This document shows, piece after piece, positions 1 to 64,000 of a stretch of DNA of 64,000 bases. The notes below the pieces were generated by a model that was not told the DNA's origin, searched no databases, and saw only the letters and a list, made by a program, of their open reading frames with translations. The number at the start of each line of letters is the position of its first letter. Positions within the stretch are counted from its first letter, which is position 1. The stretch covers positions 192,001-256,000 of the forward strand of contig CAWCIZ010000002.1 of assembly GCA_963795855.1 (NCBI GenBank), written 5' to 3'. This DNA comes from Vulcanimicrobiota bacterium. GTDB lineage: Bacteria > Vulcanimicrobiota > Vulcanimicrobiia > Vulcanimicrobiales > Vulcanimicrobiaceae. The position numbers and the translations under genes are program-made.

Positions 1-701
1 ACGACGGCGCAACGCGCCAGCGTGGGAATCTGGTCGAGAATCCGTTCGCCGGCCGCGCAATGTTCCCGCATGACGTCCCACTCCGCGGAACTCAGCGCGC
101 CCGGTTTGAAGAGGATGCTGTCCGGCGTCGAGATTTTGCCGATGTCGTGCAGCAGCGCGCACTGCTCGATGAAATCCGTCAGTTCTTTCGAGAGGCCCAT
201 CGCCGCGCAGAGCCGGCGCGCCCATTCACCGGTGGCCTTGGAGTGACAGCAAGTCTGCGAATCGCGCTCGCCGAGCATCGCGAGCAGTGCCTCCGTCGTT
301 CCGGAGTGCGCCGACCGCGGTTCGCAGCCGTCACCCCCCAAGGCGGAGAGCGCCGATTGGATTTCGGCCTTCAGCACCTCCAGAAAGGCGAGAAGCCTGC
401 CGTGATCGATCGGAAATCCGCTGACTTCGCTCGCGATGACGTGCGCGGCAGCGTTTGCCACTTCCATCGTGCGCGAAGCGCCGAGGCGGCGGCCTTCACG
501 TACGGCCCACGTGGCCAGTCCGACCGGTTTGGAAAGCTGAATCGACAAGCAGAGCCTGTCGAGGATGAGTTCTATCGATGAATCAAGGGCGGGGTCCCCG
601 AAAAGCGCCGGATCCTGAACGTGCTCGACGACCTGAGGGGTCAGAGCGCGAAGATTACCCGAGATCGCCGATGCCGCCGCCGGCAACGTATGCACGTCCA
701 T
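1..701 (-). CDS. HD-GYP domain protein (cyclic dinucleotide phosphodiesterase-like), runs off the window edge
   Basis: Manual translation from ATG at 701: MDVHTLPAAA...TCCHSKATGEWARRLCAAMGL...ALLHDIGKISTPDSILFKPGALSSAEWDVMREH. HDIGK and KPGxL motifs are typical of HD-GYP. Not in the ORF track because no stop lies in the window. Confidence 0.85.
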   Translation of the reverse strand, partial: MDVHTLPAAASAISGNLRALTPQVVEHVQDPALFGDPALDSSIELILDRLCLSIQLSKPVGLATWAVREGRRLGASRTMEVANAAAHVIASEVSGFPIDHGRLLAFLEVLKAEIQSALSALGGDGCEPRSAHSGTTEALLAMLGERDSQTCCHSKATGEWARRLCAAMGLSKELTDFIEQCALLHDIGKISTPDSILFKPGALSSAEWDVMREHCAAGERILDQIPTLARCAV

Positions 702-736
702 GTTTTTTAGCAGCCAGTGCGGGAGAGAAGCGCGGC

Positions 737-814
737 TTACTGAATCGGCGTCGGCGGCGAAACGCAGGCGACGATGACGGCGACGGAAGCGGCAACGACG
801 AATGCAGTCAGCAT
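737..814 (-). CDS. Small 25-aa hydrophobic peptide MLTAFVVAASVAVIVACVSPPTPIQ
   Basis: ATG..TAA read by hand; GAGGA Shine-Dalgarno about 9 nt upstream; GC-rich third positions; below the ORF-track cutoff. Confidence 0.6.
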   Translation of the reverse strand: MLTAFVVAASVAVIVACVSPPTPIQ

Positions 815-918
815 GAAAAAAAGTTCCTCGTAGTAAAAGTACGGTGGTTACCACGAGCATAGGCCGAATGGGCCAGCCGGTCTCTACCCATCTTTAGTTA
901 TGCCGTTTCGCTGGCTCG

Positions 919-3546
919 CTATCCCAGCAACCCCTGCTTACGCGCAAGGGTAAGCGCCTCATTGCGACCGCTGCACCCGAGCTTTCGGATGACGTTCTTG
1001 ATGTGCACCTGGACGGTGTAGACACTGCGTCCCGTCTCGAGCGCAATGTCCTTGGGGCCCCGTCCTTCCGCGAGGGCGCGCAGCACGGACAGCTCCGACT
1101 TGGTCAGCATCGTAGTGACGACTTCCTCGGCGACTACCCGCCGTTCAACGGCGCCGCCGAGCAGTTTGGCGATGCCGCCATATCCCATCGTCTGTACTAA
1201 TTGAAGCCGCTCGAACACTTCGTCGCGAAGCGCCGGGTTTTTCACCGCGCGCAGCAGCATTGTGACGGCTTCTCGCAATGCCTCGCACACCGGTGCCTCC
1301 CCCGTCACGCGCTGCAAAATGCGCGACGCATTGGTGACGCGTCCCGCCAGCGCCTCGGTGGCCGCGCACAGCAGCCGCGCCAGATCCATGTGACGGCGCG
1401 CGTGCAGGAACGTCGCCGATTCTTCGCACGTGAGGTCGAGCGCTTGCGCGATCAGCGCGAGGCCGCGTTCGCGTTGGCCGTCGACCACGAGCAGCAGTCC
1501 GCAAGCCGCCGACATATACGCCTGGTTCCAAGCGTAGACGATGCGATCGAGGACGCTGAACAGCATGCGGTGCGCGTCGTCGAAACGTCCGTCCCAGGCC
1601 GACATCAACGCGCGCGTGGGAATGACGAGCGCCATTCTCGTGACGTCGGACGTGGCCGTTTCCGCGAATTGACGTTCGAGCGCCAAGAGCCGTTCCGCGT
1701 TGCCGCGCGTCGACTCGACCGTGATCAGCTGCAAGACCGCGGTTTGCAGCGCGAGACGATCGCCCGCTTTGGTCGCGGCGGTCATCGCCTGCTGCGCGTA
1801 CCACGCCGATCGCGTCATGTCGTCTTCGTAAAAGAGCACCAAGTTCGCCAGTGCTCCATATGCGCGCGCCGCCGCACCGTACATCAGGCTGTCCGAAGCG
1901 AGCGTCACCGAACGCGTCAAATACTGCTGAGCGATCGCAGCCGGCATTCCGAGCTGCATCGCCGCTGCGCCGAGGCGGTGCCAAATCTTCACACGCTCGC
2001 CGACCTCGTCGGTTTCACCGGCGAACGCTTCCGCCTCTTCGATGGCGGACTTCGCCGCCGCCTCGCGATTGGCGTTCGCGTATGCGACCGCGAGCAGGCT
2101 GACGATGTCGGCGCGCAGATTTCCCGGCAACTCTTCGCCGAGCAGCGGTTCGAGCAGCGTGACGACGTCGCGGCCCAAATTGATCGAGATCAGCGCGAGC
2201 CGCACGGCCAGCGAGGCGCGCAACTCCGCGTCTTCGCAACGCGCGAGCGCTCTGTTGAGCAGCGATTCGGCGCGATCGTAGCGGCCGGCGTGCGCTTCGC
2301 CCAGGCCGCGCATGCCGAGCACGATCGGATGCGTCGCGCGCAAATCCTGCGGCAGCACGTCGAGCGCCGCATGCACCGCGTCCGCATGCCCCTGTTCCAT
2401 TAGCAGGAACCCCGACGTTTCCAAGATCCGCAGCACGTCGCGGCTTGAAGAGGCTTGCGCGTAGACGTTCAGCGCGTAGGCGAGCTGACCGGCCTTTTCC
2501 AGCGCCGCGCCGGCCGCCCGAGCCGTGCGTTCCGCCGCGAATTCACCCTCGAGTTCGACTTGGTGCTGCAGAAAGTCGCGGAACAAGTCGTGGCAGCGAT
2601 AAATGCCCGGGCGTTCGGGATAGATGAAGGCGACGCGATCGCGCAGCGCTTCGATCAGCGCCTTTGCTTTGGCGTAGCCGGCGACCCGCAGCACTTCCAC
2701 GTCGATCTCCGGCAAATAGCCGATGAAATGCAGCAGATCGCGCTCCTCGTCGTCGAGCGATTGATACACCTGCTCCGCCAGGTAGCGGTACACCATTTCG
2801 CGCGTGTTCGCGGCGATATTTCGCAGGTCGATCGATCGCGTCGAGGTTCGCAGCGCAAAGCTGAGCGCAGTCGGCCAGCCTTCCGTCATCGACAGAATTT
2901 CCGCGAGTTCGTCGTCGTGCACGCCGACGCGGGACGCCTTCGCGGCTTCGCGCGCTTCTTCTATCGTGAAACGCAGATCCTGTTCGTCGATGTTCAGGTC
3001 CATCTCGCCGTACGCCAGCCACGAGCCGACCGGCAGATCGAGCGACGAACGCGACGCGATGATCCAGTTGGACCGGCCTTTGGTGCGATCGATCAGCGAG
3101 ACGAGAAATTTGGAAATTTCCGGGTCGTTTTCGGCGATGTGCAGATCGTCGATCGCGATGACGCCCGTGAACGTTTTGATGTGCGCGTGCATCCACATCG
3201 CGAGATCCAAGCCCGGCGTTTTCGACGAGCGGCTCTTCTCGTATGCTCCGGACACAGTTTTGCGCGCCGCGGGCGCGATGTCGGTCACCGCTTCGGCAAA
3301 GCCGCGAACGAATCCGAGCAGCGTGCCGTTCTCGGCGCGCACGTCGTAGCGCGCGTGCGCCACGCCGCGCAGTGTCTCCAAATAATGACGCAGCGCGACC
3401 GATTTGCCGTAGCCGGCGGGAGCAACTATCAAAACAATCCGCTGCGTTGCAGCGGACGCGATGCGATCCACGATTCTCGGGCGCAGAACCGGAGTGAACG
3501 CTCCACCGGTCTCGATTCTGCCGTCCGCGGCTACCGGGCGGATCAT
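919..3546 (-). CDS. MalT-like LuxR-family transcriptional regulator (ATPase + TPR-like helices + LuxR HTH)
   Basis: Walker A APAGYGKS, IAIDDLH, TEGWP motif, C-terminal LTKSELSVLRALAEG...TVQVHIKNVIRKLG. Confidence 0.9.
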   Translation of the reverse strand: MIRPVAADGRIETGGAFTPVLRPRIVDRIASAATQRIVLIVAPAGYGKSVALRHYLETLRGVAHARYDVRAENGTLLGFVRGFAEAVTDIAPAARKTVSGAYEKSRSSKTPGLDLAMWMHAHIKTFTGVIAIDDLHIAENDPEISKFLVSLIDRTKGRSNWIIASRSSLDLPVGSWLAYGEMDLNIDEQDLRFTIEEAREAAKASRVGVHDDELAEILSMTEGWPTALSFALRTSTRSIDLRNIAANTREMVYRYLAEQVYQSLDDEERDLLHFIGYLPEIDVEVLRVAGYAKAKALIEALRDRVAFIYPERPGIYRCHDLFRDFLQHQVELEGEFAAERTARAAGAALEKAGQLAYALNVYAQASSSRDVLRILETSGFLLMEQGHADAVHAALDVLPQDLRATHPIVLGMRGLGEAHAGRYDRAESLLNRALARCEDAELRASLAVRLALISINLGRDVVTLLEPLLGEELPGNLRADIVSLLAVAYANANREAAAKSAIEEAEAFAGETDEVGERVKIWHRLGAAAMQLGMPAAIAQQYLTRSVTLASDSLMYGAAARAYGALANLVLFYEDDMTRSAWYAQQAMTAATKAGDRLALQTAVLQLITVESTRGNAERLLALERQFAETATSDVTRMALVIPTRALMSAWDGRFDDAHRMLFSVLDRIVYAWNQAYMSAACGLLLVVDGQRERGLALIAQALDLTCEESATFLHARRHMDLARLLCAATEALAGRVTNASRILQRVTGEAPVCEALREAVTMLLRAVKNPALRDEVFERLQLVQTMGYGGIAKLLGGAVERRVVAEEVVTTMLTKSELSVLRALAEGRGPKDIALETGRSVYTVQVHIKNVIRKLGCSGRNEALTLARKQGLLG

Positions 3547-3597
3547 TGCGTTAGGGCCTTAGCCTTGTGCGGAGGTCTGTCCTTTTCCACCCCGCCT

Positions 3598-3930
3598 TCA
3601 GGCGTGGAGATCGAGCGGCGGCTGGTACTCTTGCATACCCTCGTAGTAGCCCAACAGGTGCTCCTCGAGCTTGAGCATCGCGAGCTGTTTGTCGAGGCGC
3701 CGGTACTCGTCGCCGTACAAGCGCCGGAAAGCATCGAAGTCGGCTTTCGTTTCCCAGACGTCGACCGTCACGTAGACGTCGGCTTGTTCCTTGTGGCGAA
3801 AGAGTCGCGTTCGCTTGAAGCCGGGATGGCGCGCGAACAGCTTCGCCCATGGACCCGTCGAGCCATATGCGTGCTCGAATGCGCGCACCTGCGCGGGGTG
3901 AACGCGATACCGGTAAAAAATTTCGACCAT
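3598..3930 (-). CDS. Antibiotic biosynthesis monooxygenase (ABM)-like protein
   Basis: 110 aa; YRYRVHPAQVRAFEHAYG...PGFKRTRLF...YVTVDVWET pattern. Confidence 0.75.
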   Translation of the reverse strand: MVEIFYRYRVHPAQVRAFEHAYGSTGPWAKLFARHPGFKRTRLFRHKEQADVYVTVDVWETKADFDAFRRLYGDEYRRLDKQLAMLKLEEHLLGYYEGMQEYQPPLDLHA

Positions 3931-4008
3931 CAGCGTATTTGTGCCACCCGTATGTCATTATCGGCAAGTACGCTCGGGGCACGTCGTTCGTAAAGAAAGG
4001 GTGTGTTT

Positions 4009-4317
4009 ATGACCATCGACGCCACTATCGCCAAAATGGAATCGATCTGCGACCGCTTCGAGTCCGCGCTCGCCGATCTCACGCAGCCGCGCGAGAAACG
4101 TCCCAACCCGTACGCCGCGCTCCGGGAACAGTATCCCAACGCGGGAAAACCGTGGCGCGCGCAAGACGACGAAGAGTTGCGCCGGCTCTTCGAAAGCGGC
4201 AATTCCACCGCGGATCTCGCGCTGACCTTTGCGCGCACGCCGAACGGCATTCGAGTGCGGCTCGAGCGGCTCGGCCTGATCGACGCTCAGCGATCGCCCG
4301 CCCCTCCCGCGTCGTAA
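4009..4317 (+). CDS. Small protein with a Myb-like/HTH motif
   Basis: YPNAGKPWRAQDDEELRRLF...LALTFARTPNGIRVRLERLGL; GAAAGG upstream of ATG 4009. Confidence 0.7.
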   Translation: MTIDATIAKMESICDRFESALADLTQPREKRPNPYAALREQYPNAGKPWRAQDDEELRRLFESGNSTADLALTFARTPNGIRVRLERLGLIDAQRSPAPPAS

Positions 4318-4610
4318 TCCGAACGCTTCTGTGCAACGTCTTCTTTATCGAACACCGGCTGCCAAGTTTGCGCGCCGTCGATCGTTTTCCAGACGCCTCC
4401 GCCCGCCGCACCCGCGTAGTAGAGCGAGCTGTCGGCATCGGTACCGGTTACCGCGCCGACGCGACCACCCGACACCTGCGGTCCGATGTTACGAAAGCGA
4501 AGTTGGTCGAATACGCCCGGTGTGGGTGCCTCTTTTGCGGCATACGCGGCGGACGGTCCGCACGCGAGCAGAGCGACGATAGAAAAAGCGGCAAGCGACG
4601 CATGCCGCAT
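4287..4610 (-). pseudogene. N-terminal remnant of a VPS10/BNR-repeat beta-propeller (glycosyl hydrolase-like) secreted protein
   Basis: Signal peptide then FRNIGPQVSGGRV...YYAGAAGGGVWKTIDGAQTWQPVFD, the usual start of much longer BNR/sortilin-like proteins; stops after about 107 aa. Confidence 0.7.
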
Positions 4611-4614
4611 GGTT

Positions 4615-5202
4615 TTATGGCGCGCCGTCGCTCGCCTTTGCCGATTGCCGTATGAGCCGATCGACGAACTCTGCGATGAAATCGCCTTCCCACGCAAGGC
4701 GCGGCTGCAGCCACGCGCGCTGCGCGGGACAGGTGAGTTCACCCAGTTCGAGCACGAGGCCCGCGTCCTGCGTTTGCACCTGACGGAACCCGTAATAGTC
4801 GCTCAAATTGCGCGTGAAGTTGTCCGGTTTGAATTGAAACGGAAATACCGCGCCGTACATTTTGCGCCAGAGTTCGGCGCCCGCCTTCGATGAATCCACA
4901 TGATAGCCGATGGAAGCGCCGCTCGTGCACGGCTTGTCGATCCCGTCGAAATGGATGAAGATAGCGGTCTTCACCTCAAACTCCCCGTCAAAATCGGCCG
5001 GCTCGCGAGCGACGGAGTACCCCATCTCGCGCAGCTTGCGCGTTGCTTCATCTGCGACGATAGGCGTCCACGCGCGTTCGCCCTGTGCTCCCAAATTACA
5101 GTGGTGCTTCGGAAAGCGCGCGCAGCTTTCCGGACGTCCTTCGTGGCCGGCGGAAATGAGGACGTCGTAGTGAAGTACCGCGGCGAGGAGCACGTGCAGC
5201 AT
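4615..5202 (-). CDS. N-acetylmuramoyl-L-alanine amidase (Amidase_3-like)
   Basis: Zn-ligand motifs VLISAGHEG, GE, IFIHFDG and catalytic LVLELGEL. Confidence 0.75.
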   Translation of the reverse strand: MLHVLLAAVLHYDVLISAGHEGRPESCARFPKHHCNLGAQGERAWTPIVADEATRKLREMGYSVAREPADFDGEFEVKTAIFIHFDGIDKPCTSGASIGYHVDSSKAGAELWRKMYGAVFPFQFKPDNFTRNLSDYYGFRQVQTQDAGLVLELGELTCPAQRAWLQPRLAWEGDFIAEFVDRLIRQSAKASDGAP

Positions 5203-5212
5203 CGACGCTTAT

Positions 5213-8071
5213 CTACACGGCGCCGACGAGACGTTTGATAGCCTCGGAAGGCTCGCACTGCAGTTCGGCAAGCAGCGTATCGCGGTACTGGCGGTATTGA
5301 CGCATCGCGGCGGCGCGATCGCCGCCGGCCAAGTGCGCGGTAATTGCGATCTGCCGCGCCGCTTCATCGCACGGATCGTACCCGATCATCTCTTCGGCGA
5401 GTTCGAGCGCGCGCCGCGTATTGCCGTGGCTGAGCGCGTCGTTTGCGAGCCGGTGCGCGAGCTCGAGGCGCAGTTCGCTGATTCGGCGTTCCGTCGGCTC
5501 GAACCATTCCCACTGCGTCATGCGCTCCGGCCTGCGCGCGCGCAGTTTCGCGTACACCGTCTCGAGCAGCGTTCGCTCCGAATCCGCGAGCGCGGGGCGC
5601 GCGCGGAGGACGCCGACGAACCGATCGATCTCCCAGAGATCGACCCGAACGTCGTCGTGCAAAGCGTATCCGTCCTTGCCGCGCAGGATCGCTTGGTCGT
5701 TGCCCAGATGTTGGCGCAGCCGATGCAGGCACACCGAGAGCGCGTTACGCGCGGCGTATTCATCGAGTTCGGGCCACAGCAAGTCGGCCAGCCGCGCGCG
5801 CGGAACGGTTTCGCGGCGCAGCGAAAGCGCGACCAGCAGTGCGAGTTCCCGTTCGGAAAGCGAGATCGCGCGTCCGGCGCACCGCACGGTACCATCCGTG
5901 AGTCCAATCTCGAGCAGCGGCACGCGTTCGATGCGCTCGCGCTGCAACCGTCCCATGAACGCGTTGAGCATGCCGGAATGGGATTGCCGCGACGCGATCG
6001 CTTCGACCGCGTTCATAAACGCCGGCGTGCCGCACCGGTGCGCCGCATCGATCGCGCCGCGCATGTGTTCGTCGAAGTGCACGTCGTCAAACGTCGCCAG
6101 GGCGATCAGTGCTAGGGCCTCGATGAACGGCGCGCGATACTGCTGGGACGCCGTGACGGCGGCGCGCGCATGTTTGACGGCTTGTGCGGTCTGCGTCGCC
6201 GACGCCGCCGCCACGATCCGGCCGCACGCGACCCATTTCAGCAAATCGGCATCGGCGGGTTCCTCGGTGCGGCCGCGCGCAACCGCGGCAAAATATGCAA
6301 AACCGCGCACGCCGTTTCGCTGCACCACTTCGTCGAGCTCCGCACCGTAGCGAACGAACGCTACGTCATCGCCGGAAAGCCATGCGCCGAAGGCGCCTTC
6401 GGCAAGATCGAATGCGACGAAGTTGTACAGACCCGATCGCCGCGCGCTCTCCAGCGCGCGATCGATGAACTGCCGCGCGAGCGTGAATTCGCCGCGAATG
6501 CGCGAGACGTCCGCACCAAGCGCAAGCAGCGTTCCGGACGCCATGATGTCCATGCCGCCCACCAGCGGAAGCGCGATCGTGAGATCGCGTTCTGCGCGGT
6601 CCACGCGCCCGATGCGCGCGCGCATGATGCCGAGCAAGTAAAACAAATAACCTTCGAACGCGTTCTTCGGTTCGTCGCCCACGCCGTTCTCTGCCGCGAA
6701 CCGTTCGAGCATCTCCTCCGCTTCCTCGAGCAGCCCGATGTAACTCATAAAGAGCACGCGGAAAACCAGAATATAGTAGCGTTCGAGAAGCGTCACGTCG
6801 GGCGAAAGCGTGCGCCACAGCGACTCCGCTTCGTCGAGCAGTTCTTCCGTGTCGATGCAGAACATGCGCAGCAGTGCAGTCACCGCCCACAAGCGTGGAT
6901 AGCGCTGCACGAGCGTCCGATCGAGTGAAGCGAGGATGCGCGCGTATTGCATGGACGGCGCGTGATCGCGAATCACTTCGTGCTGGCCGAGCGCGTAAGC
7001 CGCGGAGCCTTGATCGCCGCGCGCCAAGTGCAGTTCCGCGGCGCGCTGGTAGCGCTTCTCACTTGCGTGCACTTCCGCCGCGCGCGTGAGCACCTCGCTG
7101 CGCCGGTCGTCGTGATGCTCGACGAGCAGCGATGCGAGCAGCGGATGCATCTGAAACGTGCCGTCTGATGCGCGCGAGACGAAGGGCGACTCCTTCGAAA
7201 AGTCGGCGAGCGCGCGAACCGCGGCATCGTCGGTCATGGCCGCCTGCAGATCTTCCACTTTGGCATTCGGGATGCAAGCGCACACGAAGAGCGCCTGAAC
7301 CAAGCTCGGATCGAGCGAGGCAAGGACCTGGTCGGCGAGATAATCGTGCAGTTCCTCGAACGCGATGTCGTCGAGCGACTCGAGCAGCGTTTCGATGCGG
7401 CCTTCCGTCGCGAATCTTTTTAAAAGGAAGACCGCAATAGGCCAGCCTTGAGACAGTTGCGTGATGCGTCCCAGCATCGCCGGGTCGTCGGCGTTCTCTT
7501 CGAAGAGCGCGGCGATTTCCGAGCGGTTGAACGCGAGATCTTCGGCGCGGAGCGTGAGAATCTCGTGCGGCGGCGCGAAGCGGGTCAAGTGAACGCGCAG
7601 GCTCTCGCGCGAGCAAATGACGATGACGCGGCTTTCCGGCCGCTGCGTCAGAAGGCGCGCAAAAAAATCGCGCGCAGACGGGTTGCGCGCGATGTGCTCG
7701 GCGTTTTCGAAGACGAATGTGGTGTCCGAGACGTCGCTCTTCCAGGCTTCCAGCGCCAGATTGACGCGCTCGGCAACGCTGGTGCCGCCGTCGCCCAGCA
7801 TCAGTTCCCGCTGGGTGAGGGTTTGGGTACGGGACGGGGTCTCGGCCGCGAGCGCGGGGATTAGGCGGCGGGCCAGGTCCAAATCGTCGAGCACCCCGGA
7901 GGCGTCGCAGATGGCCGACCCGGCACGCCCGGCGATGAGTTGGCGAGCCAGCGTCGACTTCCCGAAGCCGGCCGGAGCAATGAGCGCGAGGATCCGCGGC
8001 TGCACCCGGCCGAGCCGGTCGAGCAGCGAATCACGCCGGATCTCATGGAGTCCGCCGGTGACGATGGCCAT
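5213..8071 (-). CDS. Large ATPase/TPR regulator with C-terminal winged-HTH and BTAD domain
   Basis: Walker A APAGFGKS, SQGWP; C-terminal LADLLWPE...LSVCLHRLRQHLG, VDLWE, DPCDEAARQ...LLAELQCEPS (BTAD). Confidence 0.85.
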   Translation of the reverse strand: MAIVTGGLHEIRRDSLLDRLGRVQPRILALIAPAGFGKSTLARQLIAGRAGSAICDASGVLDDLDLARRLIPALAAETPSRTQTLTQRELMLGDGGTSVAERVNLALEAWKSDVSDTTFVFENAEHIARNPSARDFFARLLTQRPESRVIVICSRESLRVHLTRFAPPHEILTLRAEDLAFNRSEIAALFEENADDPAMLGRITQLSQGWPIAVFLLKRFATEGRIETLLESLDDIAFEELHDYLADQVLASLDPSLVQALFVCACIPNAKVEDLQAAMTDDAAVRALADFSKESPFVSRASDGTFQMHPLLASLLVEHHDDRRSEVLTRAAEVHASEKRYQRAAELHLARGDQGSAAYALGQHEVIRDHAPSMQYARILASLDRTLVQRYPRLWAVTALLRMFCIDTEELLDEAESLWRTLSPDVTLLERYYILVFRVLFMSYIGLLEEAEEMLERFAAENGVGDEPKNAFEGYLFYLLGIMRARIGRVDRAERDLTIALPLVGGMDIMASGTLLALGADVSRIRGEFTLARQFIDRALESARRSGLYNFVAFDLAEGAFGAWLSGDDVAFVRYGAELDEVVQRNGVRGFAYFAAVARGRTEEPADADLLKWVACGRIVAAASATQTAQAVKHARAAVTASQQYRAPFIEALALIALATFDDVHFDEHMRGAIDAAHRCGTPAFMNAVEAIASRQSHSGMLNAFMGRLQRERIERVPLLEIGLTDGTVRCAGRAISLSERELALLVALSLRRETVPRARLADLLWPELDEYAARNALSVCLHRLRQHLGNDQAILRGKDGYALHDDVRVDLWEIDRFVGVLRARPALADSERTLLETVYAKLRARRPERMTQWEWFEPTERRISELRLELAHRLANDALSHGNTRRALELAEEMIGYDPCDEAARQIAITAHLAGGDRAAAMRQYRQYRDTLLAELQCEPSEAIKRLVGAV

Positions 8072-8188
8072 TGGCTTCTAGTACGACGTTCCCAACCTTC
8101 CTACTTCTCTCGGAGTGTTGCGGTTGTAAGCAGTTTGTAATCCGGGAGAAATGGTTCGTAAGACCTAGGAAAATTCGATCCGGTACTC

Positions 8189-8212
8189 TTGTCCCATGCC
8201 TCGCCGGGACAA
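8189..8212. promoter_or_regulatory. Inverted repeat TTGTCCC-N10-GGGACAA, candidate operator
   Basis: Perfect 7-bp inverted repeat in the divergent intergenic region between two regulator genes. Confidence 0.4.
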
Positions 8213-8270
8213 CTTTCTGGAACGGGGCTCAGAGCCGTTACTCCAAACCGCTCTCAAGGGGAGACAAGGG

Positions 8271-8846
8271 ATGTCCCTACTGCAAGAAACTCCGGCGCCC
8301 CGCGTGTTGGTCGTCGGTAAGGACCCGCTTATAACGCGGACGCTGAGCAAGCTGCTCGAACTGGACAATCGCTTGGACGTTTTAGGCGAAGCGCGGTCCT
8401 TACGAGCCGCGCCGCTCGGCGATCTCCGTCCGGACGTGGTCATCTTTGACGCGGATGGGCAGGGCACGGACGCAGCCCGCGCGCGTGAGTTCATCGCGGA
8501 AATTTCACCACATAGCGTCGTCTGCCCGCTCGAGACCCTTCGCAATCTGACGGTGAACGAAGTCCTCGAAACCGTGCGTCGTCTGGCTCCGTCACCATCG
8601 CAGCAGGGTCGTCACCTGCGCGTCATTTCGCCGCCTGACGAGCGAGATGCACTTGCGTCACTTTCCGAGCGCGAGCTGCAAGTCGTGCGTCTCGTTGCCG
8701 AGGGGTTGTCGAACAAGGAAATCAGTTCCCGTTTGACGCTCAGCGACAAAACCGTCAAAAACCACATTTCTCACATCCTTGCCAAGATGGGGTTGACCGC
8801 ACGCACCCAGGTTGCGGTCTACGCGATTCGCGCAGGATTCGTTTAA
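8271..8846 (+). CDS. NarL/LuxR-family response regulator with a degenerate receiver domain
   Basis: RVLVV...PDVVIFD receiver remnant; LSERELQVVRLVAEGLSNKEIS...TVKNHISHILAKMG HTH. Confidence 0.85.
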   Translation: MSLLQETPAPRVLVVGKDPLITRTLSKLLELDNRLDVLGEARSLRAAPLGDLRPDVVIFDADGQGTDAARAREFIAEISPHSVVCPLETLRNLTVNEVLETVRRLAPSPSQQGRHLRVISPPDERDALASLSERELQVVRLVAEGLSNKEISSRLTLSDKTVKNHISHILAKMGLTARTQVAVYAIRAGFV

Positions 8847-8963
8847 AAAGCGTTCTCTCGAGTGCAGCAGCAAGACGCCCGGCGCCGTGTCGGCACCGGG
8901 CGCTTTGCGTTTTTGCCGCCTTTAGAAGGTTTTACGCATTCCAGCAGAGGGAATTCACCGTTC

Positions 8964-9818
8964 ATGCGTGATGCTCGACCAAACTGGCCGAATGGGATCG
9001 GCCTTTTCTTGATCCACCTCGGCGCAGTCGCCGTGTTCCTGCCGTTTTTCTTTTCTTGGTGGGCCCTGCTTGCGGCGGCGATCATCGCCTACGCCACGGG
9101 CGCTTGGGGTGTCACGCTCTGCTATCATCGCACCCTCTCGCACCGTAGCGTGCGTTTGCGCAAGCCCGTTGAATACGCTACCGCGATTCTCGGCGCGCTG
9201 GCGTTCCAAGGCGATCCCATCTCGTGGGTCGCGACTCATCGCGTGCACCACGCGCACTCCGACCAGCAGGGCGATCCGCACAGCACGCGCCGCGGCTTCA
9301 GCTGGGCGCACTTCTTGTGGCTGTTAAAGGCGAATCCGAACGTCCCGCGTACGCCGGAAGAGTACCGCAAATACTGTCCCGATTTGTGGAACGAACCGTT
9401 CTATCGCGCTCTGCACGGTCTGCATTTACCGATGCAAGTTGGGTTCGCCGCATTGCTTTTTGCGATTGGCGGATGGCCATTCGTCATCTGGGGAGTCTTC
9501 GGACGTTTGGTTTTCGCCTATCACACGACGTGGCTCGTGAACAGCGCGACGCACATGTTCGGCTATCGCACGTACAAAACGACGGATCGCTCGACGAATT
9601 CCTGGTGGGTCGCGCTGCTGTCATTCGGTGAAGGCTGGCACAATAACCACCACGCGTTCCCGTATTCGGCACGGCACGGCATCGCATGGTACGAAATCGA
9701 TCTCACGTGGTGGACGATTCGCCTGCTCTGGTTGCTCAAGTTGGCAGACAAGGTCCGCGTTCCGAGCGAACAGCTGCGCAAGCGCCTTCGAATAGGGACG
9801 CCTCCTCTGTCCGCTTAG
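8964..9818 (+). CDS. Delta-9-type membrane fatty acid desaturase
   Basis: His boxes HRTLSH, HRVHH, GEGWHNNHH; GAGGGA upstream of ATG 8964. Confidence 0.92.
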   Translation: MRDARPNWPNGIGLFLIHLGAVAVFLPFFFSWWALLAAAIIAYATGAWGVTLCYHRTLSHRSVRLRKPVEYATAILGALAFQGDPISWVATHRVHHAHSDQQGDPHSTRRGFSWAHFLWLLKANPNVPRTPEEYRKYCPDLWNEPFYRALHGLHLPMQVGFAALLFAIGGWPFVIWGVFGRLVFAYHTTWLVNSATHMFGYRTYKTTDRSTNSWWVALLSFGEGWHNNHHAFPYSARHGIAWYEIDLTWWTIRLLWLLKLADKVRVPSEQLRKRLRIGTPPLSA

Positions 9819-9878
9819 CCGGCCCGAGCGCGCTGCGGCGCAGAGGCTGAACCCCCGGGATGTGGGCATAACGTCCGC

Positions 9879-12800
9879 ATGAAGAGCGCGCGGAGCAGGG
9901 GAGCAGTCATCGCGGTGCTCATCGTCGCAGCGGCGGCCTTGCTCTACGCTTTTCGTTTGCCCGTCGCGCAGTTCGGCCTGGCGAAAGGCTTGGGCGCGGC
10001 GACGGGGACGAGCGTTTCCATTGGCCGGCTGAGCATGAGCGCCGGCCATGCAACCGTCAGCGGTGTGCGCATTACGGCGCATCACGGCGAGCAACTCGCG
10101 TTCGTGCCGCGCGTCGACGTGTCGTACAATCTGCACGACTTGCTTCCCGGGAGCACGCACCGCTACGGCCTGCGCGCAATCACTATCTACCACCCGCGCA
10201 TTACCGTCGTGCACAACCCGGACGGATCGTATAATCTGCCGCACATGGCCAAAGGCGGCGCTTCAAACCGCAACGCGGCGCCGATGAACTTCACGATGCG
10301 CGTCGTGGGCGGTTCGCTCGCGGTCATCGACGACGCGCGTCTCGATCCGAAGGCCCGGCGGATCACGATCGCCGGCGTCAACGTGTCCGCCGACGTCAAT
10401 ACGGCTGCGCGCACGCACTATGTCGCAACCATGGCTTACGACGACGGCAGGGCGCGGTACCCAATCGACGGACACGGCACCATCGATGCCGCCACGGGGT
10501 TGAATTATCAGCGTTGGACCGCCGCGCACGTCCCGCTGCCGCAGCTCGTCAATTACGCGCTGAACAATGCGAATCTGCGTCTGCAAGCGGGCTTTCTGGA
10601 CAACGTGGACGCGATCTACTACGGCAAGATCGCGGCGAGCGCGTATCTGCGCGGCGGCCGCGTCACGATGCACGGCGTCGCCGCGCCGATCGAAAACGTG
10701 CACGGCCCGATCGACGTCACGAACGCCGGCTTGACGACGCCGCACATCGACGCGAGCATCGCCGGAGCTCCCGTTCGCGTAAACGGCGCGATCTACGATC
10801 TCACGCATCCGAATTTCCGTCTGGCAGTCCACGCACACGGCGACGCCGCACGGCTCAAGAATCTCACCGCGGCGGCGGCGCGGCTGCCGCTGCGCGGGCC
10901 GATCGATCTCGCGCTCCTGGTCGAAGGCTCAGTGCGCGCTCCGCTTGCTCTGATTCTCACCCACTCGCCGCAGATCGACTACCGCGCAATGCCGCTGCGC
11001 AATCCGAACGGTCTGCTCGCATTCGACGGCAAAACGGCGACGATCGTGAATTTCGGCGTGCAATACGGCGGGTTTACTCTCGGGGCCCGCGGACGCATGG
11101 CATTCGAACGGGAACCGAATGCGCTCGAAGCCGTCGCAACGCTGAACGGTCCGAGCAACGATGTGCCGTACGCATCGGCACTCTTTCCGGGCATGGGCTT
11201 GAGCGGAACGCTGCTCGCGACGGCAGATTCGCTCAAACGCATCGATACGCGCGGCGTGCTTGCCGGCAGCGGCGCCGGCGCCTCGCTTGGGAGCGCGTTC
11301 GCGGTCAGCAGCAACGGCGTGGGGAGCGTCGTGCTGCGCGAAAAACGCTCGTCCAACTCGGACGTCTACGCGAAAATCGCCCTCGACCATCCGCACAACG
11401 TCGTGAACGCACTCGTCCGCGCGCACGATTTCACCGTGCGTCCGGCGGCAAACGGTCAATTGCCGGGGCTGGCGATGAAAGCGCTGCCGTCCGTTTCGGG
11501 AACCCTTAGCGGAGACGTTTTCGCATCGCGCGAGAACAACGCGATCGGGTTGCTCGGAAGCCTCGCTCTGAGCGGGGCGCAGTACGGAAAGATTTCGATC
11601 GTGCGCGCCACCGCGCGTTTCGGCGGCACGCCCGGCAACGTACGGGTCACGACCCTCGCAGCGAACGGAAATTTCGGCAGCGTACGCGCAACGGGCAGTA
11701 TCGCCGGAACCAACCACGTCGCGCTCGAGGGGCGGTACAGCGGCTCGCTTTCGCAGATCTCGCAGATTGCGGGAAACCTTCCGGCGCAAGGCTATGTCGA
11801 CGCTCCGATCGCTCTGGTCTATGACGGCGGCCGATCCGTCGCGCAAGTTCGCGACGCGCGGTTCACGAACGCGAGCGTTCGCGGCGTCGCGCTGGAAGGC
11901 CTGAGCGCAACCATTGGGTTGCGGCGGAGCAAGGCCGTCGACGTTTACGCCGCGCGCGCCAAAATTGCGCGGAGCGGCACTGCGGTAGCCGCCGGCAGCA
12001 TCGGCAACGGTGGACGAGTCGCGTTTTCCGTTTCGGAATTCCCAGTCGCCGGCGGCTACGCGGACGCGGCAGCTACGGCAAGCGGCAATCTTCGCACCCC
12101 GGACGTGAACGGCGCGCTTCTGGTGGCGGGCGCGCATTACGCGTCGTATCCGATCAGCGGCGCATCGGCGTTCGCCTATTCCGGCGGTACGGCGAACGTC
12201 AGCAACGCCATCGTGGATGCGGGGCCGGCTCTGCTCGCCGCGGACGGCACGGTGTGGCCGCACTACGACCTCGATGCGACGGCGGGCGGTCTCGTCTCCT
12301 ACTCTCAGTTTCAAGGCAGCGTCGACGCGCGCGTACACGTGAGCGGCGCCGGCAAGACGCCGATCGTCAGCGGCACGCTGGATGCGCCCGAAGGCAACGT
12401 GCACGGCTTGGCGTTCAGCGACATGCACGCGAACATCTCCGGCAGTCCGAACGACTTGACCGTCAGCAACGGAAGCGTGGTAATCGGATCGACCGCACTG
12501 ACGTTCGATGCCGGATATGCGCCCGGCGACGTGCGCGCAGCCTTGAACGCGCCCCGTGCCGACCTTGCGGATTTCAACGATTACTTCGACACCGGCGATA
12601 CCCTCGCCGGTACCGGGCACCTGGCTTTGAGCATCGCTATGACGCCGTTCACGACGTCGAGCAGCGGCAACGTCGCCCTGCAGAACGTGCGGTTCAAGCG
12701 CTTCGACATCGGACGCACCGTCGCGAATTGGCAAAGCACCGGACGCGAAACCTCGCTCGTCGCATCCGTCGGCGGAGCGCACGGCCTCGCGCATGTTGCG

Positions 12801-14839
12801 GGCACCATAGAACCGGCGAACAAGGCGATGAATCTGAACGCGAGCGTCAGCAATCTCGATCTCGGCAACTGGCTGCCGCTTTTCGGATATACGACGCCCG
12901 TGACCGGATATGTCGACGCAAACGCCACGCTGCGCGGCAGTCTATCCGGATCTGACAATGAACGCGCGCGCGAATCTGCGCGACGGCGTCATCGGCCGCG
13001 TACAAGTGCAGCGCGCGCAATTCTCGGCAGTAGCCGCGAACGGGCGCGGCCGCATTACCCAAGCCGTCGTGCAAATTCCGTACCTTACCGCAACCGGATC
13101 CGGGACGTTCGGTTTGCATAAGACCGATTCTTTGGCAGTCGCGGTGCGAGCCCTCAGCCCCGACGTCGGCAAACTGGTGCAGACGTTCAGCGGTAAACCG
13201 AACGACATGGCGGGCGTTCTGGACACGACGCTCAACGTCAACGGCACCGCCGGAGATCCGCGGGTCGAAGACGCTCTCACGCTCACGCAACTGCGCTACG
13301 CCAAATTGACCGTTCCGCGCGTACAGGCACAGCTGGATGTGAACCGCAAGCGCATAGCGCTTTCTCAAGGCCGCATCGAGCTGCACAAAGGCACGATTAC
13401 GGCAAGCGGCGACGTGCCGATGCACGCAACGTCCGCCGCGCCCGTTTCGCTGGCGCTCGCCGCGAGCGGAGTCGATCTGAGCGATTTCAGCGCCGCGCTG
13501 CCGAAGGGCAGCCGGGTCGCCGGCGCGCTTACCGGCGCGCTGCGCGTGCGCGGCACGATGCAGTCCCCGTTGCTCGAAGGCAGTATGGCCCTGCGCAAAG
13601 GCTATTTCGTGGGGCCGATCGATCAGAATCCGATCAGCGCGATGAACGCGGACATCACCTTTTCGGGAACGCATATCGCGCTCCAAAACGTGAAAGCGAA
13701 TGTGGGCGGCGGCACGCTCGCGATGAACGCGACGGCTTCCGTCCCAACGCTGCGCGACCTGCGCGCGCTGACCTTTGACTCGACGATCGTCGCAAACAAT
13801 GCGCAAGTGAACAGCCCGCAGTACTTCCGCGGAACGTTCGACGCCGACATCCACGCGTACCGCACCGCCGGCAGCATTCCGACGATCGCCGGCAACGTCA
13901 CCGTGCCGAGTGCGCGCGTTCCGCTCACCGCCTTTTGGAATCCGCACGCCCCGAAGAAGCCGAAGTCCGCGCCGATGAACCTGGCTTTCGACTTGATCGC
14001 GCGCGCCGGACGTGACGTGCGCGTTCAAAGCCCGAACGTGGACGTCGGAGCGCAAGGCGCGGTTACCATCACCGGGACGATGGCAAAGCCGGCGCTCAAA
14101 GGCCGAATCGCGTCGACCGGCGGCACCGTCGACTTCTTCCGCAACTTCACGATTCGTCGCGCCAACGTCTCTTTCGATCCGTCCAACGGCATTTGGCCGA
14201 ACATCAACGCCGTCGCGGACACGCAGGTCACCAACCCCGACACGTACATTCAGTTGCAGGTGACCGGTTTGGCGCCAGACCAAATGCAGCTCAACCTGCA
14301 GTCCGATCCGTCATACAACAAGACGCAAATTCTCGCGCTGCTTGCGGGGCTGCAGAATTTCGGAGCGGTGCCCGGACTGGCGACGTCCGGCGGTTCAGGT
14401 ACCGGCGGCTTCACGCTCGGAGGGGCGGTACAAAACCTCGCGATGGGGCAGGCTCAACACGCTGTTCACGCGCGACCTATTCGAACCGCTCGACGTGGGC
14501 TTAGGCAGCGCGCTCGGCCTGCAGAACTTACAGATCTCGGATAGTTTTACCAGCGGATTCGGCGTGAACGCAGTCAAGGCGTTCGGGAAGCACGTGACGG
14601 CGGTTTTCTCCGAGAACCTCGGTGAGCCGCGCGAACAGTCGTTAAGCATCGAAGCGCATCACGGCGAGTCGACCGCATTCAATCTCATGCTCTACAGCGT
14701 TCAGGACCCGCCCCTCACCGGCTTCCTGTCGCAAAACACGAATCCGTTCAAGTTCGATCAACTCAATAGTAACTCGACGATGACCGCGGTCAGCGGTACC
14801 AACGGTCTCTCGCTGCTCTACGAGCATAAATTCCACTGA
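9879..14839 (+). CDS. TamB/AsmA-like translocation and assembly module protein (apparent frameshifts near 12940 and 14450)
   Basis: Three consecutive beta-rich ORF segments; C-terminal TamB-like GAVTITGTMAKPALKGRI...LQSDPSYNKTQILALL. Confidence 0.75.
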
Positions 14840-16060
14840 TGCGAATCGCTGCAGTTTTTCTGTTGTCCGTCCTGGCCGGATGCGCCGCACAAGCGGCGGC
14901 CCCCACTGCGTCCGTGGATATGAACGCGCTGATAAAAACGCATCCGTTGCACGCCACGCTCGCGCAATACGATCGGCAAATCGGCGCGCTGCGCTCGACG
15001 CTTCACCTGCAAGAGTTTTCGCAACGGCAGCAAGCCTTTACGAACGCGCAGGCGGCGGTGAGCCGGACGCTCGGCGATGCGGCCTCGCGCGCCAGGTCGA
15101 TTGGCGCGCTTCCCACGCCCGACGTGCGGCAGCTCGAGACGAACGCCGGCGCTTCGGCTCCAAGCGACAACCGCGTGCGCGCGGATATGCAGCAAACGTA
15201 CGCTGCGCAGACGGCCCAGATGCACGCCGAAGCGCAGCAAGACATGAGCCGCTACCGCTCGCAACTGTTATCCGAGCAGAACGCAGCCTTTCGCGAACTA
15301 CGTGCGCGGCGTGCAAGCCCGCGTGAACCAAGCCTACGCTTCGCGCCGGCAGACGCTGTACGAGAAGGAATCCACGCTCGCATTGGATTTGGCGAAAGCG
15401 GACGCGATGCGGCGCCTCGCGATCCGAGCCAAGCTGCAGACGCTCGCGCTGGACGGACGCACGCGCCGAGGGCTCCAAGCGCAACTCGCCGCGATCCAGG
15501 CGCGCGAGGATGCAATCGTCGCGCGCCGGCGCCAAGCCGATCGTGCGGTGCTTGCCGCATATCTCCCGCCTTTGGAAGCGCGCGCCGCGTCCGATATACG
15601 TCGAATGCGCACGAATTTGCAGAACCGCACCGCCGCCAATCTCGCCGCACGAGAGCGCGTGCTCGCAGCGCAAAACGCGCCGGCCCCGGCGTTGAATTTG
15701 GGCGCGGTTGCGCAACGCGGGAATGATGCCGGAAACATGCGCGGACGCCTGGACGCACTCTTGCATGCGCAGCCTGCCGATCCCGACGCATTCTTGGCGG
15801 CAAAAAGCGATCTTTCTGCGCAATTCGGATCGGTGGCCGGTGCGGATAACGCCGCGACGCGCAGCACATGGCGGCAAATTGCGGCACTGGAAGCGGAGCG
15901 TTCGAACCTCTACCGCGAGATCGTCTCGCAAATCATGCGCGACGCCGAATCGCTCGCGCGCGCTCGTGGACTAGGCCGCGTGTACGCAGCTCATGCGCCC
16001 GCGGGGAGCGTCGACATCACCGCAGCCGTACGGTCGGACTTTGTAGCATTGGCGAAGTGA
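14839..16060 (+). CDS. Coiled-coil lipoprotein, Skp/OmpH-like termini (apparent frameshift near 15290)
   Basis: Lipobox LAGC; ASVDMNALIKTHP at the N-terminus and LARARGL..VY...SVDITAAV at the C-terminus; TGATG coupling to the TamB-like gene. Confidence 0.6.
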
Positions 16061-16259
16061 GCGAGTCGTACAGCGGTTCACGATCCTCGCGGACGTGCTG
16101 CAGCAGTTGCGCGTGCGCTTCGCACGCGTCGACGGCGTACCTGCGATATGCGTGAGCCACTGCCGAGCAACCGCACGGCCAGCGCATGACGTTGCGATGG
16201 TTTTCTTGAGGCGAACACAGAAGCAGTCGTACTTGATACTCGGCAAAATACATAGACAT
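16017..16259 (-). CDS. Possible small Cys/His-rich protein (WPCGC...C..H)
   Basis: 80-aa ORF fills the gap divergent from the Crp gene; no clear RBS; overlaps the neighbour's 3' end. Confidence 0.35.
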   Translation of the reverse strand: MSMYFAEYQVRLLLCSPQENHRNVMRWPCGCSAVAHAYRRYAVDACEAHAQLLQHVREDREPLYDSLTSPMLQSPTVRLR

Positions 16260-16311
16260 CAGTTCAAGTATGGCGCGCCGAGCCTCGTGCGCGCCGTACA
16301 CTTTTGACGAT

Positions 16312-17001
16312 ATGCAATCGACCAATCGGCTCATAGCATCGCTCAAACCTGCCGAACGGCAACGCTGGGAGCCGTTTTTCGAACGCATGTGCATCGCTCA
16401 GCGTGAAGAACTCTTCGGCCCGGACGATCCGTTCGAACATTTGTGGTTTCCGGAAAGCGGCGTTTGCTCGCAGGTGGTAGAGAGCGCAGACGGGCGATCG
16501 GTCGAAGTCGCAGTTACCGGACGCGAGGGAACCATCGGCCTTCCGGCGATCTTCGGAGCACGCCACGCCGCCACGCGCGCCGTCGCGCAAACCGACATGA
16601 CGGCGCTGCGCATACGCGTAGAGGATCTGCTGGAGCACCTGGACGGCGATCATCCGCTGCTCAAGCATCTCGAACGGTATGCTGCGGTGACACTGAGCGT
16701 GCTCGCGCAGATCGCCGGGTGCAATCGCCTTCACGATACGAAACAGCGGCTCTCCCGGTGGTTGTTGATGGTGCGCGATCGAGCCGGCGCGGACGAGCTG
16801 CCCATGACCCACGAATTTCTCTCGCTAATGGTCGGAACGCGGAGATCCTCGGTCACGCAGGTCGCGCAGAATCTGCAGCGCGATCGCGTCATTCGCTACG
16901 AACGCGGCGTGATTACGTTTATCGACGTGTCCGCACTGGAAGCGCGCAGTCGCGAGTGCTACGTCGTCATCCGCAAACTTTACGGCTTTTTGTCAGCGTG
17001 A
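16312..17001 (+). CDS. Crp/Fnr family transcriptional regulator
   Basis: EVAVTGREG cNMP-like domain; RLSRWLL...LPMTHEFLSLMVGTRRSSVT HTH. Confidence 0.9.
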   Translation: MQSTNRLIASLKPAERQRWEPFFERMCIAQREELFGPDDPFEHLWFPESGVCSQVVESADGRSVEVAVTGREGTIGLPAIFGARHAATRAVAQTDMTALRIRVEDLLEHLDGDHPLLKHLERYAAVTLSVLAQIAGCNRLHDTKQRLSRWLLMVRDRAGADELPMTHEFLSLMVGTRRSSVTQVAQNLQRDRVIRYERGVITFIDVSALEARSRECYVVIRKLYGFLSA

Positions 17002-18417
17002 CGCGGCCGCCACCGCGGGCGCCTTTCCGGGCGTCAGCGGTGCGATCACCAAGCCGAATACGAGCGTTATGGCAAAGCACACGAGCATTGCGATCCGCAT
17101 ACCGTCGACGAACGCGCGCGCGCCCATCCCCGAGAGAGCAGTCGAGCCGCCTTGGTGGTACACGTGCGGGCCGAGCGCGTGCGCGATACCGGCCGCGAGC
17201 AGCGAGCCGAGCACCGCAATTCCGAAGACCCCGAATAGCGATCGGCTCAGTGCGATAGCGCCGGAGGCAAATCCCTCGTCTTCTAACGTGACCGCGCTCA
17301 TGCCCATCGACGCAGCAGGCGTAAACACAAGGCCCCATCCGATGCCGGCTATGAAGAGACCGGCGGAAACCTGCCATGGCGCCGAACCGGTACCGAGCAG
17401 TGCGAGCCAGGCGATTCCCGCAAGGCTGATCGCGAAACTCAACGTCACAATCGCGCGCTCGCCCAACGCCTTCTCCGCCTGACTGCTGTACTGGTTCGCG
17501 ATAAAAAATGCGACGTTGCTCGGCATGAGATAAAAGCCGGCCTCGATGGCGGTTTGATGCTGCACGTTCTGCAGAAACAGCGTGCAGAGCAGCATGATCC
17601 CGTACCATCCGAAATTAAGGATGCCGATGACGAGCAGCGAAACGTCGAATGGTTTGAGAGCGAAATATTTCAAATGCACCATCGGCTGTTTCACGCGCCG
17701 CTCGACGAAAAGAAATGCGCCGATGCCCAGCACGGACACGAGGAATGCCGTGATGATGATTGGCGACGCCCAACCGTTCGCATTGCCCTCGATGAGTGCA
17801 AAGCTGACGGCAAGGAATGAAAGCACAGCCAGAAACTGGCCGAGGCCGTCGATGCGGCGCGACGGATCGCGTTCGCTTTCAACGACGCTTGGAAACGTCG
17901 CAAGAACGACGAGCCCCATCACGACCGACAAATAAAACACGGACGGCCAGCCGAACCAGTGTACGAGGACGCCTCCGATCACCGGACCGGCCACTGCGCC
18001 CAAGCCCGCAACGGTGGAGAACATCTTTATCGCATCTTCGCTGTCGCCGGCGTTCGGCAGCATCTGCACCAGAATCGCGACCGGCAACGAGAGCAGGGCC
18101 GCGCCGCCCAAGCCTTGCAGACCGCGCGCGACGATGAGGAGCGGTGCGTTCGGCGCGAGAGCGCATCCGAGCGTTGCGAGCACGAAGAGGCAGGTCGTGA
18201 TTATCAAGACGCGCTTGCGTCCGTACAGATCGCCGAGCGTTCCGCATGCAAGCGTAAACCCGCCCTCCATCAGCGGATACATGCTGAGGATCCATTCTTG
18301 ATCCGCCAAACCGGCGTGCAGGCCGCGTTCGATGGACGGAAGCGCCATGTAGATGACGCTGATATTTACGACCGCCATAAAGCCGGCGAGGTACATGCCG
18401 AATTTTGCGATTCTCAC
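16993..18417 (-). CDS. MFS drug:H+ antiporter (DHA2/EmrB-QacA type)
   Basis: GTLGDLYGRKR motif A, ARGLQGLGGA, GPVIGGVL; about 14 hydrophobic segments. Confidence 0.9.
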   Translation of the reverse strand: MRIAKFGMYLAGFMAVVNISVIYMALPSIERGLHAGLADQEWILSMYPLMEGGFTLACGTLGDLYGRKRVLIITTCLFVLATLGCALAPNAPLLIVARGLQGLGGAALLSLPVAILVQMLPNAGDSEDAIKMFSTVAGLGAVAGPVIGGVLVHWFGWPSVFYLSVVMGLVVLATFPSVVESERDPSRRIDGLGQFLAVLSFLAVSFALIEGNANGWASPIIITAFLVSVLGIGAFLFVERRVKQPMVHLKYFALKPFDVSLLVIGILNFGWYGIMLLCTLFLQNVQHQTAIEAGFYLMPSNVAFFIANQYSSQAEKALGERAIVTLSFAISLAGIAWLALLGTGSAPWQVSAGLFIAGIGWGLVFTPAASMGMSAVTLEDEGFASGAIALSRSLFGVFGIAVLGSLLAAGIAHALGPHVYHQGGSTALSGMGARAFVDGMRIAMLVCFAITLVFGLVIAPLTPGKAPAVAAASR

Positions 18418-18503
18418 AACGCCTCACTTATCCAGTGCAACTATTCCGGCACAACTAAGAAATTCGTTGACAACATTTGCGAGCCATGGTAACGTGCGTG
18501 ACG

Positions 18504-20732
18504 ATGCGATTGCTCGCTGCGCTCGTCCTCGCCGCCGTCTCCATGTTCGCCTCCGTTCCGGCGACCCTGGCGCCGCATCCTTTACCGCTGGACCCGGCAC
18601 TTTCCGATCCGGCTTGGGCGGCGGGCGCGATACCCGTTCCGGACGGGTTTTACGATTTGACGACTCGCCGCCGCGCACCGCATGCGACGTCAGTGTGGAT
18701 GCTCTACGATGCGAAGAATCTCTACGTCGGATTTCGCGCGGAGCAAACCGGCACGCCGATCGTCGCGCAGCAGACCACCAACGACGTCGGATTCGGTTTG
18801 GATGACTTCGTCGGCGTCGGCATCGATACGAGCGGCGCCGGCACCAACGTCTACTATTTCGAAACCACGCCGCGCGGCGTGCGTTACGAACAGGCCAGCG
18901 AAACCAACCGGTACCACCCGACCTGGAGCGCGCGGGCGGCGGTACGCGACGGCTCGTGGAGCGCGGTGCTGATCATCCCTCTCCGCGTGATGCGCATTCA
19001 TGCAGGGTCGCCTCAGACGTGGCGCATCAACTTCATTCGCAACGTCGCCGCTTCGGCGGAACACTACACGTGGGCGTTCAACGGCGCAATGAGTGACGGC
19101 GCGATAGGCCAAGGCTGGCCGAATTTCGTCGACATGCGCTACTGGGCAGCGTTGGGCAACGTCCAGGTCAGCAGCGCGATGCTCACCGCCGCGAAACCGA
19201 AACCGCGCGCGGAATTTTACGCGCTCGATAGCGCAGGGCGCGATCGCAATATTTTTCAGCAGTCCAACGGCACGTTCGCTTCGCAAAACGTACGCGTAAC
19301 CGGCCTCGATCTCACCTATCCCGTTACGCCGACGATCAATTTCGTCGGCACCCTCAACCCGGATTTTTCGAACGTCGAAATCGACCAGCAAACGATCGCG
19401 CCGCAAGAGTTCCGGCGTACGCTCCAGGAATACCGCCCCTTCTTCTCGCAAGGCGCGGGATTCATCAATGCAAACGCGGTGGCCATCGGCCCGGATGTGG
19501 TCTTTTATTCGCCCGGCGTGGGGCCGTTCGATCGCGGCGAAAAAGTGGAAGGAACCTTTGGGCAGCAATCCTTCGGCCTGCTGAATTTCCGCGGATTCGA
19601 CAGCACCACGGGAAACACGTTCGACGATACCGCTTTCGGATACAAGCACGCCCTGCAGAATCGCACGTTCCTGTATTGGGTCGATGGGGTCGAGGCGCAC
19701 CATAGCATTTTCGGCGACGACATGACCAACGAGTTCGGCGTTGCGGGCCGCGATTTAAAGTCCGGTTTCGTGTGGGGCGTCGACAACGCCATGGAGCACG
19801 GATCGTGGGATCCGCTCGGAACTTCCCACAATGTAAACGGTTTCATCGACGTCCATCAGCACAACTATGAATGGAACCTCGACTACCAGGACATCTCGCC
19901 TTTCTACAACCCCATCGACGGCTACACCGCGGCGTCGGACGAACGCGGGCCCTCGCTATATGCGTGGACGGCCGGCGCGACGCCATACGTCAAAAACTAT
20001 CAACTGAACCTTTTTGCCGATCGCTTCACGGACCGCTCGGGCGCGGTTCATCAGGCGGACTTCGATCCGACTTTCAACGCGACGTTCAAAAACGGCTTCT
20101 CGATCAACGGCATCGGCCCGTCAATCGGCGAACTGCGCAGTTACGCCGTCGTGAATCCCGCTGCCGGCGGAACGACATGCAACGACCCGGCGCTTCCGCG
20201 TTCGTACTTTACCGGATACCCGACGTACTATTGCCCGCGCTCGGACACGTACAACCTGATGGCGATTCCCATTGGATACCGCGACGGCACACCGACGCCG
20301 GTCGATGCGGCGGTCGAATTCGGCCGTTTCGGTTACGGATTACTCGGGACGGCGGATAACGGCCCCGACTACGTGCACTTGTACACGATCTCGACGTCGC
20401 GGCCGCTCGGGCGCTTCCTATCGCTCGGTTTGGAATACGACGGCACGTTCGAGCGCGGCGTCGCCAGCGGGCTTTACGACTCGCAGTGGCTGCGCAGAGT
20501 TTCCATCGGCGCGCAATTGGGTCCGGATGAAAACCTGACCATTTCGCTGCGCGCGATTAGCGGAAACGGTGGTTTCGCGCTGCCCGGCACGAATTTCGCG
20601 GCGGCCTATCAGCGCCGCTTCCGCAACGGCGATCAGATATTCGTGAATTTCGGAACGCCGGCCGCGCCGTACACGCTCGATCGGTTCATCATGAAGTACG
20701 TCTTCCGCTTAGGCGGCGAAGAAGGAACGTAG
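18504..20732 (+). CDS. Secreted/outer-membrane protein with a CBM9-like N-terminal domain (DUF5916-like)
   Basis: Signal peptide; LYDAKNLYVGF, W.INF.RN, GTLNPDFSNVEID...EYRPFF motifs; beta-strand C-terminus. Confidence 0.7.
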   Translation: MRLLAALVLAAVSMFASVPATLAPHPLPLDPALSDPAWAAGAIPVPDGFYDLTTRRRAPHATSVWMLYDAKNLYVGFRAEQTGTPIVAQQTTNDVGFGLDDFVGVGIDTSGAGTNVYYFETTPRGVRYEQASETNRYHPTWSARAAVRDGSWSAVLIIPLRVMRIHAGSPQTWRINFIRNVAASAEHYTWAFNGAMSDGAIGQGWPNFVDMRYWAALGNVQVSSAMLTAAKPKPRAEFYALDSAGRDRNIFQQSNGTFASQNVRVTGLDLTYPVTPTINFVGTLNPDFSNVEIDQQTIAPQEFRRTLQEYRPFFSQGAGFINANAVAIGPDVVFYSPGVGPFDRGEKVEGTFGQQSFGLLNFRGFDSTTGNTFDDTAFGYKHALQNRTFLYWVDGVEAHHSIFGDDMTNEFGVAGRDLKSGFVWGVDNAMEHGSWDPLGTSHNVNGFIDVHQHNYEWNLDYQDISPFYNPIDGYTAASDERGPSLYAWTAGATPYVKNYQLNLFADRFTDRSGAVHQADFDPTFNATFKNGFSINGIGPSIGELRSYAVVNPAAGGTTCNDPALPRSYFTGYPTYYCPRSDTYNLMAIPIGYRDGTPTPVDAAVEFGRFGYGLLGTADNGPDYVHLYTISTSRPLGRFLSLGLEYDGTFERGVASGLYDSQWLRRVSIGAQLGPDENLTISLRAISGNGGFALPGTNFAAAYQRRFRNGDQIFVNFGTPAAPYTLDRFIMKYVFRLGGEEGT

Positions 20733-20749
20733 GCGAAACGCCGCCGCGC

Positions 20750-21224
20750 TCAGCGCGGTTCGAGCAGTCGCGGATCGAGTCCCCACGCTTCAATCGCTAC
20801 GACCTTGCATTTGGCGAAGTCGCGGTGTTGCGGGTTGACGAGCACGTTGTGCTCGCGCGGAATGACCGCGGAAGGCACGCGCAATCCCACGCCGGATGCC
20901 GAGGCCAGCCACCTATCGCCAATGCGCTGCGTGCTGGGTGCCGGCGGAAAGCTGCGCCAGTCGTTCGGGAGCGCGGTCTCATCGAATGGCGTAACGTACC
21001 GATCGTCCAGCTCCGCAACAACGAGAACCGTTTCGTGAAAGAACGCCTCGTTCGTCGCATGCACCAGATACTCGAGAGTCGCAAGCGATTCGCTCTCAGT
21101 CTGCGAACGCGATGCGGCGTCCCGGCGTGTTCCAACGGCTGCCCGCTAGATATGCGCCCTCACCGCTAAATGCGCCGCCCGGCCCTTCGACGAAGGACCG
21201 ACGCGCCAACCGGAACAAGTGCAC
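20750..21224 (-). CDS. RES-domain toxin (NAD+ phosphorylase/ART-like) with one +1 frameshift near 21100
   Basis: GTG at 21224 directly after the antitoxin TAA: MHLFRLAR...FSGEGAYLAGSRWNTPGRRIAFA, then SESLATLEYLVH...LRVPSAVIPREHNVLVNPQH. Confidence 0.85.
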
Positions 21225-21725
21225 TTATGCAACGCCGCCGTACGCGATACTGTAGAGCGATTGCAGCACCGCTTGCGTGCCGACTTCGGTTTCGAGCATT
21301 TCCAGCGGCGTAACGCCGCCGAGGTAGCGGTTCGCCGCGCGAAGCCACGCCAGCGCCTTTTCGTGCGTGCCGACCAGACGGCCCGCGAGCAGCGTCATTG
21401 ACGCCAAACGCACGACGCGATCGGACGTCGCCAGATTGAGACGCTCGCTGCGTCGCTTCTCTAAAAGATATCGCTGAATCGTGCGCGTCGAATTTGCGGT
21501 GACGCGCGCGATCTCTTCGATGCTGTACCCGCGTTCGCGCAACGCGATAATGGTGGACGCGGGCAAGCCGCGGCGCACCTCGTCACTCAGTTCGCGGGGA
21601 TTCCCGGCCCGCGCCACGCCGCGTGCCTTGAGCAAGGCGCCGATTTCGGACGGAGTCACCGCCGCTTCGACAAGTGTCGTGGCAGGTAATGCCATTTGTC
21701 GTAAGTGTATCACTGCTGCGCTCAT
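21225..21725 (-). CDS. Xre/MbcA/ParS-type antitoxin
   Basis: VRRGLP, HTH, SDRVVRLA...ALAWLRAANRYLGGVTPLEML.TEVG..AV...L..IAYG. Confidence 0.88.
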   Translation of the reverse strand: MSAAVIHLRQMALPATTLVEAAVTPSEIGALLKARGVARAGNPRELSDEVRRGLPASTIIALRERGYSIEEIARVTANSTRTIQRYLLEKRRSERLNLATSDRVVRLASMTLLAGRLVGTHEKALAWLRAANRYLGGVTPLEMLETEVGTQAVLQSLYSIAYGGVA

Positions 21726-21781
21726 GTGTCGAGCGTAGCAGGGGCCGGTGCCAGGGGCCTGGCACCGGGCCTCGCCCAGCT

Positions 21782-22807
21782 TCAGGGCATGACGGTGACG
21801 CGCCCTTCCATCAGCGAGTTATCGTGGTAGACGCAGCCGTAGTAGAACTGGCCGGCCTTCGTGAACCGCAATTGGAATTTTTGACCCGGCGCAAACGTGC
21901 CGGAGTTCACGATCTTCGAACCGTCGTAATCCGTTATCCCCGGCGGGGCGACGACATTGACGGCGGGGTCGGGCGGGATGGGGGGCAGATCGCTTTGCCC
22001 CGCGACGTTGAACGTCACGGTGTGCGGTTCGTTGCTGCTTTCATTCACCCACGTAAGCACCGTACCTACCTTGATAGTCATGTTCCCGGAGTTGGAGAGC
22101 AACTTTCCGATGTCGAGGAACCGAAGCACGGTCGAGTCGGCAGGCGGAAAATGCACCAGTCCGGGAGAGATTCCGGCAGCAAGCGTGGTTCCGCCGGGCT
22201 TGAACGGGAACGACGAGATGGAAGCAAATCCGGCGTTCAAATCGTCCCAACGCTCCGTTTGCGCGGCGTTCGCGTAATACGCGGCGGTATGCGGATACGG
22301 TGTGCCGGTTCGCTGCACTACGACCGTCATCACCATGGCCGGCTCGTGGAACAAGCACAAGATGCGATACGTTCCGGGCGTCGGAAAGTTCAGCGTGAAC
22401 ACTTGCCCGCCGGCTAAAATGCCCGAGTTGAGCGCATGCGTTCCGTCGACGGTGCTTCCACCGTACGGATTGACGTCGTTCGGATCGAACGGCGTCGGAA
22501 CTTTCGCGCCGGCCGGGAAGAACGAGACGGTATGCGCATCCCCGCCGGAGCCGCTCGCGACGTGATACGAGACGGTATCGCCCGCGTTAATGGTGATCGC
22601 ATTCGGATAGAAGTCGAGGTCTTGTACGGCGAAGTTGTGATCTGAAGCACCGGTTCCAATACTCCAGTTCGTCGACGCGAAACCGGCCGTTTGCGCGGCT
22701 CGATCCACGCTTGCCGGAACCGAAGGAATCGGCGACGTCGATTGCATGCCGCCACCCGCGCAGGCTGACAATGAAAGGATCCACAAACAGGAAAGGGCCT
22801 TGCGCAT
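21782..22807 (-). CDS. Lipoprotein with two cupredoxin (type-1 copper) domains
   Basis: Lipobox LSAC; AHTVSF...CLFHEPAM and PHTVTF...CVYHDNSLM. Confidence 0.8.
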   Translation of the reverse strand: MRKALSCLWILSLSACAGGGMQSTSPIPSVPASVDRAAQTAGFASTNWSIGTGASDHNFAVQDLDFYPNAITINAGDTVSYHVASGSGGDAHTVSFFPAGAKVPTPFDPNDVNPYGGSTVDGTHALNSGILAGGQVFTLNFPTPGTYRILCLFHEPAMVMTVVVQRTGTPYPHTAAYYANAAQTERWDDLNAGFASISSFPFKPGGTTLAAGISPGLVHFPPADSTVLRFLDIGKLLSNSGNMTIKVGTVLTWVNESSNEPHTVTFNVAGQSDLPPIPPDPAVNVVAPPGITDYDGSKIVNSGTFAPGQKFQLRFTKAGQFYYGCVYHDNSLMEGRVTVMP

Positions 22808-22908
22808 AAGCGCTCCTTTTGCAAAGCAACGGTAGGACCCATTGTACTGCGGGGAAGCGCTCGGCGTTACAGAGAAGGGCTTCCTCTATCGCCTAACGAG
22901 CGGACGAG

Positions 22909-23875
22909 CTACCGCTGCGGCCCTGGAGCGTCCGGTTCGCTCATGATGTCTTCCTTCGTGACGAACCAGCTCGAGAGATCCGACGGCGGGTGATCCGACG
23001 CGGTGATCGCGTCGAACGTCACGCTGGCGCGTTCGTACCGGTGGTCGCCCACACCGACCGGCGCCGCCGCCGACTCCTCTGCAATGTACAGCGCGCCGTT
23101 CAAGTCGGCGAACGTCACGGTCCACGGAACTGCAGATCCGGTGAAATTGCTCGCGCTTACGAGTTTGCGCGTTTCGTATGTTTGCGTGTCGATCCAGAGT
23201 TCGCGCAAGCGCAGCCGCGGCGAATCGTACGCCGGCTTGAGCAGCAGATGGTAACATTCGTGCCCGCCGACGTTATCGGTTCCGGCCATCGTAACGATGT
23301 ACCGGTGCTGGAATCCGGTCACGACCGCGATCGTTTTCATTCCGCCTTCATTCGCGAGCTGCGCGGCTTTCACGGGCGGCGTCGGGTCGGCGAACTCGCG
23401 CCGAATTTCTTGAACCAGCGCGTCCGGATCGCTTTCTCCTTCGAATGCCGCCGAGCTCATGCCGAACGAATACGTGGGAGAGATCATCGGCACGCCGAGA
23501 TAATCCACCGCTTCGCCGGGGTTGCCGACCTTTTTGTCAAACAGCACTTTGCCCTGACGGCGCGGGAGCAAATGAAATGTAATACCGTTGGGATCGGGCG
23601 GAGCTGCGCGCTCTTCATCGCTTACCGGGTTAACGTAGATTTTTGCGTTTTGCGCGTCGTAAGCAAGATGATAGTGCTTCTCTTTGTCGACGCCGTGTTC
23701 GGTGACTCGAACCGTGACCATGTAGTCTGAGATACGCCGGATAGCGTTGCTGCGCCCACACGTTGCGCGCGCGGCCAAAGATTTGGTACGGGTCGGCATT
23801 CGCGGCGCGACCCGGCATGGTGCTGCTTCCTACAATGCCGACGGCCACGATGGCCGCGACGAGCAACCGCCTCAT
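22909..23875 (-). CDS. Secreted hypothetical protein, possibly LolA-like fold (frameshift near 23730); paralog of 57336-58194
   Basis: Signal peptide + DPYQIFGRARNVWAQQRYP joined to the downstream ORF containing CYHLLLKP...RLRELWIDTQTY. Confidence 0.65.
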
Positions 23876-23914
23876 CTATAGCACCTATTCCCGGAAGTAA
23901 GCGTTCCCCCCAGC

Positions 23915-24286
23915 ATGGCCCCAGGATTGTTTGCTACGTTACACACCGTGAAGAGCTGCAAGGGGGCGGACGGCGCGCGTATCGTCGTTCTGCGTGGTGA
24001 TTTGGACGTGTTCCGGGCCGATGAGGTTCGCCAGGCTCTCCAGGAGGCCGCCGCAGAGCCTCTGCTCGTGATCGACCTGAGTGAGGCGCGCAGCATTTCC
24101 GCAAGCACGCTAGGCGAGCTCGTTCGCAGCTACAAGCAGCGGCTCAATGCCGGCCTGCAAACCGCCCGCGTGGTGGTTCGGTCGGCGCACGTGCGCAAGA
24201 TCTTCGACATCACCGGCCTTTCGCGGCTTTGGCCGTTCTTCGAGAGCGTCGATGCGGCAAAATGCCATAGTGGTGGCATGAAATAA
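23915..24286 (+). CDS. STAS-domain anti-sigma factor antagonist-like protein
   Basis: IVVLRGDLDV...LVIDLS...LGELV...VRKIFDITGL. Confidence 0.85.
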   Translation: MAPGLFATLHTVKSCKGADGARIVVLRGDLDVFRADEVRQALQEAAAEPLLVIDLSEARSISASTLGELVRSYKQRLNAGLQTARVVVRSAHVRKIFDITGLSRLWPFFESVDAAKCHSGGMK

Positions 24287-24301
24287 CGCCACGCTGGCGG
24301 C

Positions 24302-24856
24302 ATGCGCTATGCCGTCATCGACGTGGAAACGACCGGCTTTTGTGCCCGCAACGATCGCGTGGTGGAAGCCGCGTGCGTGCACGTGGATAACGGCGAGATC
24401 GCGGCGACGTGGGCCACGCTCGTCAACCCGGGGCGTTCGATTCCTCAATATGCAACACGCGTTCACGGCATTACCGACGCCGACGTCGCGAACGCCCCGC
24501 CATTCGAGTTCGTTCAGCGCAAACTGTTTGAACGATGCGCGGGCGCGCTCGTCGTTGCGCACAACGCGGCATTCGATTTGAGTTTCCTTCCGATGCTCGC
24601 GACGGTGCCGTCGCTGTGCACGCTTCGCTTGGCTCGAAGACGCTTTCCGAATGCTCCCAATCATAAAAACCAAACGCTGCGCGGATATTTGGCGGTCGAT
24701 GACCTGCTGCGAACGCGGACGCCGTTTCCATATGAGCCGGATTCGGCGCCGCATCGCGCGCTGGCCGATGCGCTCGTTACGGCGGGCATACTTTTGCGCT
24801 GCCTCGAACGGCCGCACGCAGGGCAAACAGGCGGATATGTCCTAAGGACGGCTTAG
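24302..24856 (+). CDS. DEDDh 3'-5' exonuclease (DnaQ-like)
   Basis: VIDVETTG, VAHNAAFDLSFL, HRALADA. Confidence 0.92.
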   Translation: MRYAVIDVETTGFCARNDRVVEAACVHVDNGEIAATWATLVNPGRSIPQYATRVHGITDADVANAPPFEFVQRKLFERCAGALVVAHNAAFDLSFLPMLATVPSLCTLRLARRRFPNAPNHKNQTLRGYLAVDDLLRTRTPFPYEPDSAPHRALADALVTAGILLRCLERPHAGQTGGYVLRTA

Positions 24857-24881
24857 GTGGGCACTTGCCTCACGGAGGAGG

Positions 24882-25805
24882 ATGCGGGTGAAACGGTTCG
24901 TGCCGGTGCTTTTCGCTGCGAATACGGTACTTTTGTCGGCGTGCGGCGGAGGAGGCGCGAGCGGCAGCCGCATCGGTCCACCGCCGACAGTTGCGCCCAC
25001 CCAAACGCCGGGCGCTATCGGCGCTGAAGGCACGCTCGTGGACGACGCCGGCGGCACTCCACTTGCCGGGCAGAGAGTCCAGCTCGATCCGTGGATCGCG
25101 TATCCGACGCCCGGACCGACGCCTACCCCGATCCTCACCACGACAACCGACGCGGACGGGCATTTCACGGTGAAAGCGCCCAACGGCACGTATTTGTTAG
25201 TCATCGGTCCGGACACAGTGAATACGCCGCCGCCCGGCTGGGCGACGCCGGCCCCAAGCGCGACCGATACGCCGATCCCGGGCGTGTCCGGCTGGTACGC
25301 AACCGTTCACGATCGCCTCGTGCTGAGCGGTCAAACCGTACTCGTTGCGCCGACGATGCCGCCGGAACCGTACTACACGCCGCCTGCAACCGAAACGAGA
25401 GGCGCATATCGGCTTTCCGCACTCGATCCGCTCACGGAAGCGCCGTGCATACTCGCGTACAATCAACAACGCATTGCTTTGGGGCTTCCGGCAGCCGTTG
25501 CCGACGAGTGGAGCGTTGAAAACACTCGCGCGGTTGTCAATGCATCGTATTTAGCTCTGGGCAAGTGGTGGAACGGGCACCGTCAATTTTCTGACTGGCG
25601 GCACAGGCCACGCATATGTACAGCGGTTCGAGCAATTGTGCTAATGGGTTCGACGCGGCGGCTTACGTGTTTGGCGGTATATCACAAGCGCTGAGCCCGC
25701 AAGCTGTTTGGTTTGGTGGCTTTTACTCGCAAGTATGCGAATGGCACGCAAGCCTGGGGCAGTGCGGAGTATCCGATTGACGTAGGGTTCCCAGACGAGA
25801 ATTGA
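24882..25805 (+). CDS. Lipoprotein with a carboxypeptidase-regulatory-like domain and a CAP-like segment; 3' part has several apparent frameshifts
   Basis: LSACGGGG lipobox; TTTDADGHFTV; YNQQRIALGLP; plausible reading continues across frames to TGA at 25803-25805. Confidence 0.55.
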
Positions 25806-26313
25806 TCCCTAGCCCAATTCCAAGTGGCCGTGAGTAGCGGTAGACCGTTACCTACACGGCGGGAATAGTAAAAGATCCCCAGGACGTTCCAAGTAACAGA
25901 TCTTAGTGCACGTGTTTGCCACGAGGCACGATACGAAACGTACTCCGCTTCTTCCGTTATTTCGACAGGTCCACCGTCTGACACGTACGACAGTGAATGG
26001 GCCAGTTCCTAAAGAAGGGCTATATTGTAACGCCTGCCACGGAGACGCTACCAACTTTCCCTGCCCGGAGTAGCCTTCGACGGCGCCAGCGCTCGAAATC
26101 ACAATATGGCGCATCGTTCGGCCACGCCACGTTGTATTCTGCATGATCCACCAATAACCCAACAGGGCTGAATTACTTGTGCGGCCACGAGTGCTTGTAC
26201 CGCATCACTGCTGGCCGATGAAGGCTAGATTGCAATCTGTTGTTGATTGGCCCCACCCGAGGCGACTTGCGATGCTCTGGGCCCATAGAAGTTGGGCGTC
26301 CATCCTGAAAGAA

Positions 26314-27324
26314 TTACGTTACCTGCGCTGCACGGGTTACCTGCTGGCGCCACTGATCCACGAACGCATTCGGAGCGTTGTATCCCGGTTCGTAGAGTGA
26401 AATCACGCTCGAACTCATGCAGCCGCTGCCGTCCGTAGTTACGGTTGCATCGTAGGGATCGGTGGCATTTGCGAGCGCGCGCGCGAACGTTGCGTCCGCG
26501 TAGGCGATCGCGGTGCCGCACCCTGCAGCGCGAGCTATGCCGCCGCCGAAAAGTGCGTTGACGCGTTCGGCAAGCGTTGGAACCGCACTACTCGACGCAA
26601 GCATCGTACCGGAAACCGGATAGCGTACTGCGGGCGGCCACACGGAAAGCGCGCCGGGCGTCGAGGACGGTGCGGGCGAAGGCGTATAATTCAGCACCAC
26701 GGTAAAGCCGCTCGGAGCGCTTCGCGTTGCCAACTCCAGATCGCGCTTGAGCGTCGGGCCTTCCACGTGAACGTACGTGATGTCGTTCCCGCCCGCGATC
26801 CACGGCATGCTGGGATAGAAATGGACGACGCCGCTCTGTAGTGCGGCTCCCGCGTAGAGCGAAGAGAAAATTGCGGCGGCTGGATCTTGCAACGCCGTGA
26901 TCGGATACGTGTGCGCGTAAAATTTCGTGATGTTCGCGTAGTCGACGTCGCTCGTCACGGCGCCCCCGGGCGCAGCGAAGCGATAGCGGTGCAGCGTGTG
27001 TGCGGTGGCGTCGTAAGAGTAAGCCCAAAAGTATGGCTGCTGCTTACCGTCACGCGTGAAGAAATCCACTTCATGACCGTCTGCGTTCGTTGCGCCGGTC
27101 ACGTCGTTCGGCGGCACGTAGATTGCCCACGCATCGTCTTCCTCGGACGTAAGACTGTCGGTCAATTGCGCCATAGTGCTCTGTTCGAAATCACGTTTCG
27201 CTTGAAAACGGCTTACGAGAAGCGTTTGGGATAGCGCATGAAGCATGAACCATCCGATCAGTACCGCAATGGCAACTGCAAGAACCGTCTCCAATAGCGA
27301 AAACCCACGCGAACATCGCCCCAC
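26314..27324 (-). CDS. Type IV prepilin/pseudopilin-like protein; probably continues to about 25800 through frameshifts
   Basis: Class III signal RG|FSLLETVLAVAIAVLIG (G-1, F+1, E+5). Confidence 0.8.
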   Translation of the reverse strand: MGRCSRGFSLLETVLAVAIAVLIGWFMLHALSQTLLVSRFQAKRDFEQSTMAQLTDSLTSEEDDAWAIYVPPNDVTGATNADGHEVDFFTRDGKQQPYFWAYSYDATAHTLHRYRFAAPGGAVTSDVDYANITKFYAHTYPITALQDPAAAIFSSLYAGAALQSGVVHFYPSMPWIAGGNDITYVHVEGPTLKRDLELATRSAPSGFTVVLNYTPSPAPSSTPGALSVWPPAVRYPVSGTMLASSSAVPTLAERVNALFGGGIARAAGCGTAIAYADATFARALANATDPYDATVTTDGSGCMSSSVISLYEPGYNAPNAFVDQWRQQVTRAAQVT

Positions 27325-27387
27325 GCCGCAGGTAGTGCCCGCTTGCATGGGATTCTGAGACGCGCCGTGGGTATATTAGCAGACCCT

Positions 27388-27573
27388 ATGAATACCTCGA
27401 ATTGCAAGACGGAGGGGTGGGCGCCGATGCCGCTTGATCGCGTCGCGTTCAATCTTTGGAACGCAAGCGTTCGCGCGTCGGATATTTTGGTGTTGCGCAC
27501 CGTCGGCCGGGTAATCGAACTTCAACTGCGCGGCGGAAACGGCAATCTGCGCAGTCTCGTTCTGCAATTATAG
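27388..27573 (+). CDS. Small hypothetical protein
   Basis: 61-aa ORF fills the gap between the pilin and MFS genes; no recognisable motif. Confidence 0.3.
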   Translation: MNTSNCKTEGWAPMPLDRVAFNLWNASVRASDILVLRTVGRVIELQLRGGNGNLRSLVLQL

Positions 27574-28911
27574 CGGCGCACGAATCGCGCGAACACCTGC
27601 TACCGACACCAGCACCGTCGCGAGCATAACGAGCACGAGCGCGAGTTCGTGCAACGAACCGTCCGCGGCACTGGCGCTGAAGGCAATCGCGATCAGACTC
27701 GACGCCAGCATCGCGCCGACGTAGCCGGCCGTTCGCAGCAAGCCCGACGCAACGCCGATATACGTTTCATGGGCGTGGATCGCAAGCGTCGCTTGTTCCG
27801 AAATCGGATTCATGCCGTTCGGGATTCCGAGCACTGCGCTCGCCGCCAGCACCGCAACTGCAGTCGAGTGCGCATGCAGTTGCAGCAGCAAGACCGTACC
27901 GGCGAGAGCACCGGCACACCCGTAAAACAGCGCAATCCTTGGACGCAGCCGCGCGCCGAATATGGCGCATGCGATAGCCACCAGAGAAGTCGGAAGCATC
28001 AGCAGGCCGGCCTGAGCCGGCGTCGCGCGGTGCGCTTGCTCGAGCCATTGGGGAAAGCCGTAGAATACCGAATAGAAAATCGTATAGATGGCGACATAGC
28101 GCGCGTAAACGGCGAGCAGTGGACGGTTGCGGGCGAGCATTCGCACGTCGATGAACGGCGCCGTGCTGCGCCGCTCGATGAAAAGCCACAGCGCAAAGCA
28201 CGCCACCATTGCACAAACCACGTACCATGATACGTTCCGCGGATGCAAAAGCGTGACGAGCAGGAGCGTCAGGCCGCCTGCAAACGTCACGATGCCGCCA
28301 AAATCCACGTCACGGATCGCTTGGCGCGCGTCGCGGCGCGGTGTCGTTCCGCGCGGCAGCCAAAACGCGCCGAGGAGTCCGGCACACAGCGCAACCGGAA
28401 CGACGACGAGCACGGTCGATCGCCACCCGGCAAACTGCACCAGAAGACCGCCGAGCGTCGGACCGACGACGATGCTGACCTGCCCCGCAATCGTAATCGC
28501 GCTGAGCGCGCTCGGACGAAGACGCCCGCGTTCGTCGGCGGCGAAACGGCGCAGCAGAATCATGGCTGCGGGATACGCAGCCGAGGTTCCGAAGCCCAGC
28601 ACGACGCGCCACGCTATGAGTACGCCGAGCGAAGGAGCTGCGGATCCGCCCACGCCGGCAAGCGTCGTGAGCACAAGTCCCGCGTAGAAGACGGGAATCG
28701 CGCCGTAGATGTCGGCAAGCCGGCCCATGAGCGGCTGGCCAACCGACGTTGCCAAGTACAAAGCAGCGATCAGCCACGCCGTTTGGGCGGCACTCGCATG
28801 AAACGCATCACCGATCGGCACGAGCGCCGTGGCAATGATCGAAGAATTGATCGGATTGAGCGTCAAGCCGAGCAGGAGCGGCGTGAGGTTCCGAGCACTC
28901 AGAGCCTGCAA
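27568..28911 (-). CDS. MFS transporter (DHA2-like)
   Basis: LNPINSSIIATAL, MGRLADIYG, GPTLGGLL; start codon uncertain. Confidence 0.85.
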   Translation of the reverse strand: MQALSARNLTPLLLGLTLNPINSSIIATALVPIGDAFHASAAQTAWLIAALYLATSVGQPLMGRLADIYGAIPVFYAGLVLTTLAGVGGSAAPSLGVLIAWRVVLGFGTSAAYPAAMILLRRFAADERGRLRPSALSAITIAGQVSIVVGPTLGGLLVQFAGWRSTVLVVVPVALCAGLLGAFWLPRGTTPRRDARQAIRDVDFGGIVTFAGGLTLLLVTLLHPRNVSWYVVCAMVACFALWLFIERRSTAPFIDVRMLARNRPLLAVYARYVAIYTIFYSVFYGFPQWLEQAHRATPAQAGLLMLPTSLVAIACAIFGARLRPRIALFYGCAGALAGTVLLLQLHAHSTAVAVLAASAVLGIPNGMNPISEQATLAIHAHETYIGVASGLLRTAGYVGAMLASSLIAIAFSASAADGSLHELALVLVMLATVLVSVAGVRAIRAPL

Positions 28912-28915
28912 TTCC

Positions 28916-30747
28916 TTACGTCCGCGCCAAACGTTCGAGTTCTTCGAGCAGCCGCTCCCATTCAACGACGGCGCATGCGCTCGATTCCTCCAACCGGCGC
29001 GCTTCTTCTTGCAATGCCTTCACCCGCTCGCGATCGCCGTACGTGGTGGGGTCGGCGAAGAGTGACTCGATCTGGGCGCGACGCGCGTCGATGCGCGCGA
29101 TTTCACGTTCGATACGCGTAACATTCGTTTCGAGGTTCGAACGGTGCTTGAGCGGCGTGAGCTTCGAAGATTTCGCTTTCGGCTCGCGATCTTGCCGCTC
29201 GCGCTCGCGCGCGGGACGTTCGCGATCGCGCTGCGCTGTCTCATACGCTTCGTAGCCGCCGTCGAGCAGCCCCCAATCGCCGCGCTCGATCCAGAGCACG
29301 CGATCGCAGAGGCGGCCGAGCAAATAGCGGTCGTGCGAAACGACGACGATCGCGCCTTCATACTCGACGAGCACGCGATCTCGAGCGCTTCGCGGCTGTC
29401 GATGTCCAAATCGTTCGTCGGCTCGTCAAGCAGCAGCACGTCGGCGCTGCGCGCCATCAAGCGCTGCGAGCATGATGCGCCGGCGTTCGCCGCCTGAAAA
29501 TGCGGCGACCGGTTTGTCCGCCGCATCGCCGCTGATGCGCATGCGCCCGAGCAGCGCGCGCGCATCCTTCGGGCGTTATCGGCGCGGTGTCGATCACGGC
29601 ATCGACGGCGCTTCGCGTAACATCCAGTTGATCGTGCGTATTCTGTGCGAAGTAGGCGGCGCGCGATGCGGGATTGTAGCGACCGATGCCGCGCTCGGGA
29701 GCGAGCTCCTCGGCCAAAATGCGCAGCAGCGTCGACTTGCCCGCGCCGTTCGGACCGACGATGCCGAGCCGCTCGCCTTGCTGCACGTCGACGCTCAAGA
29801 CCGGTAAACAGCGGCGGTGCATACGATTTTGACAAACCCTTTGCTTCGAATGCGAACGCGCGGCTGCCGCGGCGCGCAGAATCCAGGCGCACGGCGATCG
29901 GTGCCGGGGCGCGCGGCAGCGGCTCCGGCGGCGCTTTGCTCTTCGACGCGCGAGCTGCTTCTCGCGGCTGCGCACTTGGCTGTAGTCCGACGATGTGTGC
30001 GTTGCGCGTAGACCGGCGATACTCGCGCGGCGTTTGTCGCGCTCGTCGATGTACTGTTCGTACGCGCGGCGCTCCGCTTCCAGACGCGCTTCCCTTTGCC
30101 CCACGTAGGCGCTATATGCGCGGCGTCGCCGGCGCATATATGTGGAAGCGCTCGCGATCGAACTCCCAAATCTGCGTTGCAACGCGATCGAGAAAATAGC
30201 GATCGTGAGAAACGATGATATACGCGCGCTTGTCGGAGGCGATGAACTCCTCGAGCCACCGCACCGTTCGATGTCGAGATGGTTCGTCGGCTCGTCGAGG
30301 ATCAGATAATCGGGGTCGTCAATCAGCAGATGCGCGAGCGCCGCTTTCGCACGCTGTCCGCCGGAGAACTCGCGCAGCGGACGCTCGAAGTTTTCCGGCT
30401 CGAAGCCGAATTCCGCGAGCATGGCGCGCAGCATGCTGCTGCGCAATCCGTACGCTTCGTGATCTGCACGCGCGAGCGCGGCATCCATCAGTTGCTGCCA
30501 GCGTCGCGTGCGTTTCGTCGGCCGCGCTTTGCGCGAGGTAGCCGAGTTTCGCATTGCGCGCGCGAAAGATCTCGCCGCCCTGCGGTGTATCCGCGCCCGC
30601 CAGCAGACGCAGCAGCGTCGACTTGCCTGCTCCGTTCGCGCCGACCAAGCCGACGCGCTGCCGCTCAGCGAGTATGCCGCTTACCTCGCTGAAGATTCGG
30701 CGAGCGCCATAGTGACATTCCAGGCCGGTGAAGCGGAGCAGTTCCAA
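28916..30747 (-). CDS. ABC-F family ATPase (Uup-like), heavily frameshifted, possibly a pseudogene
   Basis: Two NBDs over several frames: GANGAGKSTLL, FSGGQR, LILDEPTNHLD, GPNGAGKSTLL, LLLDEPTNDLD, VSHDRY; C-terminal coiled coil ending EWERL. Confidence 0.8.
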
Positions 30748-30821
30748 GGCGCCTTCCCATACCGGGCGAAACGGTAGTGTTCCTGGCGGAACTTGCGGCG
30801 CGGCAGGCAAACGTTCACGCG

Positions 30822-31283
30822 ATGGTCATTCGCGCGGCGCGACCCGATGAGGCGGCGGCGCTCACCGCTTTGGCAATGCGCTCGAAGCGCTCGTGGGGAT
30901 ACGACGAAGCATTCATGCAGCGTGCCCTGCCGGATATGATCGTGACGCCCGAAGACATCGCTCGCTCGTACTGCCGCATCGCGGAGTTGGATAGCAAGGT
31001 CTGCGGATACGTGCTATCGCTCTCGCTCGACGCGGAGTCGGTGCTGCTGCGCGATTTGTTCGTCGAACCCGAGTACTTCGGCCGCGGTATCGGAACGGCA
31101 CTCTTTCATCGAGCACTGCGGCACGCCCAGGCGCGCGGCGCGCAACGGCTGACATTGGAAGCCGATCCCAACTCCCAGGCGTTTTACGAACGCTTCGGGA
31201 TGCGCTGCGTGGGAAGAGCCGCTTCCATCGCCGGCAACGGGAGAACGCTGCCCATATTGGAAGTTTCGTTGGAACGGTCTTAG
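30822..31283 (+). CDS. GNAT family N-acetyltransferase
   Basis: IRAARPDE, LFVEPEYFGRGIGTALF, ADPNSQAFYERFG. Confidence 0.9.
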   Translation: MVIRAARPDEAAALTALAMRSKRSWGYDEAFMQRALPDMIVTPEDIARSYCRIAELDSKVCGYVLSLSLDAESVLLRDLFVEPEYFGRGIGTALFHRALRHAQARGAQRLTLEADPNSQAFYERFGMRCVGRAASIAGNGRTLPILEVSLERS

Positions 31284-31390
31284 AAAGCGCCATACGTATG
31301 GCACGACGTCGGCGTACCCTCGGGCTATGAAGCGCTCCGCCCGTCCTCCACAAGGCCCGCCGCACGCATCTCCGAAACAGAGCGTAAGTC

Positions 31391-34300
31391 ATGCAGCGGA
31401 TTGAAGGCGGGTTGATTTTTGCTGCCTCGGATTTGAACAATTTCCTCGAGTGCGCGCATCTCACCGAACTCGACCGCAGCGTCGCGCTCGGGGAGCGATT
31501 GGCGCCCGAGCGGGACGATCCGCAGGTTGATCTCATCGCGAGAAAGGGTGACGAACACGAGCGCCGCTATTTGGGACGGCTGCGCGATTTATACGACGGG
31601 AGCCTAACGGAATTCGCGCGCCCGGACCGCAGCGCCACCGGCTTTGAAGCCGGCGAAGCGGCGACGATTGCCGCTATGGAGCGCGGCGAGCGTATCATTT
31701 ACCAAGCGACCTTTTTCGACGGGCGTTTTCTCGGGCATCCCGATTTTCTGCGCCGCATCGACGTCGCGTGCGAACGTTGGCCTTGGAGATACGAGGTCAT
31801 CGACACCAAGCTCGCGCTGAGCGGCAAACCGTATTTTGTCATTCAACTCTGCAATTACAGCGAGCACTTGGCGCGCATTCAAGGGGCGGAGCCGCAGTAT
31901 GCGTACGTCGTGCTGGGCAACGGCGACGAGCACCGCTACCGGCTGAACGATTACTTCGCATATTACCGGCACTTGAAGCAGCGCTTTTTAGCATATCTCG
32001 ACGGCGACGAGCACAGCTATCCACACAAGTGCCGGCACTGCGACGTCTGCAAATGGTCGCGCGAGTGCCGCTCGCGCCGGTACGACGACGATCACCTCAG
32101 TTTGGTCGCGCGCATGCGACGCACGCAAATCGGCAAACTCGATGCCGGCGGCGTTCACACCGTCATCGATCTTGCAGCGGCTCGCGACGACCAACGCCCG
32201 GAGGGAATGCATCCGGACACGTTCGTTACGTTGCGCCGCCAAGCCGCGATGCAGGTGCGCGGACGCACCGAGGGGCCGGTCTTCGAGATTTTGGAGCATC
32301 AGCCGTTCGAGGGCTTCGGTCTGCTGCCGGCTCCCGACCGCGGAGATGTCTTCTTCGATATGGAGGGCGACCCGCTGTACGAACCCGGACGCGGCCTGGA
32401 ATATCTTTTCGGATGCTGGCTGGGCGATGCAGGTGAATTCAAGCCGTTTTGGGCGCTCGACCGCGAGCAAGAAAAGCGCGCGTTCGAGGAGTTCATCGAT
32501 TTCATCGGCGAGCGGCGGCAACGCTATCCCGGCATGCACGTCTACCATTACGCGGATTATGAAAAATCAGCGTTGCGCCGGCTGGCGCAGGTGCACGGCA
32601 CGCGCGAGGAAGAGGTCGATGCGCTCCTGCGCGGCGAGGTTCTCGTAGACTTGTATACCGTCGTTCGTCAATCGCTGGTCATTTCGGAGGACAGCTACAG
32701 CATCAAGCGGCTCGAAAAGTTTTACGGCTTCGAACGCGCGACCGACGTACGCAAAGGCGACGACTCGATCGTCATGTTCGAGACGTGGCTGCAGAACCGC
32801 GAGCGCCGCGACATTCTCGAAGATATCGGACGATACAACCAGGACGACTGCCGTTCGACGCTGCTCTTGCGCGACTGGCTGCTGGAACGCCGGACCGAAG
32901 CAATCACGGCCTTCGGCGCGCCGATTCCCTTTCACGATGCGAAGCTGCTCTGCCACGCGGAGGAGGCGGAAGGATGCCGCAGCTGCGCGCAGCGCGCAAA
33001 GCAACAGCGCGAAGCGAAACAGACGACCGCGTTGCAGCAACGCCTTCTCGATGGAATCCTCTCGCCGCAGAGCGAGCAAGAATACACGCTGATGAGCGAC
33101 GACCACCGCTCGCGCTATCTTCTCGCGAACTTGCTCGCGTATCACCGGCGCGAGGAGAAGCCGGTGTGGTGGGCGTTCTTCGATCGCTGCGAAAACGTCG
33201 ATGGCCTGCTGGAGTTCGACAAAGACGCCATCGCGGGGCTGCGGTTTTGCGATGACGTCGAACCCGTACGCGAAAAGAACAGCTGGCTGTACACGTACGC
33301 ATTTCCCGAACAGCACTACAAAATCGGCGCCGGCGACGAGGTCTACGATCCGGACACCGGAAAAGGGTGCGGCACCGCCTTTGCCGTGGATTTCGACTGC
33401 AATCGCCTCACGCTCAAGTGGACCGGCACGCTCGACCAGGCGCGCAAAATTCGCGCAATAATTCCGGGTGGGCCGCTGAACACGGACGAACAGAAAGCCG
33501 CGCTAGTCCGCATCGCCGAATCCTATCTATCCGGAACGATTGCACCCGCCACACTAGATCTGCTTCTATCCCGAGATCCGCGCGTCGCTTCATCGCATCA
33601 TGCCCGCGGCGACGCGATTCAGCCCGAATCGGTTACGCCCGAGGCGGTCAGCGCCGTGGTAAGCGCGCTCGATTGCAGCTATTTGTTCGTCCAAGGACCG
33701 CCTGGGAGCGGTAAAACGTGGACGGGCTCGCGCGTTATTTGCGATTTGCTCGCGGCCGGTAAGCGCGTCGGCGTGCTGAGTACCGGTCATAAAGCCATCC
33801 ACCATTTGCTGCATGGCGTCGAACTGTGCATGCTTGAACGCGGCCTGTCGTTTCGCGGCTTGTACAAGTATACGAAGAGCAACGCCAATTCGGAATACGT
33901 CTCGCGCCTGGCGCAACCGTTCGTCACCGCGTGCGCGACAAACGAACCGTTCGAAACGGAGAACTACGATCTCGCCGCAGGAACCGCATGGCTTTTCGCA
34001 CGTGAAGCGCTGACCGCGACCTTCGATTATCTGTTTATCGACGAGGCGGGCCAAGTCTCGCTCGCGGACGCAATTGCGGTATCGGCGGCTGCGAAAAACG
34101 TCGTCTTACTCGGCGATCCGCTGCAACTGGCGCAGGTCTCACAAGGCCTGCATCCGCCGCACGCCGCCGCCTCGGTGCTGGAGCATCTGCTGGGGGAAGC
34201 GCAGACGGTGCCGGAACATCGCGGCGTGTTCTTGGACGTCTCGCGCCGCATGCATCCCGAGATTTGCAGCTTCATCTCGCAGATGGTGTACGGCGGCCGG

Positions 34301-34873
34301 TTGCACGCCGAATCCGAACTGGAGAATCAGCGAATCGGAACGCCGCCGTTTGCGGGCGGCTCCCTCGAAGGATCCGGTTTACGGCACATCGCGATTCGCC
34401 ACGAAGGCAACAGCCGCGAATCGCGCGAGGAAGCGGAGCGGATCGTCACCGAGATCGCGCACCTTCTCACCGGCACCGTAACCGACGAGCACGGAGTTAT
34501 TCGCGGCATGACGGCCGGCGACATCATCGTCGTCACTCCGTACAATGCGCAGCGCCGACTGATAAGCAGGCTCCTGCGCGACGCAGGCATAGACGTCCGC
34601 GTCGGAACCGTCGATGCGTTCCAGGGCCAAGAAGCGTTCGTCGTGTTCTACTCCATGGCCACCTCCAGCGGGAACGATATCCCGCGCGACATCGGATTTC
34701 TTTTCGAGCAGAACCGCTTCAACGTCGCCGTCTCTCGTGCTCGCGCTCTCAGCGTCGTCGTATGCAGCCCGGATCTTCTCGACACGAATTGCCGCTCGAC
34801 GGAGCAAATGGCGCTCGTGAACCTTCTGTGCACGTACGCGGAAAGCGCGCGGCGGCCGGCACTTCTTCTATGA
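31391..34873 (+). CDS. TM0106-family RecB-like nuclease fused to RNase H-like and SF1 (DNA2/NAM7-type) helicase domains
   Basis: PDFL...EVIDTKL nuclease; FFDMEGDP; YNQDDC; QGPPGSGKT, IDEAGQ, LGDPLQL, SRRMHP, VTPYNAQ, TVDAFQGQE, NRFNVAVSRA. Confidence 0.92.
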   Translation: MQRIEGGLIFAASDLNNFLECAHLTELDRSVALGERLAPERDDPQVDLIARKGDEHERRYLGRLRDLYDGSLTEFARPDRSATGFEAGEAATIAAMERGERIIYQATFFDGRFLGHPDFLRRIDVACERWPWRYEVIDTKLALSGKPYFVIQLCNYSEHLARIQGAEPQYAYVVLGNGDEHRYRLNDYFAYYRHLKQRFLAYLDGDEHSYPHKCRHCDVCKWSRECRSRRYDDDHLSLVARMRRTQIGKLDAGGVHTVIDLAAARDDQRPEGMHPDTFVTLRRQAAMQVRGRTEGPVFEILEHQPFEGFGLLPAPDRGDVFFDMEGDPLYEPGRGLEYLFGCWLGDAGEFKPFWALDREQEKRAFEEFIDFIGERRQRYPGMHVYHYADYEKSALRRLAQVHGTREEEVDALLRGEVLVDLYTVVRQSLVISEDSYSIKRLEKFYGFERATDVRKGDDSIVMFETWLQNRERRDILEDIGRYNQDDCRSTLLLRDWLLERRTEAITAFGAPIPFHDAKLLCHAEEAEGCRSCAQRAKQQREAKQTTALQQRLLDGILSPQSEQEYTLMSDDHRSRYLLANLLAYHRREEKPVWWAFFDRCENVDGLLEFDKDAIAGLRFCDDVEPVREKNSWLYTYAFPEQHYKIGAGDEVYDPDTGKGCGTAFAVDFDCNRLTLKWTGTLDQARKIRAIIPGGPLNTDEQKAALVRIAESYLSGTIAPATLDLLLSRDPRVASSHHARGDAIQPESVTPEAVSAVVSALDCSYLFVQGPPGSGKTWTGSRVICDLLAAGKRVGVLSTGHKAIHHLLHGVELCMLERGLSFRGLYKYTKSNANSEYVSRLAQPFVTACATNEPFETENYDLAAGTAWLFAREALTATFDYLFIDEAGQVSLADAIAVSAAAKNVVLLGDPLQLAQVSQGLHPPHAAASVLEHLLGEAQTVPEHRGVFLDVSRRMHPEICSFISQMVYGGRLHAESELENQRIGTPPFAGGSLEGSGLRHIAIRHEGNSRESREEAERIVTEIAHLLTGTVTDEHGVIRGMTAGDIIVVTPYNAQRRLISRLLRDAGIDVRVGTVDAFQGQEAFVVFYSMATSSGNDIPRDIGFLFEQNRFNVAVSRARALSVVVCSPDLLDTNCRSTEQMALVNLLCTYAESARRPALLL

Positions 34874-34981
34874 ATGCGCCACGAAAGGCACGCGCCGCCA
34901 AATCCAGAACACGATGAAGGTCCACACCGTTGCTTGAAGGACGCCCAGCACGTACGTAGCGCCTTCGGCGCGAAGAAACGC

Positions 34982-35006
34982 AAAGGCCCGCGCGAGGCGG
35001 GCCTTT
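34982..35006. terminator. Bidirectional intrinsic terminator
   Basis: AAAGGCCCGC-gcgag-GCGGGCCTTT between convergent genes. Confidence 0.75.
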
Positions 35007-35019
35007 CAATCAGTCGTCG

Positions 35020-35645
35020 CTATCCGCGGCCATGATGACCGTGGCCGTTATCGTCGTGATGCGAGCGTCCCCTGCCGACGCCGCGTCCGCGCGATTCCTG
35101 CCGTTGTTGCTCGGAATACCGCGGCGCCGCATAGCGCTGCGGAGCGGCATAGTACCGCTGCGGAGCGGACATAGTACCGCTGCGGAGCGGCATAACGCCG
35201 CCGCGCATAACGCTGGTCATCATAATCGCGGCGTTCGGCGGCGTAGCGCGCTGCATAGACTGCCGTGGCGATGCGTGCGGTCGTACTGGCCCGTGCGATT
35301 GTAGTCGTACGCGTAATCGTCCGCGTCGGGTTGATAATACGCGGCTTGGCCCCAGGGATATTGGCCGTTGGCGTTCGGATAAATGGTTTGACCGTTCGGC
35401 ATGACGATGCGGCCGTCGCCGTACACCGTTCCCCCGTTGCGCGTGTAACCGACTATGCTGTTCGCCGCCTGTCTCTTGTGTTCGTAGTTGTTGTAGAGCA
35501 CGATGCCGCCGATAAGCGCGGCGGCTGCCTCGATCATGGTCCACGTCGAGCCCGTGCTCGCCGAAGCGGGACGCGCGAGCGGGCCCGCCGCGAGCGACGC
35601 CGTTATGACGAGTGCGAGTGCAATTCTGGAAAGCCGTTGTAACAT
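35020..35645 (-). CDS. Secreted Tyr/Gly-rich hypothetical protein with YAAPQRY repeats and a His-rich tail (two apparent frameshifts)
   Basis: GAGGAG RBS, signal peptide ending ASA, VGYTRNGGTVYGDGRIVMPNG; tail ...HHDDNGHGHHGRG. Confidence 0.7.
35134..35194 (-). repeat. About three copies of a 21-bp tandem repeat (TATGCCGCTCCGCAGCGGTAC)
   Basis: Seen directly; one copy has an extra base. Confidence 0.75.
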
Positions 35646-36056
35646 GAGTGCTCCTCGTGCAGAACCCAGCATTTGCTTAGTAAACGTCTGCACGCTGTGC
35701 GAAGTTCCGTCCAACGGTTCTCGGGGCACGTCACCGGACGTTCCGAACATCGAACGCATCCATAGTGCGGCCCGTATGGATTTGCCACTTCTTTGCGCTT
35801 GTCGCGAGTACGTGATTGTGACGGTGCGCGACCGTCAATTTCCCGGAGATCTTACCGTGCGGACGCCCTCGCAGATCGCATACCGATCCGGCGCACGAAC
35901 CGTCGCGGCTGCGGCAATGCTCAGCGGCCTACGCCTTAGGCTCGCTTACTCGTATCCCCGTTGCAAGGGATTGCGCGCCATAACTGCCTGCTTGCACAAT
36001 TTAGTAACCTGGGTGTGCGGAGCGTGGGCAGATGAAGCGATCTCCGTACATCCGGG

Positions 36057-37259
36057 CTAACCGACCGCGGCTTCCACAGCGTCGAGGGCCGAGTCGATCT
36101 CCGCCAACGTGTTGTAATGCGCGATCCCGATTCGTACGACGCCTTGCGCTTCGTCGATACCGAGCTGACGAACGACCTCGAGCGCGAAATTGTGTCCCGA
36201 CCACACAAAGATGTTGCGCCGCGCCAAGAATTGGGCGATGAGGTCGGGCGTCCGGCAATCATGCACGAATGATACCGTAGGCACGCGGCGATCGAACCGG
36301 CTTGGATTGGTTATTCCGACGATCCGGACGCCGCGAATCCGCTCGAGTCCCGTAATGAGGTGCGCCGTAAGCGCGCGTTCGTAGCGTACGAGTGCAGATG
36401 CGTCGTACTGTCCCAAGTACTCCACCGTTGCCGACAGCGCCGCACACTGCTCGATCTGCGGCGTGCCGGTTTCGAATTTGTATGGGAGATCGTCGCTCAT
36501 CGGACGTACCTTATACGCGTACAGCGCTTCCAGCAGCGCTTCGCGCCCGTACACGATGCCGAGGTGCGGACCGTAGAATTTGTAGGACGAGCACGCCAGA
36601 AAGTCGCAATTCAACGCCCGCACGTCGATGACGCCGTGGGGCGCAAATTGGACCGCGTCCACGTACGCCAGCGCTCCGGCCGCGTGAATGCGCTCCACGA
36701 GCGAGCGAACTTCGTTCACGGATCCCGTTAAATTGCTCGCGTAATTCAGCGCGACGATCTTCGTTTTGTTCGAAAGCACGCGGTCGAGCGCATCGGGCTC
36801 GATGCACCACGTCTCTTCGTCGAATCTCGCCCATCGCACCGTAAGATTGCGATCTTCCGCAAGCGCAAGCCACGGCGAAATGTTTGCGTCGTGATCCATG
36901 TGCGTGACCACGATTTCGTCGCCGGGCTGCAGCGATCGGCCAAGACTGCGCGACAGTTCGAACGTCAGCGCGGTCATGCTCGGCCCGAGGATCATTTCGC
37001 GCTCGGAGGTAGCGCCTACGAAACGGGCTGCGGCGCGATGCGCTTCGCGGACGACTTGCTCCGCGGCAATGCTCGTAGTGAAATATCCGCCCAGATTGGC
37101 GTTCGTTTCTAGCAAACACCGCGCGCTCGCATCCGCCACCCGGCGCGGAACTTGCGTGCCCGCGGGATTGTCTAGGTAAACGCGCGGCTTGCTTGCGTCC
37201 GTAATCGCAAGGGCCGGGAACTCGGCGCGGACGGCGTCGATGGGGAAGGTCGTCTGCAT
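36057..37259 (-). CDS. Cysteine desulfurase-like PLP enzyme (aminotransferase class V, VC1184-like subfamily)
   Basis: YLDNPAGTQVP, DHDANISPW, VDAVQFAPH, CSSYKFYGPH, FETGT. Confidence 0.9.
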   Translation of the reverse strand: MQTTFPIDAVRAEFPALAITDASKPRVYLDNPAGTQVPRRVADASARCLLETNANLGGYFTTSIAAEQVVREAHRAAARFVGATSEREMILGPSMTALTFELSRSLGRSLQPGDEIVVTHMDHDANISPWLALAEDRNLTVRWARFDEETWCIEPDALDRVLSNKTKIVALNYASNLTGSVNEVRSLVERIHAAGALAYVDAVQFAPHGVIDVRALNCDFLACSSYKFYGPHLGIVYGREALLEALYAYKVRPMSDDLPYKFETGTPQIEQCAALSATVEYLGQYDASALVRYERALTAHLITGLERIRGVRIVGITNPSRFDRRVPTVSFVHDCRTPDLIAQFLARRNIFVWSGHNFALEVVRQLGIDEAQGVVRIGIAHYNTLAEIDSALDAVEAAVG

Positions 37260-37297
37260 AACCCTCCAAGAGTACTCTAAGCATTCGCGCCTAGGCT

Positions 37298-37732
37298 ATG
37301 ACCATGAACATTCGCAGCATCCTTGCAGCGGGCGCCTTTGCCGCGCTGCTCTCCCCAGTTGCGGCGCTCGCGCAAATGGCGCCCGGCGACGGTCCGCCTC
37401 CCGAAGTGCGCGCACAATTCGAGCAAGCGCGCTCGCAAGCGCAAACCGCGACCATGAGCGACCTGAGCCCCGAGCACCGAGCGAAGGTCCAGGCGATCCT
37501 AGCGCAAGTGCAGAGCGGTTCTTTGGACCGCCGCGCTGCAAGTTCGCAGATCGATTCTCTTCTCTCGCCCGCCGAGTCGCAAGCAGTTCTCGGCGAAGCG
37601 CAAAAGATGCGCGACGCGATGCGCAAGGCCGCGGCGAACGCCCAGCAAACGGATCATATGAACCGTAAACCCGACGCCGGCCGCGTTCTGCTCATGTTGA
37701 ATTTGGCGCCGCGGCCGCCGCAACAGCCGTAA
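37298..37732 (+). CDS. Secreted helical hypothetical protein
   Basis: Signal peptide ending ALA; Q/A/R-rich helices. Confidence 0.7.
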   Translation: MTMNIRSILAAGAFAALLSPVAALAQMAPGDGPPPEVRAQFEQARSQAQTATMSDLSPEHRAKVQAILAQVQSGSLDRRAASSQIDSLLSPAESQAVLGEAQKMRDAMRKAAANAQQTDHMNRKPDAGRVLLMLNLAPRPPQQP

Positions 37733-37733
37733 A

Positions 37734-38081
37734 GTGCGCACGAGCCTGCTCGCGCTGCCGGCACTCGCCCTGCTGGCAGCGTGCTCGTCGGCGGCGCATT
37801 TTTCCGACGTCGTCGGAAATCTTCGCGTCACGGGCGACATTCAAGAGAGCCATTTCGCCTCGAAAGCGGGCACGCTCGACGTGCGTCTGTACGATGCGTC
37901 CACCGGCTACCCGGTCGACGCGCGCACCGTAGAAGTCAAGGCCGGCGACGCGCCCGCCGTACGCGCGGCCCGGCCGGAACTGGGGACGTATCACGCGGAT
38001 CTGGCCAATCGCGATCGCATCGATCTGTTCATAACGACGCAAGATCAGCGCAGCGTTTTCATCGCGCTTCAGCAAAACTAA
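37734..38081 (+). CDS. Hypothetical lipoprotein
   Basis: Lipobox LAAC; GTG start 1 nt after the upstream stop. Confidence 0.65.
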   Translation: MRTSLLALPALALLAACSSAAHFSDVVGNLRVTGDIQESHFASKAGTLDVRLYDASTGYPVDARTVEVKAGDAPAVRAARPELGTYHADLANRDRIDLFITTQDQRSVFIALQQN

Positions 38082-38915
38082 CGCCGCGCGTTTCGGGCAG
38101 CGCAGCTGCCGCGGCGACGACCACGCCGTACGCGCACACCGCCACAACGGTCATCGCCGCACCGATATTTCCGTTCGCACTGAGCGCGCCGATTAGCGCG
38201 GGCGCGAAACCGGCGACGCCGCGGCCCAGATTGTAGCAAAATCCTTGCGCGGTCGCGCGCACGTGTCCCGGAAAGAGTTCGCTCAGAAAAGCGCCGAAGC
38301 CGCTGAACGTGCCGGAGGCGAAATAGCCCAGCAGCGGCCCCGCGATGTAAAGTTGCCAATCGACGGTAATCCAGCGTAGATACACCGGTACGAGAATCGC
38401 CGAGCCGGTTGCGAACAGGGCGAAGGTCGTGCGCCGTCCGAGCGCATCGTTGACGTAGCCGGCGCTCACATAGCCCGCGAACGCGCCCGCAATGATGAAA
38501 TAGAGGAACGTGCCGGTGCTGACTGCGGGAAGGTGACGCTGCACGTGCAGATACGTCGGCAGCCACGTGAACACCGCATAGTATCCGCTCTGCGCGCCGA
38601 TCGCGAACAAGCACGCAAGCGTTGTTTTTCGCCACAGTTCGCGCGAAAAGAGTCGTGCAGCGCAATGCGCGACTGCGCGCGAAACAGCGCGCGTCGCTCA
38701 CGTTGCGGCGGATGTAGTACGGCCGCCACGATCTGGAAGACCGTGTTCGCGGCGAGCCATCCCAGCGCCCACGAACTTTGCACCAATCCCAGATTGCGGT
38801 CGCGCCGAGATTGAATGCGACCAGTATCGCGGGCAGCGCATAAACGTACAGATAGAAATCGAACGAGTCGAGCCCCCATCCGAGTGCTGCGGCCAGAAGC
38901 GGAGCACGCCGCGGC
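38059..38915 (-). pseudogene. Degenerate MFS transporter (aromatic acid/sialate symporter-like) with internal deletions
   Basis: TM1 LGWGLDSFDF is followed almost directly by a TM5-like GLVQSSWALGW in another frame; the C-half is intact (DALGRR, SELFPGHVRATAQGFCYNLGR, LPETRG). Confidence 0.7.
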
Positions 38916-38921
38916 CGGTTC

Positions 38922-39665
38922 CTACGGCGCGTGTGCCAGCGTTTGCGCCGCGCGTTCCAGGTCGACGGCCAACGCGCGGAGTTCCTTGCAGATGTTCGCG
39001 CTGTTGGCATGGAGAATGTCGCGCCACATCGCTTGGCCGGACCGGCTTAAACGCAGCAGTTCGCGTGCCGCGGGCCCGAGCGCAGTTGATTCCTCCGGCA
39101 GGCGCGCCGCGAACGCATTCGCGAGGATCTGCGGAACGTGGGAAGTCAACGCGACGGCGCGATCGTGCGCGTCGGCATCTATTGCGACGGGACGCGACCC
39201 CAGCGCACCAATGAATTGCGCGGCGTGTCGGTCGAGCTGCGCATCGCCGGTAGGAACGTAGAACCACGTTTTGCCGTCGAACAAATCGCGCTTGGCCGCC
39301 GAAGGCCCGCTGCATTCGCGTCCCGCCATGGGGTGCGTTGCGACGAAGTTTCTCAGACCGCGGGCCGCGCGGACGATCGCCCCCTTCACGGACGACACGT
39401 CCATAATCATGCTCGCGCGAGGCGGTTCGCAACGCATGCGCTCGATCTCCGCAAGCGTACCGCCGACGTGCGCGGCTATCACGATTGTGTCGGCCGCTTC
39501 GAGCAATTGCGCACGGCTGACGCACCGGTCGATTGCGCCGAGACGCGCAGCCTCGCGCGCCGCCGCCTTCTCGAGGTCGAAGCCTGCAACGCAGTAGCCC
39601 ATTTCGCGCGCGCGAATGCCTATGGAAGCGCCGATAAGGCCGGTCCCGATGATGCCGAGCGTCAC
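38922..39665 (-). CDS. tyrA: Prephenate/arogenate dehydrogenase
   Basis: GIIGTGLIGAS, DVSSVK, THPMAGRE.SG, HDRAVALTSHVPQ, MWRDIL..N. Confidence 0.9.
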   Translation of the reverse strand: MTLGIIGTGLIGASIGIRAREMGYCVAGFDLEKAAAREAARLGAIDRCVSRAQLLEAADTIVIAAHVGGTLAEIERMRCEPPRASMIMDVSSVKGAIVRAARGLRNFVATHPMAGRECSGPSAAKRDLFDGKTWFYVPTGDAQLDRHAAQFIGALGSRPVAIDADAHDRAVALTSHVPQILANAFAARLPEESTALGPAARELLRLSRSGQAMWRDILHANSANICKELRALAVDLERAAQTLAHAP

Positions 39666-40033
39666 GAAGCCGCCCGTACGAGATCGGGGCGAAGCACGCG
39701 GGCGCCGTCGAGATACACGTGCTCGACCTGCCGTTGCGTGCGCGCGGTGTTGACGTGCATCAGGACGCGAATTACCCGCGGGAGCGAACCCGCGACGTCG
39801 ATTTCCGTAAAGTGCAGCATCGGCACGTGCACCCAACCCATCGCGCGTGCCCCTATTGCCGGGAATGCCGCGCGGAGATCCGGCGTGACGCTGAAAAGCA
39901 CGGACGCTATGTCGTCGATATCGACTTCGTTTTCGTCAATCATCGCAATCAGCAGCCGCTGCGTTACCGCAAATATCGCTTCCGGATCGTCGGCGTGAAC
40001 GGTGATCGCGCCGCGAATGCCGCGAATTTTCAC
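39662..40033 (-). CDS. aroH: Chorismate mutase, AroH class
   Basis: IRGIRGAITV, FSVTPDLRAAFPA..AR, HVYLDGARVLRPDL. Confidence 0.93.
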   Translation of the reverse strand: MKIRGIRGAITVHADDPEAIFAVTQRLLIAMIDENEVDIDDIASVLFSVTPDLRAAFPAIGARAMGWVHVPMLHFTEIDVAGSLPRVIRVLMHVNTARTQRQVEHVYLDGARVLRPDLVRAAS

Positions 40034-41328
40034 GAAACCGCCTCGAACAATGCCGTCTCGGCGCGGAGCGTCGACAACGTGCGAAAAAATGCGGGGTATG
40101 AAACGGCGACGCATTCGGCATCGAAAATCGTCGTGTTGCCGCGCGCCGCGAGGGCCGCGACGGTTGCGGCCATGGCGATCCGATGATCGCCGTGCGGATC
40201 CACGAGCCCGCCGCGCAAACGCTGCGGCCCGTCTATGACGAAACCGTCGTCGAGCGTTTCGAGATCGGCGCCCATGACTCGCAGGACGTCGGCGATTGCC
40301 TCGATGCGATCGCTTTCTTTGACCCGCAGCTCGCCCGCTCCGCGCACGACCGTTCGGCCTTGCGCTTGCGTCGCGACGACCGCAAGCAGCGGCAGCTCGT
40401 CGACCAGCGCAGGCACGTCTTCCGCTCGGAGCGTTATGCCGCGCAGCGCGCTGCTGCGGACGCGTAAATCTCCGATCGGTTCCGGATGCGTTCGGCGCAG
40501 TGAAAGCTCGACGTCGGCACCCATCCGCCGCACCGCCTCGAGGAAGCCGCTGCGCGTGGGATTCAGCGAGACGTCACGCAGCACGAGGTCGCTGTCGCGC
40601 GTTACTAGCGCCGCCGCGAGCCACGCCGCCGCGCTCGACGGATCGCCCGGTACTTCCACGAACGCTCCCTGCAAATGCGCGTCGCCCTCGATCGCAATTT
40701 CGTCGTCCGACGCGTCCAGGTGCACGCCGAAACGCGGCAATAAGCGTTCCGTATGATCGCGCGAGCGAATCTTCCCGCGCAACCGCGTTCGCCCGTTCGC
40801 ACGCATGCCGGCGAGGAGCAGCGCGGTTTTGAGCTGCGCGCTCGCGACCGGCAACTCGTAGTCGATCCCCTGAAGAGAGGCGGTGCCCGCGATCTCGAGC
40901 GGTGCAACGCCGCCGGCGCCGAGCAGCATGCGCGCACCCATGCGCTCGAGCGGTTCGGCGACTCGGCGCATCGGGCGCCGCGATAGCGACGCATCCCCCG
41001 TGAGCCGCGCAGTGCCCTCGCGTGCGGCGAGAATGCCCATTAGTAAGCGCATCGTCGTGCCGGAGTTCGCGCAGTCGATCGTCGCGCCGGCGGCGTCGAT
41101 GCCGCCGCCCTGCACCACGACCGCGCCTTCGTTTCGCTGAATCTGCACGCCGCAGGTTTCCAGCGCGCGAATCGTTGCGGCCACGTCGGCGCTGCGCGGA
41201 ACGCCCGTAATACGCGTCCACCCGCGCGCCATGCCGCCGAGCAGCAGCGCGCGATGGGCGATCGATTTATCGCCCGGTACGCGAACGTCCCCGCGCAATG
41301 CGTGCGCGCGGGGGATCTGCACTTCCAT
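40030..41328 (-). CDS. aroA: EPSP synthase (class II)
   Basis: VPGDKSIAHRAL, NSGTTMRL, GDASLSRRPMRRV, ASAQLK, RDHTER, ELRVKESDRI, DHRIAM. Confidence 0.96.
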   Translation of the reverse strand: MEVQIPRAHALRGDVRVPGDKSIAHRALLLGGMARGWTRITGVPRSADVAATIRALETCGVQIQRNEGAVVVQGGGIDAAGATIDCANSGTTMRLLMGILAAREGTARLTGDASLSRRPMRRVAEPLERMGARMLLGAGGVAPLEIAGTASLQGIDYELPVASAQLKTALLLAGMRANGRTRLRGKIRSRDHTERLLPRFGVHLDASDDEIAIEGDAHLQGAFVEVPGDPSSAAAWLAAALVTRDSDLVLRDVSLNPTRSGFLEAVRRMGADVELSLRRTHPEPIGDLRVRSSALRGITLRAEDVPALVDELPLLAVVATQAQGRTVVRGAGELRVKESDRIEAIADVLRVMGADLETLDDGFVIDGPQRLRGGLVDPHGDHRIAMAATVAALAARGNTTIFDAECVAVSYPAFFRTLSTLRAETALFEAVS

Positions 41329-42193
41329 CAGGCGGTGGCCTCACAAAGTTCGACGCGTTCCTTTGCATCATGAAACACGGGAATCCGGGCGAGATCGTCA
41401 ACGATTTGCGCGAAGTCGTCGAAGGTCAGCGCTTGTTCCCTGTCGCTCTTCGCCTCCGGCGGATTCGGATGCACTTCGATGAGAATTCCGTGGGCGCCGA
41501 CCGCTTTGGCCGCGCGGCAGAGCGGGCGTATCCAACGACGCACGCCGACGCCGTGACTGGGATCGACCAGCACCGGCAAATGCGAGCGCTCCCGCAGGAC
41601 GGGAACCGCAGAGAGATCGAGCGTGTTGCGCGTAGCTGTTCGAACGTGCGAATGCCGCGCTCGCACAGGATCACGTTCGGATTGCCTTCGGCGAGAATGT
41701 ACTCTGCAGCCGCGAGCAGCTCGTCGATCGTCGCGGAGAAACCCCGCTTCAGCAGCACCGGTTTACCAGTCCGGCCAACCGATTTGAGCAGGTCGAAATT
41801 CTGCATGTTTCGCGCGCCGATCTGCAGCACGTCCACGTGCAGCGCCATACGCTCGACCTGGTCGATCGTCAACACTTCGCTTACCGTAGGCAGCGCTGCC
41901 GCGCGACCCGCTTCCGCCAGCAGATCCACGCCCTGCCAGCCCAGGCCCTGAAACGCATAGGGACTCGTGCGCGGTTTGAAGGCGCCGCCGCGTAGCATCA
42001 CGGCTCCGAGCGCTTTGGCGCGACGCGCCGTTTGCAAGATCTGTTCCCGCGACTCGACCGCGCATGGACCGGCGATGATTGCGAATTCCCCGTCGCCGAT
42101 TCGAATGCCGTCCACCTCGACGGACGTACCGCGCGGCTGCGCCTGCCGCGATACGCGCGGCAGCGAAAACTCTTGAACGACCTGCTTGAACAT
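41328..42193 (-). CDS. aroF: DAHP synthase type I-beta (frameshift near 41640)
   Basis: IAGPCAVES, RGGAFKPRTSPYAFQG, QIGARNMQNF, LCERGIRTF then TRNTLDLSAV...VDPSH...EVHPNP; AGGAG RBS. Confidence 0.9.
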
Positions 42194-42218
42194 GACGGGC
42201 TCCTACGAACGCACGGAC

Positions 42219-42255
42219 AAAAAATAAAAACAGCCCCCGCCGGACGGCGAGGGCT
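42219..42255 (-). terminator. Attenuator terminator hairpin upstream of the aro operon
   Basis: Minus strand AGCCCTCGCC-GTCC-GGCGGGGGCT-G-TTTTTATTTTTT. Confidence 0.88.
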
Positions 42256-42278
42256 TGTTGCGAACTCGAGTTTACAGA

Positions 42279-42365
42279 CTATCTCGTCAAGTGCGCAAAC
42301 AAGCTCTCGGCCCGTCCGGCGGACGGCCAATACCAGTAATACGCATACGAGAACGAGACGTTCAT
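42279..42365 (-). CDS. Aromatic amino acid attenuator leader peptide MNVSFSYAYYWYWPSAGRAESLFAHLTR
   Basis: 28-aa ORF (31 aa from the in-frame ATG at 42374) with 7 aromatic codons in a 9-codon run, immediately upstream of the terminator and the aro operon. Confidence 0.88.
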   Translation of the reverse strand: MNVSFSYAYYWYWPSAGRAESLFAHLTR

Positions 42366-42371
42366 TTGCGC

Positions 42372-42402
42372 CATCTAACCATGTGGGGCGGTGGAGTGTC
42401 AA
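42372..42402 (-). promoter_or_regulatory. Candidate sigma70 promoter of the aro leader
   Basis: Consensus TTGACA at 42402-42397; weak -10 (TTAGAT/TAGATG) 18-19 nt downstream. Confidence 0.5.
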
Positions 42403-42422
42403 GTGCCGGCGAACGGCGAAGC

Positions 42423-43454
42423 ATGCAGATAGGCGAGCAGCACAGTGAAATGGAGGGCGGCGGCCTCTACAACGCGCACTCGCGGCCGCAGGCCTCGGCA
42501 GGAGAACTGGGGATTCCGCTTCTGCAGCGAGCAGCGCTGGAGGTGCCGCATCACCAAGGCTGCATTGGCGTTGCCGATCTCGGGTGTTCTCAAGGTAAAA
42601 ACTCCATGTCTCCGATGCGTGCCGCGATTGCGTCGCTGCGCTCGCGGGATGCGGCCGCTGCCGTCACGATAACGCACACCGACCTCCCCGCGAACGACTT
42701 CAACGCACTCTTCGGGCTGATCGGCTCATCCCCCGAGAGTTATCTGCGCGAGCAGCACAACGTCTACGCGTTTGCCGCGGGCGGTTCGTTTTACGCGCCG
42801 CTCTTCGCGCCGTGCAGCATCGATCTCGCGTGGAACTCGATCGCGGTTCATTGGCTGAGCGGCGTTCCTTGCGACATCCCGGGCCACATTTGGTCGCCTT
42901 TCGCTCAAGGGCAGGTTCGCGACGCATTCGCACAACGAGGCGCCGAAGATTGGCGCAGCTTCTCGATGCACGCGCGTGCGAACTGCGCCCGGGCGCGCAA
43001 TTGGTCGTCGTCGCGAGCGGCGCTGATGAAGCGGGATTTTCCGGCGCCGAGGGGCTCATGACCTTGGCTGAAGGCGTGTTGCGCGACATGGCGCAACGCG
43101 GCGATATTTCTAGCGCGCAGTACGAGGCGATGGCGATTCCGACATACTACCGCACGAAAGAGGAGTTCGAAGCGCCGCTGCGGGCATATTCGCCGTTTAC
43201 GCTGCTCGAGTCCGAGCCGGCGGTGCTCGCGGATCCGTTCTGGAACGCGTACGCCGGTTCGCGGGACGCGAGTGCGTATGCGCAAGCCGTCTCGGCATTC
43301 TTTCGGGCGTTCAGCGAGCCATGTTTGTTCGGCACATCGAATTCAGCAGCGGCAGACGCGTTTTACGCGGCAGTCGTGAAACGAATCGAAGCCGACCCCG
43401 CTGCAGCATCGTGCAAGTGGCAGACTGCTGCTGATGCGCTTACGGCGCGAGTAG
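42423..43454 (+). CDS. SABATH-like SAM-dependent carboxyl methyltransferase (frameshifts near 42961 and about 43425)
   Basis: MEGGGLYNAHS..Q, VADLGCSQGKNS, DLPANDFNALF, GSFY..LF, AVHWLS, DW..FL.AR..ELRPG, IPTYYRTKEE. Confidence 0.85.
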
Positions 43455-45551
43455 CGCTTCCAAGTCTTCCGCGCGAAGATTCGGCGTCGACGCGTCCGCC
43501 GCGTCGAACAGCGCGCCGGCCAATTCGGCTTTACGAGCCTGCAACTGCAGGATCTTCTCCTCGACCGTCCCGGCGGCAACGACTTTGTACACGAAAACCG
43601 CCTTCTCTTGGCCGATGCGGTGCGCCCGATCCGTCGCCTGCTGTTCGACCGCGGGATTCCACCACGGATCGTAGTGGATGACCGTATCCGCCGCGGTCAG
43701 ATTCAAACCGGTTCCGCCGGCGCGCAAACTGATGAGAAACACCGGCACTTCGCCGCTCTGAAAGCGCCGCACCGGCGTTGCGCGATCGAGAGTGGAACCC
43801 ACGAGTTCCGCATACGGTATGCCTACGCGATCGAGCTCCGGTTTGATCAGATCGATCATGCTCGTGAATTGCGAGAACACAAGCGCGCGACGCCCCTCGT
43901 CGACCAACTGCTCGAGCGTTTCGAGGAGCCATTCGAGTTTCACGCTGGAATGCGCGCGCACGGCGCTCGAAAGTTTCACCAACCGCGGGTCGCAGCAGAC
44001 TTGGCGCAACTTCAGCAGCGCGTCGAGCACGGCAATGCGGCTGCGCGCCAGGCCCAAGCGTTCGATCTCGCGGCGAACTTCTTCATGCACGGCAACCCGC
44101 ACCGATTCGTACAAATCCCGCTGATCCGCCGCGAGCTCCACGCGCTCGACGATTTCGATCTTTTCCGGCAACTGCAGGGCGACGCCGGCTTTCGTGCGCC
44201 GCAAAACGAATGGGCGAATGCGCCGCGCGAGCATATCGCGGCGCTCGGAGGAATTCTGCTTTTCGATCGGCGTGCGGAACATGCGCGCAAAGGTGCGTTG
44301 ATCGTAAAGAGCGTGCGGTATCGCGAAATTGAAAAGCGACCACAGCTCGCCGAGGTGATTTTCCATCGGCGTGCCCGTCAAACAGAGCCGTTGTTTGGCG
44401 CGCAGTTTGGACGCGGTACGCGCCACCTTGGATTGAGCGTTTTTTATCGCCTGCGCCTCGTCGAGAACGGCGACGTCCCACTCCCTCTCCAGAAAAATTT
44501 CGTCACGCACGAGCAGCGCGTAAGTCGTAATCACAACGTCGCTGCGGTCGATCCGATCGTGCAGCCGCTCGCGGTTGGGGCCGTGTAGCGTGAGAACGCG
44601 CAGCGACGGCGCGAAGCGTTCGATTTCGGCAAGCCAGTTCGGGACCAAGCTCGTCGGAACGACCAGCAGCGAGGGCGGCGGCTCGGAATCGTTGCGCCGA
44701 GCCTGACGGATGTCGAGTAAATGCGCGATCGCCTGCACACTCTTGCCTAAGCCCATGTCGTCGGCCAAGATGCCTCCGCACTCGTAGAGGCGCAGAAAGC
44801 GCAGCCAACGGAATCCTTCGTGCTGGTAGTCGCGCAGGGTAGCCTTCAACCCGTCGGGTATTGCCGCATCCGGAATACCCTCCACGGTGCGCAAACGTTC
44901 GGCCAACCGGTGCAGCGCTTTTGCATGTTCGTCTTCGGCCTGCAGTTCCGGCAACGCTTGTGCGATGCCGAGCGCCGCGAGCGGCCCGAGCGTGAGCTTT
45001 CCGCGCCGCGAAAATTGCGGATCCTCATGTAACTCCACCAACGTTTCCAGCACGCGGCGAATACGATCCATCGGCAGTACGACGACGCGCCCGTCCACGT
45101 TCGCATATGCGACCTCGCTCTGCGGCAGCGCTCCGGGATCCATCCCGCGCAGCACGTCGACGACGAGCGGCAACAGCGCAACCCGTTTCCCGTCGATTTC
45201 GACGCCGAGATCCAAGTCGAACCACTCGCCGGCGCGGGATTCGAGCCGCGCATCCCAAACCGCGCTTGGCGCGCTGAGATCGACGAAGAGATCGTAAAGA
45301 GTGTCGTCGATTTCGACAGTCCAGCCCGCGCGCTCGAGTGCTGGTACCCCTTCGTAGCGAAACCGGGCCCACGCCATCGGCGATGCGTTGCCTTGAGGCA
45401 GCCCCGCCGCAAGAAGCGCCTCGGTCTGCTGGGGCGGGGCGTCGGACTCCGCAAACCCGACGCGCGTGCGCACGCGCTTGGGCTGATCCCCTTTGTGCGT
45501 TCCAAAATCGTAGCGTTCTTCAACGCGCGTGGAGATTCGTAAAAGCGGCAA
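43440..45551 (-). CDS. SNF2-family helicase (no SWIM domain seen)
   Basis: LRDYQ.EG..WL, GILADDMGLGKS, LDEAQAIKN, TGTPMENHLGELWS, LISLRAGGTGLNLT, WWNPAVEQQATDRAHRIGQ. Confidence 0.93.
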   Translation of the reverse strand: MPLLRISTRVEERYDFGTHKGDQPKRVRTRVGFAESDAPPQQTEALLAAGLPQGNASPMAWARFRYEGVPALERAGWTVEIDDTLYDLFVDLSAPSAVWDARLESRAGEWFDLDLGVEIDGKRVALLPLVVDVLRGMDPGALPQSEVAYANVDGRVVVLPMDRIRRVLETLVELHEDPQFSRRGKLTLGPLAALGIAQALPELQAEDEHAKALHRLAERLRTVEGIPDAAIPDGLKATLRDYQHEGFRWLRFLRLYECGGILADDMGLGKSVQAIAHLLDIRQARRNDSEPPPSLLVVPTSLVPNWLAEIERFAPSLRVLTLHGPNRERLHDRIDRSDVVITTYALLVRDEIFLEREWDVAVLDEAQAIKNAQSKVARTASKLRAKQRLCLTGTPMENHLGELWSLFNFAIPHALYDQRTFARMFRTPIEKQNSSERRDMLARRIRPFVLRRTKAGVALQLPEKIEIVERVELAADQRDLYESVRVAVHEEVRREIERLGLARSRIAVLDALLKLRQVCCDPRLVKLSSAVRAHSSVKLEWLLETLEQLVDEGRRALVFSQFTSMIDLIKPELDRVGIPYAELVGSTLDRATPVRRFQSGEVPVFLISLRAGGTGLNLTAADTVIHYDPWWNPAVEQQATDRAHRIGQEKAVFVYKVVAAGTVEEKILQLQARKAELAGALFDAADASTPNLRAEDLEALLAP

Positions 45552-45693
45552 GCGATAAAGCTACGACGGCGGCGTGCCCAAGGCCTCGACCGCCGTGCCC
45601 GCTTCGGGGAAAGTCTGCATACAGAAATGGTACCAAGCGTTATGTATCCGCGGCCTCTGTGTGCAGTACACTGGCCTTGAAAGGGAGGTACCG

Positions 45694-46506
45694 GTGGCTG
45701 ACCGGCGTCGCATGCCCCGCACGATGCGTACGCTCGCGAAGATAGGCACGATTGATTCAGATGCCTCGGCTTTGGATCGTGCCGTCGCGGCGGATATGGT
45801 GCTTCGCCACCTGTTCGTCCCTCCGGCCCGCTCGGTCGACGGCGTACGCTATGCGGCGTACTACCGGTTCGCCGAGAAGCATAGCGGCGGCGACCTCATC
45901 GACGTGTACCGCTGTTCGGACGGCGACGCAAATTTCTCGCTCACCGACATTTCCGGAAAAGGCGTTACCGCCGCGCTGCATGCGGGTCTGGTGAAGTACG
46001 GGATTCGCGCGTATGCGACGGAACACGCACAACCGCGGGACGTCCTGCGCTGGCTGAACCGGTTCTATTGCGAAACCGACGCGTTCGAAGAAAACGAGTC
46101 CTTCGCGAGCGTATTCATGGCGCGCTACGATCCCCGCAAGCGCGTGCTCTCCTACGCATCGGCGGGGCATGACGGAGTCTTCGTGATACAGCCCCGCAGC
46201 GACACGCTCGTGCTCATGCCGCCGACCGGACCGGTCGTCGGCGTATTGCCGGACAGCCCGCACCTCTACACGGACCGCCGAATCGATATAGAACCGGGCG
46301 CGACGCTCGTCGCGGTCTCCGACGGAGTCTACGAGGCTCGGCGCGAGGGAGAACTCTTCGGGATGAAACGGCTGCAAGACGCCGCGGTCCGTCTGCGTCA
46401 CGGATCGCTGGACGATCTCGCGTGCGGCATCACGCGCGAAGCCGCTGCCTTCGGCCTTCATCGCGTCATCGACGACATGGCCGTGCTCGCGGTAACGTTC
46501 GAATAA
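45694..46506 (+). CDS. Stand-alone PP2C/SpoIIE (RsbU-like) phosphatase
   Basis: SGGDLID, DISGKGVTAAL, YASAGH, SDGVYEAR...FG, DDMAVL; AGGGAGG before GTG 45694. Confidence 0.9.
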   Translation: MADRRRMPRTMRTLAKIGTIDSDASALDRAVAADMVLRHLFVPPARSVDGVRYAAYYRFAEKHSGGDLIDVYRCSDGDANFSLTDISGKGVTAALHAGLVKYGIRAYATEHAQPRDVLRWLNRFYCETDAFEENESFASVFMARYDPRKRVLSYASAGHDGVFVIQPRSDTLVLMPPTGPVVGVLPDSPHLYTDRRIDIEPGATLVAVSDGVYEARREGELFGMKRLQDAAVRLRHGSLDDLACGITREAAAFGLHRVIDDMAVLAVTFE

Positions 46507-46534
46507 GCCCGCAGCCGCGTAACGTGGAGGTGGG

Positions 46535-46560
46535 TGAACCAAATACCGCGCCCGCGCATA
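46535..46560 (+). promoter_or_regulatory. Candidate ECF sigma promoter TGAACC-N16-CATA
   Basis: AAC-containing -35 and CATA -10 just upstream of an operon encoding an ECF sigma; ATG 8 nt downstream with no RBS (possibly leaderless). Confidence 0.4.
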
Positions 46561-46568
46561 TAGCGGGC

Positions 46569-46853
46569 ATGACCGACCTTTTCTTGGCGATCACCATCGC
46601 CATCGGCGACTTCAAATACCAGCCCGCAACGCGGACCATCACCGCGGGCGAAACCGTTCGCTTTGAAAATCGCGACCAGGAAGCACACACCGTCACGGCA
46701 AGCGACGGTAGCTTCGATTCCGCGGGCGTCGACACCGGGCAGAGTTGGACGCACCGCTTTATGCGGCCCGGCCGCTACACGTACTATTGCGAACTGCACC
46801 CATACATGAAGGGCACGATCGTGGTAGTGCCTGCGCGAGAAAAGCGGAAATGA
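46569..46853 (+). CDS. Cupredoxin (plastocyanin/amicyanin-like)
   Basis: AHTVTA...YYCELHPYMKGTIVV. Confidence 0.9.
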   Translation: MTDLFLAITIAIGDFKYQPATRTITAGETVRFENRDQEAHTVTASDGSFDSAGVDTGQSWTHRFMRPGRYTYYCELHPYMKGTIVVVPAREKRK

Positions 46854-47731
46854 AACGGACTGCGTTTCTCGAGCACGTCGCATGGACCGGCGCAGGTATC
46901 GCCTATGCGCTCAGCGCAGGCGGCGTCTTTGAGGCCAGAGCTCTGGCCCAAGCCGATGCCATCGACTTCGTGCAAATCAGCGACAGCCACATCGGTTTCC
47001 ACCAGGCGGCGAATCCGCACGTGGCGGCGACGCTGAAAGCGTCCATCGACGCAATCAACGCGCTTCCAAATCAGCCCGCGTTCGTCGTGCACACCGGAGA
47101 CGTTACGCATCTTTCGACTCCGCAACAGTTTCAAACCGCAAAAGATCTGCTCTCGACTCTCAAGGCGCCGCTCGTCGTGCTTCCGGGCGAACACGACTTC
47201 ATCGGTTCCAATCACGCGCGCTTTTTCGAGGTCTTTCCGAGCGACGACAAGCACTCGACATGGCGCTCGTGGGATAGCGCCGGCGTGCATTACGTCGTCC
47301 TGATCAACGTCTTCGACTTCGAGAAGATGGGCTTGCTCGGCAACGATCAACTCGCATGGCTGCAGCGGGATCTCGCGAACGCGAAAACGAGCACCCCGAT
47401 CGTCGTGTTTACGCACGTTCCGTTGTACGCGTTGTACGCGCAATGGGGCTGGACGACGGAAGACGGCGGAAAGGCGCTCGCGCTGCTGCAGCGTTTCGAT
47501 CGGGTCACGGTCTTGAACGGTCACATCCACCAAATCGTGCGCCATCGAGAAGGCAACATCTCTTTCGCGAGCGCAAACGCGACGGCGTATCCACAGCCGG
47601 CGCCCGGCACGGCGCCCAAGCCCGGGCCGCTCGCATTGCCGCACGATTCGCTCTTGCATGCAATTGGCTACCGGACCGTCGAACTGGACGATCGTGGACG
47701 CGCCGACATCGCGGACCATTCGCTCGCCTAA
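46850..47731 (+). CDS. Calcineurin-like metallophosphoesterase (CpdA/Icc-like)
   Basis: QISDSHIG, HTGDVTH, PGEHD, FTHVPL, LNGHIHQ. Confidence 0.9.
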   Translation: MKRTAFLEHVAWTGAGIAYALSAGGVFEARALAQADAIDFVQISDSHIGFHQAANPHVAATLKASIDAINALPNQPAFVVHTGDVTHLSTPQQFQTAKDLLSTLKAPLVVLPGEHDFIGSNHARFFEVFPSDDKHSTWRSWDSAGVHYVVLINVFDFEKMGLLGNDQLAWLQRDLANAKTSTPIVVFTHVPLYALYAQWGWTTEDGGKALALLQRFDRVTVLNGHIHQIVRHREGNISFASANATAYPQPAPGTAPKPGPLALPHDSLLHAIGYRTVELDDRGRADIADHSLA

Positions 47732-48269
47732 CGCGTTCGAGCAGCACGCAATCGAAGCGGCGTTCGTTGCACGTCAGGCCTGGGCGTTCGAAGCAGCGTA
47801 TCAGGCGTACCGGCGTCGCCTGTACGGCACCGCATTCACCGTTTTGCGCGACGCCGGCGGTGCGGAAGACTGCGTGCACGACGTCCTCGTACGGTTATGG
47901 ACGCACGGGCACGCGTATTGCACGTCTCGCGGTTCGCTGGAAGCGTTTCTCGTCGTGTGCGTGCGGAACGATGCACTCTCGCGATTGCGGCGCGCGCGCA
48001 ATCGGGAACGGATCGTGCGCGAACACCTTAGCGTCGTGGAGTCCACAACCGCTTCGGACGATCCGGCGGTGCGGCGGATCGACGTCGCGCGCGCGATGTC
48101 GCGCTTGAACGAGAACCAGCAGCGCGCAATCCGCTTGGCGTATTTCGACGGTCTCACGCACGAGCAGATCGCGCAACGCCTCGGCGAACCGGTCGGCACC
48201 ATCAAAAGCCGGCTCTCGAATTCGCTTCGGCTGCTGCGCACGCTGCTGTCCCAGGGTGAAACGGAATGA
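47694..48269 (+). CDS. ECF RNA polymerase sigma factor (SigK-like); start uncertain
   Basis: AEDCVHDVLVRLW, RGSL, LAYFDGLTHEQIAQRLGEPVGTIKSR. Confidence 0.9.
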   Translation: MDAPTSRTIRSPNAFEQHAIEAAFVARQAWAFEAAYQAYRRRLYGTAFTVLRDAGGAEDCVHDVLVRLWTHGHAYCTSRGSLEAFLVVCVRNDALSRLRRARNRERIVREHLSVVESTTASDDPAVRRIDVARAMSRLNENQQRAIRLAYFDGLTHEQIAQRLGEPVGTIKSRLSNSLRLLRTLLSQGETE

Positions 48270-48910
48270 ACGTCAACGAGCATATCGGCGAACTCGCGGA
48301 ACTCTACGCGCTCGGAACGCTCGATGAAACGGAGCGGGCCGGCGTGGACGCGCATGCCGCGGCATGTGACGCCTGCGCGCGGCGTCTCGGCGAAGCGGAA
48401 TCGGTCGTGGCTCAAACGATGCCCGAGGTGGAACCGGCGGCAACGCTCGACCGGCGCATGCGCGCGGCATTCAAGCCGCGCGGTCCGGTGCTCGCGCACT
48501 GGAGCGCGATTGCCGCGGCCGCCTTCGTGGTGGGTCTGCTGCCCGGACTTCTTTTCGCGGCGCTCCATCGCCCCGCGTCCGTATACGATGGCGATCGCAG
48601 CGGCGCCATTTCGGCGATGGTCGGCAGCCATTTCCTTCACGCGCAATTCACGCCGGTAGCTGCCGGAGCGCCGAAAGCGAAAGTGCTCTACGGGCGTGCC
48701 GGTCGGTCCTGGCGGTTCTTCGTCGCGCAGACCGGGCGTTCGTATACCGTCGCGGCGGAAACGCCGGCTGGGCAAAGCGCCCTTGGAGCGCTGCGCACGA
48801 ACGGCGATTCGGCGGAGCTGTTCGTCCCCGTCTCGACCGCCCGAACGTTCGTCCTTTTGGACGGCTCGCGCGTACTGGCTCGCGTTCGCCTGCCCGCACT
48901 GAAAAAGTAA
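48266..48910 (+). CDS. Zinc-finger anti-sigma factor (RskA-like)
   Basis: YALGTLDE.E...HAAACDAC (HxxxCxxC); one TM helix; 4-nt overlap with the sigma gene. Confidence 0.85.
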   Translation: MNVNEHIGELAELYALGTLDETERAGVDAHAAACDACARRLGEAESVVAQTMPEVEPAATLDRRMRAAFKPRGPVLAHWSAIAAAAFVVGLLPGLLFAALHRPASVYDGDRSGAISAMVGSHFLHAQFTPVAAGAPKAKVLYGRAGRSWRFFVAQTGRSYTVAAETPAGQSALGALRTNGDSAELFVPVSTARTFVLLDGSRVLARVRLPALKK

Positions 48911-48958
48911 CCCCGGTTGACCGATACGCTGGAATGACAGGATGTCAGGAGCGCTATC

Positions 48959-49177
48959 ATGGTGGAAGGCACGCCCTTACCGGGGCCCGATTTTACAGTT
49001 GACTGGGCGAAGCTCAACAACGAACTTTTCGCGACGATCTACGCGAACGCTGAACTGCACGCGCGCTACGAGCGGGCCGACTGGCTCGAAGCCCAAGAGA
49101 TTTGCGCCGAACAATTCGACGTCTTGGTAAAAGACGTCGCCGATTTCGTCGCGCGGTTCATCGTGCTCGACCGCTGA
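48959..49177 (+). CDS. Small hypothetical protein
   Basis: AGGAG RBS; 72 aa, acidic and helical. Confidence 0.55.
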   Translation: MVEGTPLPGPDFTVDWAKLNNELFATIYANAELHARYERADWLEAQEICAEQFDVLVKDVADFVARFIVLDR

Positions 49178-49180
49178 TCG

Positions 49181-49423
49181 CTATTCGGCGGCGCGCAGGG
49201 TCATCCAAAACGCCGGGGATTGCGTCATCCAGCGCGGCACGTTGCCTTTGCGGATCGCCAGTCTCTCGACCGCGTCCCGACCCATGAGGCGCGCGCCGAC
49301 GCGCGTTACCATGCTGTGCGCCTTCGCGTCGTCGATGCCGCGTGCAACGAGAAATCCTGCGTAGCCGGTAATCGCCGTGTATCCGAGCACAACGAGAAAG
49401 ATCCCAGCCCCCAAAAACCGCAT
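49181..49423 (-). CDS. Small membrane-anchored hypothetical protein
   Basis: N-terminal TM MRFLGAGIFLVVLGYTAITGYAGFLVA. Confidence 0.55.
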   Translation of the reverse strand: MRFLGAGIFLVVLGYTAITGYAGFLVARGIDDAKAHSMVTRVGARLMGRDAVERLAIRKGNVPRWMTQSPAFWMTLRAAE

Positions 49424-49476
49424 ATCGGGTGAACGATTCGTCGCGTTCCCCCGTTACGCTTTTCGGCGCGCGCGAA

Positions 49477-49812
49477 TCAGGACTCTATGACGTCGGGCTG
49501 CGTTTGCAGTTCGCGCAAGTCCGCGTAAAGTTCGGCTTGATTGCGAAGATCGCGCCGGATGCGCCGCTGCCCCGCATCGGGAAGCCGCCGTCGCTTGAGG
49601 TATTCGAAGATGCGATCGCGTTCGATGGTGCGTTGCTGCGGCGCGGTCCGCGAGTAGCGGAACACATAGAGGCGCCCTTCTTCATCGAACTCGGGCACCG
49701 CCGGAGCGTTGACCGTTTCCGACGTCGTCGTCGCCGGCGTGAAACGGATAGTGAAGGGCTTGACCCAAGCCGCCGAACCGCGCAGAACTTTGACGTCGCC
49801 GAAGATTTTCAT
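49477..49812 (-). CDS. Hypothetical protein
   Basis: GGAGG RBS upstream of ATG; 111 aa. Confidence 0.6.
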   Translation of the reverse strand: MKIFGDVKVLRGSAAWVKPFTIRFTPATTTSETVNAPAVPEFDEEGRLYVFRYSRTAPQQRTIERDRIFEYLKRRRLPDAGQRRIRRDLRNQAELYADLRELQTQPDVIES

Positions 49813-49898
49813 GGTTTGCCTCCCCCCTAGGCAATATACCCACTATTAACTCGTTCGGCAGCAGAGCAAGCGGTCATTGGGCGCGATGGACTACGACC

Positions 49899-51287
49899 TT
49901 AGCATGACGAGCCGCCCGTGAGAAGGACGAAAGCATCATTCGGCCCTAGCGGCAGCGCCGGCCCGACGGGTCGCCCCATGAGGTCGCGGTACGACGGCCC
50001 CGCCGGCAGCGCAAACGTGGCGGCCGACGCCGATGCATTGACGATGGAGATGCCGCCGCTAAACCGGCGGACGTAGACGTTGGCGGCGTTCCCGACCGCG
50101 CCGCACGCGTGACCGATCGGCGCATCGTATTCCGGGTGATACTGCATGGTTCCGTACTCGTGGTTCCCGCCGGTGAACAGCAGCAAGCCGCCGTCGTTCG
50201 CCAGCAGGTACGTCGCGATCGCGTATTCGAGGCCGCGAGAATCCACGTGCGCTTCGTTCGTAAACTTGTCCACGATCATCATGCCGGTGCCGTGCTGCTG
50301 CGCGTACTGGGCGTATGCAAGTTCGTTACGAAATACTCCGCCGGCGGACGCCGTGTAGTTTCCGTAGTCGCTGAAGCCCGTTTCATCCATTACGACGTCG
50401 GTATTCTGTACGAGTTCCTGCTCGTCGGCATCGGCGAGGGAGCCGGCGGGATGGTTCACGATCAACGTCAATCCGTATTGATGCGCGATGGAACGGGCCT
50501 GCCGCACGTACTGCACGACGTCGCGCGCGTACTGCGCATCGCCCGCGCTTGCATATTCGCGCTCGAACGTGCCGCCGTGCCAGCTTCCGCAGCCGTACTC
50601 GCCGTTCGCGACCCGCTGATGGAAATTCGGATTGCCGCCGTGATAGATGTTCCAAAAGACGACTTGGTCGATCGCGAGCGCGTTGTATCCTGCGGCCTTC
50701 GCATGCTGCGCCATCGTTTGCACTTGATATGCCACCGCGGCAGGATTATGGATATCGATCGGCACGTCCGGCACGTTGATTCCGCTCATGTACGCGACGT
50801 CGTGCGTGGCCGACCCCGAAGCCGAACAGGCGTAAAGGATCCAATCCGGATGATTTTGCTGCCACCACGAAAAGTCGCGTCCCGTGATGCTGTGTTGATC
50901 CAAACCCATGATGAAATACTGCGACACGAGTGCAGCAGGATGCTGCGCGGTCCATGCACTCGGTTCCATGGCGCCCCACACGGCATCTATGCGCGAGCCG
51001 TGCGCACGAATCTGCGAGTCCGGTATGTAGCCCGCATGAAAGTCGAAGACTTGGAAAAGGCCGATGCGTCCGCGCGTATCCGGAACGCGTGTCGATCCCG
51101 AAGTGCCGGGCGCCGGTGAGGATGCCGGACCAGCACTCGGTGCGGAGGTGGGATTCGATGCATGCGGTGCGCCCGGCACAACGGGAACGACTCCCGGCGC
51201 CGAAACGGATCCGCCGCCTCCCCCGCAAGCGACGAATAAAAAACAGAGTGCGCATGCGACGAAAAGGCGAGTGTGTCGCACCGCCAC
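49899..51287 (-). CDS. Lipoprotein with a putative glycoside hydrolase-like TIM barrel
   Basis: FVACGGGG lipobox; Pro/Ser linker; NHPDWILY, GYNALAID, YAIATYLL, YVRRFSGGISIVN. Confidence 0.65.
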   Translation of the reverse strand: MAVRHTRLFVACALCFLFVACGGGGGSVSAPGVVPVVPGAPHASNPTSAPSAGPASSPAPGTSGSTRVPDTRGRIGLFQVFDFHAGYIPDSQIRAHGSRIDAVWGAMEPSAWTAQHPAALVSQYFIMGLDQHSITGRDFSWWQQNHPDWILYACSASGSATHDVAYMSGINVPDVPIDIHNPAAVAYQVQTMAQHAKAAGYNALAIDQVVFWNIYHGGNPNFHQRVANGEYGCGSWHGGTFEREYASAGDAQYARDVVQYVRQARSIAHQYGLTLIVNHPAGSLADADEQELVQNTDVVMDETGFSDYGNYTASAGGVFRNELAYAQYAQQHGTGMMIVDKFTNEAHVDSRGLEYAIATYLLANDGGLLLFTGGNHEYGTMQYHPEYDAPIGHACGAVGNAANVYVRRFSGGISIVNASASAATFALPAGPSYRDLMGRPVGPALPLGPNDAFVLLTGGSSC

Positions 51288-51337
51288 ATCTAACCGCGCG
51301 ACGCGAATCGCTCACAGTGGGAGAAGTCCCGCTCGCG

Positions 51338-51943
51338 CTAGGAAGAACGGACCTGCCTCGCTTGGAAGGGCTGCAATAACCGGCGCATGGTGAGCGCGTG
51401 AAAGTGCGGATGCAGCGGGCGCCGCCAGGTCGGGCGCCACGGCCGTGAAGGAAGTGCGGCAACGAGCTCCCGCTCGCGTTCGTGAGCTTCCGGGCGGCAG
51501 CTCGGCCAATCGAACTGCGCGAGTTCCGCATAGCATCCGCGAAACCGTTTGAACCACGATTTCGGAAACCACAGTAACGACGGCGAAGTCAAATCTTCCA
51601 AGCCGAACGCGCGCAGCACGTCGTACGCGTCGTCTTCGCAGTTGCGATGCAGCACGTGATAGGCTTCATGCTCGATCCACAGCGCGGTTCGATACGCCAA
51701 ACGCGGGTTGGCGTTTTCGATCTCGACCCATTTGATTGCGTCGTAACCGCGGCTGCGCATTTGCATGACCGGATCGCTGAAGCATCCGTTCCAGTAGCCC
51801 ATTTTACTCGCCGGCGTAAAAATGTGCCCGCTGTGATTTTCAACCGACCCGGCGTCAACCAAGCCCGCACTAACTTCGAACGCCCATCCTACGTGGCCGA
51901 AACCGTCACCGCTATGGAATCGAATGAATACGCCCGCTCGCAT
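51338..51943 (-). CDS. Hypothetical protein with a permuted papain-like His...Asn-Cys motif
   Basis: FGHVGWAF near the N-terminus and YHVLHRNCEDDAYDVL downstream. Confidence 0.55.
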   Translation of the reverse strand: MRAGVFIRFHSGDGFGHVGWAFEVSAGLVDAGSVENHSGHIFTPASKMGYWNGCFSDPVMQMRSRGYDAIKWVEIENANPRLAYRTALWIEHEAYHVLHRNCEDDAYDVLRAFGLEDLTSPSLLWFPKSWFKRFRGCYAELAQFDWPSCRPEAHERERELVAALPSRPWRPTWRRPLHPHFHALTMRRLLQPFQARQVRSS

Positions 51944-51981
51944 CGTGGTAATAGTTACCATCCGCGACCGGAGGGAAACGC

Positions 51982-54105
51982 GTGCGTCTGAGTCTCATCG
52001 CCGTCGCCTTTTCACTACTTTTCGCCGGCTGCGCGGGCGGCAACGGCGGTTCCCAAAGTACGTCGACGCAAACGACGACGACGACGCAAACGACGACCGC
52101 GCAACCGCCGCCCGCAACCGAGGCGTCCGGCGCATCGGCGCCGGACGATTGGGTGCTGCCGGGCAAGACGTACGCGTTCAACCGCTACGCCGCTTTCACC
52201 GGCATCACGCCGCAGAACGTCGGCGGTTTGCGCAAAGCGTGGGTAACTCAGCTTGCGGACGACGGAGAACAGGAGTCCTCGCCAATCGTTTCCGGCGGAA
52301 CGATGTACATCGCAACGCCGCACGACAACGTGCTGGCGCTCGACGCGCGCACGGGCGCAGTGAAGTGGGCGTTTCCGTACAAACCGGCCTACGTGCTCGC
52401 GTACGCCGTGAATCGCGGCGTCGGTCTGGACCGCGGGAAAGTATTCATCGGTACGCAGGACTGCCGCGTCATCGCGCTCGACGCGGCGAGCGGCAAGCAA
52501 CTATGGAACGTTCTGGGCTGCCACGGACAAACCGGCCCCGAATCGACCGAAAACAGCTGGTATTCCAGCGCGGCGTATCCGTACGCTGGAGCCGTGTACA
52601 TCGGCACGTCGGGCGGTGACTTCGGCGACGTCGGCATCGTAAGCGCGTTCGATGAAAATACCGGCAAGCGGCTCTGGGATTGGCACACGGTTCCGAACCC
52701 GGGCGATCCGAACTTCGGCACGTGGCCGGGACAGTCGTGGAAGCACGGCGGCGCGGCGGTTTGGGCGGGGATGGCGTTCGATCCCGCGGCAAAGATGCTT
52801 TACGTTGCGCCCGGTAACGCCGGGCCGAATCTTTCCCTGGTCGGACGCAAAGGCCGCGATCTGTACTCCGATTCGGTCGTCGCGCTAAACCTCGCATCCG
52901 GCGCACCGAAAGTCGCTTGGTACTACCAGCTGCTGCAAAACGACACGCACGATGCGGATCCGGCGATGCCGCCGGTGCTGTTCGACGCAACGGTCTCCGG
53001 AAAATCCCGCGCGCTGCTCGCCGTCGCCGACAAGGACGGCAATTTCGTCATTTTAGATCGCGCCGACGGAAGCGTGGTGTACCGCATGCCGGTCAGCAAA
53101 CAGCAGAACATCTTGGGTTTGCCGACTACTTCGGGCACGTTTGCGTGCCCGAATCACGGGGGCGGCGTCGAATGGAACGGCGGCAGTTACGATCCGCAAA
53201 CGAATTATTTCATCATTCCCAGCACGCAAGAGTGCGCGCAGTGGAAGGTGACGACGACGGGTGCAGTGCCGTACGTTCCGGGCCAGCCTTTCAGCGCGGG
53301 GCCGCTGCCGAAACGGCAAAAGGCGACGGGCCTCATCACGGCGATCGACATGCGAACCGGGAAGGTGGCATGGCAGCGCGCCGTTCCGTATCCGGCACAA
53401 GGCGGCGTGACGATCGCGTCGTCGGGGATTGCGTTCACCAGCGATGCGGGCGGCCGCATTTACGCGTTGGATCCCAAGACGGGACGCGAGTTGTGGCACG
53501 ACGACACCGGATCGTCCATCGTCGATTCGCTCAGCCTCTACCGGGTCGCGGGACGTCCGTACCTCGTCACCATTGCCGGACAAGGCGGCAATCAGCACAC
53601 GCCGAATCTGCCGCCCACGCACGGCAGTGAAGTCGTGGCGTATTCGCTCGACGTGACGCAGATGCAGACGAACGGCACCGCGAATCAGCCCTCGCCCGCG
53701 CCGACCGGTTCCGAACGCACGGAAAGCGGACAAACCGCGGGAAGCGGCGCTTCCGCACCGTACACTCCGGCTCAGGCCGCTGCGGGCGCGGCGATTTTCT
53801 CGAAGAATTGCTCGTCGTGTCACGGGGCACATCTGCAAGGCGTTTCGGCGCCTGCACTGACGGGAGCATCGTTCGCGCATGCAAATCTGACGATTTCGCA
53901 AATGCGTGCAATCGTAACCACGCAGATGCCGCTCGGCGCACCAGGTTCGCTTTCACCTCAGCAGTACGCCGCCGTCATGGCGTACCTGCTGCAATACGAC
54001 TGCATTTCGCCGAGCAACAACGGCAAGACGCCGTTCCCGACGCACGACGAACCGGCGCTTGCGAAAATCACAGTGACCGGCGCGACGTGCCCGTCCGCGC
54101 ATTGA
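51982..54105 (+). CDS. PQQ-dependent dehydrogenase lipoprotein with C-terminal cytochrome c
   Basis: FAGC lipobox; ALDARTGAVKW propeller repeats; GGAAVW, CPNHGGGVEW; CSSCH heme motif, MPLGAPGSL. Confidence 0.9.
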   Translation: MRLSLIAVAFSLLFAGCAGGNGGSQSTSTQTTTTTQTTTAQPPPATEASGASAPDDWVLPGKTYAFNRYAAFTGITPQNVGGLRKAWVTQLADDGEQESSPIVSGGTMYIATPHDNVLALDARTGAVKWAFPYKPAYVLAYAVNRGVGLDRGKVFIGTQDCRVIALDAASGKQLWNVLGCHGQTGPESTENSWYSSAAYPYAGAVYIGTSGGDFGDVGIVSAFDENTGKRLWDWHTVPNPGDPNFGTWPGQSWKHGGAAVWAGMAFDPAAKMLYVAPGNAGPNLSLVGRKGRDLYSDSVVALNLASGAPKVAWYYQLLQNDTHDADPAMPPVLFDATVSGKSRALLAVADKDGNFVILDRADGSVVYRMPVSKQQNILGLPTTSGTFACPNHGGGVEWNGGSYDPQTNYFIIPSTQECAQWKVTTTGAVPYVPGQPFSAGPLPKRQKATGLITAIDMRTGKVAWQRAVPYPAQGGVTIASSGIAFTSDAGGRIYALDPKTGRELWHDDTGSSIVDSLSLYRVAGRPYLVTIAGQGGNQHTPNLPPTHGSEVVAYSLDVTQMQTNGTANQPSPAPTGSERTESGQTAGSGASAPYTPAQAAAGAAIFSKNCSSCHGAHLQGVSAPALTGASFAHANLTISQMRAIVTTQMPLGAPGSLSPQQYAAVMAYLLQYDCISPSNNGKTPFPTHDEPALAKITVTGATCPSAH

Positions 54106-55024
54106 GCAGCCGGCGCCAAGCGTCTGCTTCACGCGCCGGATCGACGAGCGCGCGCCGGCGTTCGCATGCGCTGCGCAGCCGTTCGTAAAACGGGCGCGAT
54201 TCGGCTGCTCGAACGATAAGGCGCGCAAGCCCTTGCGTGTCGCCGGCATCGTATAGCCCCGGATAGCGCCGGCCAAGTATGCCGAGGTTCCCGCCGATGC
54301 GCGAAGCAAGAACGGGCGTGCCGCATGCGAGCGCTTCACAGACGGTGTTGGCGCCGCCTTCGATACGCGATGATTGCACGAGCAGATCGCATCGCGCCAA
54401 AAGCGCTAGCGCTTTTCGATGCGTTAGTTCACCCAAGTACCGATACCGCGCGTTGCTCTGCATTTCGCGTTCCGCGAGCCGTTCGAAGCGCGGCGCGAGC
54501 GCCCGTCCGGCGTGCAACACGTCGATTTGCAATTTCGCGTCGACGGTTCTGACCGCGTATGCGGCGCGCATCGGATCCTTTTCCGCGCGCAAATGACCGA
54601 TGACGCAAACGCGCAGCGCGCGCGCGTTATTGCGGCCGGTATGCCGCCGCCGCGGCGACGACTGCACGATCGCATGCGCCTTCATCCGCAGGCGCGGCGG
54701 CAATTCGCGCAGCGCATCCGGCTGCAGGACGACCAGCGTCGAGGCAGCCTCCAGCGCGCGCTTGGCCACTACGCTTCGCTTCAGGTCGCGGTACACGTCG
54801 GTGCCCGTCAGCACAAGGATGATGCGGCGCAGCGGATAAGCGGCACGGTATGCCAGGACGCTTTTCGCGCTCTTGCGCGCATGCAACGCCACGAGGCACG
54901 CGGCGTCTTCGTTTGCGAATGCAGGCGAGATCCGCACGCGCAGGCCCAGCATGCGAAAAAGACGCGCGTAGCGCTGCGCCGTTATGGTGTTCCCAGCACT
55001 TGCAACGGGCGAGGAAGGCGACAC
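54068..55024 (-). CDS. senB: Selenosugar synthase SenB-like glycosyltransferase; start uncertain (55024 or up to 55147)
   Basis: GNTITAQRY, VALHARKSA, LVLTGTDVYRD, VIGHLRAEKDP, SSRIEGGAN, GNLGILG..YPG. Confidence 0.8.
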   Translation of the reverse strand: MSPSSPVASAGNTITAQRYARLFRMLGLRVRISPAFANEDAACLVALHARKSAKSVLAYRAAYPLRRIILVLTGTDVYRDLKRSVVAKRALEAASTLVVLQPDALRELPPRLRMKAHAIVQSSPRRRHTGRNNARALRVCVIGHLRAEKDPMRAAYAVRTVDAKLQIDVLHAGRALAPRFERLAEREMQSNARYRYLGELTHRKALALLARCDLLVQSSRIEGGANTVCEALACGTPVLASRIGGNLGILGRRYPGLYDAGDTQGLARLIVRAAESRPFYERLRSACERRRALVDPAREADAWRRLLNARTGTSRRSL

Positions 55025-55025
55025 G

Positions 55026-56240
55026 ATGAGTACGGTTCTTTTGGAACTCGGTTTGGACGAACTGCGCGACGCGCGAGGACGAACGCTCGCCTTGGTGGCG
55101 GATCTCTCCGACGAACAATTGATCGTGCCGATGCTCGAAACCATCAACCCGATCTTATGGGAAATCGGCCACGTTGCCTACTTTGCCGAATTTTGGACGC
55201 TTCGTCACCTCTTCGGCGACTCGCCCATCTTGCCGAATGCGGACGCACTGTACGATTCGGCGAGGATTCCGCACGACGACCGTTGGACGCTGCCGCTGCC
55301 GAATCGCGCAGCGACGCTGGAATTCATGCGCACGCAAATCGAGCGTTTGCGCGAACGGGCGCAGGACGCTTCCGGCTTGCCCGGGTTGGCCTACTTTTGC
55401 GGACTAGCGCTCTACCATGAAGACATGCATGCCGAGGCGCTCGTGTATACGCGTCAAACGCTGGGCTATGCCATGCCGTTCCCGAAGTCGCACGAAATCG
55501 GCGCGATTGCTTGCGCGGCGCACGGCGATGCGCACGTTCCCGGTGGGACGTACCATATCGGCAGCGGCCGCGGTGACGGATTCGTCTTCGACAATGAAAA
55601 ATGGGCGCACGAGGTACGGCTCGACCCGTTCGACATTTCGCGCGCGCCGGTGACGAACGCAGAATTCGCGGAATTCGTGAGGGAGGGCGGATATCGCCGC
55701 GACGAGTTTTGGTCGGGCGAAGGCCTGCAGTGGCGTGTAGTCTCAGGAGCGGAACATCCGGTTCATTGGCAGGACGGCGCGCGCCGTCATTTCGACCGGC
55801 TCGTTCCGCTGCGCGACCGGGAGCCGGTCGTGCACGTCAACTACTTCGAAGCCGAAGCGTATTGCGCGTGGGCCGGCCGGCGACTCCCCTCCGAGGCGGA
55901 GTGGGAAGTTGCAGCTGCGGGATCGCGCACCGCGGGCAATCTCGACGGACGGTGCGGCGACGTGTGCGACGTGGACCTATTCGCGGACGCAGAGAGCACG
56001 TACGGCTGCCGGCAAATGATCGGCAACGTCTGGGAGTGGACTTCGAGCCCGTTCGGGCCATATCCAGGGTTCGCGGCCGATCCATACAAAGAGTATTCGG
56101 AGCCATGGTTCGGCACGCATTACGTCCTGCGGGGCGGTGCATGGCCGACGCGCTCGCGACTGATAACGACTCGCCGCCGCAATTTCTACCGGCCGCATCG
56201 CCGGGACGTCATCGCCGGTTTCCGCACCGTGAAGAAATAG
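55026..56240 (+). CDS. senA: Selenoneine synthase SenA-like (EgtB family; DinB_2 + FGE-sulfatase domains)
   Basis: INPILWEIGHVAYFAEFW, LYDSARIPHDDRWTLPLP, HEDMHAEA, GFVFDNEKWAH, RLPSEAEWE, GNVWEWT; GAGGAAGG RBS; adjacent to senB. Confidence 0.8.
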   Translation: MSTVLLELGLDELRDARGRTLALVADLSDEQLIVPMLETINPILWEIGHVAYFAEFWTLRHLFGDSPILPNADALYDSARIPHDDRWTLPLPNRAATLEFMRTQIERLRERAQDASGLPGLAYFCGLALYHEDMHAEALVYTRQTLGYAMPFPKSHEIGAIACAAHGDAHVPGGTYHIGSGRGDGFVFDNEKWAHEVRLDPFDISRAPVTNAEFAEFVREGGYRRDEFWSGEGLQWRVVSGAEHPVHWQDGARRHFDRLVPLRDREPVVHVNYFEAEAYCAWAGRRLPSEAEWEVAAAGSRTAGNLDGRCGDVCDVDLFADAESTYGCRQMIGNVWEWTSSPFGPYPGFAADPYKEYSEPWFGTHYVLRGGAWPTRSRLITTRRRNFYRPHRRDVIAGFRTVKK

Positions 56241-56248
56241 GAGCACAC

Positions 56249-57328
56249 GTGTCCGCCTCGCCGCTTACGCTCGAACGCGATCGCAACGCGAAAACCGTCT
56301 TCTGGGGCATCTTCATCACCGCCGTGATCTTTGCGGCGGGACTTTTCATCGTGAAGTGGTCGCCGTACTGGCATAAAGCGCACGTGGCTGCGTCCACGCA
56401 CGCCATCGGCTACTCCATCGTCAGCGGTAAAAGCATTCAGCCCGAAGCCGTCGGCCTGCACGCGGCGTGGTCGTACACGCTCGCGTACTTCAAAGCGGTG
56501 TGGGAAGCGGTCGCGCTCGCGCTGCTCCTCGGCGCGTCCGTGCAAGCATTCGTGCCGCGTGCTTGGCTGCTGCGCGCCATCGGAAAAGCGTCGCCGCAAT
56601 CCGCGGCAGTCGCTGCAGCAGGTTCCATGACGACGATGATGTGCACGTGCTGCACCGGTCCAATCGTGGTCGGTCTGCGCCGCCAGGCCGTTGCCGCGGG
56701 AAGCGCGCTCGCGTTTTTCCTCGGGAATCCCGTCCTCAATCCCGCGACGCTGATCTTCATCGGTTTCGTGCTGGGCTGGCAATTCGTAACGTTGCGCATC
56801 GTCCTCGGACTGATTCTGGTCTTTTCCGTTGCGATGATTGCGAACGCGATGGCGGGCGAAAGTCCGCGAACGCCGCAAGTCGAGCTTTCGGCGGTCGAAT
56901 CGCAGCCGCACACGTTCGGGGCGATGTTCAAGGCGTGGCTGCGGGAACTCTGGATCGAGGCATACACGATTCTGCCCGGGTACATCATCATCGTCTTCAT
57001 CGTCGGCGGCGTTCGCGCGTGGCTTTTCCCGCCCGGACTCGCGCTGCACGCGTCGGGAATCGCTTCCGTCGTCGGGCTCTCGCTGCTCGGCACGATTTTC
57101 GTGATTCCGACCGCCGGCGAAGTACCGATCATTCAAACACTCATGCATGCGGGCATGGGCACCGGGCCTGCCGCCGCATTGCTGATGACGCTTCCGGCCG
57201 TCAGCGCGCCGTCGCTCTACATCGTGCGCAACGTTTTTTCTGCGCGCGCGCTCGGTATGACCGCGGCGGCGGTGTTCGTCTGCGGCATCGTCGCAGGCGT
57301 TATTGCGATGCTGTCCATGCACGCGTAA
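56249..57328 (+). CDS. DUF318/YraQ-like permease
   Basis: MMCTCCTGP, GNPVLNPATL, FVIPTAGEVPI, TLPAVSAPSL; AGGAG RBS before GTG. Confidence 0.85.
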   Translation: MSASPLTLERDRNAKTVFWGIFITAVIFAAGLFIVKWSPYWHKAHVAASTHAIGYSIVSGKSIQPEAVGLHAAWSYTLAYFKAVWEAVALALLLGASVQAFVPRAWLLRAIGKASPQSAAVAAAGSMTTMMCTCCTGPIVVGLRRQAVAAGSALAFFLGNPVLNPATLIFIGFVLGWQFVTLRIVLGLILVFSVAMIANAMAGESPRTPQVELSAVESQPHTFGAMFKAWLRELWIEAYTILPGYIIIVFIVGGVRAWLFPPGLALHASGIASVVGLSLLGTIFVIPTAGEVPIIQTLMHAGMGTGPAAALLMTLPAVSAPSLYIVRNVFSARALGMTAAAVFVCGIVAGVIAMLSMHA

Positions 57329-57335
57329 AGCACGT

Positions 57336-58194
57336 ATGCCGATCGATCCGTACGCGATCTTCGAGCGGGCGCGCGAAGCGTGGGCGATGCAGCGCTATCC
57401 GGCCGTGGTGGCGTACACGGTCGACGTCTCGGCGACGCCTGCGGACGGCGCGCCGGCGGAGCGTCATTACCACGAGTACTGGTCGGCATCCACCGGCCGG
57501 GTGTTCATTAAGCCGCCGATCAGCGACGAGCAACTCGAGCATCCGTATAAGCCGTCGCCCGGCGTGAATTTCATGGGCTGGAATATCGGCGGACCGAAGG
57601 CCGGAGGCGGCGCGACGGACTTCATCGGACCGCCGCTTCTCGCACCGAATTACAGTTTCGGCGTCAGCCCGTACGTGCCGCCCTCGCAACTCACCCCGGC
57701 GCAAATCGTCGAGCAGATTCGCCGCGACTACCACGATCCCGCGCCCGCAAAAATCAATGCGCTCGAGCAGAAATACGGCCTGAAGACGATCGCGCTGGTA
57801 ACCAGCTCCCGCGCGCGCCTATCGTATATCGCTGGTGGGCATCGAGGGCGGCGACTACGGCCGCACCTATCATCTCTCCCTCCAACCCGTGGAGGATCCG
57901 CTCAAATACCGCCTGCGCGACCTGTGGGTAAACGCGTCCACGTATGTAACGGAACGCGCGCGCATCGGCGCCAATTTTACCGATGCCGCGACCGAAAAGG
58001 TGCCGTGGACGGTGCGCTTTCAGCAAATCGACGGCGCGACGTACATTGCGAAGGAATTTGCGGAACAGCCCATCGTCGGCTATCACGGACTGATGTATTC
58101 GCGATACAGCGTTTCGTTCGGCGTACCGTCTGCGGGCGCGCTGCCGGCATATGCGCAGATTACGTCGCTGAGCGAGCCGCTGGAGGAACCGTAG
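57336..58194 (+). CDS. Hypothetical protein, paralog of 22909-23875 (frameshift near 57815)
   Basis: DPYAIFERAREAWAMQRYP, P.LAPNYSFG, LKTIALVTS, YHLSLQP...RLRDLWV...NFT...VPWTVRF...GATYIAKE. Confidence 0.7.
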
Positions 58195-58209
58195 CGTTCG
58201 GCGCAGATG

Positions 58210-58241
58210 GAAAAGGGCGGCGCTGTTGCGCCGCCCTTTTC
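58210..58241. terminator. Bidirectional intrinsic terminator downstream of rpoC
   Basis: Perfect 14-bp stem GAAAAGGGCGGCGC-tgtt-GCGCCGCCCTTTTC. Confidence 0.9.
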
Positions 58242-58251
58242 GTTTCACCGG

Positions 58252-62043
<3,792 letters not shown>

Positions 62044-62181
62044 GTGTACCTGTCAAAAGCCGAGGTGCGCTCGGAACCGCAGCCTACGCAGGACGCACAC
62101 GCTCACGTTGTCGTAAGGGGGTCCACCGCCGCTGCTGGTCCGCCGTCTCGCCGCGGACGGCGAGGCGGGGCACAGACCGCT

Positions 62182-62210
62182 ATTGTACCTCTATGCGCGC
62201 GGCGAAACAA
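62182..62210 (-). promoter_or_regulatory. Candidate sigma70 promoter for rpoC (TTGTTT-N17-TACAAT)
   Basis: -10 TACAAT at 62187-62182 and -35 TTGTTT at 62210-62205, with a 17-nt spacer. Confidence 0.6.
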
Positions 62211-62252
62211 CCCTTGCGTGCAGGCCGTACATGCCGCTGGAGGGGTCAGACG

Positions 62253-62972
62253 ATGAAGAGACTGCTTGCCGCACTTGGAACGGCTGCCTTGCTGGCGGTC
62301 GCAGCCTTGCCCGCGTATGCCGCCGACGCCTATCAGCGCACGTTCGATTCCACGGTTCAGCCTGGCGGCGCGACCGCGCTAGAGATCGCCGGCCAGAACG
62401 GCAACGTTCGGGCTTACGGCGACGGCGGGACGACGATACGCGTGCACGCGGAGCTGAAGGCGAAGACCGCGGACGCGGCGCGCACGATGGACGTCCGAGT
62501 CAGCCGCGACGGCAATGCCGTGCGCATCGAGAGCCGGTGCGGCGCGCGGCGCAGCGTGCTTTTGTTTTGGTCCTTCTCCGCTTGCGACGTCGAGTACACG
62601 ATCCGCTACCCGCGCGCGCTGGCGCTCGCCCTTCATAGCGAGAACGGGAACGTCGACATCGACGGCCCCGGCGCGCCGGTCTCCGTCGCGATATCGAACG
62701 GCAACGTCAACGTAGCGAATGCGGGCGCCGACGTCAGTTCGACCGGTAAAAACGGCAACGTCGACGTCTCGCTCGCGAACGGCTGGCGAGGCAACGCAAT
62801 CTCGCTGACGACGCACGCCGGCAACGTGAATTTGCGTATCCCGGCCACGTTTGCGGGACGCCTGAACGCGCACACGCGCTTTGGGAACATCGACGGCGCA
62901 AACTACCTGCACGGCGGCCGCGTCGTCGTCACCGCATCCACGACCTTCGGGAACGTCGTCATATCACGCTAA
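62253..62972 (+). CDS. DUF4097-family beta-strand repeat (adhesin-like) secreted protein
   Basis: Signal peptide AYA; repeated NGNV turns; GGAGGGG RBS. Confidence 0.8.
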   Translation: MKRLLAALGTAALLAVAALPAYAADAYQRTFDSTVQPGGATALEIAGQNGNVRAYGDGGTTIRVHAELKAKTADAARTMDVRVSRDGNAVRIESRCGARRSVLLFWSFSACDVEYTIRYPRALALALHSENGNVDIDGPGAPVSVAISNGNVNVANAGADVSSTGKNGNVDVSLANGWRGNAISLTTHAGNVNLRIPATFAGRLNAHTRFGNIDGANYLHGGRVVVTASTTFGNVVISR

Positions 62973-63052
62973 TCGTTTTACATAAGGTAACATCGCCGTA
63001 ACATCGGCACGCTTCGACGACTTGGACCGCCGAATGGGGCGCCTAGATGGCG

Positions 63053-64000
63053 TCAGCGGAGAACGAGCAGCGCCAGAGCGAGAGACGGGATTGTGACGGC
63101 GGCACCGATGGCGAGAAAGCGCCAAGCGTTGACTTCGATGCCCTCCCGCCGAAGCATCATGACCCACAGCAGCGTCGCGAGCGACGCGCTTATCGAAAGA
63201 TTCGGTCCAAGATCGATCCCGACGAGTACCGCGTGTGCGACGTGCGGCGCGATGCCGTGCGCGCGCAGTGCATACCGCGCGATGACGCCTGCCGGCAAAT
63301 TGTTGATGACGGCGTCCACGAGCATCACGGCACCGCCTGCGTAGAGCCGTCCGAAAACTGAAGGCATCGCCGACGCGTGCCGCAGCAGCCCGCGCGCAAT
63401 TTCGAGAGCGCCGGTTGCGTCTAGCGCGCGCACGATGACGAACAGCCCCGCGACCAGCGGGATGATACTCCACGGCGCTTCGCGCAAAACGGCAGGCGCC
63501 GTGGCGAAATCCCGCATGCCGACGATGGCAACGGCAATCGCGCCCAGTGCCAGCGCGACGTAGCCGACCGGCCATCCGAGCGTGGCCGCAATGACGATCA
63601 GCGCAAGGGCGCACGCGACAACGGTCGAGGCGAATACGCCGGTGCGCGAAAGCGGTCCCGGCTGCGCGGAAGACTGGTATCCGCTCCGCAGTTCCGCGCG
63701 GTGGACTGTTCGGAGAACCACGTACGTGCAGGCGACCGCTGCGGCGGACGGCGCGCCGAAGAGCGCGAGCCACGGCACCAGTTTCGGCAGCGGCGAAAAT
63801 ACGACCAGATTCGCGGGATTACTGATCGGCAGAATGAAACTCGCCGCGTTCGCGACGAATGCCACCGCGTATGCGAACGGACGCGCGGAAACTCGCGCAA
63901 TGCGCGCAAGCGCGAGCGCGGCGGGCGTAAGCAAAAGAATCGTGCCGTCGTTCGAAAGAAATGCCGTCACGATGATCGCGCCGGCAAAACATCCGAGAAA
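63053..64000 (-). CDS. ArsB/NhaD (ion transporter superfamily) permease, 5' end outside the window
   Basis: LSNDGTILLLTP, ANAASFILPISNPANLV, INNLPA, GIDLGPNLSISASLATLLW. Confidence 0.88.
   Translation of the reverse strand, partial: FLGCFAGAIIVTAFLSNDGTILLLTPAALALARIARVSARPFAYAVAFVANAASFILPISNPANLVVFSPLPKLVPWLALFGAPSAAAVACTYVVLRTVHRAELRSGYQSSAQPGPLSRTGVFASTVVACALALIVIAATLGWPVGYVALALGAIAVAIVGMRDFATAPAVLREAPWSIIPLVAGLFVIVRALDATGALEIARGLLRHASAMPSVFGRLYAGGAVMLVDAVINNLPAGVIARYALRAHGIAPHVAHAVLVGIDLGPNLSISASLATLLWVMMLRREGIEVNAWRFLAIGAAVTIPSLALALLVLR

Follow-up and report, generated by a model that had tools for sequence, protein, structure and literature searches.

The thrL and ilvGMEDA leaders are multivalent, and two Trp codons are enough in the trpL leader of E. 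coli, an organism in which feedback is split among the DAHP synthase copies by repressors and allostery. Translation of a leader lacking a Shine-Dalgarno (SD) sequence is reportedly the subject of a work whose title stands among the references of the literature related to aroR, a leader described below. The trpL, pheL, hisL, thrL and ilv leaders follow a 1:2 / 2:3 / 3:4 pairing logic with a GC-rich stem and a U-tract (PMC1183508, PMC1262725), their control codons lie just ahead of the antiterminator, and mixed Ile/Val/Leu leaders have been described (PMC1262725). In Corynebacterium glutamicum, the leader aroR with the control residues Phe-Tyr-Phe precedes aroF (PMC4046766); ribosome stalling on it raises transcription, which responds to a shortage of Phe and not to a shortage of Tyr (reviewed in PMC11802643), and the presence of a codon therefore does not prove sensing. 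The uORFC-13-1 motif of Acholeplasma, known from 24 representatives, consists of an upstream ORF (uORF) with a ribosome binding site and a U-run coding for Phe, followed by an intrinsic terminator ahead of aroF, and is predicted to act by attenuation; the accessible part of that report describes no Tyr/Trp cluster (PMC8632094). Leaderless polycysteine small ORFs are attenuators in mycobacteria, the tested one acting by occlusion of an SD sequence (10.1101/834739).

The leader analysed here lies on the minus strand of a 64,000-nucleotide stretch of DNA (the window) from a bacterium whose nearest named records are Vulcanimicrobiota. It shares the pairing logic, the GC-rich stem with U-tract and the placement of the control codons with the classical leaders, and differs from them in its predicted leaderless start, in its three types of aromatic codons and in its target, the entry of the common pathway. 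Like aroR-aroF, it places a multi-aromatic leader peptide ahead of a DAHP synthase operon, with the same output predicted. However, aroR carries Phe-Tyr-Phe without Trp, while the window leader, from another phylum, has seven aromatic codons dominated by Tyr and including Trp, so that the two are likened by function and not by sequence homology. The uORF, the terminator and the aroF target are shared with uORFC-13-1, unlike the ribosome binding site and the Phe U-run. With the mycobacterial polycysteine ORFs it would share leaderless sensor ORFs, amino acid control and occurrence at multiple loci; the output there is SD occlusion, whereas an intrinsic terminator is predicted here. Published examples already exist of mixed leaders, of leaderless leaders and of an attenuator for DAHP synthase, and the contrast with single-amino-acid leaders that an earlier sequence-only reading of this DNA implied to be new is not supported; the codon mix and the target differ, the mechanism does not. 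No Tyr/Trp/Phe leader and no attenuation in this phylum were found in the literature covered, which largely excludes subscription journals and older attenuator surveys; the same search returned no tested Tyr-sensing attenuator, and the accessible parts of PMC3082878, PMC4833913 and PMC2659441 contain no mixed aromatic leader. No Rfam family reached its threshold in the window (the best match, to an unrelated leader, scored 24.6 bits where 55 were required), and Rfam leader families gave no matches at 10 related loci.

Every element listed by the sequence-only reading was found on the minus strand where that reading had placed it. The predicted promoter comprises a -35 hexamer TTGACA (42397-42402) and, as an addition to that reading, an extended -10 element TG-n-TTAGAT (42373-42381; the hexamer itself at 42378-42373), which lies 18 nt past the -35 hexamer and 7 nt ahead of the uORF start codon and is imperfect, its second position holding T where A is usual. 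A consensus promoter scan of the locus returned no sites because the -10 lacks this A. The leader ORF MNVSFSYAYYWYWPSAGRAESLFAHLTR (42279-42365, 28 codons) has no SD sequence, and its translation from the 5' end of the transcript is predicted. Its control codons 5 to 13 (42327-42353) read F5-S-Y7-A-Y9-Y10-W11-Y12-W13, i.e. four Tyr, two Trp and one Phe, and also form the 5' strand of a predicted protector (1:2) helix (42278-42363; -35 kcal/mol by stepwise minimum free energy folding). The small hairpin noticed earlier directly after the control codons is present as a 6-bp core (42326-42312), and caps this much longer predicted helix, which includes the control codons. A predicted antiterminator (2:3) helix (42232-42328, with approximately 42328-42294 paired with 42262-42232) sequesters, in the folding, the 5' arm of an intrinsic terminator (3:4; 42219-42255), which consists of a 10-pair stem at 42255-42232 and a U-tract to 42219. 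The aroF SD sequence AGGAG (42200-42204) lies outside both switch helices, ahead of the aroF ATG at 42193. The 28-codon ORF is present as claimed, but its length is suspect because the six other leaders of the same genus, with 25-26 codons, lack a T found near 42301 in the window copy and because the assembly shows several frameshifted genes (aroF, a methyltransferase and trpA); the extra T may be an assembly error.

The leader stands ahead of four overlapping genes on the minus strand, namely aroF, encoding a class I-beta DAHP synthase (41328-42193, read in two frames with the shift near 41620), aroA, encoding EPSP synthase (40030-41328, its start overlapping the aroF stop), an aroH-type chorismate mutase gene (39662-40033, GTG start overlapping the aroA stop) and tyrA, encoding prephenate dehydrogenase (38922-39665, GTG start overlapping the aroH stop). 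This operon contains neither a trp gene nor pheA. The aroF product lacks the N-terminal prephenate dehydratase (PDT)-ACT part fused to it in relatives, and no PDT domain was found in the window genome, which is 86% complete. In relatives, the first gene encodes a PDT-ACT-DAHP synthase fusion, found in 76 of 301 genomes of the phylum, all belonging to the window's family. Such fusions also occur in Myxococcota and Actinomycetota records (L035, L036, L040-L050). No similar leader was present within 330 nt upstream of the match for the fusion genes of Myxococcota and Chloroflexota; the same 330-nt stretch is still coding in Actinomycetota and is hence uninformative on a leader. Six such loci outside the Vulcanimicrobiota gave no covariance-model matches. 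In genus g18 (L148, L150), a second prephenate dehydratase-like gene follows tyrA within the operon. Divergent from the aro promoter, a SAM-dependent carboxyl methyltransferase of the SABATH type (PF03492) is encoded on the plus strand at 42255-43681 in two frames.

The aromatic codon cluster and the fold of the leader are more than chance. At least seven aromatic codons occur in just two stretches among the 6.1 million nine-codon segments of the whole genome in six frames, the window leader being one of them, and the 147-nt leader has a minimum free energy of -62.9 kcal/mol (z = -4.5), a value as low being reached by none of 200 shuffles.

Conservation was examined at 79 orthologous loci of the family, of which 67, from 22 genera, carry the leader. 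A TTGAC-type word, which stands at the head of all 67 leaders, and a minimum of three aromatic codons were required by the search rule, and neither counts as independent evidence; codon counts cover the 67 leaders, and folding and promoter statistics 65 of them. One of the 67 comes from the unpublished genome G034, and G254 is counted twice for its two loci; the unpublished G025 and two partial records (G309 and one piece of G001) stand outside the 79. Twelve loci have no leader: seven belong to genus g53, two are single loci, two lie at contig ends and one is G250. In G250 (L167, G250:C1 near 1374150, plus strand) the promoter almost abuts the start of pheA-aroF, the uORF and the terminator being gone, which may represent a natural loss or an assembly collapse; L039 shows a similar gap, with Ns. 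Outside the search rule, all 65 leaders possess TG and a -10-like hexamer 17-18 nt past the -35 (TTAGAT in all seven members of the window's genus), 7-10 nt separate this hexamer from the start codon in every case, and a terminator hairpin with a U-rich tail is found in all 65 by a lenient rule. An SD-like word precedes the uORF in only two of the 65, which, like the spacing, fits the earlier suggestion of leaderless or near-leaderless translation. Within the first 16 codons the mean number of aromatic codons is 6.1, compared with 1.2 for the other two frames, a difference inflated by the selection for at least three. The leader ORFs of relatives have 24-26 codons, with a full range of 18 to 29, and their size and the residues beyond the aromatic cluster vary freely. 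The -10 hexamer of these 65 leaders always misses one of its three key bases beside a perfect -35 and TG, mostly the second-position A (TTnnAT) and in genus g24 mostly the last T; the promoters of the Trp-leader paralogs discussed below mostly have the canonical TAnnnT, and the aro leader promoter is possibly a tuned-down one. The same leader precedes a stand-alone DAHP synthase gene of another family (G043). In genus g41, which has no fusion gene, a Tyr/Phe/Trp leader lies directly upstream of aroH, and in G161 one lies ahead of a DAHP synthase-chorismate mutase fusion (L278, L280-L282, L287 and L276).

The folding model has no term for polymerase pausing, the event that fixes the start of the control region. 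As the ribosome footprint advances along the window leader, the terminator, at first with a probability of 0, reaches about 0.9 at codons 12-14, in a footprint-dependent manner, and the switch point is predicted just beyond the last aromatic codon. In stepwise folding of the ribosome-free transcript, the protector helix is the best structure for transcripts of 74-114 nt, the Tyr-Ala-Tyr codons pairing with a segment that otherwise opens the antiterminator. For the full leader, folding at equilibrium proved a poor test, and nascent folds cut at the terminator loop were used instead. In these, across the 65 leaders, the 5' arm of the terminator is sequestered with a mean probability of 0.80-0.88 for ribosomes up to one codon past the last aromatic codon and of 0.21 at five codons past it; for a ribosome standing at the stop codon the mean is still 0.39, and a clean on/off rule holds for just 44 of the 65 leaders. 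Shuffling of the middle segment leaves an arm sequestration of 0.63 against 0.87 in the native leaders; six of 200 shuffles equalled the window leader, and just 26 of the 65 leaders beat all 15 of their own shuffles. The antiterminator starts 10-23 nt (median 16) beyond the last aromatic codon, and in the nascent-fold model the positions of 397 of the 399 aromatic codons are compatible with antitermination.

Full-length equilibrium folds switch in just 30 of the 65 leaders, and for the remaining 35 the terminator is favoured wherever the ribosome stands; the model therefore needs the antiterminator to form first and to persist, a kinetic priority that must be assumed here as for the classical attenuators. 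Without a ribosome, the equilibrium fold is the terminator in 61 of the 65 leaders, unlike the window copy, in which the antiterminator (-62.9 kcal/mol) lies 4.5 kcal/mol below the terminator fold (-58.4 kcal/mol). An alignment of 36 of the leaders, scored against shuffled and slid controls that ignore kinship, shows two-sided changes above both controls in the terminator, the antiterminator and the hairpin. In the RNAalifold consensus the terminator has 12 pairs, six of them with two-sided changes. For the antiterminator, scored on the window's own fold, 62% of cells are paired against 57% in shuffled and 33-49% in slid controls, and two-sided cells number 41 against 23; for the hairpin, 72% of cells are paired against 61% in shuffles, with two-sided changes in five of six pairs. 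Folding with and without the ribosome and the alignment of relatives thus agree with the trpL/pheL-type architecture and the mutually exclusive helices proposed from the sequence, the exclusion itself being a prediction of folding.

The locus has a uORF with a cluster of codons for the pathway products, and a terminator separates this uORF from the first gene; antiterminator and terminator sequences that overlap, and a protector helix favouring termination when translation fails, are present by folding. The leader is, with high probability, a ribosome-dependent transcription attenuator of the classical type, acting on aroF-aroA-aroH-tyrA. RNA polymerase would start 0-3 nt ahead of the uORF ATG, and a ribosome would load without an SD sequence. 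With ample charged aromatic tRNAs, the ribosome would clear codon 13 and mask, starting at about codons 15-18, the antiterminator's 5' strand, upon which the terminator would form and transcription would end near 42220. With scarce tRNA-Tyr, it would wait on codons 7-12 and block the protector helix, leaving the antiterminator free and the operon transcribed; in the event of no translation, the protector would form first and then the terminator. The aroF SD sequence lies outside both helices, and the output would therefore be termination rather than SD hiding; occlusion of the SD sequence was rejected as a mechanism on this ground.

The amino acids to which such an attenuator would respond were considered from codon content. 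The first 15 codons of the 67 leaders contain 231 Tyr, 116 Phe and 59 Trp codons. All three amino acids are represented in 45 leaders, Phe and Tyr in 11, Trp and Tyr in 10, and Phe only in one (L171); Tyr is hence present in 66, whereas 12 leaders have no Trp and 10 no Phe. Of the 67, 55 retain a Trp codon, single in most and at shifting positions. Phe has a good position in many relatives, 44 of the 116 Phe codons occupying the last two positions. In the window copy, Phe is represented by one codon, at position 5, at the 5' edge and in a pairing segment, ahead of an operon without pheA, and this residue is replaced by Arg in the G004 leader. Sensing of Tyr by the window leader is likely under the fold model, that of Trp is plausible from the codon comparison, and that of Phe in this copy appears doubtful. 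The response would be weighted by codon number, strongest for Tyr, real but smaller for Trp and weak or absent for Phe. The earlier claim that all three amino acids are integrated is only partly supported: Tyr dominates, Trp has indirect comparative support, and Phe is the weakest in this copy.

The indirect evidence for Trp comes from a second DAHP synthase gene, which in some genomes directly follows trpE-trpG and has its own leaderless Trp-rich leader, e.g. MKISFARYWWWLTARQMPVS (L192-L202, L331, L333, L340, L020-L022). This paralog is present in the genomes of 8 of the 12 Trp-less aro leaders and of 4 of the 55 that hold Trp (by subtraction, 7 of 11 Trp-less leaders when the unpublished G034 is excluded); by genus, the figures are 5 of 6 and 3 of 16 (Fisher p = 0.011, kin not being independent). 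Scoring of the paralog used identity to a single query, with checks of 16 other DAHP synthase loci, so that distant copies may have escaped; searching the DNA with the Trp leader missed the known positive G024 and was not used for conclusions. In a quick tree of 75 rows, which excludes genus g18, the short piece of G001 and one contig-end row, the genomes with the paralog cluster in one part, and the Trp contrast amounts to about three to four events, with sister contrasts between G022 and G034 and between G008 and G033 with G236. Within the window's genus, G000 (the window genome) and G005 have no paralog and two Trp codons, whereas G001-G004 have the paralog and one Trp codon; G006, which is 80% complete, is an exception with one Trp codon and no paralog found. 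Further exceptions are G181, G305, G259 and G206, in which trpA is present, the leader is Trp-less and no second Trp-leader enzyme was found. A role of Trp is thus partly supported, in that loss of its codons appears to track the Trp-leader paralog.

The trp genes themselves appear in two settings. Among 57 trpD loci, 28 directly follow rplQ, 26 follow trpE-trpG and three are uninformative, and rplQ lies just upstream in all 20 fetched regions ahead of trpE. No promoter-linked Trp leader was found ahead of the 57 trpD or in the 20 trpE-side regions; G182, beyond this set, has a Trp leader ahead of trpD. In the window genome, trpEG lies within a flagellar cluster, with a flagellar gene and no paralog after trpG, and trpDCFBA begins 29 nt after rplQ of the ribosomal alpha operon (G000:C2:74518-78942, minus strand; counterparts at L341-L429). 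The T-box family RF00230 has no matches in the window genome, the locus included. The window leader would be the only leader-type Trp input of this genome.

Similar leaders are spread more widely. A covariance model of the aro leader finds matches in 83 of 151 genomes of the phylum and in 61 of 71 within the family, often several per genome, and 35 of 39 further matches chosen by hand and read show the same promoter-ORF layout, with codons mostly fitting the next gene. These include Val/Leu/Ile leaders ahead of ilvB, ilvC and a threonine dehydratase-like gene, a Thr/Ile/Met leader ahead of aspartate kinase, and Cys/Met leaders ahead of sulfite reductase, PAPS reductase and Cys/Met PLP enzymes; leaders with aromatic codons ahead of aroA are also among the model matches. 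In the window genome, a leaderless ORF rich in Met and Cys, MPISYSPMFCMCCCREQAARTAFA, together with a terminator precedes the homoserine dehydrogenase gene hom and a metY-like gene (G000:C1:237020-236846, minus strand), and such a leader is found at 13 of 28 loci (L222-L232, L235-L237), one of them in G034. It matches the aro-leader covariance model with a rough E-value of 3e-4 and gives an nhmmer E-value of 0.23, and it is possibly the same RNA scaffold with the codons swapped. The match between codons and genes is the strongest argument for the leader ORFs as sensors. Tyr-only leaders (e.g. MFVLNSYAYYYYYGYF...) precede the gene of a 230-260 aa protein (L319, L321, L322, L323, L329, L290), which has no Pfam match at 1e-6 and lies in the Atlas near heme-oxygenase-like/TenA/PqqC clusters (score 0.94); it is a putative Tyr-gated enzyme.

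Several explanations of the codon mix compete within the attenuator model. The most far-reaching one, less likely than not, is that the trp genes of the family are without leaders of their own, on the rplQ operon or in the flagellar cluster, so that aromatic feedback has moved to the shikimate entry, where one leaderless ORF would act as a weighted Tyr/Trp/Phe OR gate whose mix is retuned, Trp codons being dropped when a Trp-leader DAHP synthase takes over. It would include a working Tyr-sensing attenuator within a lineage-wide leaderless kit (aromatic, Met/Cys, branched-chain and Thr) on one RNA scaffold. That the same attenuator is effectively a sensor of Tyr only, with Trp and Phe codons as tolerated U-rich neighbours or kept for pairing, is rather unlikely, although Tyr is the nearly constant residue and Trp, where present, is mostly single, sensitivity in modelling scales with the share of codons that are regulatory (PMC1183508), codons 3-8 are paired in the protector helix with F5 replaced by Arg in G004, and aroR answered one of its two amino acids. 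Such a view is opposed by the loss of Trp in company with a separate Trp-leader DAHP synthase, by the retention of Trp in 55 of 67 leaders despite its shifting position and by the leader of L171, which holds only Phe codons. The sufficiency of two Trp codons in E. coli trpL also speaks against it. A full three-way sensor, in which a shortage of any one of Tyr, Trp and Phe opens the operon usefully, is a sub-case of the codon-weighted attenuator set out above and is likewise less likely than not. It accords with the 45 leaders that hold all three, with the antitermination-permitting positions of nearly all aromatic codons and with the first gene of most relatives, a PheA-DAHP synthase fusion for which Phe control would fit; the window copy, however, has a single Phe codon at position 5 and no prephenate dehydratase found in its 86% complete genome, and the permitted positions come from a model without the polymerase pausing that sets the start of the control region.

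The remaining alternatives lie further from amino acid attenuation. Since Tyr, Trp and Phe codons all begin with U, the leader could read the modification of tRNAs for U-starting codons (MiaA/MiaB type) or the general speed of translation, and U-starting codons do make up 33 of the 140 non-aromatic codons in the clusters against 7% in the main genes. This excess is Ser, at a UCN:AGY ratio (30:10) similar to the background (808:368), while Cys and Leu-UUR are not enriched, and a sensor of UNN codons or MiaA was rejected on these grounds; the commonest spacer, Ala GCG, is explained by pairing, and the codons in sister leaders of the same scaffold are Met/Cys or Val/Leu/Ile, depending on the gene, which leaves this the most improbable of the explanations. 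Translational attenuation, a protein or small-molecule switch, or a functional peptide, with the aromatic codons incidental, is very unlikely. Precedents for it are the mycobacterial leaderless Cys ORFs, which act by SD hiding (10.1101/834739), and the Streptomyces ilvB leader, in which mutated codons were without effect (PMC1262725), but the U-tract after the stem, the position of the aroF SD sequence outside both helices, the freely varying size and outer residues of the peptide and the absence of an Rfam match in the window and at the 10 related loci all tell against it.

The mechanism is a textbook one and a two-amino-acid precedent ahead of aroF has been published, hence the element is only moderately surprising; with it, the range of classical attenuation comes to include a little-studied phylum. 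The 67 leaders constitute a natural series differing mainly in the mix of Tyr, Trp and Phe, on which one can test what number of codons, and which positions, an amino acid needs in order to count in a multivalent leader. The association of Trp-codon loss with an isoenzyme dedicated to Trp suggests an ability of leaders to divide feedback among copies of DAHP synthase.
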